64,000 nucleotides of DNA from Gekko japonicus (GCF_001447785.1 NW_015163109.1:75400-139399); one strand, 5' to 3'. Counted from the stretch's first letter, positions 1 through 64,000 are shown. Translations and numbers: made by a program. Notes: generated from the sequence alone by a model not told the origin.

Positions 1-159
1 GCTAGTTCTATATTGACACGAATACTCAGTTAAATGGAGGCTTTTAAAAAATTGGAATACAGACATTATGAGAAATTAGGTTAGAGTTAGATGTCAATTT
101 TTTGTTGTGATGCCAACAACCAGGGTTACTCAGTATTCAAGTAGATGAAGCACTTTTGT

Positions 160-186
160 GTGCTTACTTCGGCAGCACATATACTA
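160..186 (+). pseudogene. 3'-truncated U6 snRNA retrocopy (U6 nt 1-27)
   Basis: GTGCTTACTTCGGCAGCACATATACTA vs U6 GTGCTCGCTTCGGCAGCACATATACTA; flanked by the direct repeat AGCACTTTTGT at 149-159 and 190-200. Confidence 0.85.
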
Positions 187-2029
187 TACAGCACTTTTGT
201 TATACCTTTAATAAAATAATAGAAACTGTAGGGAGTTTAGGAATGAATTCCTATTCAACTCAGCAGTTTTCAAACCCCCCAGAAGAGTCTAGAGACCCAC
301 ACCCCATTTTTCTCTGTTTTGAAAAATATTGTTCATGGGGAAAGTGTATGACATCAAGCTCATAAATCTTTGCAATGAAAATCTCACTCTTACTTAATTC
401 TACAGTATACAATCTGCCATACTTTAAGTACGCTACTTACTAATAATACCATCATACAAAATGTGCTACACATTAATGTTAGTACTTTTCTGTACCCAAT
501 ATGTACCCACAGTACATGATCTGCTGTACACATGCTGTAAAGCACAGTGCTTGTGAACCACAAACAATGGACACTCAATTGTCCAAAGTGCCAGAATCCC
601 CAATATTTGGGCAGAATTCAAACTATTTGCCCCATTGTCCCATTTACCAAGCCTCCTTTGAATAACATTCTTTATTTCCCATAACCCTACAGGCCAGATC
701 CCTATATACCCATTACCAACAGCTACCTTGGCTGCCCCATTACCCACAGTCCCTTAGGGTTGCCAACTGTCCCACCCCTTGAAGTGAAGCTTAATGCGTG
801 ACAATGGACAGCTGAGCCTGTTTCATGCCAAAGACGATAGGGAACCCTTAGCGTACAAGTAACCCTAGGATTCCACTGAAGTTACTGAGCTGTGCCTATG
901 TTATTTCGGAAATCGGGTTCCATTTTACCAGCCACTGTTGAAGAACATTGAAATGTCTTAATTTATACCCTGGGAGAGACGTATCTGTTTGGAGGTCTAT
1001 GGAAACTATGTGTGGAATTACAAAGGAGCCTACTGTTGGTTTTGAACACGTTCTTTTTGTAAATAATGCTTGTTATGAGCAATCTGTTTGATACGTGCTT
1101 AAAAATTCTATTGGGTTATGACTACTAACCCATCTTTGTACTTTAATGAATGTAATACACGGTTTTGATCATATATAGTTATGAATTGTTGATGGTCTTC
1201 CCTTGGTGGGTGTTATTTGAGGCTGTTTCATGACAGGAAGACAAACAGCATCACCAGTAAATTACATCCCATTAAGCTCTATTAAATAGAACATTTTCTT
1301 CTCAGGCAGCTGGGAACGCCAGAGTCCCTATAGAAGCCACAACACATTAAACAAAAACATACACATCCGGGTAGATATATTTACATGACAGAAATGAGAC
1401 TGCCTTAATCAAATCAGACCTCCATTTTAAGACACCTATTTTTGTTTGCCAATAACCACAAAATGGGGTCAGATGAAATTACAGCCTTCTCAGAACAAAC
1501 ATCCCATACCAACCTAAAACCAGTATTCCTGCTACCAAGTCACCTCTCATAATGGACAACTGATCACTGCATATCCAAATTCCAGGTACAAGGCAGTTTT
1601 TAAAAAAAGCTTCACCCACTTTTTCCCTTTGAAGATCCTTCAACCCAAATATATGAACACACCTGTACAACCCTATTTAATCCACAAAGCAGGAATATAT
1701 TCAATGGGCCTGCTTTTAAGGCCCCCACAGGTATCTTTTGGCAAAATCAATCACAGATGAAGACATCTTATACTCATTCTATGTAAGGAAACTGTGGACA
1801 TGTTAACTCCCTGGGATCATAGCATTCCCAGAGGCCATTGCATAGACTACTCCAATGCTTCCCCTTTCATTTAAACTAGCCCAAATTCATTTATTTATTT
1901 ATTGCATTTATACCCCGCCCTCCCCGATGGGCTCAGGGTGGCTTACGGGGCAAGGTAAAAACCTTGCCATAATAAAAACATGATATACATAGTAACTTGA
2001 TGGCCCTGAGAAGCACTGCATGTGCACCT

Positions 2030-2150
2030 GAGAGAGTTCCGAGAAAAACTGTGACTGGCCCAGGGTCACCCAGCAGGCTTCATGTGGAGGAGTGGGGAAT
2101 CAAACCCTGTTCTCCAGGTTAGAGTTTAGCACTCTTAACCATTACACCAG
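2030..2150 (-). mobile_element. tRNA-derived SINE fragment (Squam3-like)
   Basis: GGAGGAGTGGGGAATCAAACCC...CTCTTAACCATTACACCA, the reverse complement of the head of the SINEs at 33831 and 63837. Confidence 0.6.
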
Positions 2151-2169
2151 CTTAATCCTGACAAGAATG

Positions 2170-2570
2170 AGACAGAGGTGCTACTGTAAGCAAGTCTGTA
2201 GCCTGGGGGTGCTGCTGGACTCAGGCCTCCTGTGGGATAAACAGATGGCAGTGGTAGTCAGGAGCACCTCACACCAGCTTCAGCTGTAGCCTTCCCTGGG
2301 TAAAAAGAAGATCTTCCCACTATGGTGCATGCCCTGGTAACATCTAGTTTAGATAACTGCAATGTGCTCTGCACGGGACTGCCCCGGAAGTATACTGGAA
2401 AACCACAATCGGTACTGAATGCTGCAGTAAGAGTGCTGCTTTGGCACCAGTTGTAGACACCATATCACTCCAGTTTTGTTCCATCTACAATGGCTTTCTG
2501 TTTGCTCCTGGGACCAATTCAAAGTGCTGATATTGACCTTTAAATCCATTTAATGGCTTGGGACCAGCAC
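2170..2570 (+). mobile_element. L2 LINE fragment (ORF2 3' part, decayed)
   Basis: Decayed L2-type motifs (ALVTSSLDNCN, HITPVLFHLQWL, FKVLILTFK). Confidence 0.6.
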
Positions 2571-2637
2571 AGCTAACAAGCAGATACACTATAGTGACTG
2601 AGCCTATTTTGAGTAACTGAAACTTAACTACCAACTG

Positions 2638-2856
2638 ACTTGACCGGGATGCTCCAAACTAGCCTGATCTTGTCAGATCTCAGAAGCTAAGCAGGGTCAG
2701 CTCTGGTTAGTATTTCGATGGGAGACCGCCAAAGAAGTCCAGGGGCACCATGCAGAGGCAGGCAATGGCAAACCACCTCTGAAGCCTACTGTTCTGAAAA
2801 CACTACAGGAGTCACCGTAAGTCAGCTGTGACCTGGCAGCACTTTCCAGCACCTCC
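2638..2856 (+). mobile_element. 5S rRNA-derived SINE with RTE-type tail
   Basis: GATCTCAGAAGCTAAGCAGGGTCAGCTCTGGTTAGTATTTCGATGGGAGACCGCC matches the 5S rRNA internal control region; tail GTCACCGTAAGTCAG; copies at 22805 and 62341. Confidence 0.75.
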
Positions 2857-2984
2857 AACTATTATTCTATTGAAGAAAAAAACTTTTATGCAACTATTTT
2901 TCCCCCTCTTTGACAGCAATAACTTAAATAATTCACTAATCTTGATTCTGGATGAGTATCATACCAGAAAGCTATCGTTTCTAC

Positions 2985-3310
2985 TTACACAGCGAGAGAT
3001 TAAAATGGGGAATTCACTACCAGAGGATGATGGTGGTGATGGTCACAGGCACGGACAGCTTTAAAAGGGGACTGGATAGATTCACGCAGGATAGGTCTAT
3101 CACTGGACTACTAGCTGCGGTGACTAAAGGGAACTCCCACATTTGGAGGCAGTAAACCTCTGAATACCAGTGCCAGGAGATAACAGGGGACAGCCTCAGC
3201 CTCTATGCCCTGTTGTTGGACCTCCAGAGGAACTGGTTGGCAACTGTGTGAGACAGGACGCTGGACTCGATGGACCACTGGTCTGATCCAGGGTGGCTTT
3301 TCTCATTTTT
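2985..3310 (+). mobile_element. CR1 LINE 3' end (older)
   Basis: GGAATTCACTACCAGAGGATG...TTTAAAAGGGGACTGGATAGATTCA plus a 3' UTR related to the 9210 copy. Confidence 0.65.
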
Positions 3311-3747
3311 GTGTTAGAAAAGTATCATATATTCACTTCCAAAAGCCACAGCATCACACCCTCCACATCAAAAACAACACTGTTTACTGGGCTTGATACG
3401 GAGAACCTGGAGAAGCATTCTGTTTGTTGAGCAGGGCTCTTTCACGTCCCCTCTGCAATCCCCTACAAAGCTGTTTCTGAGATCTGGGTATCATGGGAAC
3501 CGAGTATGATGTAACATGAAAGGCTACTGGTGGAAGGAGGAAAACCAGTATGAACTGCAATTTCCACTCTCCTCTATGCACGAGCCAAAATGCCTTCTGT
3601 TTGTGCCAGAAGCCCTTTGGAGACAACCCAAAGAAAATGTACCATGAAAATTAGATGATGCCAATTTTAATCTAAATTAAATGTTGGGGATCATTGTCAG
3701 TGACAATGCTGCAAAGATCAAGATATGTAACTGTTTTAGCCTACCTG

Positions 3748-3860
3748 TAGCAATAGAAGAGAGCAGGAGTTCAGCAGCACCTTAAAGACTAACAAAATTG
3801 GTGGCAGGGAAGGAGCTTTTGTGTGTCACTGCTCACTTTCTCAGATTCTTCAGGTATCTT
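3748..3860 (-). mobile_element. Penelope-like element pLTR fragment
   Basis: AGCAGCACCTTAAAGACTAACAAAAT...GAGCTTTTG...CTCACTTTCTCAGA motif recurs at 34495, 49051, 52660, 58230, 58998. Confidence 0.55.
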
Positions 3861-4311
3861 GCTCTCTTCTAATGTCGCAAAGGTAAATCAAACATGTATA
3901 GAAGAGTCTGAACGTACTAATAAAACAACACATATGCAGCTCACATTCTGCTGTGAAATCTCATGGCCTGTCTTAATACTACTGCAATACTAGCATAAGG
4001 ATATTAATTTTATCTTAACCCTGACTTTGGTATGCATACAGAAGTCTACAGTGACCTGAGACAGACAGCCTTTAAAGTTTCTTCCCAATGAAATTCACTG
4101 GCGTCAGGACACAAACATCACATTTGACCAAAACGAACACACATCAAAGATGGAAATACGAGTGCATGTGGCTTTTAAAGTGATTATTTTGTTCAAAGCA
4201 TTATTTCAAGACTGGCTTTTAAAGCAATTATTTTGTTCAAAACATTATTTCAAGATGATCTCCAAGACAAAGTTCTAATTTGCAGGACAACAAAGACACA
4301 ACAGAGGCACT

Positions 4312-4643
4312 GTTCCCTTGCTCGAAAGCCAGTCGAATCCGACTCTAGGGTTGCAGTGCTCATCTCCATTTCAAAGCCGAAGAGCCAGCACTGTCTGAAG
4401 ACGTTTCCGTGGTCATGTGGCCGGCATGACTAAACACCAAGGCGTTGTTACCTTCCCACTGAAGTGGTACCTATTTATCTACTTGTAATTTCTTGCTTTC
4501 GAACTGCTAGGTTGGCAGGAGCTGGAACTAGAGACGGGAGCTCACTCCGTCATGCGGCACACTCAGGTCTCGAACTGCTGAACTACCGACCTTCCACAGC
4601 CTGCAGTTCAGCGTCTTAACCACTTGAGCCACCGCAGCTCCTA
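4312..4643 (-). mobile_element. Sauria SINE (copy A), near full length
   Basis: GCTTTCGAACTGCTAGGTTGGCAGGAGCTGG and GGTACCTATTTATCTAC hallmarks; TSD AGAGGCACT at 4303-4311 and 4644-4652. Confidence 0.85.
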
Positions 4644-4720
4644 AGAGGCACTTTAGAGATTAACAAAATTGAAGGATAAACTTTCTAAGCCAGAGCTCAT
4701 GTCACTGGTTGCTTACTCTG

Positions 4721-4957
4721 TGCAACTGAAGCAGCAACAGATGGGTGGATTTGGGGCGATGTTATAAGAGGCCAGTTTGAAACAATCAATAAAAAGAAAA
4801 AACAATTAATAGTACGTTTTTGAAGACTACTCCTAACTGCAACTGAAGCAGCAACAGATGGGTGGATGTGGGGTGATGTTATAAGAAGAGGCCAGTTTGA
4901 AACAATCAATAAAAAGAAAAAACAATTAATAGCGAGTTTTTGAGGACTACTCCTAAC
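4721..4957. repeat. Tandem duplication, units of 117 and 120 bp
   Basis: TGCAACTGAAGCAGCAACAGATGGGTGG...ACTACTCCTAAC at 4721-4837 and 4838-4957. Confidence 0.9.
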
Positions 4958-5026
4958 TTTAGAAGACAGGCAGGTAGGAAGAATAGAAAATCCAAACAAG
5001 GAAGATACAGTGTAAAATATGAAAAG

Positions 5027-5210
5027 CAGTGTTCCCTCTAAGCTGAGTTAGTGTGAGCTAGCTCACAGTTTTTTAGCCTCCGGCGCACACGTTTTTGTCT
5101 TAGCTCAGGAAGGATGGCTCCAGAGCCAACCAACTATCTCACTCATAATGCCAGTAGCTCACAAAGTAGAATTTTTGCTCACAAGACTCCACAGCTTAAA
5201 GGGAGCGTTG
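5027..5210. mobile_element. hAT-type MITE
   Basis: TIRs CAGTGTTCCCTCTAAG / CTTAAAGGGAGCGTTG; 8-bp TSD ATGAAAAG (5019-5026) / ATGATAAG (5211-5218). Confidence 0.8.
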
Positions 5211-6552
5211 ATGATAAGCAGTACATATGTAAAGGATGGGCCATATTGAGCTATGAACACCTACAGATAACAATAAATGTCTTGGTGAACTCTAGCTCAG
5301 CAAAGTCATCAGCTGGAGTCATTTATCTCCCAGGACAGTATTTTCTAGAAGACAAAAATGTTCCCTGACTGGTTTCTCAATCTTCCCGTTTTTAATGTCA
5401 GGTATGTATCCATTTGTTCTTTTGTGTAAGAACTGTCCAACACTCTTCTGCCTATTTAAGGTGAAGACTTGGATCTCCTCAGTAGACTGGAGTTGGCTTT
5501 GTCATATGATCTAACAACATGGGCTTTGTCATATGATCTAACATTCATGAAAGCTTGTGCTAGAATAAAATGTGCCACTCTTTAAGGTGTTACAAGATTC
5601 CTGTTATTACAGCCTCAACTGCAGAAGTACCACTGTGAACTCATTGCTCCCTTTCGGAGTGTCAGTTCAGCCAAAAACCACAATTCCAGAAACCCCAAGT
5701 CATGACTCATCCAGTTATGAAACCTTGTTCTCTGTGTGCCAGTCTTAGGTTGTAAATCTTGTTGACATCCACCATGGAGATATGTTTGCCAGGTTGTAAA
5801 CAGGAGAGCATGGCTCTCTCTTTAACAGCTCTCCAGCAAAGAATGTTAAACCTTATCCCTCCCCACACATCTCTTTGCCTCTGCCTTTCCATAGCCAATA
5901 CTACTCTTTTGCTACTCTTTTAAGAACATGAGAAACATTTTGGTGGATTAGTCCAGTCTAGCATTTTATTTGGAAGCCTACAGGAAACCCACCAACAGCA
6001 GAAAGAGAATCTTGGTACATCATTGTTCCAAAACAACTGAAGCAAGTGGCCATCGTTCCCTATCACCAATTCATTCTACAGATCAGTTGTGTCTTGCATG
6101 AAGTAATTTCTTTTGTCTATCCTGAATCTATTGCCCATCCATCTCATGCTGTTTCACACAAGACAGAGAAGCAGCGATGTGAAAAGTGGAACAATTATGA
6201 AGCACGGCAAAGGAAGCCAGGGCTTCATCCTGTTTCAGTACTACAAAGCTGTTAAAGACGTGATCTCTGGGTTGGGTTGCACATTTGCAACCCTAACCAC
6301 CTGCAGGAGTCTCTTGATCTTCAGAGGACCAATGTCCTAATTTCAGAAATACTGCTACTGACTAAATCTTGTTGGTCAGTGACTCCTGGAGCTATGTCAT
6401 ACTATATGGATTGCTGCCCAGTGACTTCAGACCAACATGGCTGCCTATCTGAATATACGGTTTGCTGTAACAAAATAGTAATTGAAAATACTATACTAAT
6501 ATAGAATTTAAAAAACAGAGTTGTAAGCATTTTATTTATAAAGAATACATAC

Positions 6553-6654
6553 CTGCCGACTGAACAAACTGCCTTACATGTATAGCATGGTTTTCCACTA
6601 CAGTTTTCAAGGTCGTACAAAACAATAACGCCATCTGAACCACCTGATAACATG
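6553..6654 (-). CDS. ERCC8: ERCC8 coding exon 3
   Basis: TTACAG| acceptor; (Y)[33 protein letters not shown](R); donor AG|GTATGT; 102 nt. Exon 4 (WYPHDTG motif) was not found in 1-6552, so it lies left of the window. Confidence 0.96.
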
Positions 6655-6837
6655 CTGTAAGGAAATAAATTACAATCCAACTTAGATGCAGCAGACTGTA
6701 AAAAAAGGGAAATTTCAAACCACTTAAGTTAGTCCAAAATTAGTTAGGAAGTATATATACTGTTTGTTTATATAAGCCACATATATACATGAGTTATAAA
6801 ATAATTTTTGCCATAAAATATAAAATAATATACATAC

Positions 6838-6933
6838 TATCGTCCTTCAACGGGTTCAATATCCAGAGTACTAATACCACTCCCATGGATCCTTTCAACA
6901 TCTTTATCCTTGTTTAACTCCAAGCTCAACACC
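6838..6933 (-). CDS. ERCC8: ERCC8 coding exon 2
   Basis: TTTTAAG| acceptor; (R)[31 protein letters not shown](Y); donor TA|GTATGT; 96 nt; phase consistent with exons 1 and 3. Confidence 0.96.
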
Positions 6934-7274
6934 CTTAAAAATAAAAAAGTCAAACTATTATGAACAACAACAAACTGAAATATTTTACACAGCACCTCCG
7001 GCTGTTAAAAGTGAGCAGGCCCTCCAAAGGGACCCATTGAGCGAATTGTTCTTACACTCTGCTGAAGCCAGGGCTTGACAAATCATAGGTGCCAACTTGC
7101 CATGCTACCTCCAAATTTCAGCGCTGTGCCTAGTATTTTCTGCAATTATTGTATTATGGCACCTCTTAGTGGAAGAACAAAGCGTTGGATCTAACCAGCT
7201 TTTCCACAGGTGAACAAAAGGAGAAAGGGTTCACCTTTGACAAGAAAGAAAGCTGTGTTTGTTCCTCCTTGGCA

Positions 7275-8076
7275 TGTTGTGACGGAATTGAAAATCTGGG
7301 ACCAGCAGAATGTTGAGATAGATCCCTGCTGAGTCACATGACATAGAGGGGAGGGGGCCTTTTGGCTGGAGCACTCCCTGAGTGACAGAAAACTGACCTA
7401 ACGGACAATTTGGAGAAGAGTTGGGAGTTGGTGAGAGGAGTTAACAGGAGTCCGCTAACCGAGCTTTGAGAGAACGCCTGTTAACAGTTGATGTAAAGCA
7501 CTGTGGCTGAAGAGCAATCTGCACTGATGCCTCTGATATACCGAGGAGGGTAAAAGTATAAGACCTGAGTGGTCACAGACACCAGAAACACTGCTCCACA
7601 GGGACTTATAAAGTGGCTGACTAAAGGCTAGAGTGACTGGAGAGAGGAGTCTGGAAGGCTGGTTAGGGGACCAGTTAGACTCAAAGGAGCCAGACAAATA
7701 AAGCCAAAAGTTAACCACTGAAGGAGTGACTGGAGAGTGAGATCTGAGGTGTGTTGTGAACATCTAGGTACTGAACTAAGAGTGAAAAGCAGACAACCTA
7801 AGCCAAGGCAAAGTGATTTCTTTATTCAACAAAGTATCAGAACATCCTGTGTAAATATATCCCATCCCCCTGTTGAGTTTTCTGTGCAACAATAAAGTAA
7901 CTGTGCCTGTTGAATGTTACAAGTATTGGTGCCTGACTTTCTGGGGAGCTATATACTGTGCAGTAGTCCTCAAAGAAGACCGCCTGAAATAAACAAACCC
8001 TGAAGAGAATATTATACATTGGGGGTGTAGAGGACTGGTCAGGAAAAATAAAATCAGCTCTTACTAGATCCTGACA
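7275..8076 (+). mobile_element. Putative solo LTR in ERCC8 intron 1
   Basis: Starts TGTTGTGA; purine-rich U3-like body with internal repeat GAGTGACTGGAGAG; AATAAA near 7890; ends CA at 8018 or 8076; TSD not convincing. Confidence 0.4.
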
Positions 8077-9209
8077 TGCAGACCCTCACATAACTGACTT
8101 TATAAAGGGGGTTCATGTCATACATGTGCACAAGGTTTTTCTGGCCCTCATGCCTGCTTCATCTTTTCTGCTTGTGGTGGCTCCTGAATTCCTTATACCA
8201 GTATGCCTTCCTCCCACGGATGACCCACTGCCCAGGTAAGTGCTCCTCTCAGGGGTGGGGCACCTTTGGGGCCTAAGCCCTCAATCACACCTCACTCTCC
8301 TGGTCCCCCTCCTTTTCCAACCTGACATAGACCCTCAGTTTAGTATGATTGTATCTTGAATATTTATTCCAATATTTTAAACTTTTTATGATTTAGCTTT
8401 CTCTCCTATTTTCCCCCTCAAACTATCTAACAAAACTACAATCTTCATTTACTTAAGTTTAGCCTACATTTTAACTGGACAGACCTTCAAATACTTTTAT
8501 TGTGATATTTTATATCAACCAGAACAGACTTTTCTCCTCTAGACTGTGCAGAGCTCTTACACTACTCCAGTTGCTTCCTTTAGAAAGCTGCCTTTGTGAC
8601 AACTATCGGGTGGCTTTATTTTGTTCTCAGAAATGGCCTGCATCAGTATTTCAAGAGCTTTCCCACTTGCTCTTCATACTATCCACTTTCATTGCCTTTA
8701 CCTTCAATACATATATGATTAGAAAGACATTTAAAAGGATACTTAAAACTTACTAGCAACATATTCCTAAAAGTAAGCCATGCTAAATAAAATTGGACTT
8801 CTTTCTGAGTATGATTAGGATGTCTTAATAAAAGACTATTAACTCTCTTTCCTATGCTACCCTCACGTTAGCATGCCATAGTTTAATGAAACAATGTGTT
8901 CTTTCCATGTACATTTTTCTCTACATGTTTACATTAGAAGACCTGACCTCGTAGAATCTTATACATGCCTACTTAAGAACTAAGTCCTTGAGAATTTCTT
9001 CAAAATAGGGCTCAAACTTTATACATACTTATTTGGAAGTAAAATCCCACTCAGTAAACCTAAAAAAAAAATGGCACTAATTTCCCATTACTATTAATAA
9101 GATACAGCTGTAACCAGTCCATGTTCAGATGTATCTGAAGAGCAGCTGCCTTCAGTTTTGCTCTTGTTAACAATATACCAGCTTTTATTTCACATAAAGC
9201 ACTTTAATA

Positions 9210-9740
9210 AAAGGGTTGGAACACTTTCCCTATGAGGAAAGGTTAAAGCACTTAGGACTCTTTAGCTTGGAGAACCGACGACTGAGGGGTGACATGATTG
9301 AGGTTTATAAGATTATGCATGGGATAGAGCAGGTAGAGAAAGAGGTACTTTTCTCCCTTTCTCACAATACAAGGACTCGTGGGCACTCCATGGATAAAAG
9401 GAAGTACTTCTTCACCCAAAGAGTGATTAACACATGGAATTCACTGCCACAGGAAGTGTGGCAGCTACAAGCATGGATGGCTTCAAAAGGGAATTAGATA
9501 AGCATATGGAGCAGAGGTCCATCAGTGGCTATTAGCCACAAGGTATAGATAGGGCCTCTGGGGCAAGTGATGCTCTGTCTTCTTGGTGCTTGGGGGGGGG
9601 GTCAACAGTGGGAGGGCTTCTAATGTCCTGGCCCCACTGGTGGACCTCCTGATGGCACCTGGTATTTCTGGCCACTGTGTGACAGTGTTAGACTGGATGG
9701 GCCTTTGGCCTGATCCAACATTGGCGTCCTTATGTTCTTA
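9210..9740 (+). mobile_element. CR1 LINE 3' end
   Basis: ORF2 C-terminus PYEERLKHLGLFSLENRRLRGDMIEVYKI...TRGH...WNSLP; tail CTTATGTTCTTA; near-identical copies at 33270 and 38812. Confidence 0.9.
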
Positions 9741-10094
9741 ACGTCCTGGCATTCCTCCATGAAATTTGAGTATATACGCAGCAACTATTTTATTTTCATA
9801 GCAACCCACTGAGGATATTGCAGACGAAAAGTGATCCAAAAATGCCACACCATGACTTCCAAAACTAAGTGAGCAGAGCTTTAAAGAACTTCTCACTCTC
9901 GAACCCAACGTCACGCTGGACCTCAGGGAGTACTAGCCAGAGCACCTCACCTCGGGAGCAACAGATACAAGCGGACTCAGCACCAAGACGTTGGACTGTC
10001 AGGCAAAACCATTACCCCGCGAGCCCAGCGCAGGTTGAAAAGAAATCTAAGCCAGCTTCTACTCATTCCCCACCAAGTCAAAAATCCACTTTAC

Positions 10095-10171
10095 CTCCTG
10101 GTAGACTCAGCCCGGCGTAACCTCAACGGGTCGTCAAGACCTGCTTGACGGGCAAAAATATAGCCCAACAT
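10095..10171 (-). CDS. ERCC8: ERCC8 (CSA, WD40 DNA excision repair protein) coding exon 1
   Basis: Minus strand GTCACC-ATG then [25 protein letters not shown](R), matching the vertebrate CSA N-terminus (human [26 protein letters not shown]); 77 nt, ends AG|GTAAAG. Confidence 0.96.
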
Positions 10172-10661
10172 GGTGACAAAAACGAAAAACCTGACCAGGC
10201 GGCCGCCATGTTCGCAAGCGTCTCAGCGCCAATTGGCTCCGCGAGCGGCTCGCTTAGCGAATGCCCTTTGCTTAGACATCCCACGCGGTCGTCTGACAGA
10301 GGCTGGAGACGAAATAACAGAACATGCACGCGCCCAAGCCAGACCCCGCTATTCTTACGACAACTTCCGGTTTAGCCTTTTCCGCTTAGCCTTCCAGCGC
10401 AAAGTATAGAGGCCTTTCATCATAGAGATGGCGAGTCCTAGACCGACTCCCAAGTCTTTCACATTTGTCCTGAAGGCGAGCCTTGCATTTCTTTCACTTT
10501 TCATCTCGTGAAAGGGAGTGGGAGAGCATGTTAATCAAGGGGGCGTGGCTTCTGCCGCGGGAACGGAAGAAGTGGAGTGCGCTGTTTTTGTCTTGGCAGG
10601 GCGCATGAAGGAGATTCGTCCGCAAAGGTGACTGCGCGCTTTCTGTGCGACTGCGGGCAGC
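10172..10661. promoter_or_regulatory. CpG-rich bidirectional promoter and 5' UTRs of ERCC8/NDUFAF2
   Basis: 490 bp between divergent ATGs; YY1-like CCGCCATGTT 10203-10212 and AGATGGCG 10426-10433; palindromic CCAATTGG 10229-10236; ETS/GABP ACTTCCGG 10363-10370 and CGGAAG 10564-10569; GC box GGGGCGTGGC 10540-10549. Confidence 0.85.
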
Positions 10662-10788
10662 ATGAACCGTGTCTGGAGGCTTTTGCGTTCCCTGAAGCTC
10701 GGGGTTATTGGGCCAGAGAAGCTGCAGGTGGGCGTCGACCACTTCGGGAACAAATATTATCGGATCCCGAAACATGAAACTTGGGCAG
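10662..10788 (+). CDS. NDUFAF2: NDUFAF2 (complex I assembly factor 2, NDUFA12-like) coding exon 1
   Basis: MNRVWRLLRSLKLGVIGPEKLQVGVDHFGNKYYRIPKHETWA(G) with the family VGxDxFGNKYY motif; 127 nt; donor G|GTGAGG; head-to-head with ERCC8 as in human. Confidence 0.95.
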
Positions 10789-11585
10789 GTGAGGTTCAGG
10801 AGACGGATGGACTGACAGACCGAAACCTCAGTTCTGTTCACGCTACGTTTGCATCTCAGGGCCGTCTCGAGGTTTTATTTAGAAATCATTATTGTTGTTA
10901 TTATCGTTGTTGCTTTTTATTTGATTTATTAGTGTTAGCTTATTGTCACTATTTCTCAGCGCATTTGTTGACTGAATTTACAAAGTCCACAAGAAAATGT
11001 TCAAAGCATACAGCTAAAAACACACTTGAAAAACACACACTCCAGATTAGAGAAACCATTGAAACGGCCAGCAAACCTAATTTTTAAAAGTATACTTTCA
11101 AAATAAAAAAAAAATCACAAAGGTTCCCCGGGCTTATTCAAAACTGTAAAGTTGCACCTTAAGAATTTATTTTAACAATTTCTGTACTGGCTCATACCTA
11201 TAAAGCTCTTGAAAGCGTGTAAGTAGGTGACCACTGAAAACAGTAGAAGCTAATAACTGAGTTGCTGCTTTTTTCAATGTTGGTGTTGCTTAACTTAAAA
11301 TGACACCAACATTGATAAAAGCAGCAACAATATTTTAAGCAAAAGAAGGTTTTATTTGGCAATTTTATGGACTGCTTTGGTTTATAAAGAAATACACAGT
11401 AGGAGATTTCACAAGATAAAACCAATTAATAAAAACATCAAAGTAAAAGACTTAAGGGTTAATTTTTTTAAAAAAAAATCAGAATTGTCAAATGGATAGC
11501 ACTGTCTTTACCCCATCCCTCAACTACTCCTTATTTATATTGACTGAGAATGTGGCCAGGTTATTCAAAGGAGTTGAGGTGAAAG

Positions 11586-11800
11586 GAGGGGCCGTAGTTC
11601 AGTGGTAGAGCCTCTGCTTGGTATGTAGAAGGTCCCAGGTTCAACCCCCAGCCTCTCCATTTAAAAGGACAATACAGTAGCTGATGTGAAAGACCTGCAG
11701 CCTGAGACCCTGGAGAGCCACTGCTAATCTGAGTAGACAATACTGACTTTGATGGACCAAGGGTCTGATTCAGTATAAGGCCGTTTCATGTGTTCATGTG
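11586..11800 (+). mobile_element. tRNA-derived SINE with CR1-type tail (Squam2-like)
   Basis: GGGGCCGTAGTTCAGTGGTAGAG A-box, GGTTCAACCCC B-box; tail GATGGACCAAGGGTCTGATTCAGTATAAGG...CATGTGTTCATGTG. Confidence 0.7.
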
Positions 11801-12030
11801 AGTATGCATCAGTAATATCAGGCTGTAAGTGATCCTGTGTTTCAGCCTGATCACACACAGTAGCCCTTGGCTACTTAGGTATTGTTTACAGCTGCCTTAT
11901 TGTCCCTAGACTTATTTACATTTTTGTACAGTGTTCTCAGATTTTTGATCTATGAGATATAGTTTTTTTCAGGATTAAAATTCAAAGCTTCCACCTTTGG
12001 CTAAAAAGATATGTGCATGATTTTTAACCC

Positions 12031-12373
12031 CTCTGAGAGTCCCTTGGACTGCAAGAAGATCAAATCAGTCAATCCTAAAAGAAATCAACCCTGACTGTTC
12101 CCTGGAAGGCCAGATAATGAAACTGAAGCTCAAATACTTTGGCCACCAAATGGGAAGGGAGCACTCACTGGAGAAAACCCTGATGCTGGGAAAGATTGAA
12201 GGTCAAAGAAGGCGGGGACGGCAAAGGATGAGATGGTTAGACAGTGTCATAGATGCAACTAACATGAAATTGAGCCAACTTCAGAGGACGGCGGAAGACT
12301 GGAAGGCCTGGCGTGATCTGGTCCATGGGGTCGTGAAGAGTTGGACTCGACTGTGCGACTGAACAACAACAAA
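12031..12373 (+). mobile_element. BovB (RTE) LINE 3' end
   Basis: LKYFGHQM..SLEKTLMLGKIEGQRRRGRQRMRWLD; tail CGACTGAACAACAACAA. Confidence 0.9.
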
Positions 12374-12627
12374 GAACCTTATTCAAGCAGTCAGAAGACC
12401 AGTAAAAATCTTCATGCCCTGAGAAGTTAGAGAGATGGGTCAGTGCTAAGGATAGGCCTTTATATGGTTTGGGAGCACAATTCAGGCATCCTTCCAAGAG
12501 GAGTGAATATTTTGTTTAAATATTATTTAAAAGTGTTGTGTGTTTCAGGATCAAACTCTTCAATTTCCTTCATATAATTCAGTGCACCTATCAATAACTG
12601 GGCATTTATTGTTTAGTAAGTAAGTAT

Positions 12628-12995
12628 AAAGGTAAAGGTTCCCTTGCTTGAAAGCCAGTCGAATCTGACTCTAGGGTTGCAGTGCTCATTTCCGTTTCAA
12701 AGCTGAAGAGCCAGCGCTGTCCGAAGACGTTTCCGTGGTCATGTTGCCAGCATGACTAAACACCAAGGCGCACAGAACGCTGTTACCTTCCCACCGAAGT
12801 GGTACCTATTCATCTACTTGCAATGTCGTGCTTTTGAACTGCTAGGTTGGCAGTTGCGGTGACTCAAGTGGTTAAGACGCTGAACTGCAGGCTGTGGAAG
12901 GTCGGTAGTTCAGCAGTTCGAGACCTGAGTGTGCCGCATGACGAAGTGAGCTCCCGTCTCTAGTTCCAGCTCCTGCCAACCTATTCGAGAAGCAA
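12628..12995. mobile_element. Sauria SINE (copy B) with internal inversion
   Basis: 3' half on the minus strand (12628-12853) joined directly to the 5' half on the plus strand (12854 to about 12995). Confidence 0.8.
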
Positions 12996-13755
12996 TGCAT
13001 ATTTCCCCAATCTTTGAGCCAGGAATATAGTTCTATCATTTACTAGATTTTATAGGATCTAGCTGCTAGGACCTTTTAAAAAAATTAAAATAAATTATGC
13101 ATCTTCTACCTGGAAACTGCATCTGTATCGGGAAGCAAAGTGTAAAAATATTAGTAAATAATGGTGCATACACTTTTCTTGTTGAAAATCCATAATGTTT
13201 GAAAAGTATGGGCTACTCTGTGCCTGCTTGTTGGGTTGCTTTTGAAGGACAAGCCTGCTATTGTAAACTAAGGAACCGGATGAAAAGAAGGGCGGATATT
13301 TAAGATTAAGGGCTGTGTTTCAAAGTGTGTAGTACCTTCTGCAGTGTCAGAGAATTTTTAAAGATAGGAAGTATGTAACTTTTTTGCCTACCTAATTTTT
13401 AAAGTTATTTTTAATGTACAGCAAAAATGAAACGTCATATACCTAGTTGCTTCATGTTTTTGTTGACCCTGCGCTGGAGCGGGAAAAAGAACTGTTTGGT
13501 AGTAAAACCAGCAGAGGGAGTACTAGACACTTAAAACTACAGAGTTTGCTCCATCCCTCATAGCTTGTGCTATCCTTTTAAAATTTCTCTTTGAAAGAAA
13601 TAGTGTTACAGAGGTTTATCTGAAACCAACTTGGGCAATACTTCTCAGACTGGGGAACAGGACAGAGGTATTAGCAGGGGGAGGCATAACAGTTGCGTGG
13701 ATCTTCAGTTGTGTTAGTTGATTGCATGAGTCTGCCATATACTGAATTGAACACT

Positions 13756-13978
13756 TTATTTTCTTGATTGATACCCATCCTTCCTTCCCCTCGGGAACCC
13801 AAAGCGGCTTACATTCTTCTCTCTTCCATTTTATCCTCGAAACAAAACTGTGAGGTAGGTTAGGCTGATTCAAACCTGAGTCTCACAGATCCCAGTCTGA
13901 CATTTGGATCACTATAAAACCTGAGTCTCACAAGATCCCAGTCTGACATTTGGATCACTATAACACGCTGGCTCTCAG
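13756..13978 (-). mobile_element. tRNA-derived SINE with internal 45-bp tandem duplication
   Basis: CCTGAGTCTCACAGATCCCAGTCTGACATTTGGATCACTATA occurs twice; ends ACGCTGGCTCTC. Confidence 0.6.
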
Positions 13979-15908
13979 CCTATCAAGGTCAGTTTTATCT
14001 ACTTGGACTCACAGGGGATGTTACTGCCCTGAGCCCACTTGTGAGATGGGCAGGCCATACATACGATAGATAAATAAATAAATCTCCAGGATCTCAGGTC
14101 CTTCAACATTTTCTTTAGGTGGGGAGACTGGATTTCTCTTGATTTCCTCAGGGCTAATTGTTATTCTGTTACGTTGGTGTTAGACACATACAGAATAAAA
14201 CTAGTTTATTTCCAGAGACAGATATGTATAGACATAAAAATATAAGCCGGTTTAGAATAAGCTGCAGATTAGAAACTCATTCCAGCTGATTCCCATGACC
14301 ATCCTGAGTGCTAGAACCTGTATGGTGAAAAGATCAGCCTGCGTTGAGTCTTCACGTGCGCGATGCTGTTGAGAGCTGAGCTCAGCCTGAGTCAGGTTCT
14401 CGTTTTATTCATTTTTTCCACCAAATGGGGACCCAGTGGCCTACAGGATTCACTTTCTCCATTTTATCATCATAACAGCCTGTGAGGTAGGTTAGCCTGA
14501 GACTGCAACTAGCCTACGGTCGTCCAGCAAGCTTCCATGGCAGATTGGGGATTGACAGCTTTTGGTAGCATATGCTAAAAGCAATCAACACTGTGTTGAC
14601 ACACCATGCACGTGGCTAGTTCAATTCGTGTGAGGTGGGGATGCAGCTGGAAGTTGGAGCAGGCTTCCTTTACCCCTGACGATATGAAGCTGTCTCCACA
14701 GAATCGAGCCAAATGGTATTGCATGTACTTATTTGGGTGAAGGACTCAATATCCGCCTGTAAAAGGTGTCCACCACGTGTCTGTTGTTCTTAAAATGTAA
14801 GGGTGTATTATTTCTGAGAAACATTTTTACATATTTTTTTAACAAATACTATCCCTACCCACTCCTGAGATATTGATAAAACTCTTATCCTTAAAAGAAC
14901 AGAAGGAGGCAGCATTGCTTCAGAATATGCTTTTGATGTCTGTTAGTACAGTCCAGCTTCCTCCAGCAAAAGGCATTGATTGGTGGGCCATATGTTCTTG
15001 CTTACCTCTCAGTCCTGGAGTAAAAGTTCCATCAATTTTAAGAGGGGAAGTCCCAAAATTCAAGTATATTTCATGTATGCTAGCATTCTGTACATTGATG
15101 AAGCAGTGCTTTTCAGAAAAACACTCTGCTTGAAGGTTTACATATTACAGAGTATTTTATTGTGCGGTAATGATGCAGATTCAGACATTTCTGCATCGGA
15201 GCAATGTTCTCTCTGATCCGGTCTCCAGCTGAATATCCAAGTGCTTAAGACAGCAACCCTGAATGGCTCTGCTAGACTCCTACTGAGATCTATTTGATAG
15301 GACATAATCCCAGGAGAGTGTTTTTAGGATTGTACAGTTTAATGTGAGATTTGCTTGGAGGTGGGGTATAGGAAGTAGAGAATGAACCCATGACTCTTTT
15401 CTTAAAGCCAGTCCTTGTGTTTATCATGATTGGCAGAGGTGCTTAAAAAGCTGGGCACATTCTACAAAACGGAGGAACGGTCCATCTCGGACAGTGCCGT
15501 CCTAAGAACACTGTCCTAAGAACACTTGAATATATTTGAGTAGGGTTTTGAGTCGACCTGTTTAGGATGGCTCTTCTTGATTATTAATTTACTTTACCCT
15601 TGGTCTTCAGCTTGTGGGTTGAACCAGCAACACTACCATCATTTTTGTTCATTCTTTTCTTTTCGTTAAAAGGAGGAAGAGAGACTAATGAAGACTGTTT
15701 TGTGATTCTAAAAAATTTAAAGTGGCTCCCGTTTTGTAGGGTGGGTTTAAAGGTGGTCTTGGGTTTGATAAAGGTAAAATGGATGCCATAAACCACTAAC
15801 CCTCGGCCTATAACAAAAAAATACATGGTTGGATTTCCCTAACAGTGATGTCTTCTTCTTCCATCAGGAGAAGTTTATTTCATCTTACACAAGAGGAAAC
15901 CTTCATCC

Positions 15909-16310
15909 TTATTTATTTATTTTATTTAAAGCATTTTTATGCCACCTTCCCACCCAATCTAGGGTCCCCAAGGTGGCAAACAGTCAAAAACATTTAAACA
16001 AGCTTTAAAAATACATGCTATAATACCAGCAATTACACAGACCACGTATCGTTAAACAATGTATCGTTAAACACGTATTGTTAGACCACGTATCATTAAA
16101 CAAGAAGCGTTGTTAATGAGAGAATGCCAGATGAAACAGAAGTCTTCACCTGTTGGCAAGAAGACAATGATGGAGGCAGACAGATGGATCTTCGTGGGGA
16201 GGGAATTCCATAATTTTGGTGGCAAGACCAAGAAGGACCTTTCTCAGGTTGCCACCCATACAGTCTCAGACCCCAGGGGTACTTAAATGAGGGGCTATGT
16301 TGATGACCAC
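15909..16310 (-). mobile_element. L2 LINE 3' fragment
   Basis: (TTTA)n tail, GCCACCTTCCC..AGGGTCCCCAAGGTGG stem, GGGAGGGAATTCCA (WNSLP on minus). Confidence 0.55.
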
Positions 16311-16820
16311 AGTGAAATTCTCGTAGGGGAGTGGAAACCTTTGTATGCAATCCATAGAATAAGAGCAAGAAACAGAAACAGCAGTAAAACAGCAGCAGCG
16401 AAGTACAGGATGTAAACGTACAATGAATAGTAGAATTCTCATGGCAGAACTGTTAGACTGAAACGTTTGAATAATGGGTACATTATTGATAATGCAGATG
16501 AAGGTCAGTGTGGTTTTTGGTTGTTTTTACAATAGATTTTAATTGTATTTATATAGACATTTTATGGAAGCCGCCCTGAGCCTGCCTTGGCGGGGAGGGT
16601 GGGGTATAAATTGAATTAAACAAACAAACAACCATATAGCAGTTTTTGGTTTTTCATATTGCTCCTGCTTTTTCCTCCCCCTTCTTTTAAAGTGATTTGC
16701 TGATAGACTGATGCACTCCATTTGACTTGTTTTTCCCCTTTTTTGTGTAGGGACACTTAGATTAAAAACATTTCCTTAGTAATGGCACAGAGTACTAATA
16801 TTGTTGCTTTGTCGTGCACT

Positions 16821-16890
16821 GTATGTGTATATAGATGTGTGTGTATGTGTATATGTATGTATGTGTGTATATGTATGTATGTGTGTATAT
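16821..16890. repeat. (TG)/(TATG) compound microsatellite
   Basis: gtgtgtatatgtatgtat repeats. Confidence 0.85.
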
Positions 16891-19560
16891 AGCTTGACAG
16901 TGTGTTGGGGTAAGAATAGGGAAATTGTACCTCTTAGAAACAAAGCGGCTTCCCCCCTGGTCTGATTTTCTTTTACTTGAAAAAAAATTAAATTAAACCT
17001 CTATTCATGGCAGCTATTAAAATTCAAATTTGAGAAGAAAACTGCCTCACATTCATTCATGTAGACTTTTGGAAATAATCCTTAGAATATGGGCTGCTAC
17101 CGTTTGTTTTGATAATCTGCTAATTCTGATGCTGAATGAATTTGAGTAAACTGCTCCTGTCAAAACAAGCTGACAGTTTTGTTGGATTCTGTTTAATGGA
17201 AATAGTTTTCTTCTTGGAGTTTCAGTATTTTTGATTGCTGTTTTGTTTTGGCCTTTTTTATTTTAAGTTGCCTGCTTGTTCATCATGTTCTGTGATGTAC
17301 TTTTGTCTTCATTTTCTGAACTGGACATGCTGAGCTAATAGGTGGGAAGTTAGGTTGAAGCAATAGTTTGGCTTCTTGAAAGCCCTTCATTAGGCAGCTT
17401 TTATTCCTCTGGCATTTCTTGGTTAAAAATCAAATAAGCATTAGCTGTTTTCACCTGCAGTGTGGAAAAATGGCTAAATAAGCTTAGCTTGTGATGGAAT
17501 TATTTGCTGTATCTCACTGAAGGCAGTCTGAAAAATTGGGGTTGCCTCTGAAAGCAGCTTTAAAACAACTTGCAAATCAGCTTCTACTCAAGAAATATTA
17601 TCAAAATACTGATGAAATTTATTTTGCAACACCATTACGATTCCTGCTAGGTTAAATCAAATTAATACAAGATTTCTTTGGGGAAAAATAATTGGGGAAG
17701 GTGCTTTTTGTGTTGTCCTGAAATCTTCCTCTAGCCCCCTGGCAAATATGTGAAAATATTTAACACACTCTGTACTCTGGAGCACAAACTGCAATGTATA
17801 TTGGGTTTTTAAAAAAAGTTCCCCAAAACCAAAAGTGTTTCTGTGGCAGAAGTCATTGTGTCTCATAACACAGAGATGCCCAGAGCTTGAAAATGTCCTT
17901 TCATATGAGGTCAAATGTTTCTTTTGAGTAGATTAAGTAGACTCCTTATACCAGTTCTGTTATTTTTAAAGCTATACATTTTTTCAGTTTGAATCAGCAA
18001 AAGCTATTTTAAAATCTAAGATATTAGATAACACATACACTCCCATAAGTATAAAGTAAAGCATCTAAAATAATTTCTAGTGCTATTTGTATCTTGAAGA
18101 ATTTTTTCTGTCCCAAGAGTATATCTCTCTGTGGGAAAGTTAGTGTTATTAGGAGAAGAGGTATCTTCCCTGAACACATAAAAATACTTTCATGGATCAA
18201 TATTTTAGGTTAAAAAATGGATTTTTTTGTACCCCACTATGTTATGTGGGACTGAGGTAAAACAATGTAGTACATTTTTGGGGTTCTTTTGTACCCAGAT
18301 TTTTTTTATTACAGAAGAAAAACTGTGAGTGATAAGTGGCTGTACTTTTTGGACATTGTTTACTGAGGTGCAGGTGTCAGTGTCCTAAAAGAACAATGCT
18401 GTAGAGCCACGTATTTATGAATTCTGCCCCCCAAATGTGCAGCCTGGTGGAAATTCATTCCACAGTTGGATAACAGCTAGATTCTGAGAGCCAAAGCTCC
18501 CTCAGTTGATAATGATTTGCTTATAAAGTTCTCCTTATGATCTTTAATAGTCCCTTATAGATAAACCATTTGATATATTCTGTGTTTCCAGAAAGGTGGA
18601 GAGATTAGCTCTCAGCCTGTTCGGGACATGGTGGGGGCATTACTGCATATTCTAGATCTAACTTTCAGAACTGTGTTATAGTGGTGTAATGCAATAAACA
18701 TGGTTTTCATTCTGGAATATGGAACATTCTCGTAATGTGACTATTGGTTAATATTAATATCAAGGTTCAAAGTTAGTAATTTAATTGTTGGATGACATTA
18801 CTTCAGGGGGGGAAATTCTGATGTTTTGGTGGTTCCCTGTGTGGTCGTTCTTTGGAGTACCATCAAAGGATGCCTGGTTCAGCTGATTCAGCTAATGTTA
18901 CTTGAAGGACCAAAGAAACTGGCAGAACTGAGAAGTGGGAATCTGGTAAGTGCTTGTACCATGTGGTTGAAAGAGGGGGGAAGAGTGGGCAAGGAAGTAA
19001 GTGATGATATCATCTCCCTGTATCAGCCTAAGCAATTTTGAAGTTCATGAAAGGCCAGGAAAACGGTGGGTTAATTCTAGGTATGAGGAAGCCCCCCCCC
19101 CTTTATCCTTACCCTTCTGTTGCACTTTGTTTGGAAACAAAACTCTAGGTCCCTGGTGGAGTGATACAGTTCATGGTAGACTCTCCATGCAAGTCGGGTG
19201 GGTGCCAGATCCAGTTGCAGAGAAGGCTTTTTTTTTTTGTCATGGAGTCTGCACACAGCAACAAAGTGGATTTCTTTTTTATGTTGGCCCCAGGGATGCC
19301 TTGAAGTGTGATAGGATATGCTGGATGTAAATCTTACCTTACTAAGGCCTGTTAGCAGTGACAGGATTTCAAATGGTTTTTGGAATATATGCATAATCTG
19401 TAGTAGAAATGGCACTATGCAGCCAGTGTCTATTTAAGTTTTTTTATATATATTTGTGTGTATGTGTGCGTCCACCTGGACGTCATGGCAACCTCTGGTG
19501 ATTGGCCCCTACTGGGGGCCTGGAGGATATTCAGAGAGGTGGCTGAATAAAGCCTGCCCC

Positions 19561-19890
19561 CGCTTTACTCAGCTTGACCTCGGACTGAACTTGGACTTTG
19601 CTTGTTTGCCGCACACCCCTGGCACTGCCGTGACAGATTGCCAGCACCCCAACACGCTCACTCATTTCCACCATGGAGGACGGAGCAACAGGAGGTACGG
19701 ACCCACTTGTGGGAGTGCTAACTCAGGTGCAGCAATTAACCCAGGCTGTACTCTCTTTGCAGCAGCAAACAGCCACAAATGCCGCTGCTCTGGCAACAGC
19801 TAGCACATCTCCCCCACGCTGTCCTGTAAATCCTCCTGACAGGTTTGGTGGGAATATTGATGAGTTTCCTGTGTTTCTAGCTCAATGTAA
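19561..19890 (+). mobile_element. Gypsy (sushi-like) LTR 3' part plus gag 5' fragment
   Basis: LTR-like end GCCGTGACA at 19635; ATG 19673 gives MEDG...LTQVQQLTQAVLSLQQQ...CPVNPPDRFGGNIDEFPVFLAQCNL, the PxxFxG...FLAQC gag motif of sushi/PEG10-type elements. Confidence 0.75.
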
Positions 19891-20572
19891 CCTTTGCCTG
19901 GACTATCCAGATCAGGGCAATGCAGCCAGTATTAATGAGTTGTGTTTAGTATTGGAGGTTTAAATACAGTTTTTCAAAACTCAAGAGTAGCTTTAAGTGC
20001 TTGCCAAATGGCACTTTTTGTAATTCAGATGTCATTGAGAGGAACTGAGGAAAATGTGAGAAATGGTTTTGGAATCTCTAAGCTCTGTTAAAAAAATTCA
20101 TTATAAAATGAACACTACCAAAATGGGAAGTGGCCTAACGTATTTTGTAATGTAAGGAGGTGAAAGAAGGTTGACATGCAACACGTTCAGTTTTAATCTA
20201 ATATTAAAAATTGTATCCTTCAGAAAGTCAGGGAAGTCATTAGCTACCTAATAAAGTATGAACACTCCTCATAGCCTGACACCTATTGCCAAACTGACTA
20301 ATTTTTGGAGCCAAGCTAAAGCTTTTGTTTATGACTGGGCATTTATAAATTGCTGCTGTGTTGTGTTTGTCAGAGTTGGTTATGTTACGGGTTAGATTCA
20401 GTAATAACTTTCTACAAGCAAAAGGGGGGGACGACTTGATTTTTGCCAGTTTCCTCACTTGACTGCAGACCTCAGTTTGACCATGTCCCTGAAGAGCAGG
20501 ATTTTGGGGGACTCAGTGGTCTGCAGCTTGGGGTGTGTGTGTGTCATTCTGCTGGCAGGAATGCCATCCAGT

Positions 20573-20582
20573 NNNNNNNNNN
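20573..20582. other. Assembly gap (10 N)
   Basis: N run. Confidence 1.
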
Positions 20583-21445
20583 CCATCCATTTGTAAAAAA
20601 TTACCACTGGATTCACCTCTGTGTTTGTCCACCCTTCTTTATTTTTCTATTTGGGTAGTTTATAGCTTCTTGAGTCTGTTTTATTGCTGCAGCTAATGGT
20701 TTTTAATACAGTTTTTGTCCTGGCTACTGTTTGTAGTTTGATGTAAACGCTGCTGTTGGTTGCACTGGTTTCCTATTGTGTTTTATTGCATTGGCTGAGA
20801 GCGCAGGAAGGATGAGATAAAAATGTACTCAGTATATATCTTAAACTAGTCGTCTCACTTTGCTGCTGTCTTTGGAGAATCCCCGATGTATTAGTCACAA
20901 TCCTGAATTGCCGCATGCTTCTTCTGTGTATTGCTGTGACTGGAGCTTATCTATGTTGACCGAAGAACTGGAATTGTTTTTGTTTGCTGCCTAGTCTTAT
21001 GTATAATTTCTTGGAAGTCTCATAGGCTTCAACCAGGCTTATTCTTACGTATGTATAAGAATATTGCCTTCATCAGAAAATTCAGTATTTTTCAGGATGT
21101 CTGCGTACTGTTTTCCTTGCTAAGGCTTTTGCAAAGTATACATTGGATTGCAGCTGTATTTATTTGTTTTCTTTCTGGGGTAGGAAATAAAACCACAAAT
21201 AATGCCATTATATTAATTTACAGTCCGCCCATATTTAGAGTACTCTGGCCAACCTTTCTGAAAACAATAGAATAGAGCTAGTGAAGCTATAAATAACAGT
21301 GTTTTTTCATGAACAAATGTTAGGACTTATTATTTAGAAAAAAGACTGAGAAATGTGAATGAAGGGTTATGAAATCAAGAATGACATATCAAAGCCTTGG
21401 GTTCATGCTTATAATCTCTTCCCTTGTTCCTCTGTTTATTTAAGG

Positions 21446-22086
21446 CAGGGGGTCCCCAACCTTTTAAAGTCTGTGGGCAACTTTGAAATTCTCACAAAGG
21501 GTGAAATTCTCACAAAGGGTATAACCACAAAATGGCTGCTGCAGGTGGAGGAACCAACCACAAAATGCCTCAGGAAGTGGAGCCAGCATCAAAGAAGAGA
21601 AGAACAAGAAGAATGGATTTATACCCCGCCCTTCACTCAGAGTCTCAGAGTGGTTTACAATATCCTTTCCCTTCCCTTCCCCACAACAGACAACCTGTTG
21701 TAAGTGCGGCTGAGAGATCTCTTTTGAAGACTGCTCTGAAGCGAACAGCTCTGAGAGAACTTGTGGCTGATCTAAGGTCACACCAGTAGCAGCATGTGGA
21801 GGAGTGGGGAATCAAACCTGGTTCTCCCATATTAGAGTCTGCGCTCCTAACCACTATACCAAACTGGCTCAAAAGTCAGGGAGTGGGGTTATGCTTGGCT
21901 CTAAGTAACTCTTGAACATTTCAGGCAGAAACTCTATTGAACATGGACATGTTTTTCAGGCCTCCAATAGCCCTGCTGGGCAAAAGCCCCTCCTGGCCCT
22001 GCCCACTTTTTGAAAACACATGGCAGATGTCAGGAAAGGTGTCAGTGGGTGCCATGTTGCTCATGGGCACCATGTGGGGATCCCTG
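21446..22086. mobile_element. hAT-type non-autonomous DNA transposon with nested SINE
   Basis: TIRs CAGGGGGTCCCC / GGGGATCCCTG; perfect 8-bp TSD ATTTAAGG at 21438-21445 and 22087-22094. Confidence 0.85.
21592..21870 (-). mobile_element. Squam3-like tRNA SINE with (TTC)n tail
   Basis: Reverse-complement head GAGCCAGTTTGGTATAGTGGTTAGGAGC; L2-type tail GAAGGGCGGGGTATAAATCC plus TTC repeats. Confidence 0.8.
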
Positions 22087-22261
22087 ATTTAAGGCACTTT
22101 TGGCCACCTTGCTCCTTGAAAGGATTCGGTTGGGTTACAGTGTTTTAAAAATAGATCTGGGAATAAGCCAGGCAGCAACTAAAATCTTCATATACAACAA
22201 ATGAACACATTCCGTCAAGCAGAGATCAATCAATAAACTGTATTATAGTACAATATATCCC

Positions 22262-22765
22262 AGAGAGCACTACGGTCTAGGTCTCAAAATCAGTTGACCC
22301 TCCCTGGCCCGAGGGAGGCCAGGCTAGCGGCCACTAGGGCCAGGGCCTTTTTGGTGGTGGCCCCTACCTGGTGGAACGAGCTCCCAGAGGAGATCAGGGT
22401 CCTGTGGGACCTTTCACAGTTCCGCAGGGCCTGTAAGGCGGAGCTCTTCCTCCAGGCATTCAATTAGGGGCTGCTGCCGTTGGACCGCCATTAGATCGCC
22501 CGACAGTTGCAGCACCTGGCCCATGAGCTACCATTGTGTTGTTGCCTTAAGGAAACTACAAGCAGAAAAAACACCTTAGAACATTGGGAAATGGAAATCC
22601 ATTGAAAACGTGTCATTTAAGTGACTTTTAATTGCCACCAGCACTTTATGCTTGTTGATTTGTAGGGTTTTTAATAATTCTGTTTTTAAGCTGCTTATAT
22701 GTCATGTTGGAAGCCACCCTGAGCCTGCTTTGCGGGGAGGGCGGGGTATAAATTTGATTTAAAAA
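22262..22765 (+). mobile_element. L2 LINE 3' end
   Basis: RAFLVVAPTWWNELP..FRRACKAELF; tail CCACCCTGAGCCTGC..GGGAGGGCGGGGTATAAAT. Confidence 0.8.
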
Positions 22766-22804
22766 CCCCCAAACAAAACAAAGAAAAAACAATCTACTGC
22801 AGGG

Positions 22805-23020
22805 GTGATGGTGGAAAGTGCCATCAAGTTGCCCCTGACTTCGGGCAACCCTGTCGGGTTTTCAAGGCAAGAGACATTTAGAAGTCATTTGCCATTGCCT
22901 GTCTCAGTGTATGAACCCCGGACTCTGTTGGTCTCCCATCCAAATACTAACCAGGGCTGACCCTACTTAGCTTCCAAGTTCTGATGAGATTGGGATAGTC
23001 TGGGCCATCCAGGTCAGGTC
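22805..23020 (-). mobile_element. 5S rRNA-derived SINE
   Basis: GGTCTCCCATCCAAATACTAACCAGGGCTGACCCTACTTAGCTTCC is the reverse complement of 5S sequence. Confidence 0.75.
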
Positions 23021-23849
23021 AATATACTGTGGGCACTAGTTATCGCTGAATTGGAGCAAAATTACACCGTACCTCTAAATATTAGAGGAGGGACCTTGTT
23101 CTGTGTTTACTTTTCCTGGAATCATCTTTCTGGCTGTTGTTGAAAACAGTCCTTCAGACTGTAAGACTCTTGTTCTGATCCATTAGGGTTTTTAAAAATG
23201 TCCTTAACCTTTCCATGAGAGGATCCTGTGTCCCCTGCAGAGGTATCCCTTGCCAACCTTCAGGTCACTCTGTCACCAGAAAGGTTTTGTACTTCCCAGT
23301 ATCTACAACTCTTTCTGGTCAGTCTAAGCTTTTCTCTAACATACACAAACGATGAACCTTTCTTTGTCCTGGACAGAGACACATGTTGGCAGCATGAGGC
23401 AGGCAGTGGCGAACCACCTCTGTACGTGGGGTGGGAGTTGTCATAAGTCAGCTGTGACTTGACGGCTCTTCCCACCCCACCCCCTCCACTACTGAGCAGC
23501 ATGGTGGGATTCCTAGCCTTTTCACTGCTGTCATTTTATTAATGGAGTTTGGGAATAGATATCCCCAAATTAGTTTTTAAAATAAAAGTTTTTTGCAAAA
23601 CTAATGCTTCTTCTGCATGTGGAGAGCCCTAAATTGTAGCCATGGCTCATCTCTGTGTATAGATTTGCCTATCTGAACAGTAGCCGGCCTTTGGCTATTA
23701 AATATAGGAGCTGTTAAGGTATTTTTTAAAAACCCTGCATGGCTTTAAAGGACACAGATTTTAAATCGGCTTTGTGACTTCTGTATTTTTTGTAGGAAAT
23801 AAGGTTTTGTCATTTTTTTTGAACTGCCTTTATGTTAAACTGTTGTTTT

Positions 23850-24515
23850 ATTTTTTATTTTTATTTACATGAGACTTATATACCACTCGTAACCCCTAAC
23901 GGGTCTCAGAGCGGTTTACAGGGGCGTTCTTACGAACTTGTTAGCCCTATCTAAGGCCACATACAGAGGGGTGGGGGTTCCCTACCAGCACCCTGCGATA
24001 GGTCCGCTGCGTTCTTCTGGCTTCTTGGCAGCTCTCCTTCTTCGGCGGTTTTTCTACTGGTCGGCTGCTTCTTCTCTCCTTGGTGGGACTGTCTTCCCGG
24101 CGCCTGTCTTCGCATCTGTTTCAGCCTCGGCTCTGTCCTGGCTGGCTCCGCCGCGCTCACAGTACACGTCATCAGACGCCGGCGCCAGTCTCCACCGCAG
24201 TCTTTCACCGCCAGGGATCGCTCGACCGATGTTCTCCTTGCCGTTGTCATCCTGGCTCCTCCGCCACCGCCGCCACCATTGATGTTTTCTTGCCGAACGC
24301 AGCTGCGGCCACCACAAACCTCTTTCGTTACAGAGGCAGGTGCCCCCCACCCTTCTAAGGGTGGGTACCCATTTGCCTACTCGCATGATTTTAATCGCTT
24401 TCGGGCCGCTGGGTGGGCGGGAGCTGGGACTCGGGACCAGGTGCTCACCCTGGCCGCGGTGGATTCTCGAACAGCCATAGCGACTGTTCAGATGTTATCG
24501 TTAGCAGGCGTTTAG
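23850..24515 (-). mobile_element. Chimeric CpG-rich SINE-like element: Sauria-like head, GC-rich body, L2-type tail
   Basis: 24351-24515 aligns by eye with the Sauria SINE 5' half; left end reads (reverse complement) GTAAACCGCTCTGAG..GAGTGGTATATAAG..(TAAA)n. Confidence 0.6.
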
Positions 24516-24558
24516 CTGAGAAATGTTGAGAAATTACCTGGTGAGACAGTCTAACTGG

Positions 24559-25600
24559 AGTGTAGTGTAGTGGTTAGAGAGTTGGACTAAGATCTGGAAG
24601 TCCCAGGTTTGACTCCTTTCCCTGCCATGGAAGATTTCTGGGAGACCAAGATCTGAACACGCTGGAGAAGTGGGCAGATGTGAACAAGATGCAATTTAAC
24701 AAGTGCTGAGTTCTACACCTGGGTAACAAAAATGAGGAACACACATACTGGATGGGGAGATACACTTCTGAGCAGCAGTGTGTGTGAACAAGATCTCGGG
24801 GTAAGGGTGGACTGAAAGTTAAATATGAGCAGCCAGTGTGATGTGGTAACAAAAAAGGCTAATGCAAACAGAGGCGTGACATCCAGATCACAAGATGTCA
24901 TAGTCCCGCTGTACACTGCCTTGGTCAGGCTGCACCTGGAGTATTGTGTGCAGTTCTGGAGGCCTGACTTCAAAAAGGATGTGGACAGAATGGAGCAGGT
25001 GCAGAGGAGAGCGATGAGGATGATCGGGGGCCTGGACATCAAGCCATATGAGGAAAGGCTGAGGGACTTGGGAATGTTTAGGTTAGAGAAGAGGAGGTTG
25101 AGGGGGGACATGATTGCTCTCTTTAAGCATTTGAAGGGCTGTCACATAGAGGAGGGCAGGGAGCTGTTCCTATTGACAGATGGGGATAGGACTCGCAATA
25201 ATGGGTTTAAATCAGGGGCGGGAAGATGCTGGCTGGATATTAGGAAAAACCTTTTTACAGTAAGAGTTGTGCAACAGTGGAATCAGCTGGGAGGTGGTGA
25301 GCTCCCCCTCACTGGCAGTCATTAAGCAGCGGCTGGACAAACACTTGTCAGGGATGCTCCAGACTGATCCTGCACTGAGCAGGGGGTTGGACTAGATGGC
25401 CTATATGGCCCCTTCCAACTCTGTGATTCTGTGACCCTGGGCCAGTCACACACTCTCAGTCTAACCTACTTCACAGGGTAGTTGTATAGATAAACTGGAG
25501 GAGAGGAAAATGACATTAGCTTCTTTGGGGCAGTTTTGGGACCCCATTGGGGAGAAAGGCAAGTGGGTATAAATGTAGTAAATAAATAATAAATGAAATA
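24559..25600 (+). mobile_element. tRNA-derived SINE interrupted by CR1
   Basis: Head 24559-24647 (TGTAGTGGTTAGAG..GGTTTGACTCC) resumes at 25432 (TGACCCTGGGCCAGTCAC) through to the (TAAA)n tail. Confidence 0.75.
24648..25431 (+). mobile_element. CR1 LINE 3' fragment
   Basis: LYTALVRLHLEYCVQFWRP..YEERLRDLGMF; ends CCTTCCAACTCTGTGATTCTGTG (CR1 ATTCTRTG terminus). Confidence 0.9.
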
Positions 25601-26218
25601 CATCCACTGCTACTTTAGTGCCTAGTCTGCCTATTATTTATCAGCAGTTTGTGTAACGCTTTTGCATTTGTGCAGTAATTGTTCATTTTAATCACTGTTA
25701 AGAAGTTAACATTTGTTTCTAAAATGATACATTTTCTTCTTTAGAACTAGGGATAGTTTCGTTTAGGTACTGGTCTGCTTTTTTAAAAGGGGGGGAAAAA
25801 CCCTCTGAAAAATTCCATCTGTTCAGCTGTCACAGAGAGGAACGTTTTAGCTCTGAAGAGCATTATCATATCTTAAATTGACAGCTTAATCTATCTTTTC
25901 ACCCCTCCCTCTACCACCTTGTTGGTACAATTTTGATTAACAGATGGGGGGAAAATCCTTAAACTGTCTAAAATGACATATTCCCCCCCCCTCTTTTTCT
26001 GCATCATCTCGGTGGCCCAGCAGAGTATGCATAGCTGACCAACATTCTGCTGATGGTCTGCATGTTTTCTTCTTCTTTTGTCTAAAAATAGTATAGCAGC
26101 CGAAAACGCTTATTAACCTGCTGGTAAGACTGTTAGCTCAGAGGTAGATGATCTCCCTTCTTTGAATGCCTTGGTTCTGTCTGCTTAGTTTGGTATTCTG
26201 TTTGACAAGGGCAGAATA

Positions 26219-26595
26219 TTCAGGAGGTGGTGGGTTCTCCTTTGGAGGTTTTTAAGCAGAGGCTAGATGACCATCTGACAGCAGTGTTGATTCTGTGACT
26301 CACTATGAATTTAGGCAGATCATAAGAGGGAGAGCAGGAAGGGATGAGCCAGTGCTCCGCTCTTGTGGCCCTTTCTCATATGCCCAGGGTAACCCCGATC
26401 ACTACTTTGGGGTCAGGAAGCAATTTTCCTCTAGGTCTGATTGGCTGGGGATCCTGGAGGTTTTTTTGCCTTCCTCTGGACATAGAGCAAGAGTCACTGG
26501 GGGGATTGGGGTGGGGTGGGAGTTGTAAATTTCTTGCATTGTGCAGGGGGTTGGACTAAGTGACCCTTTTGGTCCCTTTCATGTTTCTATGTTCA
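26219..26595 (+). mobile_element. CR1 3' UTR fragment
   Basis: GGAGGTTTTTAAGCAGAGGCTAGATG..GCAGGGGGTTGGACTAAGTGACCC. Confidence 0.65.
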
Positions 26596-26874
26596 GAATT
26601 TATCTTTGTAGACTTCATTGTGTTCCCAGAGAGCTAGATAACCAGACATTGTTTCCATTCTAATTTTTGTAACCAGAACCAAGCTAGTATGTTCTAGATT
26701 TTTTAAAATCTTCACCAATACACTCCCCCCCCCCAGCGTGTCCGTGTCATTGCGTGTTTCAGTGACAACACAGCAGTGGTAGGGATCAGGTCTGTAGGCA
26801 AATGATACAAGTTGCACATAGTCCAGTTTTGCATCAGAGGAGGGGGGAACACGTATAAAGCTTGAAGGGGCAAA

Positions 26875-27350
26875 AGTTATTTATTCAAAAAATGTTTATA
26901 TGCTGGCTTTCTGGAGACGAGGTGGTTCACTAAGTAAAATCAATACTACAAAATCATTAAAACAGCACCATAAAAAGTATAGTTAAAACAAGCCGGCGCA
27001 TAACATCAGCAGAAAAAAAAATTCAGCAGCCTAGAACAATATTTTTAAAACCATCTTTGGGCAGGAGGCAGACAACTAAACTAGCTGAATTTTTTTTTTT
27101 TAACCTTCAGGGTAAAAAGAAATATTTTGGCATGGCAAAGAAGTGACTACGGTAGTCTCCAAATGAGTCTCAAGGGGGAAGGCATTTCAGAGGTGAGATA
27201 CCACCACTGAGAAAGCTCAGCTCTGCAGGTTGGGGCATAGCACGTAATTGATGGCTGGACTATATGGGATGAGGTATCCTAGTGCCAAGCTCTTTAGGGC
27301 CATAAAGGTAAGATCAAGCACTATGGATTGCATCCAGAACCAGAATCTGA
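26875..27350 (-). mobile_element. L2-like LINE 3' fragment (decayed)
   Basis: AGGCATTTCAGAGGTGAGATACCACCACTGAGAAAGC and CTTTAGGGCCATAAAGGTAAGATCAAGCAC resemble reverse-complement L2 ORF2 end. Confidence 0.5.
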
Positions 27351-29009
27351 GGTATAGAACTCATACCATGTGATAAGAGGCAAAACTTTTAATCTAAAAT
27401 AGTTGAAGCAATAGTTCGGATTGGATGGCTTGCAACTATTGAAGGGCAGTCTAGTGAAACTAATGTGTGGTATGTTTCTGATGGGGAAAATTATTTAACA
27501 TAGACACAGGCTTTGGAACATGCCCATGTAATTCTGATGCTCACAGCTAGTGTATGCTGGAAAATACACTTGGGAAAAATTGGTCATAAAATGAATTTGC
27601 AAACTAGCCTCTGGAATTTTTATGGTGGAAAATGAAATGGAGGTGAAACTATAGAAATGTTGGGGAGAAATGGAACTATGTATTGTTGAGCCCTGGACTC
27701 ATTCAATAGAAATATGTAATGCGTTGTTAGAAATGACTGAAAGCTATAAAGAAATCTTGAAAATGACAGTATAATGAAAAGAAATGTGCCACACTGTTTG
27801 AAGTCTGTGGCATCATAAAGAGATATTCGTTGACGGTATTAAATAGATTCAATTTACATATTCTTAAATGATAAGGTGTTTTTTTTAATAATGTAGGGGA
27901 AAATCTAGCAAATGGGTAGAGCAGTTACTAAACAGAATTCAGTAGAGTTTTTTAACAGAGTTTGGGGGGAGAGGAATGTTAACAACATCATTCAAAGATG
28001 TTTGAGGGCTCTTAAGAGAGCAAACCTGAAGAAAAGCATTCCAGTGAAAGAAAGGAGCAATTACTTGGGAAATATCTGTGTAGTAAAAGGTCAGGGTCAA
28101 ATTAACCACTAACCTAATGATGTTGAGTAAGGCTTTTCCCTCTGCTGATAAAGAATGTGCCCTCTACGTGCTTGATAAAATAATGTCCCAAACACTGCAG
28201 AGGTGCCTGTACACTCAGTGGGTCCCAAGCAGTCTAGCACAGGTGGTGTTTGGAGTGGCATCTTTATTCTCTCACTGTAGAGCAATAAATTACACGAAGC
28301 CTGATTCATGTTTGTGTACAAATATGCATGTTTCCGGAGGGTTTCTCATGTTCCGATTTCTCTTTCTCTAGTCTACAGCATGGGCTATTTAAGTGATTTT
28401 GCAGGCAGTGAATACATCTTAACTGTTCACCAGTCTTCTCTTCAACAGCAGAGTTCTGTGCACTTTGCAAGCAACATACTTTTGGCAGTGTTCTTGCTTT
28501 GACGCATTTTGTTCATGTTCCTCAATGTACCACAAATTCCAGATTAGGATGGCTATCATATAGACGTGAACTGTAGCTGGAAGTCCAGAGCACCAGGCTG
28601 TATGCAGTCTTTGCAAAAACTGAGCAATAGAAAGCAATCTGGTCTTTGCATCGACTTTTCTTCTATTCAAATCAACAGCTAAAAGTTTCTGTATAGCATA
28701 GCGGAACTGTTATTGACAGAATGGAGAAGTGAATGCTTGTTGACGAAATGGAAATACAGGAGAGTTTCACATGTATTTCCCCATGAGGATATGCAGATGC
28801 CAGGACTCTTGGCCAAAGAGTTCGTTTTGGAATTTGGTGGTATAGGGGTTTTAGAAGAGTAGTGTGTTGATTCTGTGGAACTGTGAACTGCCAATGTGGA
28901 TTTGCATCCATCAGTGTGCTAAAGTAGAGCACTAATGCAATAGTTGTTCAGGATATTTTCAAATTTTTGTTTTTCCCCCCAGTGCTGAGTATACTTTGCT
29001 CTGCATAGA

Positions 29010-29330
29010 AACATAACACAGTAAGAGCCTGGAGGATCTGAGGTTTACTGCCTCATATGGAAATTCTCTTTACTCACTCACTCAAGCCACTGATGGACCT
29101 ATCCTCCATGCATCTGTCTAACCCAGTTTTAAAGCCTTCTATATTCATTGCGATCACTACCTCCACTAGCCAGCATATTCCACAATTTAATTACTTGTTG
29201 AGTAATGTAGTATTTATTTTTGTCTCTCCTATACCTGTTGCCCATGAGCTTCACTGGGTACTTCTCCGTCTACTGTTATGGGACAGGAAGAAAAAGCTAT
29301 CTCTCACCACTCTCTCCGCTCCATGCATAT
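29010..29330 (-). mobile_element. Old CR1 3' fragment
   Basis: GCCACTGATGGACCTATCCTCCATGCATCTGTCTAACCCAG parallels the 38980 region. Confidence 0.6.
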
Positions 29331-30189
29331 TGAAAAGGTTCTGATTTCAGTGCTGAAACTCGCTGACTCGGTAGTGTTTCCAAATTTGTTTATGCTAAGG
29401 CTATATGACTTGCTTGTTGCAATATCCTATTTCAGTGCTTAGCCAGAATCGAATGATGCATCAGGAGACAATGATTGCTCATCAGTCTGCAAGAGATGAC
29501 AAAGTGCTTCAGGGGCTCAAGTTTAGGGTGCAGCTCATATATGCTCGGATGCTTCATATGGGGGAGTATTCTTCCCATCCCTGATGTTGGATTAGAAGTA
29601 AAAGAGAACCAGGATAACTCTGAGGCCTGGCTGTATGAAGGCCAAGCCAAGTGCCTTTTCTTAATTTTGAAAAGATACATCTCATAAAGGCTTGGCGTGG
29701 CTTCAAAAATAAAAGGGGATTAAAATACATAGGTTAGAAAATTTGCATGTGAGTAGCCATGTTGGACTGCAGTAGTAGAGCAAGATTTCATGTCCAGTAG
29801 CATTCAAGACTCAAAGCTTCCTTCAACAGAAAACGATATTAATTATCAAATAATGAGCCATGTGTCAGGAGGGTGCAGAGCAGTTTTGGTAGAAATATCA
29901 ATAGTGATTTACATTATCAATACTGATTCACATTAAGGGAAAATTGAATGGTCGTGCTAGCCACTGGTTGTTTTCTGTTTCACATCTCTTTATTTTGTTG
30001 TAATTTGCTCTCTCCTGTTTTGTGGACACCTGTAAGTGCACAACTGTCACTCCCCCCCCCAAAGTAGAAGTTTATTAGTTATGCTTTTCTCTAAAGATGC
30101 ACAGGTAGATTTAAGATAAATCCACGTATACTTATTTTAAGTGATATCTAGAATGGGCTTGGGGTGAAATGGGTTAATATTAATCTATT

Positions 30190-30746
30190 GTGCCATGAAA
30201 TTAAAAGACGCCTGCTCCTTGGGAGGAAAGCGATGGTGAACCTAAACAGCATGATAAAAAGTAGAGACATCTCCCTGCCAACAAAAGTCCGCATGGTCAA
30301 AGCAATGGTATTCCCAGTAGTCATGTATGGCTGCGAGAGTTGGACTATAAGGAAGGCCGAACGCCGAAGAATAGATTCTTTTGAACTATGGTGCTAGAGA
30401 AGACTCTTGAGAGTCCCTTGGACTGCAAGAAGATCAAATCAGTCAATCCTAAAAGAAATCAACCCTGACTGTTCCCTGGAAGGCCAGATAATGAAACTGA
30501 AGCTCCAATAGTTTGGCCACCAAATGAGAAGGGAACACTCACTGGAGAAGACCCTGATGCTGGGAAAGATTGAAGGTCAAAGAAGACGGGGACGGCAAAG
30601 GATGAGATGGCTGGACAGTGTCATCGATGCAACGAACATGAAATTGAGCCAACTTCAGAGGACAGCGGAAGACAGGAGGGCCTGGCGGGAGCTGGTCCAT
30701 GGGGTCGCGAAGAGTCGGACTCGACTGTGCGACTGAACAACAACAA
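30190..30746 (+). mobile_element. BovB (RTE) LINE 3' end
   Basis: EIKRRLLLGRKAM..TKVRMVKAMVFPVVMYGCESW..; tail CTGAACAACAACAA; highly similar to the 12031 copy. Confidence 0.92.
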
Positions 30747-30956
30747 ATTGTGCTTTCTGCAACTCACCCCACCTTACCAAGTATGATGTGTGTAATGTGT
30801 GTATCTGTTTTATTTATTGTATTTATATCCCATCTTCCTCCACGGAATTTGGGACAGTGTGCAGAGGGTTCGCAGGAGGTATCCCATCCAAGCACTGACC
30901 AGCTCCAGGCCTGCAGTTTCAGCAAGACCTCTGTGTGACATGCCTTCCAACCCATG

Positions 30957-31990
30957 TGCATGTGTTGAGTGCTGTCAAGCCGCTTCTGACTTATGGTGAC
31001 CCTATGAACTGATGACCTCCAAAGTGTTCTGTCATTAAGAGCCTGCCAACTCAGTCTTGCACATTGAGGGCTGTGGCTTCCTTGATTGAATCAGTCCATC
31101 TCATGTTGTTTCTCCCTCTTTTCCTGCTTCCTTCAACTTTTCCTAACATCATCATCTTTTTCAGTGACGTCTTCTCATAATGTGGCCAAAGTCCGAGAGC
31201 CTCAGTTTGGTCATTTTAGCTTTTAGGGAGAGTTCAGGCTTGATTTGATTTAGAACCTACATTTGTCTTTGTGGTGGTCCATGGTGTCTTTTAAACTTTC
31301 CTCCAACTCCACATTTCAAAGGAATCAACTTTCTTCCTGTCAGCTTTCTGCATTGTCCAACTTTCACACCCATACATAGTAATGAGGAATACTATAGAAT
31401 GAGTTATCTTGATCTTAGTCACAGTGACACATCCTTACATTTAAGGATCTTTTCTAGTTCCTTCACAGCTGCCCTTCCAAGTGTCAGACTCCTTCTGATT
31501 TCCTGGTTGCAGTCTCCCTTTTGGTTGATGATTGAATCAATGTTTAACAATTTCAATTTCTTCATCATCAGCCTTACAGTTGTGTAATTCCCCAGTAGTC
31601 ATTACTTTTGTCTTCTTGATGTTCAGCTTTAGCACTTTCTGCTTTAACCTTCACCAGTAGTTGTTTCAAGTCTTCACTATTTTCCGCCACTAATGTGTTG
31701 CCGTCAGCATAACTCATATTGCTAATGTTCCTTTCACCAATTTTCACTCCATTTCCATCTAAATCTAATCCAGTTTTCCTCATTATGTGATCTGCATATA
31801 AATTTGAGAGACGGGGAGATAAAAGACATCCTTGTCTGACACCTTTGCCACTTGGAAGTCATTCTGTTTCTCCATATTCTGTCCTAACAGTGGTTTCTAG
31901 TCCAGAGAACTGGTTGCTCATTAAAACCATCAGATGTTGTGGTACACCCATTTCTTTTAAAACAGACCATAACTGTTCATGTTATTTCAC
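30957..31990 (-). mobile_element. Older RTE-clade LINE, 3' portion (RT to 3' end)
   Basis: Minus strand GVKIGERNISNMSYADGNTLVAENSEDLKQLL (YADD region); GVRQGCLLSP near 31820-31845. Confidence 0.8.
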
Positions 31991-32026
31991 AGGAAAAAAC
32001 TGGTATTCTTGTCTGAAATAAGTATG

Positions 32027-32236
32027 TAGAGTTGCCAGCTCTGGGTTGGGAAATTCCTGGAGATTTTGGGTGTGGAGCCTGGGGATGGAGAGGTTTGGGG
32101 ATGGGGTATACCTCAGTAGGGTACAAGGCCACAGAGTCCACCTTCCAAAGCAGCCATTTGCTCCAGGGGAACTGATCTCGCTAACCTGGAGACCAGTTGT
32201 AATTCTCCAGCTGCCACCTGGAGACTGGCAACCCTA
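32027..32236. mobile_element. MITE with TAGGGTTGCCA-type TIRs (hAT/Blackjack-like)
   Basis: TAGAGTTGCCAG ... TGGCAACCCTA; same family at 46580-48640 and 51938. Confidence 0.65.
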
Positions 32237-32253
32237 TTAGTAAAACTATTCTT

Positions 32254-32386
32254 TGTTTGTTTAAAGTTTTTATTATTTTTTGTTAATAACATAAACTTTA
32301 CATACATCAAATACTTTTTGCTTCTAAATTAATAAGGATGATTGCTAGCATTTCTAACATCTATTCCCTCCATACAGCATTAGTAA
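32254..32386 (-). mobile_element. Short L1-type 3' insertion with 18-bp TSD
   Basis: ATTAGTAAAACTATTCTT at 32236-32253 and 32387-32404; AATAAA and A-rich tail on minus; TT/AAGA target. Confidence 0.7.
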
Positions 32387-33269
32387 ATTAGTAAAACTAT
32401 TCTTAATGATGCAACTGGATTAAAGCGAAAAGGACATTCAGTTGTTGATATGAATGGATGCAAAAGGAAATTACAAAGCTGTTTGGTACATATAACAGGA
32501 ACTTGAAACATGAGAACTATGCATCAAGTTAAGCTTAAAATAGTAAAATGAGAAATGGAACGATTAAACATTGCAGTCCTGGGAGTGAACTTGAGTGGAC
32601 TCGATTAGGACATTTTCAATCAGAACACTGCAAAGTGTTTTACTCAGGAATTGACAAATAAAGAAGAAATGGAGTAGCTCTGATAGTGAGGCAAGTTGTA
32701 GCACAGGTAGTCAGGGGCGGTAATGCAAAGTCTGACCAAATACTATAAAGCAGACTTCATGGAAAGCCTATCAGCATGACCATCATTCAAGTAAAAGGTG
32801 ACAGAAATAGAATCAGAAGTCTATGTGTCAGCAAGTGGCACATAGAGACAAAGAGAGCTATTACAATAACCGGCGTAAAGAAATAGAAGTGAACGAGAGA
32901 GAAAAGGAAGAACAAGAGATCTGTTCCACAAGATCCAAGAAATCAAGGGGAAATTTAAAGCACAGTTGAGCATGCTGGAAAATCAGCATGGAAATACATT
33001 AACTGAACAGGACAAAATATAGAAAAGATAGGAATAATACACTGAGGAACTACACAGAAGAGATTAAAGGATGACAGATTCCTTCAAAGAGGAATATTTG
33101 AAGAACCATCTGCAAAATCTCCCGGAATTTCCCAACCCAGAGCTGGCAACCCTACATACAGCCTGAGCCTACGGGGAGGGCGGGACAAAAATCTAAATAA
33201 TAAATAAATAAATAAATAAATACTTAACATCTGCACCTCCTCAGTAGCAGACTAAATGCCATCTAAATG

Positions 33270-33728
33270 CCATGCATGGGAAAGAGCAGGTAGAGAAAGA
33301 GGTACTTTTCTCCCTTTCTCACAATACGAGAACTCGTGGGCACTCCATGAAATTGCTGAGCGGTCGGGTTAAAATGGATACAAGGAAGTACTTCTTCACC
33401 CAAAGAGAGATTAACACTTGGAATTCACTGCCACAAGAAGTGGTGGCAGCTACAAGCATGGACGGCTTCAAAAGGGAATTAGATAAGCATATGGAGCAGA
33501 GGTCCATCAGTGGCTATTAGCCACAAGGTATAGCTAGGGACTCTGGGGCAAGTGATGCTCTGTCATCTTGGTGCTTGGGGGGGTCAACAATGGGATGGCT
33601 TCTAATGTCCTGGCCCCACTGGTGGACCTCCTGATGGCAGTGGTATTTCTGGCCACTGTGGGATACAGAGTGTTGGACTGGATGGGCCTTTGGCCTGATC
33701 CAACATTGGCATCTCTTATGTTCTTATG
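33270..33728 (+). mobile_element. CR1 LINE 3' end
   Basis: MHGKEQVEKEVLFSLSHNTRTRGHSMKL..WNSLP; tail CTTATGTTCTTATG. Confidence 0.9.
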
Positions 33729-33830
33729 TTGACCTGGGGTTCCTGTCTTCCAGCACTATCTTTTTTGTTTTGGGTTGTCTCATCATAGCGTTTTCAAGGT
33801 ATGAGATGTCAGAAGTGTTTACCATTGCTG

Positions 33831-34126
33831 GGAGAGCAAGTTTGGTATAGTGGTTAGGAGCATGGTCTCTAATCTGGAAGAGCCAGGTTTGCTTCCCCAC
33901 TCTTCCGCATGCAGCTGCTGGTGTGACCTTGGGTCAGTCATGGCTCTCAAAGCTGTTCTATCAAGAGCAGTTTTCTCAGAGCTCTCTCAGCCCCACCTAC
34001 CTCCCAGGGTGTCTGTTGTGAGAAGAGGAAGGGAAAGGAGATAGTAAGCCGCTCTGAGACTCCTTCGGGTAGTGAAGGGCAGGATATAAATCCAATCTCT
34101 TCTTCCTCTCCTTCTCCTCCTCCTCT
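33831..34126 (+). mobile_element. Squam3-like SINE
   Basis: GAGAGCAAGTTTGGTATAGTGGTTAGGAGC head; AAGGGCAGGATATAAATCC plus CT-rich tail. Confidence 0.8.
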
Positions 34127-37100
34127 TGCACAGAACTAACTAGAGTTAGCTGAAGGATGGCCAGCACATTTTAATTTTAAGCTAAAGGTTAGAACAGAGG
34201 TGTCACACTCATTTGTTACAAGGGCCAGATCTGACATAAATGTCACTTTGTCAGGCTGGGCCACGTGTGCCATAATATGTAACACAAGGTACCAGAGATA
34301 TAAACTTTATAAAGATGATTTCAGATGCCAAATAGCAATTGCAGGCATGAATGGATTAGGTGGTGATATCAGCACTGGTGTGATATACAGAGGCGTGGAG
34401 ATATCAGCATTGGTAATGAGACAGGAAACCTAGGTCTCAATTTGGTACAGGAGGATTCAGTCCAGGAGGAAACAAAGAATAAATGGAAAAAAGTCTGAAG
34501 AAGTGAGCAGTGACTCACAAAAGCACATACCCTACCACAATTTTGTTAGTCTTTTGTTAGTCTACTGGACTGTTACTCTTTCTACTACTATTAGAAAACG
34601 CAACATTCTAAAACCCAGGAGTTGGAGTAGTACTATGTTTGTTGCAGTGTTGTTGTTGGTTGGCTGTTTGTCCAGAATTATCTTTGTGTTTTCTTGCAAG
34701 CTGGTTTCCTCTAATGTGGAGAAAAGTGGTATATAAATAACTAAATAAATCAATATTATATGTGATCCCATTGATTTTTCTTTCTTCATCATACAGCCTG
34801 CAAATACCTAATTATTAGCTTCATTGCAGGCATGACTTAAGACCTTCAACAAATTACATATTATCTGGCCTTCAGAGAAGTAGATGGGGGGGGAGGTCAA
34901 AGGTCTTATTTTCTTGCCTTGTGTTACACCAATTGTCAACCTGTGCAAATAAGTAAGCAGGTGAGTAGAAGATGCTCGTCCAACTTTTCATCCCTATGTT
35001 GCAGCTTGCCCGGTATTTGATAAGTTCCCCTTTTTGTGGCCCAGTGTGGCCAATCACAGTCCATTGCCCATACAATGCAGATGACTTCTAGGCCAGGACT
35101 TTTGAAAGCCTTGCGCTAGAATAAGGATTTACTCAGTTTGTTCATAGCCATGCAACCCCAGTCCTAACAGCCTGCTCTAAAACCCTTTTTTAAAGCACAA
35201 GTAAATTTTAAATTTTGCATTTGGTCAAAAGGGTGCCTTTTTGTATGGAAGTGAGTGCTAAGCAACTTGCAGGCAGTAGTTGTATGATCTTGTGAGTTTG
35301 GTGGTCTTTTTTGCCTTCTAAAAGGAAATAACAGAGAAGAAAGTGATCTGTGGTTTCAAGTACCGCTGATAGCTGAGCTGGAAGTGGAATAGCATCTCTG
35401 GGGGCCTTTCCTGAGTGACTTTTATAAGTAGCAAAATGGAATTAAGTAAATATGAAGAATTTGCTGTAATTCATGCTGTTGATGGGAGTTATTGCAGTGA
35501 CTGTGAGAAGAGTCTAATACTGAATCTTCTGTTGTAGTTGTCAGACCTCTCGAATAGGTGATGTTTGAGTCTTGTGGTAGTGAGCTATGAAGCATATATA
35601 AGGATGGCAGAATGGGACGTTCTTACATTTTAAAAAGTTGATCCTTTTTAGTGTAATGTACTGGTTAGAGTGTTGTATTCAATCTGGGGAAACCCCGGTT
35701 CAGATCCCGTTTTATCACAAACTCATCGGGTGATCTTGGACCAGTCATTCTCTCTTACGTTCTGCCATTCTAATTTACAAAGTTTATTTTAAATTTATTT
35801 ATTTATTTTATAGCCCACCTGTCTCCTTCAAACTTAAGGTGGATTACACAGAGTAAGTCAATGCAGTCAATAGAATGAAACATCTTGTAAGTGGTACAAT
35901 AGGACTGGGATCACAAAAAATTGAAATGAGGCCAAAAATATTAGACGTGGTATATAAAACAATGCAGAAAATGGTATTACTGAAGTAGAAAACAATGCAG
36001 TTCGAGCAGGATAATACATTCAGACAGATAGCATGAACAGTGGTATAGTCTGTTTGTTTGTTCTTTTTATTAAAGCAACTTCCCGAACCATTCCATAATA
36101 ATATAGGCTGTTATGAGAATAAAACTGAAAAAGGGGATGAATCAGTGCCCTGACTGCTTCTTAAGGAAATGGTAGGATTAAAATATACTAAATAAATCAA
36201 AAACCTCTGTGAGACTGGAGTAGGCGCCACAGGTTATTTTGCTTCCTGGTCCTTTTCTTCCTTCTCAGTTTCATTGGAAATTAGAACTGATGGACTAACA
36301 TGGAGGTTTTTGTGAGAGGATGCTTCCACCTGGATGGTACATATGCAGCTGCCCTGACTTCTGTGATGGTAGTGGCGTTTGGATCTGTTTCAGTGCCAGG
36401 ACTTGGGGTGGCTTAAGAGGTACTGGTTCATACACAAGGTGCATCTGCACATTTTTGGCCACGAACCCTGCGGTCCTGTGCACTTTCTGAAGAAGTAGAT
36501 GGTAAGATGCTCAGCATGTCGTACAGTCTGGGCAACTGCCTCCTGTGTGTCATGAGAAAAGAACTTTACGGGGAACATTTTCCAGTTGATGGTGTCAATG
36601 CTAAAAAGTCGTTTAAACCCATAGCTGCTACAGGAAGTGGTAATAACAACCAAGAAGAGAAAACAACACTTTGCATATTTTGGATTTAATATCCTTTGAG
36701 AGAGAGATTCTACTCTAAAACAATATATTTTACTTGACATAATATACCTTGTCTACTACACATTTTCTTTAAGCTATTGCAAGGAGCAACTTGAATAGAA
36801 AATTGCAATCTTTTCAGAAGCACCCAGGAGAACAATGAACAGTTAGAACTGTGAGCTGGCAGTCTCTTCTTTAGCTATTTAAATTAATTTTATATTTTCG
36901 TATTCTCTCTCCCACCAACACTTAATTAAAAATAAGATTTATATCAAAGAGAAAGAGGCAGCAGCCATTATTCCTCAGAACTCAACCTTTTCTACCCAAA
37001 TATTAAACTATTTTGACACTACTGTATTTTTTAAAATAATTTTTAACCAGAGCTAATTTCTGGATTTTAATCATTGCAAGATGCTATTAAATGAACAATG

Positions 37101-38811
37101 ACAGCAATAGACCCAGTGCATAGCTTATTTGAATGGCTTTTAAAATAACCTGAAGCGCCTTACTATTCTGAGTGGAATAGAAAATACAATGCAGTTTAAC
37201 ATTTGCATTAAAAAAAGACACGTCATTTTCATAGGTTTTTCTTTAATTTAACTGTTTGAATACTATGAAGAGAAATTTCCTGTCCCAGGCTGATAGATGT
37301 GATATGTGCACTGGTCCTATTTTTGTGCACCTAAAATTCAAACATGAGAAAATTGCAGAAATTTACAATTCAATGTGTGTTTCATCAGGGAGGAATCCGC
37401 AGATTGTTTTGACACTCAGTAACAAATTCAGCATGAAGATGGACGTCTCATGAAATTTGCAGCTGCTGATTGAATTTATATTTCCATAAAGCCCATCAAC
37501 AGTTACAGCCTGAAGGGAAGTGAGGGGGGGAAATGACAAAAATTGTGAGGCTAGCATTTTTCTTCAGACTTATAATGACAAATTACTTGTAATAAGGTCT
37601 TACACTGACCAGGATTAAACGAAAAATATAGGCAGCCAGAAGGGAATGATCCTCCCCCCAGTCTTAATTGATTTGAACTAAAAATGTCCAAAGTTGATAT
37701 CTAAATATATGTGCAGTCATCTGCAGAGTATGTGAAATGCAACCACAAATCAGAAATGTTCTTTGCCCTGAAAAATAAGGCACTTGCAGGTAATTATAGA
37801 GGATTTATCATACAGGTAATCTTATTTTTGCAATAACCTTCCATGCTGGAAGATGAATGTTATGTACACACAAAAGTAGGTCATCTTCATTAGGTTGTGG
37901 GGACACCCCCCCCCGGCATCCTCTTTCTGCTCTAGAATTGTTTTGCTTCTCAAAACACCTATCAGCTATAAACTAAAAAAAGGGGAACTGCGTTGACATT
38001 CAGGTACAAATGAAACTGTTCGATTTAATTCAGTTATTGAACAGATTTATTCTTGTGTTAAAATATTAAATGTGGTATTTTAATGCTATGTTTCCATAGC
38101 GGGAAAGTGAAATAGTTAAATGCTTTATTAGCTGTCAGGGTTTATGGCCATAATATTGTCGTTATTATCCTTGGGAGAATAAAACTCCCTTAATATTCGA
38201 GTTCCCCCCAAGTGTGCATAGCTCAAGACCACTGGAAAGTTAAACATTTTAGGGCTACAGCAGCTTCATTTCATTGTTAAGGGATTTGCATTTATATTTG
38301 TGCATCATAAGAAGGATATGCTCATTAAGCTATGCTCTCAGTACTTCCATCAGGACACTTAAGTTTCTGTTCCACCCATCTTTGAAATATGAGGCAGTTT
38401 ACGAAGATTCAGAACTCAATCCTAAATAGAGCAGTAGAACAACCCACTAATTATGCCATCGAATCCAAGTAAATTGTGCCTGAAGTTACCAGTCCCTATC
38501 GCCACCTGTTCAACTCTGTCCAGCAAGTATCTGCCCAACTGAGAAATTTAGTGCCTCAGGAAGATGTGTGATATAGGTTTGACTTTCTCTAGTTTCTTGG
38601 GCAAGCCAGTTAGAATTCTTTGCTTTGTGCTCTTGGTTCCACTTACGCAAATCTTAAATTAACAGGAGTGAGAACACTCAGCTTAATATGAATGCACATA
38701 GGTTAAAAATATTGAATTTGTTTACTTCATTTATACCTAGGTTTGCCAGCACAAGGCTCCCAACTGGCAGTAGAACTTGTCCGGGAGTGCTCTAGCATTC
38801 AGAGAAAACTC

Positions 38812-39455
38812 TGTGGCCCATCCAGTCCAACACTCTGTCACACAGTGGCCAAAAATACCAGGTGCCATCAGGAGGTCCAGCAGTGGGGCCAGGACACTAG
38901 AAGCCCCCACCCAAGCACCAAGCATACAGTACATCACTTGTCCCAGACTGAGAGTTCCTACCTATACCTTGTGGCTAATAGCCACTGATGGACCTCTGCT
39001 CCATATGTTTATCCAATTCCCTCTTGAAGCTGTCCATGATTGTAGCCGCCACCACCTCCTGTGGCAGTGAATTCCATGTGTTAAGCACTCTTTGGATGAA
39101 GAAGTACTTCCTTTTATCTGTTCTAACCTGACTGCTCGGCAATTTCATTGAGTGCCCATGAGTTCTTGTATTGTGAGAAAGGGAGAAAAGTACTTTTTTC
39201 TCTACCTGCTCTATCCCATGCATAATCTTGTAAACCTCGATCATGTCACCCCTTAGCCATTGTTTCTCCAGGCTAAAGAGCCCCAAGCACTTTAACCTTT
39301 CTTCATAGAGTGTTCCAACCCTTTTATCATTCGAATTGCCCTTTTCTGCACTTTTTCCAATGCTATAATATCCTTTTAGAGGTGTAGTGACCAGAACTGT
39401 ACCCAGTACTCCAAATGAGGTCGCACCATCAATTTATACAGGGGCATTATGACAC
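38812..39455 (-). mobile_element. CR1 LINE 3' fragment
   Basis: ORF 38975-39286 minus GLFSLEKQWLRGDMIEVYKI..WNSLP. Confidence 0.9.
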
Positions 39456-41726
39456 TAAAATTTATCACAGATTGGTGGTAGTGATTTTCATAACTTTTAA
39501 TATTTAAATTGTTTGAAAGGGAACCCTAACTTGATATTTAAAACATACTCATTTTTCATACAGGACATCTTTGTCTAAAGAATGTAAAAATCTTTGTTTT
39601 ATAGATACACTTTCTGAAGCTATCAGCTGTTGCTGATTTTGTGGATCTGAAATTAGAAAGGAGTAGATGTTAGTACAATTGAGGCTGCTTGGTTAAAACT
39701 GTAACCACAGAGCTGGTTCACGTATGTGAATCGCAAGGTGGTTCCCCCCTGGTGTAATTATGCATGTGGTTACATGATTGTGTGAGAAAATGGTATGGTT
39801 AACTGCCCCCATGTATTCACTAAGCTTTCCATAACCATTGTGTGTGTCTGTGTGTGTGTCTGTGTTTGTGAGGGTAGAGAAGTATGCATCTCTGCTGTGT
39901 GTATAATCCTCAGCAGATTATTGGCTGTATTGATCATTTGTTTGGGGGAATGTCTGTTCTCCCCCAACAGGTTGATCAGGTGCTAACTATCTGTTTGACA
40001 GACGGCATTCTCATGTGTAGCATTAGACCACTGCTATTTGAAACTGTCTGTATCAGGGCTCATAAACGCTATTCTAAAGAAAACACTACAAATCTGTTTT
40101 TTGTGTCATTGTTTTCCATGATTTTTGTTCTCACTGGGATGGTGTTGATGCGTTTCATACATGTACTGTGCACATAATCTGGAATTCACGGATGTGTTCA
40201 CCACAGGGGTCATTTCACTTCCCTCTGGATAGATAGTGTGACAATGAGGATAAATCCCCCTCTTGATTTCCAGCTCTCAGTTGTGGAGCGTGAGCGATTG
40301 TCCCTGCCCTTGCATTGAGTTTCAAGGGCATTGTAAGTGCTTTTTGAGCACATCTGTGACAAGACCCCTTCACTTGCACACACAACCCATTAAGAAAAGG
40401 GCATGATTGTTTGGCTACAAAGGCCAACCAAAATGTGCACTCCTCTATACATCATTATATGAACAAGTTTTAAAATGCTAATGTTTCTCTGACAATTTCA
40501 CATTCTAGCTCATGTCTCTCAGTATAACGTCTCTGAAGTTTTTTCCGAATGCATCCCCAGTGCTAAACAAACTGCTTATGTGCCTAGGGGAAATCCTTTT
40601 GTCAATTTTAAATACTTGTACATTACAGCAAATGCTAGTTTGTAAAAGCAAAATGATGGTCTTGGAGAAATGGAATGGCAGGAAGCAGCGTGATGTAATT
40701 ATTTATAAGAACCCTCCCTGTAAATTAGGGAATATGTTCAGTTGTGCTGTTGTGCAGCGATTTGCATGGGTATGTTGAGCAGAGAACAGTTTTTTAAAAT
40801 ATGTAATGGATGAGAGCTGAAACGAGTCTGAAAGAGGAGCTATTCCCAGGAGGGCCTTCTGCTGGATCTCTCTAGAGTGCTTTTCAGTATCCCACACTAT
40901 TACCTCTCGTGCCCCCCCCCCCGGTTCTGTTTTTGCTACAGAGAGCCTTGCTAGAAATGGGTAAGAGTACTACTGTGTGTAAGAGTGAGAGATAAAAGCA
41001 CAAATAATATAAAAGGATATTCAGATCTTAAATGTTGTTTTCACGCTGTGCAAATGAAATGGTGTTTTTCAGGGGTTATGGTTGCCCACCTAAGAGACTA
41101 CTCAGTGGTGTAATTCCATTCTGGTACTGATTGTACCACAGCTCCCTGACTGCTCACACCTGCCTGCTCCTAACAGTTTACTTTGTTTACTTCTGGGTCA
41201 GGCCTGGATTATCTGTCTAATAATTGTCACATTACTGCTGCTCAAGCGCTGCTTCTTGCCTCTTACCTTTCTTTTTGCCTTCTTGGATCCACCTACCAGC
41301 CTTTTGCCCTGTTCCTTCTTCGCTCCTTGATGCAACTTGCAAAGCCTTTTGTCTTGCTGTGATAACTTGCCCTTCCTTCTCACCCCTTTCCTTTCCCATT
41401 CAAGCTGTCCTGGCTGTGCCTTTGTTCTTCCTGCCAGCACTGTGGGTTTTGTTCTTTTTGTTAAAAAACAAACAAATCAACCTGCTTGTTCTCTGGGCTC
41501 TAAGAGCACTTGGTATTTTACTTTGTCCCTGTTGCTTGCCTGGGTGATTTTTGCCCTTATTGACCCTTGGCTTGAATTGCAGGTGATCCTGTACGTGGCC
41601 TTATGAAGCCCTTGCTTGTCAAAGCATAGGGTCAAGTTAGATGACCTTTGAGTATTGAATTGAAATGTGTGGCTGGATGTTGTGTCTACTGAAATCTGTT
41701 AGTAAAATTACGAATTAATCGCAAAT

Positions 41727-42055
41727 AGCGGTGGCTCAGAGGTTTAGCCGCTGAGCTGCAGTCTGGAAGGTCTGTAGTTCAGCAGTTTGAGACCCTAGTG
41801 CCGCGTGATGGAATGAGCTCCCGTCTCTGGCCCCAGCTCCTGCCAACCTAGCAGTTCGAAAGCAAGAAATTGCAAGTAGATAAATAGGTACCACTTCGGT
41901 GGGAAGGTAACAGTGTTCTGTGCGCCTTGGCGTTTAGTCATGCCGGCCACATGACCACGGAAGTGTCTTCGGACAGCGCTGGCTCTTTGGCTTTGAAACG
42001 GAGATAAGCACCGCAACCCTAGAGTCGGATTCGACTGGCTTTCGAGCAAGGGACT
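41727..42055 (+). mobile_element. Sauria SINE (copy C)
   Basis: CCAGCTCCTGCCAACCTAGCAGTTCGAAAGC, GTAGATAAATAGGTACC. Confidence 0.85.
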
Positions 42056-42121
42056 ACAGGCTGTTTACTAGAGTTTATTTATATGCTAACTTTCACCTGA
42101 AAGTTGGTAAGGGGATTTATA

Positions 42122-42447
42122 AAGGTAAAGGTTCCCTTGCTCGAAAGCCAGTCGAATCCGACTCTAGGGTTGCGGTGCTTATCTCCGTTTCAAAGCCAAA
42201 GAGCCAGCGCTGTCCGAAGACACTTCCGTGGTCATGTGGCCGGCATGACTAAACACCAAGGCGTACGGAACGCTGTTACCTTCCCACTAGTTATCTACTT
42301 GCAATTTCTTGCTTTCGAACTGCTAGGTTGGCAAGAACTGGAACTAGAGACGGGAGCTCACTCCATCATGTGGCACATTTGGGTCTCAAACTGCTGAACT
42401 ACCGACCTTCCACAGCCTGCAGTCTTAACCACTTGAGCTGCAGCTCC
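42122..42447 (-). mobile_element. Sauria SINE (copy D)
   Basis: (ACCTTT)n-type tail; TSD TAAGGGGATTTATA 42108-42121 / TAAGGGGATCTATA 42448-42461. Confidence 0.88.
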
Positions 42448-43442
42448 TAAGGGGATCTATAGTGGTTGGTAAACCCATGGGAGTGCAGTGTGGGAATGCT
42501 CTTGCCTCTTTCCTGCATGTTGTGGGAATTGGCTTCCTCTTCCCCGCCCCACATACACCTTAAATAGGTTTCCCTCTTAGCCAGAATTTTCTAATGGTCT
42601 AGCTAACAGGTCCTGATTATCAAGGAACACTGGAGCAGTAATTGGCAGGTTAGGATTAGCTGTGGCAAAAGTTGGGGGAGGTTGGAGGAAGAGTTTGGGC
42701 ACAGTACGTCCCCTCTGATCCTGTCGTGTATTTGTGAAAATGAGCTCATCCAATTGATCCTTTTCTGCAGCTGTATGTGTTCAAAACGTTATCATAAAGT
42801 ATAGCATATTCATTTTTTAAAAATAAGATACTTTCCACATATTCATTTGTGTATCGCAACTGTTTTATTTAAACAAGATAGTTAATCTGTCTTGCATGAA
42901 CAATTAAGACATGTTGAAAGGCAGCTGTCATATTCATGTCTTATTTCTGTACTAACAAAATTTCATCTGTCAATCAGATACACGTTTTATATTTTTCAGG
43001 AGGAAGGTTATAATAAAAATTGCAGGACGTAACAGACAGCTAGCATGTCCTTGGATTTTCAACAACTAGACAATAGCTTATGAAATTTTTTTGGCATACT
43101 AATATGGTGTCATGGATTGGGGTGTGGTAATTTCAGTTCACATCCTGCTTGCACCTTATCCCTGGGAAGGTCATCGTACCTCCAACTTTCATTATCAAAA
43201 TTTATCATGTCAGATTAAACGTAAGAATTGTAGATGAAGATAAAAATTGAGATGAGAATTGTAAAATGCACTGAATGCTGTGACCTACCATTAAAAGAGT
43301 ATGGCACTTACGGCCTCTGTGTCCAAATTGTATGAAATTTTTGGAAAAGTCAAATTTCCAATCAAGGAATGTTTAATTAAAGCTCTTTCAGTGACAGAAA
43401 TGTATATGTTAGCCACAGTGGTTCATCTCAGCAAGAGACCTT

Positions 43443-43572
43443 GGCTGCCGTCACACACACTAAATAATCCACTTTCAATACACTTTCCAACTGGATCTTG
43501 CCAGTTCACACGGTAAAAATCCAGTTGGAAAATGCACTGAGAGTGGATTATTTAGGGTGTGTGACCACAGCC
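43443..43572. mobile_element. Palindromic MITE (Harbinger-like GGCTG..CAGCC ends)
   Basis: Arms CACACACTAAATAATCCACTTTCA..TTCCAACTGGAT / ATCCAGTTGGAA..AGTGGATTATTTAGGGTGTGTG; second copy at 60982. Confidence 0.75.
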
Positions 43573-43599
43573 TTTATTTATTTATAGGCCACCTCTCTC

Positions 43600-44812
43600 T
43601 TTTTTTTATTGACTCTTCTAAAAAGAAGAGAGTTTATTATTTTTTCATATAAGAAAAGGGAAGGTATATAGTGGGATAAAGAAAAGGTTGGGTGATATTA
43701 TTATTAGTATGTTAATCTTTTATGAGTAATACAAAAATCTTCTTTTGGCTTCTTCTGTGAGCTGTCAGTCATCTTTCATCTTAACCTGTAAAGAAAATAA
43801 AAATTGTTAATGGATTAGTAGTGTCCTTTTGGTTTTTGTTAGTAAAGTCTTTTCAAGCGCTTTCCGAACTTGTCTTCATGGTTTGGGCAGCCTCCCTTTA
43901 ACGTCTCTCAAATTATATGACGGACCCTTTCCTGCTCCTTTATCTTCCGGGGTCTTGACTTCCCCCTCCGAGCCGCTGTCTCTGTCACTGTCCAAATCCT
44001 CCCCTGTGGCGAGTGCTGCTTCCTCCGGACTGGCGTGCCTCTTCAAAAAGTCTTGAGCTTTGAAGATGGAATCAATCTTCTCTCTTTTATCTTTGAACTT
44101 GAAAGTAAGCCCTTCTGGAATCAACCAGCGATAGTTAGTTTGATGGTTCTGCAAGAATAAGGTCAATCCTTTGTATGCTTTCCTTTTCATTCGAATTTCA
44201 AATGGAACATCCTTCAAAATCCTGATTGTTTGCTCTCCAATCTTCATGGGCATTGCTGAAGATGCTTTTAGTATTTGATCCCGAACTTTCTGCTTTGTAA
44301 ACTTGACCACCACTTCTGCCGGCAGGTTGTTCAATCTTGTAAAATTGGAATAGGCTCTGTAAACCAGATCCATTTCCTCGCTTATTTTTTCCACTTCCCA
44401 GCCGGTGAGTGTTGCCAAGGCTTCCGCTAAAATACCTCGGAGATCCTCTTTTTCCCATTCTTTTATGCCCTGAAATCGGAGAGTCAAATTTGATTTTTCC
44501 ATTTGAAGCATCATTAGCTTTTTATCTTGCAACATTTGGTGTTTTTCTATTTTATCCACCTTTTTCTTGACCTTTTGGGTATCTTCTGTTGAGACCAGGC
44601 ACTTTTGCGTGATTTCCTCCATCTTCTTGGCTGTGTCATTTAACTGAGTCTGTTGAGTATTGAGGACACCTTCCATATTTGTCAATGTTTGGTTGATCTT
44701 TTGCATTTGCTCCAGCAGAGGGCGCAGAAGTTCACTCTCCTGTTGATTGACAGCCGGTTCCAGGAGGCGGGAGCCGGCACCGGAAGTTCCTCCCAGCTTC
44801 TTTGCCGGCTTG
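43600..44812 (-). mobile_element. ORF1-only L1-type retroelement 1 (half-L1-like), 5' truncated
   Basis: 15-bp TSD TAGGCCACCTCTCTC at 43585-43599 and 44813-44827; AATAAA and poly(A); uninterrupted L1 ORF1p-like frame; no ORF2. Confidence 0.85.
43876..44812 (-). CDS. L1 ORF1p-like protein (coiled coil, RRM, CTD); open frame, start codon missing
   Basis: Heptad-rich N-terminus, LRFQGIKE, DLVYR, PAEVVVKF..RDQIL, KDVPFEIRMKRK, YRWLIPEGL; the ORF-track start at 44829 is a TTG in flanking DNA. Confidence 0.75.
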
Positions 44813-44827
44813 TAGGCCACCTCTCTC

Positions 44828-45690
44828 AATGAGACTCAAAGCAGATTACAAAGTACAGAAAGAGGGGGGGATGTGATCATACAGTATAGGACATCAAATG
44901 AACAGTGCAATAGGACTAAGGAGTAAAACCTTAAATGGCAATGCAAGCAGTGATGTCATTGTACAGTATAAGATATAAAATGAACAGTGCGATAGAATTA
45001 GGAATACAAAATTAAATGACAATGTAAGCAGCAAGCTGCCCAGGCGAACATAATGTGAGCAGTGCAGAATGTGGGATTCAAAAGGTACAAGGCAATGCAG
45101 TACCCAGTCTCCACTCCCATACGAAGGTGCTCATCGGGACCATTCTGTCCCACTACAGATCTAGTTACAAGAATTCCCTCCTGAACATGTCTGTTTTGCA
45201 CAGTCTCTGGACTGTTAGTGCTGTGGGAGCCTTCCTGACCTCCTCAGGCAGGCTGTTTCACAAGGTGGGAACCACCACAGAGGATGAACACAAGCAAGCA
45301 GGTGCTGATCTTACTCATTTGCATGGGGGGAAAGTGTCTGTTCAGATGGCTGAAGCTGCTGTGGTGGAGTGTAGTAAGAGAGGCGGCTCTTCTGGTGTGT
45401 GGGTCCTAGGCCATAAAGGGCCTTATAGGTGATGACCAGTACCTTGAATTGAGTTTGGTAACTGATTGGTAGTCAATGGAGCAACTGCAGGATGGGTGTG
45501 ACACGCATGTTGTGCCTGACACCCACTAGTAATTGGGTTGCCATATTCTGTACCAACTGGACAAGGAAAGCTGAGTTCAAGGAAAGACCCTTGTAGGCTG
45601 CATTGCAGTAGTCTAGTCTCAGGGTAACTATGGCATGGATCCATGTGGCCAGAGCAGCTGAATGAAAGCAGAGGACCAACTGGCAAACAC
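44828..45690 (-). mobile_element. L2 LINE 3' fragment (host of element 1; its tail is at 43573-43599)
   Basis: Minus-strand LATWIHAIVTLRLDYCNAAY..LQLVQN..VTPILQLLH. Confidence 0.75.
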
Positions 45691-46579
45691 AGGGAAACGT
45701 GGTGGTGGGCGAAGGGCTGACTGGGTAAGGAGGAGAAGGGATCAGTGCTTAAAGTATATCCTTTCTTCCTGTCCCTCTCTCAGTCAAAGGGACCCTAGTA
45801 ACCTTGCTAATCACCTGTAGAACCTAAGATGGATGTTTGCTTATGGCTTGATACCAAGTCGGATTGTGGAAAAAGAGTGTCCCGGGATTTAATCCTGGAA
45901 GGAGACAGTCTAGTATACATTGCAGAGATTGTAGCAGTATGAACAGAGAGAGAGAGAGCAGTATGGACAGAGAGATCTCAGTTGTGCTTCTGTACCCCAG
46001 GCTTCTTGTTGTCACATTAGCCTAGGCTTGGTGGGTGGGGATAGGTAGTGGTTGCTATCTAACAGGCCCCTGTATATGTACCTGGTGCTGTGGGTTCAGG
46101 GCACAATAAGAATTCTGTTGATCCATCACTCATGGTACTGCCTGGCTGTCTTCCTTCCTAGTTGATTGGGTACTGAGGATCAGGGATAAAGATGTAGAAT
46201 TTCTGGAAATGTTAAAGCCGTGGGAAGTTCTGATGCTCCTGTTGAAGCCTAAGTTGACCTGTATCTCTCCTTATATATAATTGAATAGTGGGTGCCAAAG
46301 TTCTAAAATGCACTCCTTTAGTGTTAGGCCGGAAAAACTGCCACTCAGAATACACTGGCTGGGTTGACTGGCTGCTTTGTGCAGTCCCGCCCAGCGTTCC
46401 AAGGTCATTTACATATGGAAGCTGATTGGACTACACTCCATTCCACACCTCAAACTCCCCCCCCCCCCCGCAAGGCAGTTGGAATTTTCAGTTTGGGGGA
46501 GGAGAATGATGTCAGCTGCTCGCTAGGCAGAGGCTGTGGGGTGTGTGTGTAAAGACAGACAGGCAGATAAAGGTTGGCT

Positions 46580-48640
46580 GATGGTTGCCAACTCCAGGTT
46601 GGAACTCCAGGACATAGGGTTGCCAACTCCAGGTTGGAAACTTCCAGGATGTTTTAGGGATGAAGCCTGCTGAGGGTGGGATCTGAGGAGGAGGAGGAAG
46701 AGGGGGACCTCAGACAGATACAATGCCATACTGCCCACACTCCAGACAAGCTGTTGCCAGTCTCCAGGTGACAGCTGGAGAGATCTTAAAGCTTTGGTGC
46801 TACTTCAAAGTTCCCCAGGAGCCCAAAACAGAGTAGTGTTTTGGAAAATCTTGAGGAATTGTTTGGTGCATTTACGATGGGGCTCCTGGGGAACTATTGT
46901 TGCCAATCTTGGCCCAGCAGCCATCAAACCATTCTCTTCAACCCCCTGCTGTGCAGCTGACTTCCCCCTAGGGTTGCCAATCTCCAGGTGGGACCTGGAG
47001 ATCTCCCACTGCTACAATTGATCTCCAGATGACAGAGATCAGTTCCCCTGGAGAAAATGGATGCTTTGGAGGGTAGACCCTATGACATTATACCTGCTGA
47101 GTCCTTCCGCCCCCCCCCCGCCCAATGCTGCCCTCTACAGAATCCACCCCCAAATCTCCAGGTATTTCCCTCCTTAGAGCTGGCAACCCTACATTCCCCT
47201 CAGTGCCTGTTGGGAGTGGGTGGTGGGGGAGGGGAAGGGAGTGGGCAACCGGAGGCTTCTGCCTCCTGTCTCCGGTCCTGGAGTGGGGGTGGTGGNNNNN
47301 NNNNNNNNNNNNNNNNNNNNNNNNNNNNNNNNNNNNNNNNNNNNNNNNNNNNNNNNNNNNNNNNNNNNNNNNNNNNNNNNNNNNNNNNNNNNNNNNNNNN
47401 NNNNNNNNNNNNNNNNNNNNNNNNNNNNNNNNNNNNNNNNNNNNNNNNNNNNNNNNNNNNNNNNNNNNNNNNNNNNNNNNNNNNNNNNNNNNNNNNNNNN
47501 NNNNNNNNNNNNNNNNNNNNNNNNNNNNNNNNNNNNNNNNNNNNNNNNNNNNNNNNNNNNNNNNNNNNNNNNNNNNNNNNNNNNNNNNNNNNNNNNNNNN
47601 NNNNNNNNNNNNNNNNNNNNNNNNNNNNNNNNNNNNNNNNNNNNNNNNNNNNNNNNNNNNNNNNNNNNNNNNNNNNNNNNNNNNNNNNNNNNNNNNNNNN
47701 NNNNNNNNNNNNNNNNNNNNNNNNNNNNNNNNNNACGGAAGGCCGATGCCTCCGTCGCCCGGCCGAGATTGGGGGGGTGGGGGCGAGGCAGGCGATGGAA
47801 GGCCGATGCCTCCGTTGCCTGGCTGGAGTGGCCGCGGGGGGGTCTGGAGTCGGGCGGCCGCTGGCGGGGGACGCAGTCGCCCGGGCCGAGATTGGGGGGG
47901 CAAGGCGGGCGACAGAAGGCCGATGCCTCCGTCGCCCGGCCCTCTACAGAATCCACCCCCCAAACCTCCAGGTATTTCCCTCCTTAGAGCTGGCAACCCT
48001 ACATTCCCCTCAGTGCCTGTTGGTAGGCAACTAAGCTTGGTCCTGTCACCTACTTTGGCCTTTGGGAGAAAACACATTGGGGCCAGTCCTGATAGGGTTG
48101 CCAACTCCCGATGGGAAATTCCTGGAGATTTGAGGGATGGATCCTGAAGAGGGTGAGGTTTGAGGAGGAGTGGGACCTCAGACAGGTACACTGCCATAGA
48201 CTCCACCCTCCAAACCAGTCAGTCCGACATAGGGAACTATTGTTGCCAATCTCCAGGGGAGGGCTGGAGAGCACTCAGTATTACAACTGCTCTGCAGAAG
48301 GGAGGGCAGAAGTCAGCTGAAGTCAAAGGGGCAGATAATGGTAGGTTGATGACTAGCTGGGAAGGAGATGGGGTTGCCAACTACATGCTGACAAATTCCT
48401 GGGGATTTGAGGGGTGGAGCCTGGAGAGGGTGGGGTTTGCAGAGGGGTGGGACCTCAGACAGGTAGAATGCCATAGACTCCACCCTCCAAACCAGCCATT
48501 TCGTCCTGGGTAACAATTGTTGCCAATCTCCAGGTGAGGGCTACAGATTACTCACAATTACAACTGCTCTTCAGGTAGCAGAGATCAGTTCCTCTGGAGA
48601 AAACAGTGGACTCTGTCATTATACCCTGCTGAGGTCACCA
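46580..48640. repeat. Cluster of GGGTTGCCA-TIR MITE copies plus GC-rich minisatellite around a gap
   Basis: Multiple GGTTGCCAACTCC starts; unit GGAAGGCCGATGCCTCCGTCGCCCGGCCGAGATTGGGGGG at 47735-47940; about 83-bp direct repeat on both sides of the gap. Confidence 0.7.
47296..47734. other. Assembly gap (439 N)
   Basis: N run. Confidence 1.
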
Positions 48641-48811
48641 CAGCAAATTGACACTGTTTGCCCAAAGCCAGAGCACTGCCCCAGAGCCTCTTTCTAGATC
48701 TCGTTGTATTGCTTTCACAATGGGCTTTACTGCTAGTCAATCAATAAGTATTACAGCAATGGACCAGCAGACGTGGGAAATTCCATAGATTTGTTGATTG
48801 GTGATAATTGT

Positions 48812-49040
48812 ATTTATGTACTTACTCCATTTATACTGTCTTTCTCCTCAGTGGGGATCCAAAGCGTCTTATATCATTGTCCTCTTCTCAGTTTTATCGT
48901 TACATCAACCCTCTGAGGTAGCATAGACTAAGAATGTGTGACTGGATCAAGGTCACCCAGCAAGCTTCCGTGGCAGAGTGGGAATTCAAACCTAGTCTTC
49001 CATATCCTAGGCCAGCACTCCGACCACTACACAACACTGA
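48812..49040 (-). mobile_element. tRNA-derived SINE
   Basis: AAGGTCACCCAGCAAGCTTCCGTGGCAGAGTGGGAATTCAAACC..CCACTACACAACACTG. Confidence 0.65.
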
Positions 49041-49050
49041 CCATCAGTGA

Positions 49051-49400
49051 GTTAGATTCAGGTGGGTAGCCATGTTGGTTTGAAGCAGCAGAACAAAGTT
49101 TAGAGTCCAGTGGCACCTTTAAGGCCAACAAAGTTTTATTAAAGGTGTAAGCTTTCGTTTTGCACGCACACTTCTTCAGATACAATGAAATGGAAATTAC
49201 CAGTCTATATACATAGGTAGAGAATGAGAGCAGTAAATTAGCATACAGCATAATGAAGATGTTTAACAGGCTGAAGGACCAAACAGGAATAACAAGCTTA
49301 GTTGATATGGTGACTATTTGTTTGGGTTTAATTCCAGGGGGAAACAGAGCAAAGCAAATAAATAGGTCAAAATTGGAGATTGATGGGCAGATCAATTAAT
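49051..49400 (-). mobile_element. Penelope-like element fragment
   Basis: GGTGGGTAGCCATGTTGG..GTCCAGTGGCACCTTTAAGGCCAACAAAG..AAGCTTTCG..CACTTCTTCAGATAC. Confidence 0.65.
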
Positions 49401-49444
49401 TGTGGAATGCTGAGACTAATCAGTGGATTATTGAGCCTGTTTTG

Positions 49445-51291
49445 TTGTTATAGAATTTTTATTGCTTTTCACTATAAACTACAAATCTACACACTACATA
49501 TTCAGAGTAGCAAGGTACAATAATGATCTATCTTTCGCTTTGGATGTTTCCCTATATATTCAAGTTTACAATATACCGTTTAATTTCTACATAATAAGTA
49601 TTCAAATAGAAAGAACAAAAATTTCTTAATTTTAGTATCGCATATGGGCAATAATATACATTCTTTAGATTCTGACATAGAGAAATCTCAGAACTTCATT
49701 TGAATGTCTTCTTGTCTTTACGCTTCTTCTTCTTCTTTTGCCAGGGGATTTTAACCTTAGAAGATCTGGGTGCAGCAGCTCCCAAATAAGAATCAAAGTC
49801 AGAGTGAAAGATTTCACCCAGGGACATCGAAGTAGATGAGGAGCTGTTGGTGGCTGATGCCTGATGATCGCTTTTTTCTTCTGTCGCCTTCTTTTCCTCT
49901 GCTTCTTTTCTTTTTTTTGTTGGAGTTTGATGTTGCTTCAGGAATGCTTCTGCTTTAGAGAGAGAGTCAATCTTTTCCTTCTTCTCTTTGTAGTTGAATA
50001 TAAGACCTTCTGGTAAAATCCATCGGTATTGGACATTGTTCTTTTGAAGGAATGTTGTGATATTTCTGTATTGCTTCCTCTTCTTACGTATTTCATATGG
50101 AACATCTTTCAGTACGTTTATCTCTTCCTCTTGGATTTTTAATGTTGTGGCAGTAGAAGCTTTAAGTATCGAGTCTCTTGTTGATCATTTTGCAAATTTA
50201 ACAAATATTTCCCCTGAAAGATTATTTTTTTCCACAGACTCTGAATAAGTTCTATAAATCATGTCTATGTCTGCTTGCAATATTTCATGTTTGCTGTTGA
50301 TCAAGGGGGCCAATGCTTCACTTAAGATTTCATCTTTTTTTTCCTGGTACCCCTTGAAATCTTAAAACATATAGGGAGCTTTCCACTTGCAATTGTAATA
50401 ATTGTTGTTTTTCAGAAGCTCTTTCTTTCTCAGCAATGTCCATTCTTTGATCCATCTCTTTGGTCTTAGTTTCGACCTGTTTTAGCTTTTTGACCGTCTT
50501 CTCTGATTTGTCTTTGGTTTATTTCAACTCCTTCTGCAAATCATCAAATTTCTTATTGTGATTCATCGGCTGATCCAGCAGGGGTGCAAGGCTTCAGAAA
50601 TCGTACCAGTTAAATCGGTGGTAGTTTCCGGTCTTGTGACCGGTGATGCTGTGCTGGTGCTTCCTGTGGTGCCTCTGGACGCCATTTCCCTCCCCACGTT
50701 GCGACATTGTTTACATTAAGGTAAAAGTACTTAAAAGTTCTAAGGTTTTTCTCTGGATTGAATAATGCGCCCCACCGCGATCCGCTTGGATTGGGTGGGT
50801 TTCTAACAGCTTATTGTCAGCTTGCTTCCTGTTTCGCTGCTTTTTGCGCTATAGGGTAGGGTTCCTCCTCCTGAGAGTTTCCCTCCCCTTCCTCTAAGGG
50901 GCTTTGCCATCTCACTGTCAGTTCCTCCACCCTCTTTACTTTTGTCTTTCTTTTGAAACTTGTTAACTCACTATTTTTTTCGCTGGGTGTCATCCCATAG
51001 GGAGAGTCCTTTTGCTTAAGTCCTTGCGCACTCTGGTTTGGTAATGTCTCAGGTCGCCATATCTAGTCTTGGGGCAGCGGGACCTTAAAGAGCAAATAAG
51101 AGCCTCAATCCTTCAGCCGCGGCTTTGGGAGTGACTCCTCCTACGCTCTAGGCTAGAAGCTCCCTGCAAGAGCTTCGTGGGGGGGGTCAAAGGCTTCCGA
51201 ACCCCCTCCCTGCCGCCTCGATCCGAATCACATCCATCAGAGCTCGATGGAGTGCGTTCGTTTGCGAGTCGCCAAAAACCGGAAGTCCTCC
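49445..51291 (-). mobile_element. ORF1-only L1-type retroelement 2 (half-L1-like), apparently full length, 1847 bp
   Basis: 13-bp TSD TGAGCCTGTTTTG at 49432-49444 and 51292-51304; CpG-rich 5' UTR beginning GGAGGACTTCCGG; ORF1; about 250-nt 3' UTR with AATAAA at 49458-49463; no ORF2. Confidence 0.85.
49696..50685 (-). pseudogene. Disrupted L1 ORF1p-like gene of element 2
   Basis: Manual translation MASRGTTG..SEALHP/LLDQ..LRFQGVP..EALAPL..DMIYRTYS..NNLSGEIFVKFAK*STRDSILKAS..LKDVPYEIRKKRKQY..YRWILPEGL..KIDSLSKAEAFLKQH..KKKKKRKDKKTFK*; 2 frameshifts, 2 internal stops. Confidence 0.8.
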
Positions 51292-51937
51292 TGAGCCTGT
51301 TTTGAATGGGATTGAACTCCCAATAAAAGAGCAGGTTTGTACTGTAGAGATGCTGCTAGTTGAAAGGAACATCCTGCCCTTGGAAGTTTAAGCAATTAAA
51401 GCACTTTTACCTGCTAAGGCTTTTAAAAAAGTATTTCTGTTCTTAGTCATTTTATCTGGCCACTTTAAGATTTTATGATCTATTTCACGTATCATTTTAT
51501 ATGTTTTTGGCTGGCTGCTCTTCTGATTTTGATTACACTGTGATTTTAATGGGTCTTCTGTTGTTAATCTATCATTTTAGTCTTATACTGCTTTTATTTT
51601 ATATTCATACTGCTGGTTTGGATGGTTTTTACAGCTGATTGAGTTGGGTTATTATTGGTATGCTACTGTGATTATTGGTTGATTATTTCTGCCTTTGTTT
51701 TTAATGTAGTAAGCTGCCTCCAGTGATGTGGGGTGGAAAATTTTTAATGGAAAGTTTCCCAATGCTATATTTTTCTGTGGAAATTTTTCTGCCCCATGTA
51801 TATAAATGTAGTCAGTTCATTGTTCATTTATATATAGTTTCCACAGGGCCATTGTCCTACAAATCAATCATGTCCTGCAAATTAATCATGTCCCGCAAAT
51901 CAATCAGGGCTAAATGGGATAGATGGGATATGAATAG

Positions 51938-52132
51938 ACTTGCCAACCCTGGGTTAGGAACTACCTGGAGATTTGGGGGGTGGAGCCTGAGGAGGCTGGG
52001 GTTTGGGGAGGGACTTCGTAGATTCCACCTTCCAAAGTAGCCATTTTCTCCAGGTGAACTGATCTCTATCATCTGGAGATCAGTTTTAGTTCCAGGAGAT
52101 CTCCAGTCACCACCTGGAGGTGGACATCCCTA
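51938..52132. mobile_element. GGGTTGCCA-family MITE
   Basis: TTGCCAACCCTGGGTTAGGAACTACCTGGAGATTTGGGGGGTGGAGCC..CACCTGGAGGTGGACATCCCTA. Confidence 0.65.
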
Positions 52133-52659
52133 AGCATGGACACACCCCAGTGCCTGTACATGGCCCAGGTTTGTGCATGGTGTATTTGTCTTCTTTTGTT
52201 AACATGATTTCAATTATTTCTTTAAATTTAAATCAGGAAATTTTCCAGTTCACATTTCCCACAGCACTGGCTGCCTCAAACATTTCCTTCTGGAGAGGCA
52301 GCATAGGAGGCCACGAAATAAAGAAGGTTCTGCGGTTCTGGTTAGCCATTTGACACCAAAGATTATATTTTAGTATCGTTTTCTTTTAGTTGGTTATCAT
52401 AAACTTTTTTTTTGTTTCCTGTTCATTGGCTTCACTCACCTTCTTTCAGTTGCATCAGTATAGACTATTGAAATGTTCTGTATTTTCTGACAAGGGAACT
52501 TGGTTAGAGAGACAAAAGAGTTTTGTGCTCCATTCTTCTCTAGACTGTGGCCCAGAATTCTGTGACGGGGGCAATTCAGAATGCTGCCTTGAGGAACACC
52601 AGCTGCAGAGGGCTAATGGTGAACACAATAAAAGTAGTTTCAGAGGGTGGCTTTGTTGG

Positions 52660-52840
52660 TCTGCATTAGAACAACTGGATCTCAGGTCAGGAGCACCTTT
52701 AGGGACCAATAAGATTTCCAGGGTATGAGCTTTTGAGAGTCATATCTCTGATGAAGAGAGCTTTGACTCTCAAAAGGTTATACCCTGAAAAACCTGTTGT
52801 GCCTCTAAGGTGCTACGGGGCTCAACTCTAGCTGTCCTAT
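52660..52840. mobile_element. Inverted pair of Penelope pLTR fragments
   Basis: CAGGGTATGAGCTTTTGAGAGTCA followed by TGACTCTCAAAAGGTTATACCCTG. Confidence 0.6.
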
Positions 52841-53464
52841 GAGAAAAGTAATTCCTTCCATGTGTGTGAGATTCATTTTTAATCTCTCTTAAATATGCAA
52901 GCCAGTTTTTACTTGTCTTCTGTGATATTGTTATTCCCTGCCATATTCGCAGGACTGTAATCCCCACCCCACCCCCGGAAGTTTGATTTAGCCATGGGCT
53001 AAGAATACCATAACATTATAGCATAAAACCAGTCTGGGTGAAAACCAGAGTATAACGTTTAGAACAGAATTTGCTGTAGGGATCTTATTTTTTCAAACTG
53101 TCCCCATAAGAAGCAGTGTGACATGGGAGACTGCAACATAAAGAAGGAACTGACTGATTTGGTACTCTTGCTTAGTACTACAACCTCCCACACCATAATG
53201 ATCCCCCCCTCCCTTTTTCTTTCTCTTGGCTGAGCTGTCCCTTTTCTTTGTTTTGCTGTCTGTCCCACTCAGTTGTTTAAATGTGTATTTAGATATAAGC
53301 CGAGGGAATTGAAGAACCAACAAAAATCCTTCATTTGTGTATGTCTGATAATAGCACTCAAGAGGCTGATGTTAATTCATAACAAACTATTCCACTTCTT
53401 TGGGGGAAATGGTCAAGTAGATATCAGGTTTGGAACTTGGCAGGTGAACAGGCAACAGGAATGA

Positions 53465-53740
53465 GGTAACCAGTTTGGAGTAGTGGTTAGGAGCACAGAC
53501 TCTAATCTAATCCCCATTCCTCCACATGCACCTGCTGGTGTGACCTTGGGTAAGTCACAAGTTCTTTCAGAGCTGTTCTCTTACGAGCAGTTCTTGAAAG
53601 AGCTCTCTCAGCCCCAACTACTTCACAAGGTGTCTGTTGTGGGGAGGGGAATGGAAAGGAGATTGTAAGATGGTCTGAGACTCCTTCCAGCAGTGAAGGG
53701 GGGATATAAATCCAATTTCCTCCTCCTCCTCATTCTTCCA
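53465..53740 (+). mobile_element. Squam3-like SINE
   Basis: CCAGTTTGGAGTAGTGGTTAGGAGCACAGACTCTAATC..GAAGGGGGGATATAAATCC(TCC)n. Confidence 0.8.
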
Positions 53741-56438
53741 TAAACAATATATGGTTTATCACAATAAAGTAGCTGTTTTGTTATACAAAAAAGTCTTTAA
53801 TAAAAGTGTGAACAAAGGTCACTTGTCTTTCACTTTGTAGATAAACAGGCATGTCTCTTTTTAATAAAATTACTAAAGTTTGTGAAGGCAGGAGACACGC
53901 ACAGGTTTCAGTCTCTCTTCTTTAACACTTGACGAGGATCACCCCCATTTTACCAGGAGCTAGTTCTCTCAGGGAAGGACCACTTTCCCCACTTTCCTAT
54001 TTCAGGGTCCTTCACTGATCTAACTGCCACTCTCAACTATAGAATTCCATTTGTATCCCCTGTCACTCAAGGTTCTCAGGCCAGAACAAAATATTAACCA
54101 TTTACTGTCCATTATGACATCAATCCTGAGGATTCCCTTTCATCTTCATTTTGTTGGCATTTGTCTATGTCCCTTGTCCTGTGAGTGTGACCAGCCCATG
54201 TCTTCTGTCAAAATTAGGAACTTCTGACCAGTCTTGGTCTGGGAGCAGTTCCAGAGGGTGGGTGTGGACAAAAGAAAAGCAGGAGCAGACCACTTCGTGT
54301 CATCTGATTTGAAACTTGAAGGAACACTGGCTAAGTTTACCCTGATATGTACAAGCTGGGAAAAGTGAAGCTTGGTTCCATGGATGACTGTAGAGAAACT
54401 GGCCTAGACAGCAGAGGTCTATCTCTGTGACTGTTCTGTTAAGATCCACTCATGGTGCTTTCAGGCACAATACCTTGTCCTACCTTCGTCCTTCCTAACA
54501 AAAGAACCCCCAGTGACATCAGGTGATGACTGGCTCTACCTCCACCTCTTCCTCCTTCCCTTTATTTCTGCTTGGAACACTTTTCACTGTAGCCCCACCT
54601 CCCAGCCGATCACACCTTCCTTCCACAGTGAGCCTCCCTCTACCTGTTGGAAGGCTTGCTTCTGGCTTCTCCTGAACTTCCTCTGCCTTTCTTCCAGACT
54701 GTGAAAATAAAACTTGTCTCTTTCATTCTCTGGCCACTGTATCAAAGAGCTGGTATCATTCAGAATTGTGGTTACCTTCTATCTTGAGTACATACCCTGG
54801 ATTCTGACTTGCTGGTCATACCCAGTCCTGATCTTGTGCTTTCATCTCGAAATCTCCTTTGGATCATTGCCTGAATTGCTGCCCAGATTCTCACTTGGCT
54901 CCCTCGCCAAGAGGTCGATCCTGGAATTCCAGATCTCCAGGTCTACGTATGTGCAAAGTCCACTTCTGTATCAGATACCTGTATCCTTAAAAGTCACCCT
55001 AGACTACATCCCCACAGATTAGAGAATAGGTGGTAATATCTTACTCTGCTATCCTTGTCCCTTTTCTCCTCTTCTCTGTCTCATCCTCACAGAATAAACC
55101 ATCTGTGATTTGTTCCAGCTTCTACTTTCATTTCTACACCTGTCTCAGATTGTACTACCTTTGTTTTAAAGATCCCTCAGAAGTGTGTGTGTGTGTGTCA
55201 TTTCCCTGAGCTGTATGTTAAAACCTAAGCCTGCAGAAGAGAAGTTTCTGCCTTATGCTTGATTTCCCTAGAGTGAATTTGAATCCAATTAAGAAATGGG
55301 CCTCATTCGTACTGACAAGTATATAGTATCTACATGTCTTCCTAAGTGCACACAGTTAACACCCTGGATCATCAAGAGAGGCTTTTCGGAGTGGGGTGTG
55401 TGTGTTGACAGAGATCCCCTGTGTGAACTCTGCAGAATTTGTGGTGTTTTATATCTAAGCCATTGTGCTTGACATGGAAATTTAAAAGCATTGGTTAGAC
55501 TACAGTGAAAATTGAGTATGTGGGATATAATCCAAATGTTCAACTGAGATTTGACCAAATCTTGAACAAAATAGCTATTGTTTGAGTGTCAGCTAAGCAA
55601 GCTGCCATGGCTGGTAGAGGGGTGGGTGGGGTGGAGGATGGTATGTTTCATTTTCCCCGACTCGTCTTATTTTATACCCTACACCAGTGACCTTGGTACC
55701 TCGCTGCTGCTTTCCCTGAGAATGTAGACCCGTTAGGTTAGGCGGGCTTTGCTTGTTCCCTGATAGGCCTAAATCCATCAGGGGGACCCTTTGAATGATG
55801 AATGATGTATAACTCCCCCCTGCACGGGCTTGCAATCAGTTCTAATACAGAATGTATGCACAGAAGACCTGCCTTTATTGTACTCAATAGCCTTTACTCT
55901 TCTGAATGAAAGTTGTTGGGAACTGATCGCTGTGGGACTCTGACATTGAGTAACCATCAATTCTTATTTTTTTTGTTATCCGTGGAAGAAAATTAAATTT
56001 TGATTATTGATCATGTTGCTATAATGTCTTGAGTTCTGGATCCTAAGATGCTTGGGAGAAAGAGAGGTATATAAATATTTTAAATAAAAATAAACATCAG
56101 TGTGATGAAGCTAGATGTGGATATTTTCTGTAATGATTCAGTGAAGAAGTGTGCCCTGCTTCTACAATACCAGAGATACAAAACCTTCTATGGTACACTA
56201 GTGGGTACAGATCCTGTGAAGGGTAAATGCTTTTCTTAGTGTGAATCTGATTGGGCTGTGTCACCACTGTATATAGTTGAGCCCACAATATGGAGGTGGA
56301 GGGGAACACAGAGATGTTTATTACTAAGGCTTTAATGTAAGCAAAAGTTTTTTCCATACTAGCACTGACGAACTTTAACTCGTGTATATTAGTAATCTGT
56401 GGAATCATTCTTACTCATCTGTCTTTCCTTTAAAACAG

Positions 56439-56525
56439 GACATATCATTCAGGAAAGAAGATTTGTGAAAGCAGATATAAAGGAACATGAGTATGAAGTG
56501 GGGAATATTCCAGCAGAATGGGAAG
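56439..56525 (+). CDS. NDUFAF2: NDUFAF2 coding exon 2
   Basis: Pyrimidine tract and AAACAG| acceptor; (G)HIIQERRFVKADIKEHEYEVGNIPAEWE; donor G|GTAATA; 87 nt, phase 1-1. Confidence 0.94.
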
Positions 56526-58997
56526 GTAATACAATCTTGGTTCTGCTGTGGAAACATTAAATACATTGATTTATAATTGTACCAAATGTAATAATGAATA
56601 GATGCAACAGAACATAGAAGTCTAATTTAGTCAACAGATGTCTTAAAATGGTAGATTTTTTCTAACTTGCCTACGTCACTTTCTTAAAAGCCCTGTTTGC
56701 AATCCTATTCTTTGCATCCAGCAACTACAAAAAGGCTCTTGCAAAAAACTAGTGCATCTTGACCCGCTATTTGCAATCTAGATTAAGAGTTTTCACACCC
56801 AATTTATCTACTTTTAAATTCTTGTAATACTGGCTGTTAAGGAGGAAGTCATATTTTATTTAGGACTGCATTTGACTAATTCAGTTTTTATTTATCGGCA
56901 GTCCTAACTGAGATTTGAAATTGTGGCCTTTTATTTTTTTAATCATTGTTGTTTTATTTACATTGTAAGCTGCCTTGAGTTCCACAAAGTAGAAAGTCAG
57001 ATAATAAATGTTTTAAATAAATAAATGAATAAAAGTAAATTATTCAAATAGATCACTTGATTTTACAAGGTAAGAGTTGTAACCAAATCCATGACTTCAC
57101 TAATTATCTATGAAAACTTTGGAGATTGACCTTGATGCACGGTGACCACGGAAGCAAAGGCACCAGCGGAAGGGAGGGGCTGTGCCTTTGTTGCAGAGGA
57201 GATGAAGGTATCAGTTTCTGTCTATAAGATCTTTAGTCAATGGATTTCAGATACCAGATGTAAGAAAAGTCCTCTTTCTGCCCAAGACTGTGGAGAGCTT
57301 CTATCAGTTAGAGGAGATAATAGTGTCCAATGTTGGTACTGTACCAGTCATCTGATTAGAAAAATAAGGCCGTTTATATTTACTTAAAACTTTTTTCAGA
57401 TGGTTTTCCGAAGAGGAAGGATGCATTTGCAAATCTAGGCTGTTTATTTGGCTCTCCAGTGTAGAAAATAAACCATGTGCAGCAGCACACTTTTATTAGC
57501 TACATTTGCATTTTTAACACAACACTTGCTCATGCTTATAATTACCATAACATTTCCCCCCCCCTTTATGATTATAGTGGCATTGAATTGGAAGGATTTG
57601 TGAAGAGCAGGGAAATAAAGAGCATTATGAATAGTCAATAGCAGCTTTCTCTCTTTAAGCAAAGTTCCTTTCAGGGACGGGGAAGAAAATGTTCAGACTG
57701 CTTTGTTTCGCCATCCATTATTTGGGTAGAGGAGGTGTGCAGTGTATTCTTGTTTATGACAGATAGAGCAGCGAAAAATGTAGGTGATTCAGTGCTATGA
57801 ACAACATTAACAAGATTTTTTTTCTTTTTAGTTAACATTTGTACTGCTGAAATGTTTAGTTTAGTAAAAGTGATGGTGGGGGAAATGAAGGCCTTATTCC
57901 ACTTCAAAAACAAAAAACCACCCAAACCCTAAGGCATTTCTGTAACAAAGGACAAATGGGCTGTGTTAGCATCTATGTAACACCTCTTGATGTTCAAAGC
58001 ATTTCGCCTACCTACATTAAAAACATTCACAACAGTCCCCAGGTTTTGGAGATCCATGACAGTTCCTCTTCTTGTCTGTTTTGACCCTGTGGGATTTCAT
58101 CATGTTCTGCTCAGAGAGAGAAAGGTTGGGGATCAAGAGTGCCATCCTAAGTGGAATTACACCCCTTCTGATCCCAGTGAAGTCAATGGGCTTAGAAGAA
58201 TGTAACTCTGCTTAGGATAATTTCAGTGGGTCTGCAGTAGAACAGCTGGATTCAAGTCCAGTAGCCCTTTAGAGACCCACACAATTTTCGGGCTATGAGC
58301 TTTCGAGAGTAAAAACTCCCTTCATCTGCTTAGGGTGTCACTGCTGGAAGGCGAAATATGCCCTTGTGAAGGTCTTATGGGCTTATGCTACAGCTGGTGT
58401 GGAGTGCACTGGCTCACTACACCACCAGGGCGACCTACCAGCAATCCCTACTGTGGTCCCAAGTCTCCCCCCCCCCCAATATTCTCTTTGACAAAATTCA
58501 GCATGCTGGCTTTGGCTGTCGAAGCTGTGTACAAGATATACTGTCTTCTTCCATTTACCTCCATCGTAACAGTTCATGTGACCCAAGAGTGGCATCTCTG
58601 AACCAAAGATAAACTGAGATAGAGATTCTCGACTGCTACTGCTCCCATTTATAGAACTCAACAAGCACAGAGCATTTTTTTGGAGGCAGAATAAAACTTT
58701 TATGTGTAGGATGATCAGGAGTAAGGGATTTATGCTAGTTTATTGATGTGTATATTTAATTTGTTCTTAAGTATATGTAGGAGTGATTTATTTAGGGGTT
58801 CCCCCCTGCTCTGTTTAATGAATGTAGGTCATGTAACCGTCTATCTTTTCTTCTTTCTAATATGCCCAACCACCCTGTTAGGGTAGATGAAGCTAAGAAT
58901 GTGTGACTTCTCCACAGGTCTGACTTCTCTCTGCCCCAACTCCTTCCCTCTTCTGTAATTTTCCCTATAAGAATTTCCAGAATGATTTTATCCCCTC

Positions 58998-59070
58998 ACA
59001 TATCTGAAGAAGTGAGCTGTGGCTCACGAAAACTAATAAATGCTGTTAGTCTTTAATGTACCACTGGACT
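58998..59070 (+). mobile_element. Penelope pLTR fragment with minimal hammerhead motif
   Basis: TAT CTGAAGA A GTGAGC TGTG GCTCAC GAAA ACTA ATA..TGTTAGTCTTTAA. Confidence 0.6.
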
Positions 59071-59470
59071 TCCCCAAGGTCCCTTCTTTCTGGTCTTCCA
59101 TGCAGATTAGTGGTTTCAGTGTCTTCCATTGTCCAGACTCAACACAACAGAGCAATGTGTTGAGGTGTTGAAAGGGATACATGAAAGAGTTCACTGTTAA
59201 GCATCAGTACCACGTGTAGGTAACATCTTCACTCCCTCTGCTAGGGTTCACTTTCAGGAAAGAAAGCAATTTGCTTTGCTAGGGGCATTATCGTATGGAT
59301 GCAGACAACTGATAACCTTTCTACCATTTTAATTCTAAATGGTTGTCAACTGTATCTCATGACAGAATATGTCATTTGCCTCCTCCGCATGTGTCATTGG
59401 TTCCCATGAAAAGGTATCCGTCATTTTCAGCATCTGTGGAGATTTAGGAGGTTACGTGCTTCATGCTGCA

Positions 59471-59925
59471 TTTTACAGCCTGCCTGTTCTAGTCCTTTTT
59501 TTTTTTTATGGGTAACATTTAGTGATTAATGTGAGTTTTAATTTGCATGCTCACTTTTACGCTCATTACAATGCGTTATGTGCCAGTAGGAGTCTTAAAG
59601 TTCAATGAAAATCTCATGCATACTAATGAGAATGCAAATAAGTGCTGATGAAAGAATGGCAGGGTCTCAAGGTATGAAATGTCCAGTTTATCTTGCTAAA
59701 TTCTACTCAGACAAATATAGCGTTATCAAGAGCACAGACTGCAGATAGTACCATGCAGTATTTATATAATTAATGACGACTATGTAATTAGACAATTTGA
59801 ATTGCAAGCCGTCGTGGATTTTTTCAAAAGCTTTGAGAAGAACCTTGCAAAATTGGATTCCATCCATGTATACGTACATTTTCTTTGCCTTTGTCTTGTG
59901 CCAAATAAAAACTATTTTGGCTGAG
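59471..59925. other. Candidate ancient conserved element, MER121-like
   Basis: TTACAGCC..T-run..GGGTAACATTT..GATTA..AATTTGCATG..CATTAC..GTCTTAAA in the order recalled for MER121; octamers at 59541 and 59632. Confidence 0.4.
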
Positions 59926-60981
59926 GTTGCATGAAAGAGTTTTTGTATTACCGCGATGGAGCAGTGTAAAGATTTTTCACGAAGCGAGCTGTACCGAATG
60001 TATTTTCAAGCCCAAAGGACAAAAGAACATTTTTACTAATGATTAGTACGATTTTGACCTCTTTTTGCTTCAACAGTCTTTTTGTTTTTTTTAAAAAAAT
60101 TAATCTTACTGGTCCCATTGTCCTGATCGCAGTGGATACTTGAAGAAAGTACTTGTGTAATCATGTAGTGGAATCAGGCATTACTGAGGGAGAACTGAAG
60201 GATTTTATAGGTTCACATGGCTTGTGTTTTTTTAACAGAATTGAAGCAGAGACATTGTGAAGGCACTGGAATCAAACCTCTTGTTCTTCCAAAAACATCT
60301 TTTTTTTTCAACTCTGCAGAGGCATCTGCTAATGAAAAATAAATAATACTACAAATTCCTGTCGTAAACAGCCAGCCCCACAAGGATGAGAAAAGTCAGA
60401 GTGATATTGTTTTTACTATCTTTTATGGTAGCTCAAAGTTAGCTGTATGTGTGTGTGAGAGAGAGGCCAACAACAAATAATTACTCACATTTATCTCTTA
60501 AGTTTTGTTTTCAAAGCCATTCTGTGTATGCGTCACTGTTTTGTTTCTGTATGCTACTCACACCACACCTACCATTTTGTGTCCCGTTCATTTTAAAATG
60601 AATATAAACCAACAGAAGACTCAGGAGAGCAACAGCAGAAGGAGGGGAAAATGTTTGAGGGAGTATGATGGCTGACAATAGTACTTGTCTGGATGAGAGA
60701 GAACCTACGCACTTTTTCTCATGACATTTGTCTGAGAACATCACCAGGATTGCTTGGTTGAGTTCACACTGATCATGGTTATCACTGTCGCTACATCATT
60801 AGTAATAACTATGATCAGGCAACAAGGGTCAAGTATGCCAACTGCATGCCAGATCCTGGGAAGACAAAAAGGCTTTTCTTTCTTTTCAACTTGGGAACCT
60901 TTTCGCTGTGGAGATTGTCTGCCCACTAGAGCCCAGAAGGGAAGCTTTATCCAGCTGGCACAACCTAGCATTTTGCCTTAA

Positions 60982-61110
60982 TCCTGCGATCACACACAAT
61001 AAATAATCCATTTTCAATCCACTTTCCAACTGGATTTTACTGTGTGAACTGACAAAAACCAGTTGGAAAGTGCATTGAAAGTGGATTATTTAGTGTCTGT
61101 GATTGCAGCC
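60982..61110. mobile_element. Palindromic MITE, second copy of the 43443 family
   Basis: TAAATAATCCATTTTCAATCCACTTTCCAACTGG / CCAGTTGGAAAGTGCATTGAAAGTGGATTATTTA. Confidence 0.75.
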
Positions 61111-62340
61111 TTCCTTTTCTTTGGATTACCATCATCAGGATCATGATATATAAGGAAGACACACTGACATGTCTTTTTGATCTGTCCTGGTGAGTGCTTT
61201 TCCACAACTAGGGCTTGGGTCTGTTTTGGCTAGAGATGTGAAGTTGCAGGAAAACTGTCAGGAAACAAAGCACATTTGTGTGGCAACAGAATTTTAAGAC
61301 ATTTTACCTCTCTTTAGCTGCCAGCCAGAGTGGCTGTACTTTCTATATTCCACGTGGTTGCACTTTTTGTACAAGCACCATGGATACATTCAGCCAACCC
61401 CCCCCCCCAACAATTCTCTGAAAAACTTCCTTAAAAGCTAGAGACTAAGCCTATATCCATGACCATGTCGCTACACATTTGCAGTTGATGTGATAAAATC
61501 CTCATTATTGGACAAGATGATAACAGATAGCAAAGCTTTGTGAGCTCACCCAGGGGTAGTTTGCGTCTGTGCAGAAGGGTGGGGGTGGGGCTACAAATGC
61601 ATGCATTTCTGGCAGGGTCAAGAAGTAGTGTTGAAGTTGGTGTAGTTTTCACTTCGATATCAGAAAGAAGAACCAACTGTTGGGGAAAAGAACGAAGGAC
61701 TAGATCCCCGGGATCCATTTGCCAACAGTGGCACACTGCCCTGGTGTGAGGAGCCTTCCCTTGGGCAAGAGCTGGTTCTCTGCACCAGGTGAAAATTCCA
61801 TCATGAGCAAAATGAATCCACTCTGGAAGTACATCTCCAGGGAGATGGGATGAGCCAACTGCAAGGGATGGCTCGGAGAATTAATCATTCAAGCTGCCAG
61901 TAGGTGCTCATTGCCCAATGTGGAAGCTTCTTTTTGGCAGATAATTGGGATTCTGAAAACACCACTTTTGCTACCTCAAAAGGAAATGTTCTGTCCTGGG
62001 ACTGTAGAAGTTGTTTGAAAGCATTTTGTGGTGTGCAGTGAAGTCCCAAAGTAGAAACTAAGGAAGTTTTGATAGAGGCTTTTCAAGAAGCACTTCTGTG
62101 CCATGCCTAATCCTCTAATGCTTGTCCCAAGAGTGCTGTTTTTCTGCTGCTTTTGGTAGAAGAACTATGTAATTCCATCCCACAGGTCTTTCACTTGTCC
62201 ATTTGTCTTCTAGCATTCCATTCCTTAAGCCAGCAGTTCCCAGCCGTTTTGATGTAGTGACACACAAGTCCAAACTTACTTGGTATGGTGACCTATCCAA
62301 GGTTGGCCCAAGGGTGGTTTTTTTGTTTTTGTTTTTTGGT

Positions 62341-62566
62341 GCCCTATGCAAACTACGGATGGCCCAGGTTATCCTGATCTCATCAGATCTCGGAAGCTAA
62401 GCAGGGTTGACCCTGGTTAGTATTTGGATAGGAGACCACCAAGGAAATCCAGGGTCACCCCACAGAGGCAGGCAATGGCAAACTACCTCTAAACGTCTCT
62501 TCCCTTGAAAACCCTGTGGTGTCACCGTAAGTCGGCTGTGGCTTGATGGCACTTTCCACCACCACC
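62341..62566 (+). mobile_element. 5S rRNA-derived SINE
   Basis: GATCTCGGAAGCTAAGCAGGG..CCTGGTTAGTATTTGGATAGGAGACCACC; tail GTCACCGTAAGTCGG..GGCACTTTCCACCACCACC. Confidence 0.8.
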
Positions 62567-63119
62567 AGGCAGACTATGACCTTGGCATCCATCTAGTTCA
62601 GCATTCCATTTTCTATGATGGCTAACCAAAAGTTTTTTGAGAAACCCACAAATATCACACAAAGGGCACGGCTTCCCCTACTATGAATCCCAAGCAAGTG
62701 GCATTCCAACATACACAGCCTTTGCAGACAGAGGTTACGTTCCAGCCACTGACCACCCTCTCCTTCTCCATTACTCCATCTAATCCCCCCTAAGATTCTA
62801 AGCAACTCACTTTACGAATCATCAGGACATGTTTTACTTGATCAACGTCTATATGCAGTGAAGAAAAAACACCAACTAATGTATGATGTAGAAGATACTG
62901 TTTCCAAGGTCAGATCTTTGTTTCCAAAATACAAAAGAGAGCAGTGGAAAGGGGCAGGGATGGCCTTTGGGGAGGGCTGGCCTGCAACCCACTTTTGGGT
63001 CCTGAGTCTGACCTACGTGTTGGGGAACAGTGCCTTAATTGAACTAGTGGTCTTCAGAAACATGGTGATTGCAATTATGAGGTTGCTCACAGTCTAAAAT
63101 ACTTTAATATCTTTTGCAG

Positions 63120-63160
63120 CTTGGATTAGAAAAAGGAGAAAGGATCCACCTACCATTGAG
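63120..63160 (+). CDS. NDUFAF2: NDUFAF2 coding exon 3
   Basis: CTTTTGCAG| acceptor; (A)WIRKRRKDPPTIE (human AWIRRTRKTPPTME); donor GAG|GTAAGA; 41 nt. Confidence 0.94.
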
Positions 63161-63836
63161 GTAAGAGATGAAATACTTTTTGTATCAACCTCAGCTGGAT
63201 TTCATTTGACTAAGGAGTTCAATCAGAAAGTGGTCTTGAACAGCTTTTATCACTCTGGCTTGAATATATCAGTTACTTTAATTCATGGGTAGAAGTGGGA
63301 ATCGTACTATTGGGTGGTGCCTGATGAGAAAATTTAGTTGCACTTAAATGGCCTAATGTAATAGGAGACGTGATGAATTCCTTGTTATTAAAAACTATTT
63401 AGAAAGGAGCAGATATTCCTGAAATGGCTGTAATGAATATTCTGAAACTAAAGATGCAATAATTTCCTCACCTCTCGGAAGCTGTCATTAAGTTGCAGTC
63501 CTCTAAACCAGTTACCAACATATTTACCAGGACAGCAAAACAAATTAGATTAATATTTCACAGAGCTATTGAAATGGCACTTTTCATAGCATTAACATGC
63601 TCCCTGTAAACGTATGCTCACCCAGAGAAATAAAACTGAAATAAATGCATCAAAAGAACAGCTTTAACAGGGCATTGGGGAAGCACAGAATCTGTATCCT
63701 CAAATCTAGCTAAAACTGCATTTAAGTACATGACGAATACAAATTGTATGTTGGTAAAAATTTCCAGGACAAGCAGATGAGTGGAAGCATCCAGGCCTTT
63801 TCCTGTCTCCCCTTTCCAGCTCACTTACCTCCATAG

Positions 63837-64000
63837 GGAGCCAGTGTGGTATAGTGGTTAGGAGCGGCAGACTGTAATTTGAAGAACCGGGTTTGATCCC
63901 CTGCTCCTCTACATGAAGCCAGCTGGGTGGCCTTGGGTCAGTCACAGTTCTCTCAGAGCTCTTTCAGCCCCACCTACCTCACAGGGTGTCTGTTGTGGGG
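63837..64000 (+). mobile_element. Squam3-like SINE (runs off the window)
   Basis: GGAGCCAGTGTGGTATAGTGGTTAGGAGCGGCAGAC..CCCCACCTACCTCACAGGGTGTCTGTTGTGGGG. Confidence 0.8.

Follow-up and report, generated by a model that had tools for sequence, protein, structure and literature searches.

A 64-kb stretch of the Gekko japonicus genome (hereafter the window) carries two minus-strand insertions, E1 and E2, each with a putative L1-type ORF1 and no ORF2. These insertions probably belong to HAL1-like families that are multi-copy, encode ORF1 alone and depend on L1 ORF2p for mobilisation in trans, and on balance they are best regarded as retroposed copies of two diverged, L1-derived non-autonomous families. 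E1 comprises a body of 1,213 nt between exact 15-bp TSDs, and E2 a body of 1,847 nt between exact 13-bp TSDs, the latter with a 606-nt 5' UTR, an ORF1 of about 990 nt and a 3' UTR of 251 nt (Table 1).

The initial annotation had described two separate insertions with their own TSDs, a purine-rich target of the L1-endonuclease type, an AATAAA near the 3' end and an A-rich tail, and most of this description was borne out. Both duplications are exact, reading TAGGCCACCTCTCTC for E1 (+ strand) and CAAAACAGGCTCA for E2 (minus strand), while the target begins with GAGAGAGG in E1 and with CAAAA in E2. AATAAA is present in both elements, in E2 at 14 nt before the element end. The tail is an A8 run in E1 and, in E2, only a short A-rich stretch with no true poly(A). 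Between the two elements, at distances of 2.4 kb (E1) and 1.7 kb (E2), an assembly gap sits in a GC-rich duplicated block; since it lies outside both, it affects only the 4.6-kb spacing quoted for them. No further copies were found in the window by blastn of E1 and E2.

Table 1. Features of the two insertions in the 64-kb window (positions counted from its first nucleotide).
Feature	Position	Strand	Remarks
E1, whole element	43600-44812	-	
E1 TSD, 3' copy	43585-43599	-	15 bp; exact repeat of 44813-44827
E1 TSD, 5' copy	44813-44827	-	exact repeat of 43585-43599
E1 A8 tail	43600-43607	-	3' end of E1 3' UTR
E1 AATAAA signals (n=2)	43633-43638 and 43605-43610	-	6-bp hairpin between
E1 3' UTR	43600-43875	-	276 nt, 29% GC; 6 stops in each frame
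E1 ORF1 (predicted coiled coil, RRM, C-terminal domain)	43876-44812	-	open frame; first ATG is codon 42, 44704-44706
E1 ACTTCCGGT, ETS-type core of lizard L1 5' terminus	44779-44787	-	25 nt from 5' boundary; consensus from PMC5381506
Assembly gap (N)	47296-47734	.	in neither element; 70-nt repeat, 97% identical, on both sides
E2, whole element	49445-51291	-	
E2 TSD, 3' copy	49432-49444	-	13 bp; exact duplication
E2 TSD, 5' copy	51292-51304	-	exact duplication
E2 3' UTR	49445-49695	-	251 nt, 27% GC; AATAAA at 49458-49463, short A-rich end
E2 ORF1 remnant	49696-50685	-	about 330 codons; two in-frame stops, two frameshifts
E2 in-frame stops	50519-50521 and 50185-50187	-	
E2 frameshifts	near 50565-50575 and near 50338-50345	-	the second in an A8 run
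E2 5' UTR	50686-51291	-	606 nt, 50% GC, 26 CpG; GACTTCCGGT at 51278-51287

The claim that ORF2 is missing is confirmed by these boundaries, as units of such length between TSDs leave no room for it, and both 3' UTRs are closed, with 3-9 stops in every frame. The 3' UTRs, first put at 250-275 nt, measure 276 nt in E1 and 251 nt in E2 and are AT-rich, and the absence of evident similarity between them was likewise reproduced, blastn of E1 against E2 finding none in the UTRs. In clade-1 L1 of Anolis, the 3' UTR spans 194-570 nt at 33% GC and the inter-ORF spacer 0-110 nt (PMC5381506). With Anolis as the yardstick, the 3' UTRs of the two gecko elements (251-276 nt, 27-29% GC) fit the clade-1 3' UTRs and exceed the clade-1 spacer.

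The 5' ends carry a further L1 signature. The 5' extremity of Anolis clade-1 L1 is GACTTCCGGTG (PMC5381506), and within the window ACTTCCGGT is found three times where 0.11 matches are expected; E1 and E2 each have one of these matches at their 5' end, and the third lies about 300 nt upstream of the probable first exon of NDUFAF2. In E1, the extremity reads GAaCTTCCGGTG, 23 nt inside the boundary, and the element is almost without a 5' UTR, its reading frame passing through the motif. In E2, GACTTCCGGT begins 4 nt from the 5' boundary, where the element reads GACTTCCGGTt. Measured against a consensus from Anolis in a host that is Gekko japonicus, both elements have the clade-1 extremity, and not that of clade 2. 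Further likenesses to L1 clade 1 of Anolis carolinensis include the 5' GACTTCCGGT(G), a CpG-containing 5' UTR (in E2), an A-rich reading frame, an ORF1 about 1 kb long and an AT-rich 3' UTR measuring a few hundred nt (Boissinot & Sookdeo 2016, PMC5381506). The differences are that an ORF2 of 3.7 kb is present there and absent between the TSDs of E1 and E2, and that the 5' UTR spans 792-1,465 nt there, compared with 606 nt in E2 (PMC5381506).

The two ORF1p sequences are alignable, as had been proposed, being 41% identical across 239 aa (E=1e-58), with every listed motif present; at the nucleotide level, blastn connects E1 and E2 through a 177-nt ORF stretch only, at 68%. A profile of 40 relatives, searched against the PDB, matched human L1 ORF1p (2ykp, chain 2ykp_A) with E=1.9e-14, as well as 2ldy (E=1.9e-12) and 2w7a (E=5e-9). 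Modelling of E1 ORF1p with AF2 on the 40-sequence alignment gave a pLDDT of 84 and predicted a helix spanning 29-113 and, after it, two alpha/beta domains, the model from the single E1 sequence being poor (pLDDT 48). With the former model, Foldseek placed 2yko (an L1 ORF1p trimer), 2ykp and 2ykq on top, at E=2e-10 and TM 0.75, and the Atlas neighbours of the protein are clusters of L1 RRM domains. The identification of an L1 ORF1p gene is therefore upheld by the profile match and the predicted fold, but the HMMER check with Transposase_22 that accompanied it fails to score E1 directly. PF02994 had no match in the E1 protein even at E<=10 and was matched by only 4 of the 40 relatives (best 3.8e-5), Pfam returned no L1 family for the E1 protein or the E2 pieces, and phmmer of the E1 protein against the PDB yielded nothing. 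The lack of a single-sequence Pfam match is attributed to the divergence of this ORF1p family. Altogether, the modelled structure supports the E1/E2 protein as an L1 ORF1p of type II, with a coiled coil, an RRM and a CTD.

In a tree of 108 squamate ORF1p sequences, E1, E2, P0001, P0002 and P0151 form one clade (SH-aLRT 99). The C-terminal extensions, which had been contrasted as acidic in one element and basic in the other, turned out to be variants of one squamate-wide pattern, in which an acidic/Ser-rich stretch is followed by a basic end. A word-index protein search recovered one relative only, and no relative was found in the metagenome contigs scanned. Host gene models of squamates include ORF1p homologues, and these annotations are obvious chimeras in which the ORF1 part is accompanied by zinc fingers, a 7TM domain or gag.

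In E1, 317 codons (43876-44829, counting the stop) can be read without interruption, which makes this the longest real ORF of the window. The start codon of E1 has been lost: there is no ATG before codon 42, and the closest relatives begin 5-17 codons upstream of a common GGTS motif. The ORF1 of E2 is a pseudogene; for blastp and the tree alone, its breaks were bridged with X. Because the ORF1 of E2 is broken and E1 is without its start codon, both copies are inactive.

Evidence on copy number concerns E1 and comes from its comparison with a genomic run that has a single-copy depth of about 72x. Summed depth, which adds up all contigs of at least 85% identity and does not represent copy numbers, amounted to 8.6k-34k in the 3' UTR (roughly 120-470 times single-copy), 11k-26k in the adjoining tail-coding part and 37k-450k in the ORF core, the conserved ORF1 also recruiting reads from ordinary L1. 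In these genomic reads, the 3' UTR is about as repeated as the coding part next to it, and the junction between stop codon and 3' UTR is bridged by several contigs from other copies. Among 24 of the 734 loose ends, none pointed to a consistent run-on beyond the poly(A) site of E1. There was also no site at which numerous molecules start or stop, and none of the displayed loose ends fell at the E1 poly(A), which is a weak negative. A contig joining 43585 to 44813 was considered as an empty allele, but it contains 8 extra letters and was read as another copy of the host repeat. In addition, three RNA-seq runs covered the ORF and 3' UTR of E1 at 10-120x and the flanks at near 0-5x. As most of these RNA reads are 90-95% identical to E1, they are ascribed to other copies, and they could stem from intronic or read-through transcripts. 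Finally, 15 of the 25 differences scored between the E1 ORF and its family, which are the best-supported 25 of 433, are synonymous, against 30% expected (P=0.002).

The architecture (ORF1 alone, with insertion marks of the L1 type) and the identity of ORF1p are supported, and an ORF1-only lineage is favoured over one-off accidents, short of proof. Such a lineage is favoured by the clade-1-type 5' terminus common to E1 and E2, by their position in one ORF1p clade (SH-aLRT 99), by an E1 3' UTR about as repeated as the neighbouring ORF, by synonymous enrichment within the E1 family, and by coverage of ORF and 3' UTR in three RNA-seq runs. Alternatively, E1 and E2 might be sporadic by-products of bicistronic L1s, formed by early polyadenylation in the ORF1-ORF2 spacer and retroposed independently in trans, without any heritable family. 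L1 is known for premature polyadenylation, but we regard this origin as unlikely: the 5' motif of both elements is that of clade 1 and not of clade 2, and clade-1 spacers are just 0-110 nt (in Anolis); the E1 3' UTR is repeated hundreds of times, about like the adjoining coding part, with no common continuation displayed; and the same architecture occurs in two diverged elements. Furthermore, since retroposition of a full-length ORF1-only copy carries the promoter along, such a copy would itself found a family.

It is more doubtful still that the elements are one-off, internally deleted L1 insertions, in which ORF2 disappeared at integration or later, the 3' UTR of L1 was retained and no further propagation followed. 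The length and composition of the 3' UTRs, which fit those of lizard L1, would agree with such a deletion, yet two independent, diverged elements would have had to lose exactly ORF2 and both retain the stop of ORF1. The E1 junction between stop codon and 3' UTR recurs in several other copies, and the E1 ORF shows an excess of synonymous differences, which also argue against this reading. Since an ORF2 deletion in a source element could give rise to a HAL1-like family, deletion is a possible origin of the proposed families more than a rival to them. Processed pseudogenes of a single-copy, domesticated ORF1-derived host gene, in the manner of L1TD1 or the Lyosin exon, are highly improbable and were rejected on copy-number evidence. 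In favour of this reading, ACTTCCGGT doubles as a host promoter element (as in the match near the probable NDUFAF2 first exon), host gene models include homologues, and sauropsids are known to have domesticated ORF1 (PMC12129022). Against it stand a genomic depth equivalent to hundreds to thousands of copies (as summed depth, not copy counts), the presence of two families that are only 41% identical, a 5' end that agrees with L1 termini, and the evident chimerism of the host-gene annotations.

Returning to ORF1-only families, E1 and E2 carry ORF1 but lack a reverse transcriptase, and their spread most likely relied on the enzyme of complete L1s. We infer a heritable ORF1-only state throughout the family and mobilisation in trans by L1 ORF2p. 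A source copy would be transcribed from an internal 5' promoter carrying the ETS-type GACTTCCGGT of lizard L1, and its RNA would be polyadenylated at the element's own AATAAA. The element's ORF1p, an RNA chaperone that combines a coiled coil with an RRM and a C-terminal domain, would then coat this RNA, and the endonuclease and reverse transcriptase of ORF2p from an autonomous L1 would act in trans, producing 13-15-bp TSDs by target-primed reverse transcription. Expected transcripts would be polyadenylated, 1.2-1.9 kb long and begin at the GACTTCCGG motif. A bolder version, which we entertain only tentatively and hold to be rather improbable, derives E1 and E2 from a single ancient ORF1-only ancestor; they would then represent a monophyletic, long-lived and still transcribed squamate 'half-LINE' lineage, whose own ORF1p would have been maintained by selection while diverging to about 41% identity and which would have parasitised L1 ORF2p throughout. 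If true, this would contrast with mammalian HAL1s as repeated, short-lived offshoots.

Comparable systems are found in other animals. HeT-A, at Drosophila telomeres, is a gag-only non-LTR element whose reverse transcriptase is supplied in trans by another element. E1 and E2 resemble it in retaining only a gag/ORF1-like gene, but HeT-A belongs to the Jockey LINE clade, is telomere-specific and has a host-beneficial role. L1TD1 of mammals (PMC4161310) and the Lyosin exon of MYL4 in sauropsids (PMC12129022) likewise represent ORF1p-derived coding sequence without ORF2; however, these are single-copy, syntenic host genes or exons, whereas E1 and E2 are TSD-flanked, polyadenylated insertions, multi-copy in the case of the E1 family. 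The closest parallel is mammalian HAL1 (half-L1; Smit 1999; Bao & Jurka 2010, summarised in PMC5753468), a non-autonomous retrotransposon which encodes ORF1p only, lacks ORF2 and is derived from L1. HAL1s share with E1 and E2 an ORF1 without ORF2, L1-type insertion marks, a presumed dependence on L1 ORF2p and an origin from L1. In contrast, E1 and E2 reside in a squamate, their ORF1p falls in a squamate-specific clade too diverged for PF02994, and they bear the 5' motif of lizard L1. An origin independent of mammalian HAL1 is likely, considering that repeated HAL1 origins are reported in mammals. A full-text literature search yielded no description of HAL1 with lizards or reptiles as hosts, and the elements count as undescribed within the scope of this search.

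In mammals, HAL1s are for the most part old and degraded. Should the ORF1-only state prove heritable, squamates would provide a HAL1-like system that is young and expressed and has open reading frames. At a practical level, squamate gene sets mis-annotate such ORF1p sequences as parts of host genes. Provided the state is heritable, it would become testable whether an element's own ORF1p aids the capture of another element's ORF2p (cis-preference), how non-autonomous and autonomous L1s compete where many L1 lineages coexist, and whether RNAs with ORF1 alone lower or raise the activity of L1.

The window carries two separate ORF1-only insertions of L1 type, E1 and E2. The initial annotation had reported both, and the observation was confirmed with corrections, among them that the ORF1 of E2 is broken and that E1 has lost its start codon. 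The more probable reading is that they represent two diverged families of HAL1-like, ORF1-only L1 derivatives that would use L1 ORF2p in trans.

Coordinates of E1, E2 and neighbouring features in the window
Feature	Position	Strand	Remark
E1	43600-44812	minus	body 1,213 nt
E1 target-site duplication	43585-43599 and 44813-44827	minus element	15 bp; 18 bp if one mismatch is allowed
E2	49445-51291	minus	body 1,847 nt
E2 target-site duplication	49432-49444 and 51292-51304	minus element	13 bp
Repeat hosting E1	44828-45100 and 43560-43599		(TAAA)n-like tail at end
Direct repeat within host repeat	44870-44918 / 44952-45000		spacing 82 nt
MITE-like repeat	43422-43575		hairpin-forming; directly adjoins E1 3' duplication
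SINE-like unit copies	46583-47060 and 48086-48603		several; GGTTGCCAACTCCAGG...
SINE-like tandem pair	48116-48574		277 nt; 86% identical
70-nt unit, GC-rich block	47147-47216 / 47957-48026		97% identical
Further repeats, GC-rich block	incl. 47737-47959		spacing 60 to 117 nt
N run	47296-47734		only one inside the finding
Probable NDUFAF2 first exon region	10363-10371 and 10662-10796	+	with upstream ACTTCCGGT
166-codon ORF	24825-25325	+	contains …LHLEYCVQFW…

The E1 protein matched no Pfam family and, with phmmer, no solved structure. An exhaustive HMMER protein search returned 367 relatives at E<=1e-3, and those that are named come without exception from squamates (Gekko, Varanus, Anolis, Pantherophis, Zootoca). 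Scans of metagenome contigs yielded no relative. A profile built from 40 relatives matched human L1 ORF1p at E=1.9e-14. Furthermore, an AF2 model based on the same 40 relatives (pLDDT 84) consisted of one helix of 85 residues and, after it, two alpha/beta domains; each of the ten best Foldseek matches to it was a structure of the L1 ORF1p trimer or of its RRM-CTD part (E ~1e-10), and the Atlas neighbours of the protein were L1 RRM clusters. Because of this profile match, predicted fold and neighbourhood, the product is identified as a diverged L1 ORF1p of squamate type. The claimed L1 ORF1p gene was thereby upheld in its identity, though not by a direct Pfam domain match. The reported contrast between an acidic and a basic C-terminal tail was replaced by one pattern across relatives, in which a short basic end comes after an acidic/Ser-rich stretch. 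In the squamate relatives (alignment A1, P0002-P0015), an acidic/Ser-rich linker beyond the CTD precedes a basic motif, often h-x-T/L-R-x-x-x-K-K. In public squamate gene sets, ORF1p relatives sit within unrelated host-protein annotations (P0004, P0031, P0059, P0104, P0106), among them 'apolipoprotein A-IV-like' (Gekko), segments of the Varanus PRDM9, Pantherophis UBE2E2 and Zootoca GPR157 models, and an Anolis protein with a Ty3 gag domain; these look like chimeric models that took in a retroposon ORF.

The two proteins share 41% identity across 239 residues, and the only alignable DNA is a 177-nt ORF stretch (68%). The UTRs failed to align, which for the 3' UTRs agrees with the initial annotation. 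A maximum-likelihood tree was built from 108 ORF1p sequences, namely P0001 and the representatives 230-460 aa long; shorter and longer matches were excluded, and E2 carried X at each of its four breaks. In this tree, E1, E2 and three Logan-derived proteins formed a clade with SH-aLRT 99, at an E1-E2 separation of ~1.7 changes per site. Given this common clade, the two are mutual close kin within known squamate ORF1p.

The E1 frame, with 317 open codons, is the longest real ORF of the whole window; its codons 1-6 consist of duplication and flank sequence. Since its earliest ATG is codon 42 and the two closest relatives start 5-17 codons upstream of a common GGTS motif, the start codon has been lost; the simplest cause would be truncation of a few dozen nucleotides at the 5' end. 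The 276-nt 3' UTR (29% GC, six stops per frame) contains two AATAAA signals separated by a 6-bp hairpin and ends in an A8 tail. Read contigs showed a moderately repeated element on either side of E1, and contigs of another copy of it span the insertion point without E1 (joint 43585 to 44813); E1 was therefore inserted into an older repeat, present at ~15-60 copy equivalents. The adjoining MITE-like repeat is among the most abundant of this genome (summed genomic depth <=2.8 million vs 72 for single-copy sequence), with heavy RNA-seq coverage in both orientations. Elsewhere in the window, the plus-strand 166-codon ORF, which had no Pfam match, presumably resembles the C-terminal part of a CR1-type LINE ORF2.

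The '4.6 kb' spacing between E1 and E2 is the only figure that rests on the estimated length of the assembly gap. This gap is separated from E1 by 2.4 kb and from E2 by 1.7 kb, and is crossed by neither element nor any frame discussed. The 70-nt unit occurs on both of its sides, and the repeats of this GC-rich block are its likely cause.

E2 comprises a 606-nt 5' UTR (50% GC, 26 CpG), an ORF1 of ~990 nt and a 251-nt 3' UTR (27% GC). The AATAAA stands 14 nt before the end of the element, and its terminus is a short A-rich stretch without a poly(A) run. Two frameshifts, of which one falls within an A8 run, and two in-frame stops have left its ORF1 dead; E1 and E2 are thus both dead copies. In Anolis, L1s of clade 1 start with GACTTCCGGTG(N8)ATGGCG, and those of clade 2 with another, Sp1-like motif (Boissinot & Sookdeo, PMC5381506). 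Herein, GACTTCCGGT was found 4 nt past the duplication of E2, and GAACTTCCGGTG 23 nt inside E1, in whose family the motif lies inside the reading frame. Because of this L1-type 5' motif near its duplication, E2 is a full-length copy with a putative L1-type internal promoter region. The window contains three copies of ACTTCCGGT, where 0.11 are expected. The third copy lies ~300 nt upstream of the probable NDUFAF2 first exon, as would suit an ETS/GABP-type promoter element. Residues 19-44 of this candidate exon matched the solved NDUFAF2 chain 8ca5_t (E=8e-4), with no Pfam match; provided that the assignment is right, E1 and E2 lie antisense within the first NDUFAF2 intron.

The main, though unlikely, alternative source of such copies would be ordinary L1s undergoing recurrent, non-heritable premature polyadenylation. 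In Anolis clade-1 L1s, the inter-ORF spacer measures 0-110 nt and the 3' UTR 194-570 nt at 33% GC; the tails of E1 and E2 (251-276 nt, 27-29% GC) fit such a 3' UTR and not the spacer. A clade-2-type spacer would be long enough, so the argument holds only if the 5' motif is correctly assigned and the Anolis data are valid for this species. Genomic reads aligned to E1 and its flanks (single-copy depth ~72) gave summed depths, which do not equal copy numbers, of 8.6k-34k in the 3' UTR, 11k-26k in the adjoining tail-coding part, 37k-450k in the ORF core, 47k in the 5'-most 60 nt and 1k-4k beyond the 5' boundary. These figures put the abundance of the 3' UTR close to that of the family-specific ORF part and show no 5'-truncation gradient. 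Contigs of other family copies (records 2-4) bridged the junction from stop codon to 3' UTR, and no consistent run-on past the E1 poly(A) site was seen among the loose ends listed, a fraction of all.

In three unstranded RNA-seq runs, the E1 ORF and 3' UTR were covered 10-120x, vs 0-5x in the flanks. Most of these reads were 90-95% identical and hence stem from copies other than E1; only six in the largest run were >=99% alike. Among the best-supported, and hence biased, subset of 25 ORF differences between the family majority and E1, 15 were synonymous, where 30% would be expected under the transition/transversion mix seen (P=0.002). This excess suggests that ORF1 was under purifying selection in the source elements.

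In mammals, HAL1 elements are well established and arose several times independently (PMC5753468); in searches of the full-text literature, no report of them was found for lizards, snakes or reptiles. In a HAL1-like family of this gecko, the founder may have lost ORF2 by internal deletion or through polyadenylation after ORF1. Since a full-length copy retains its promoter, the ORF1-only state would be inherited by either route.
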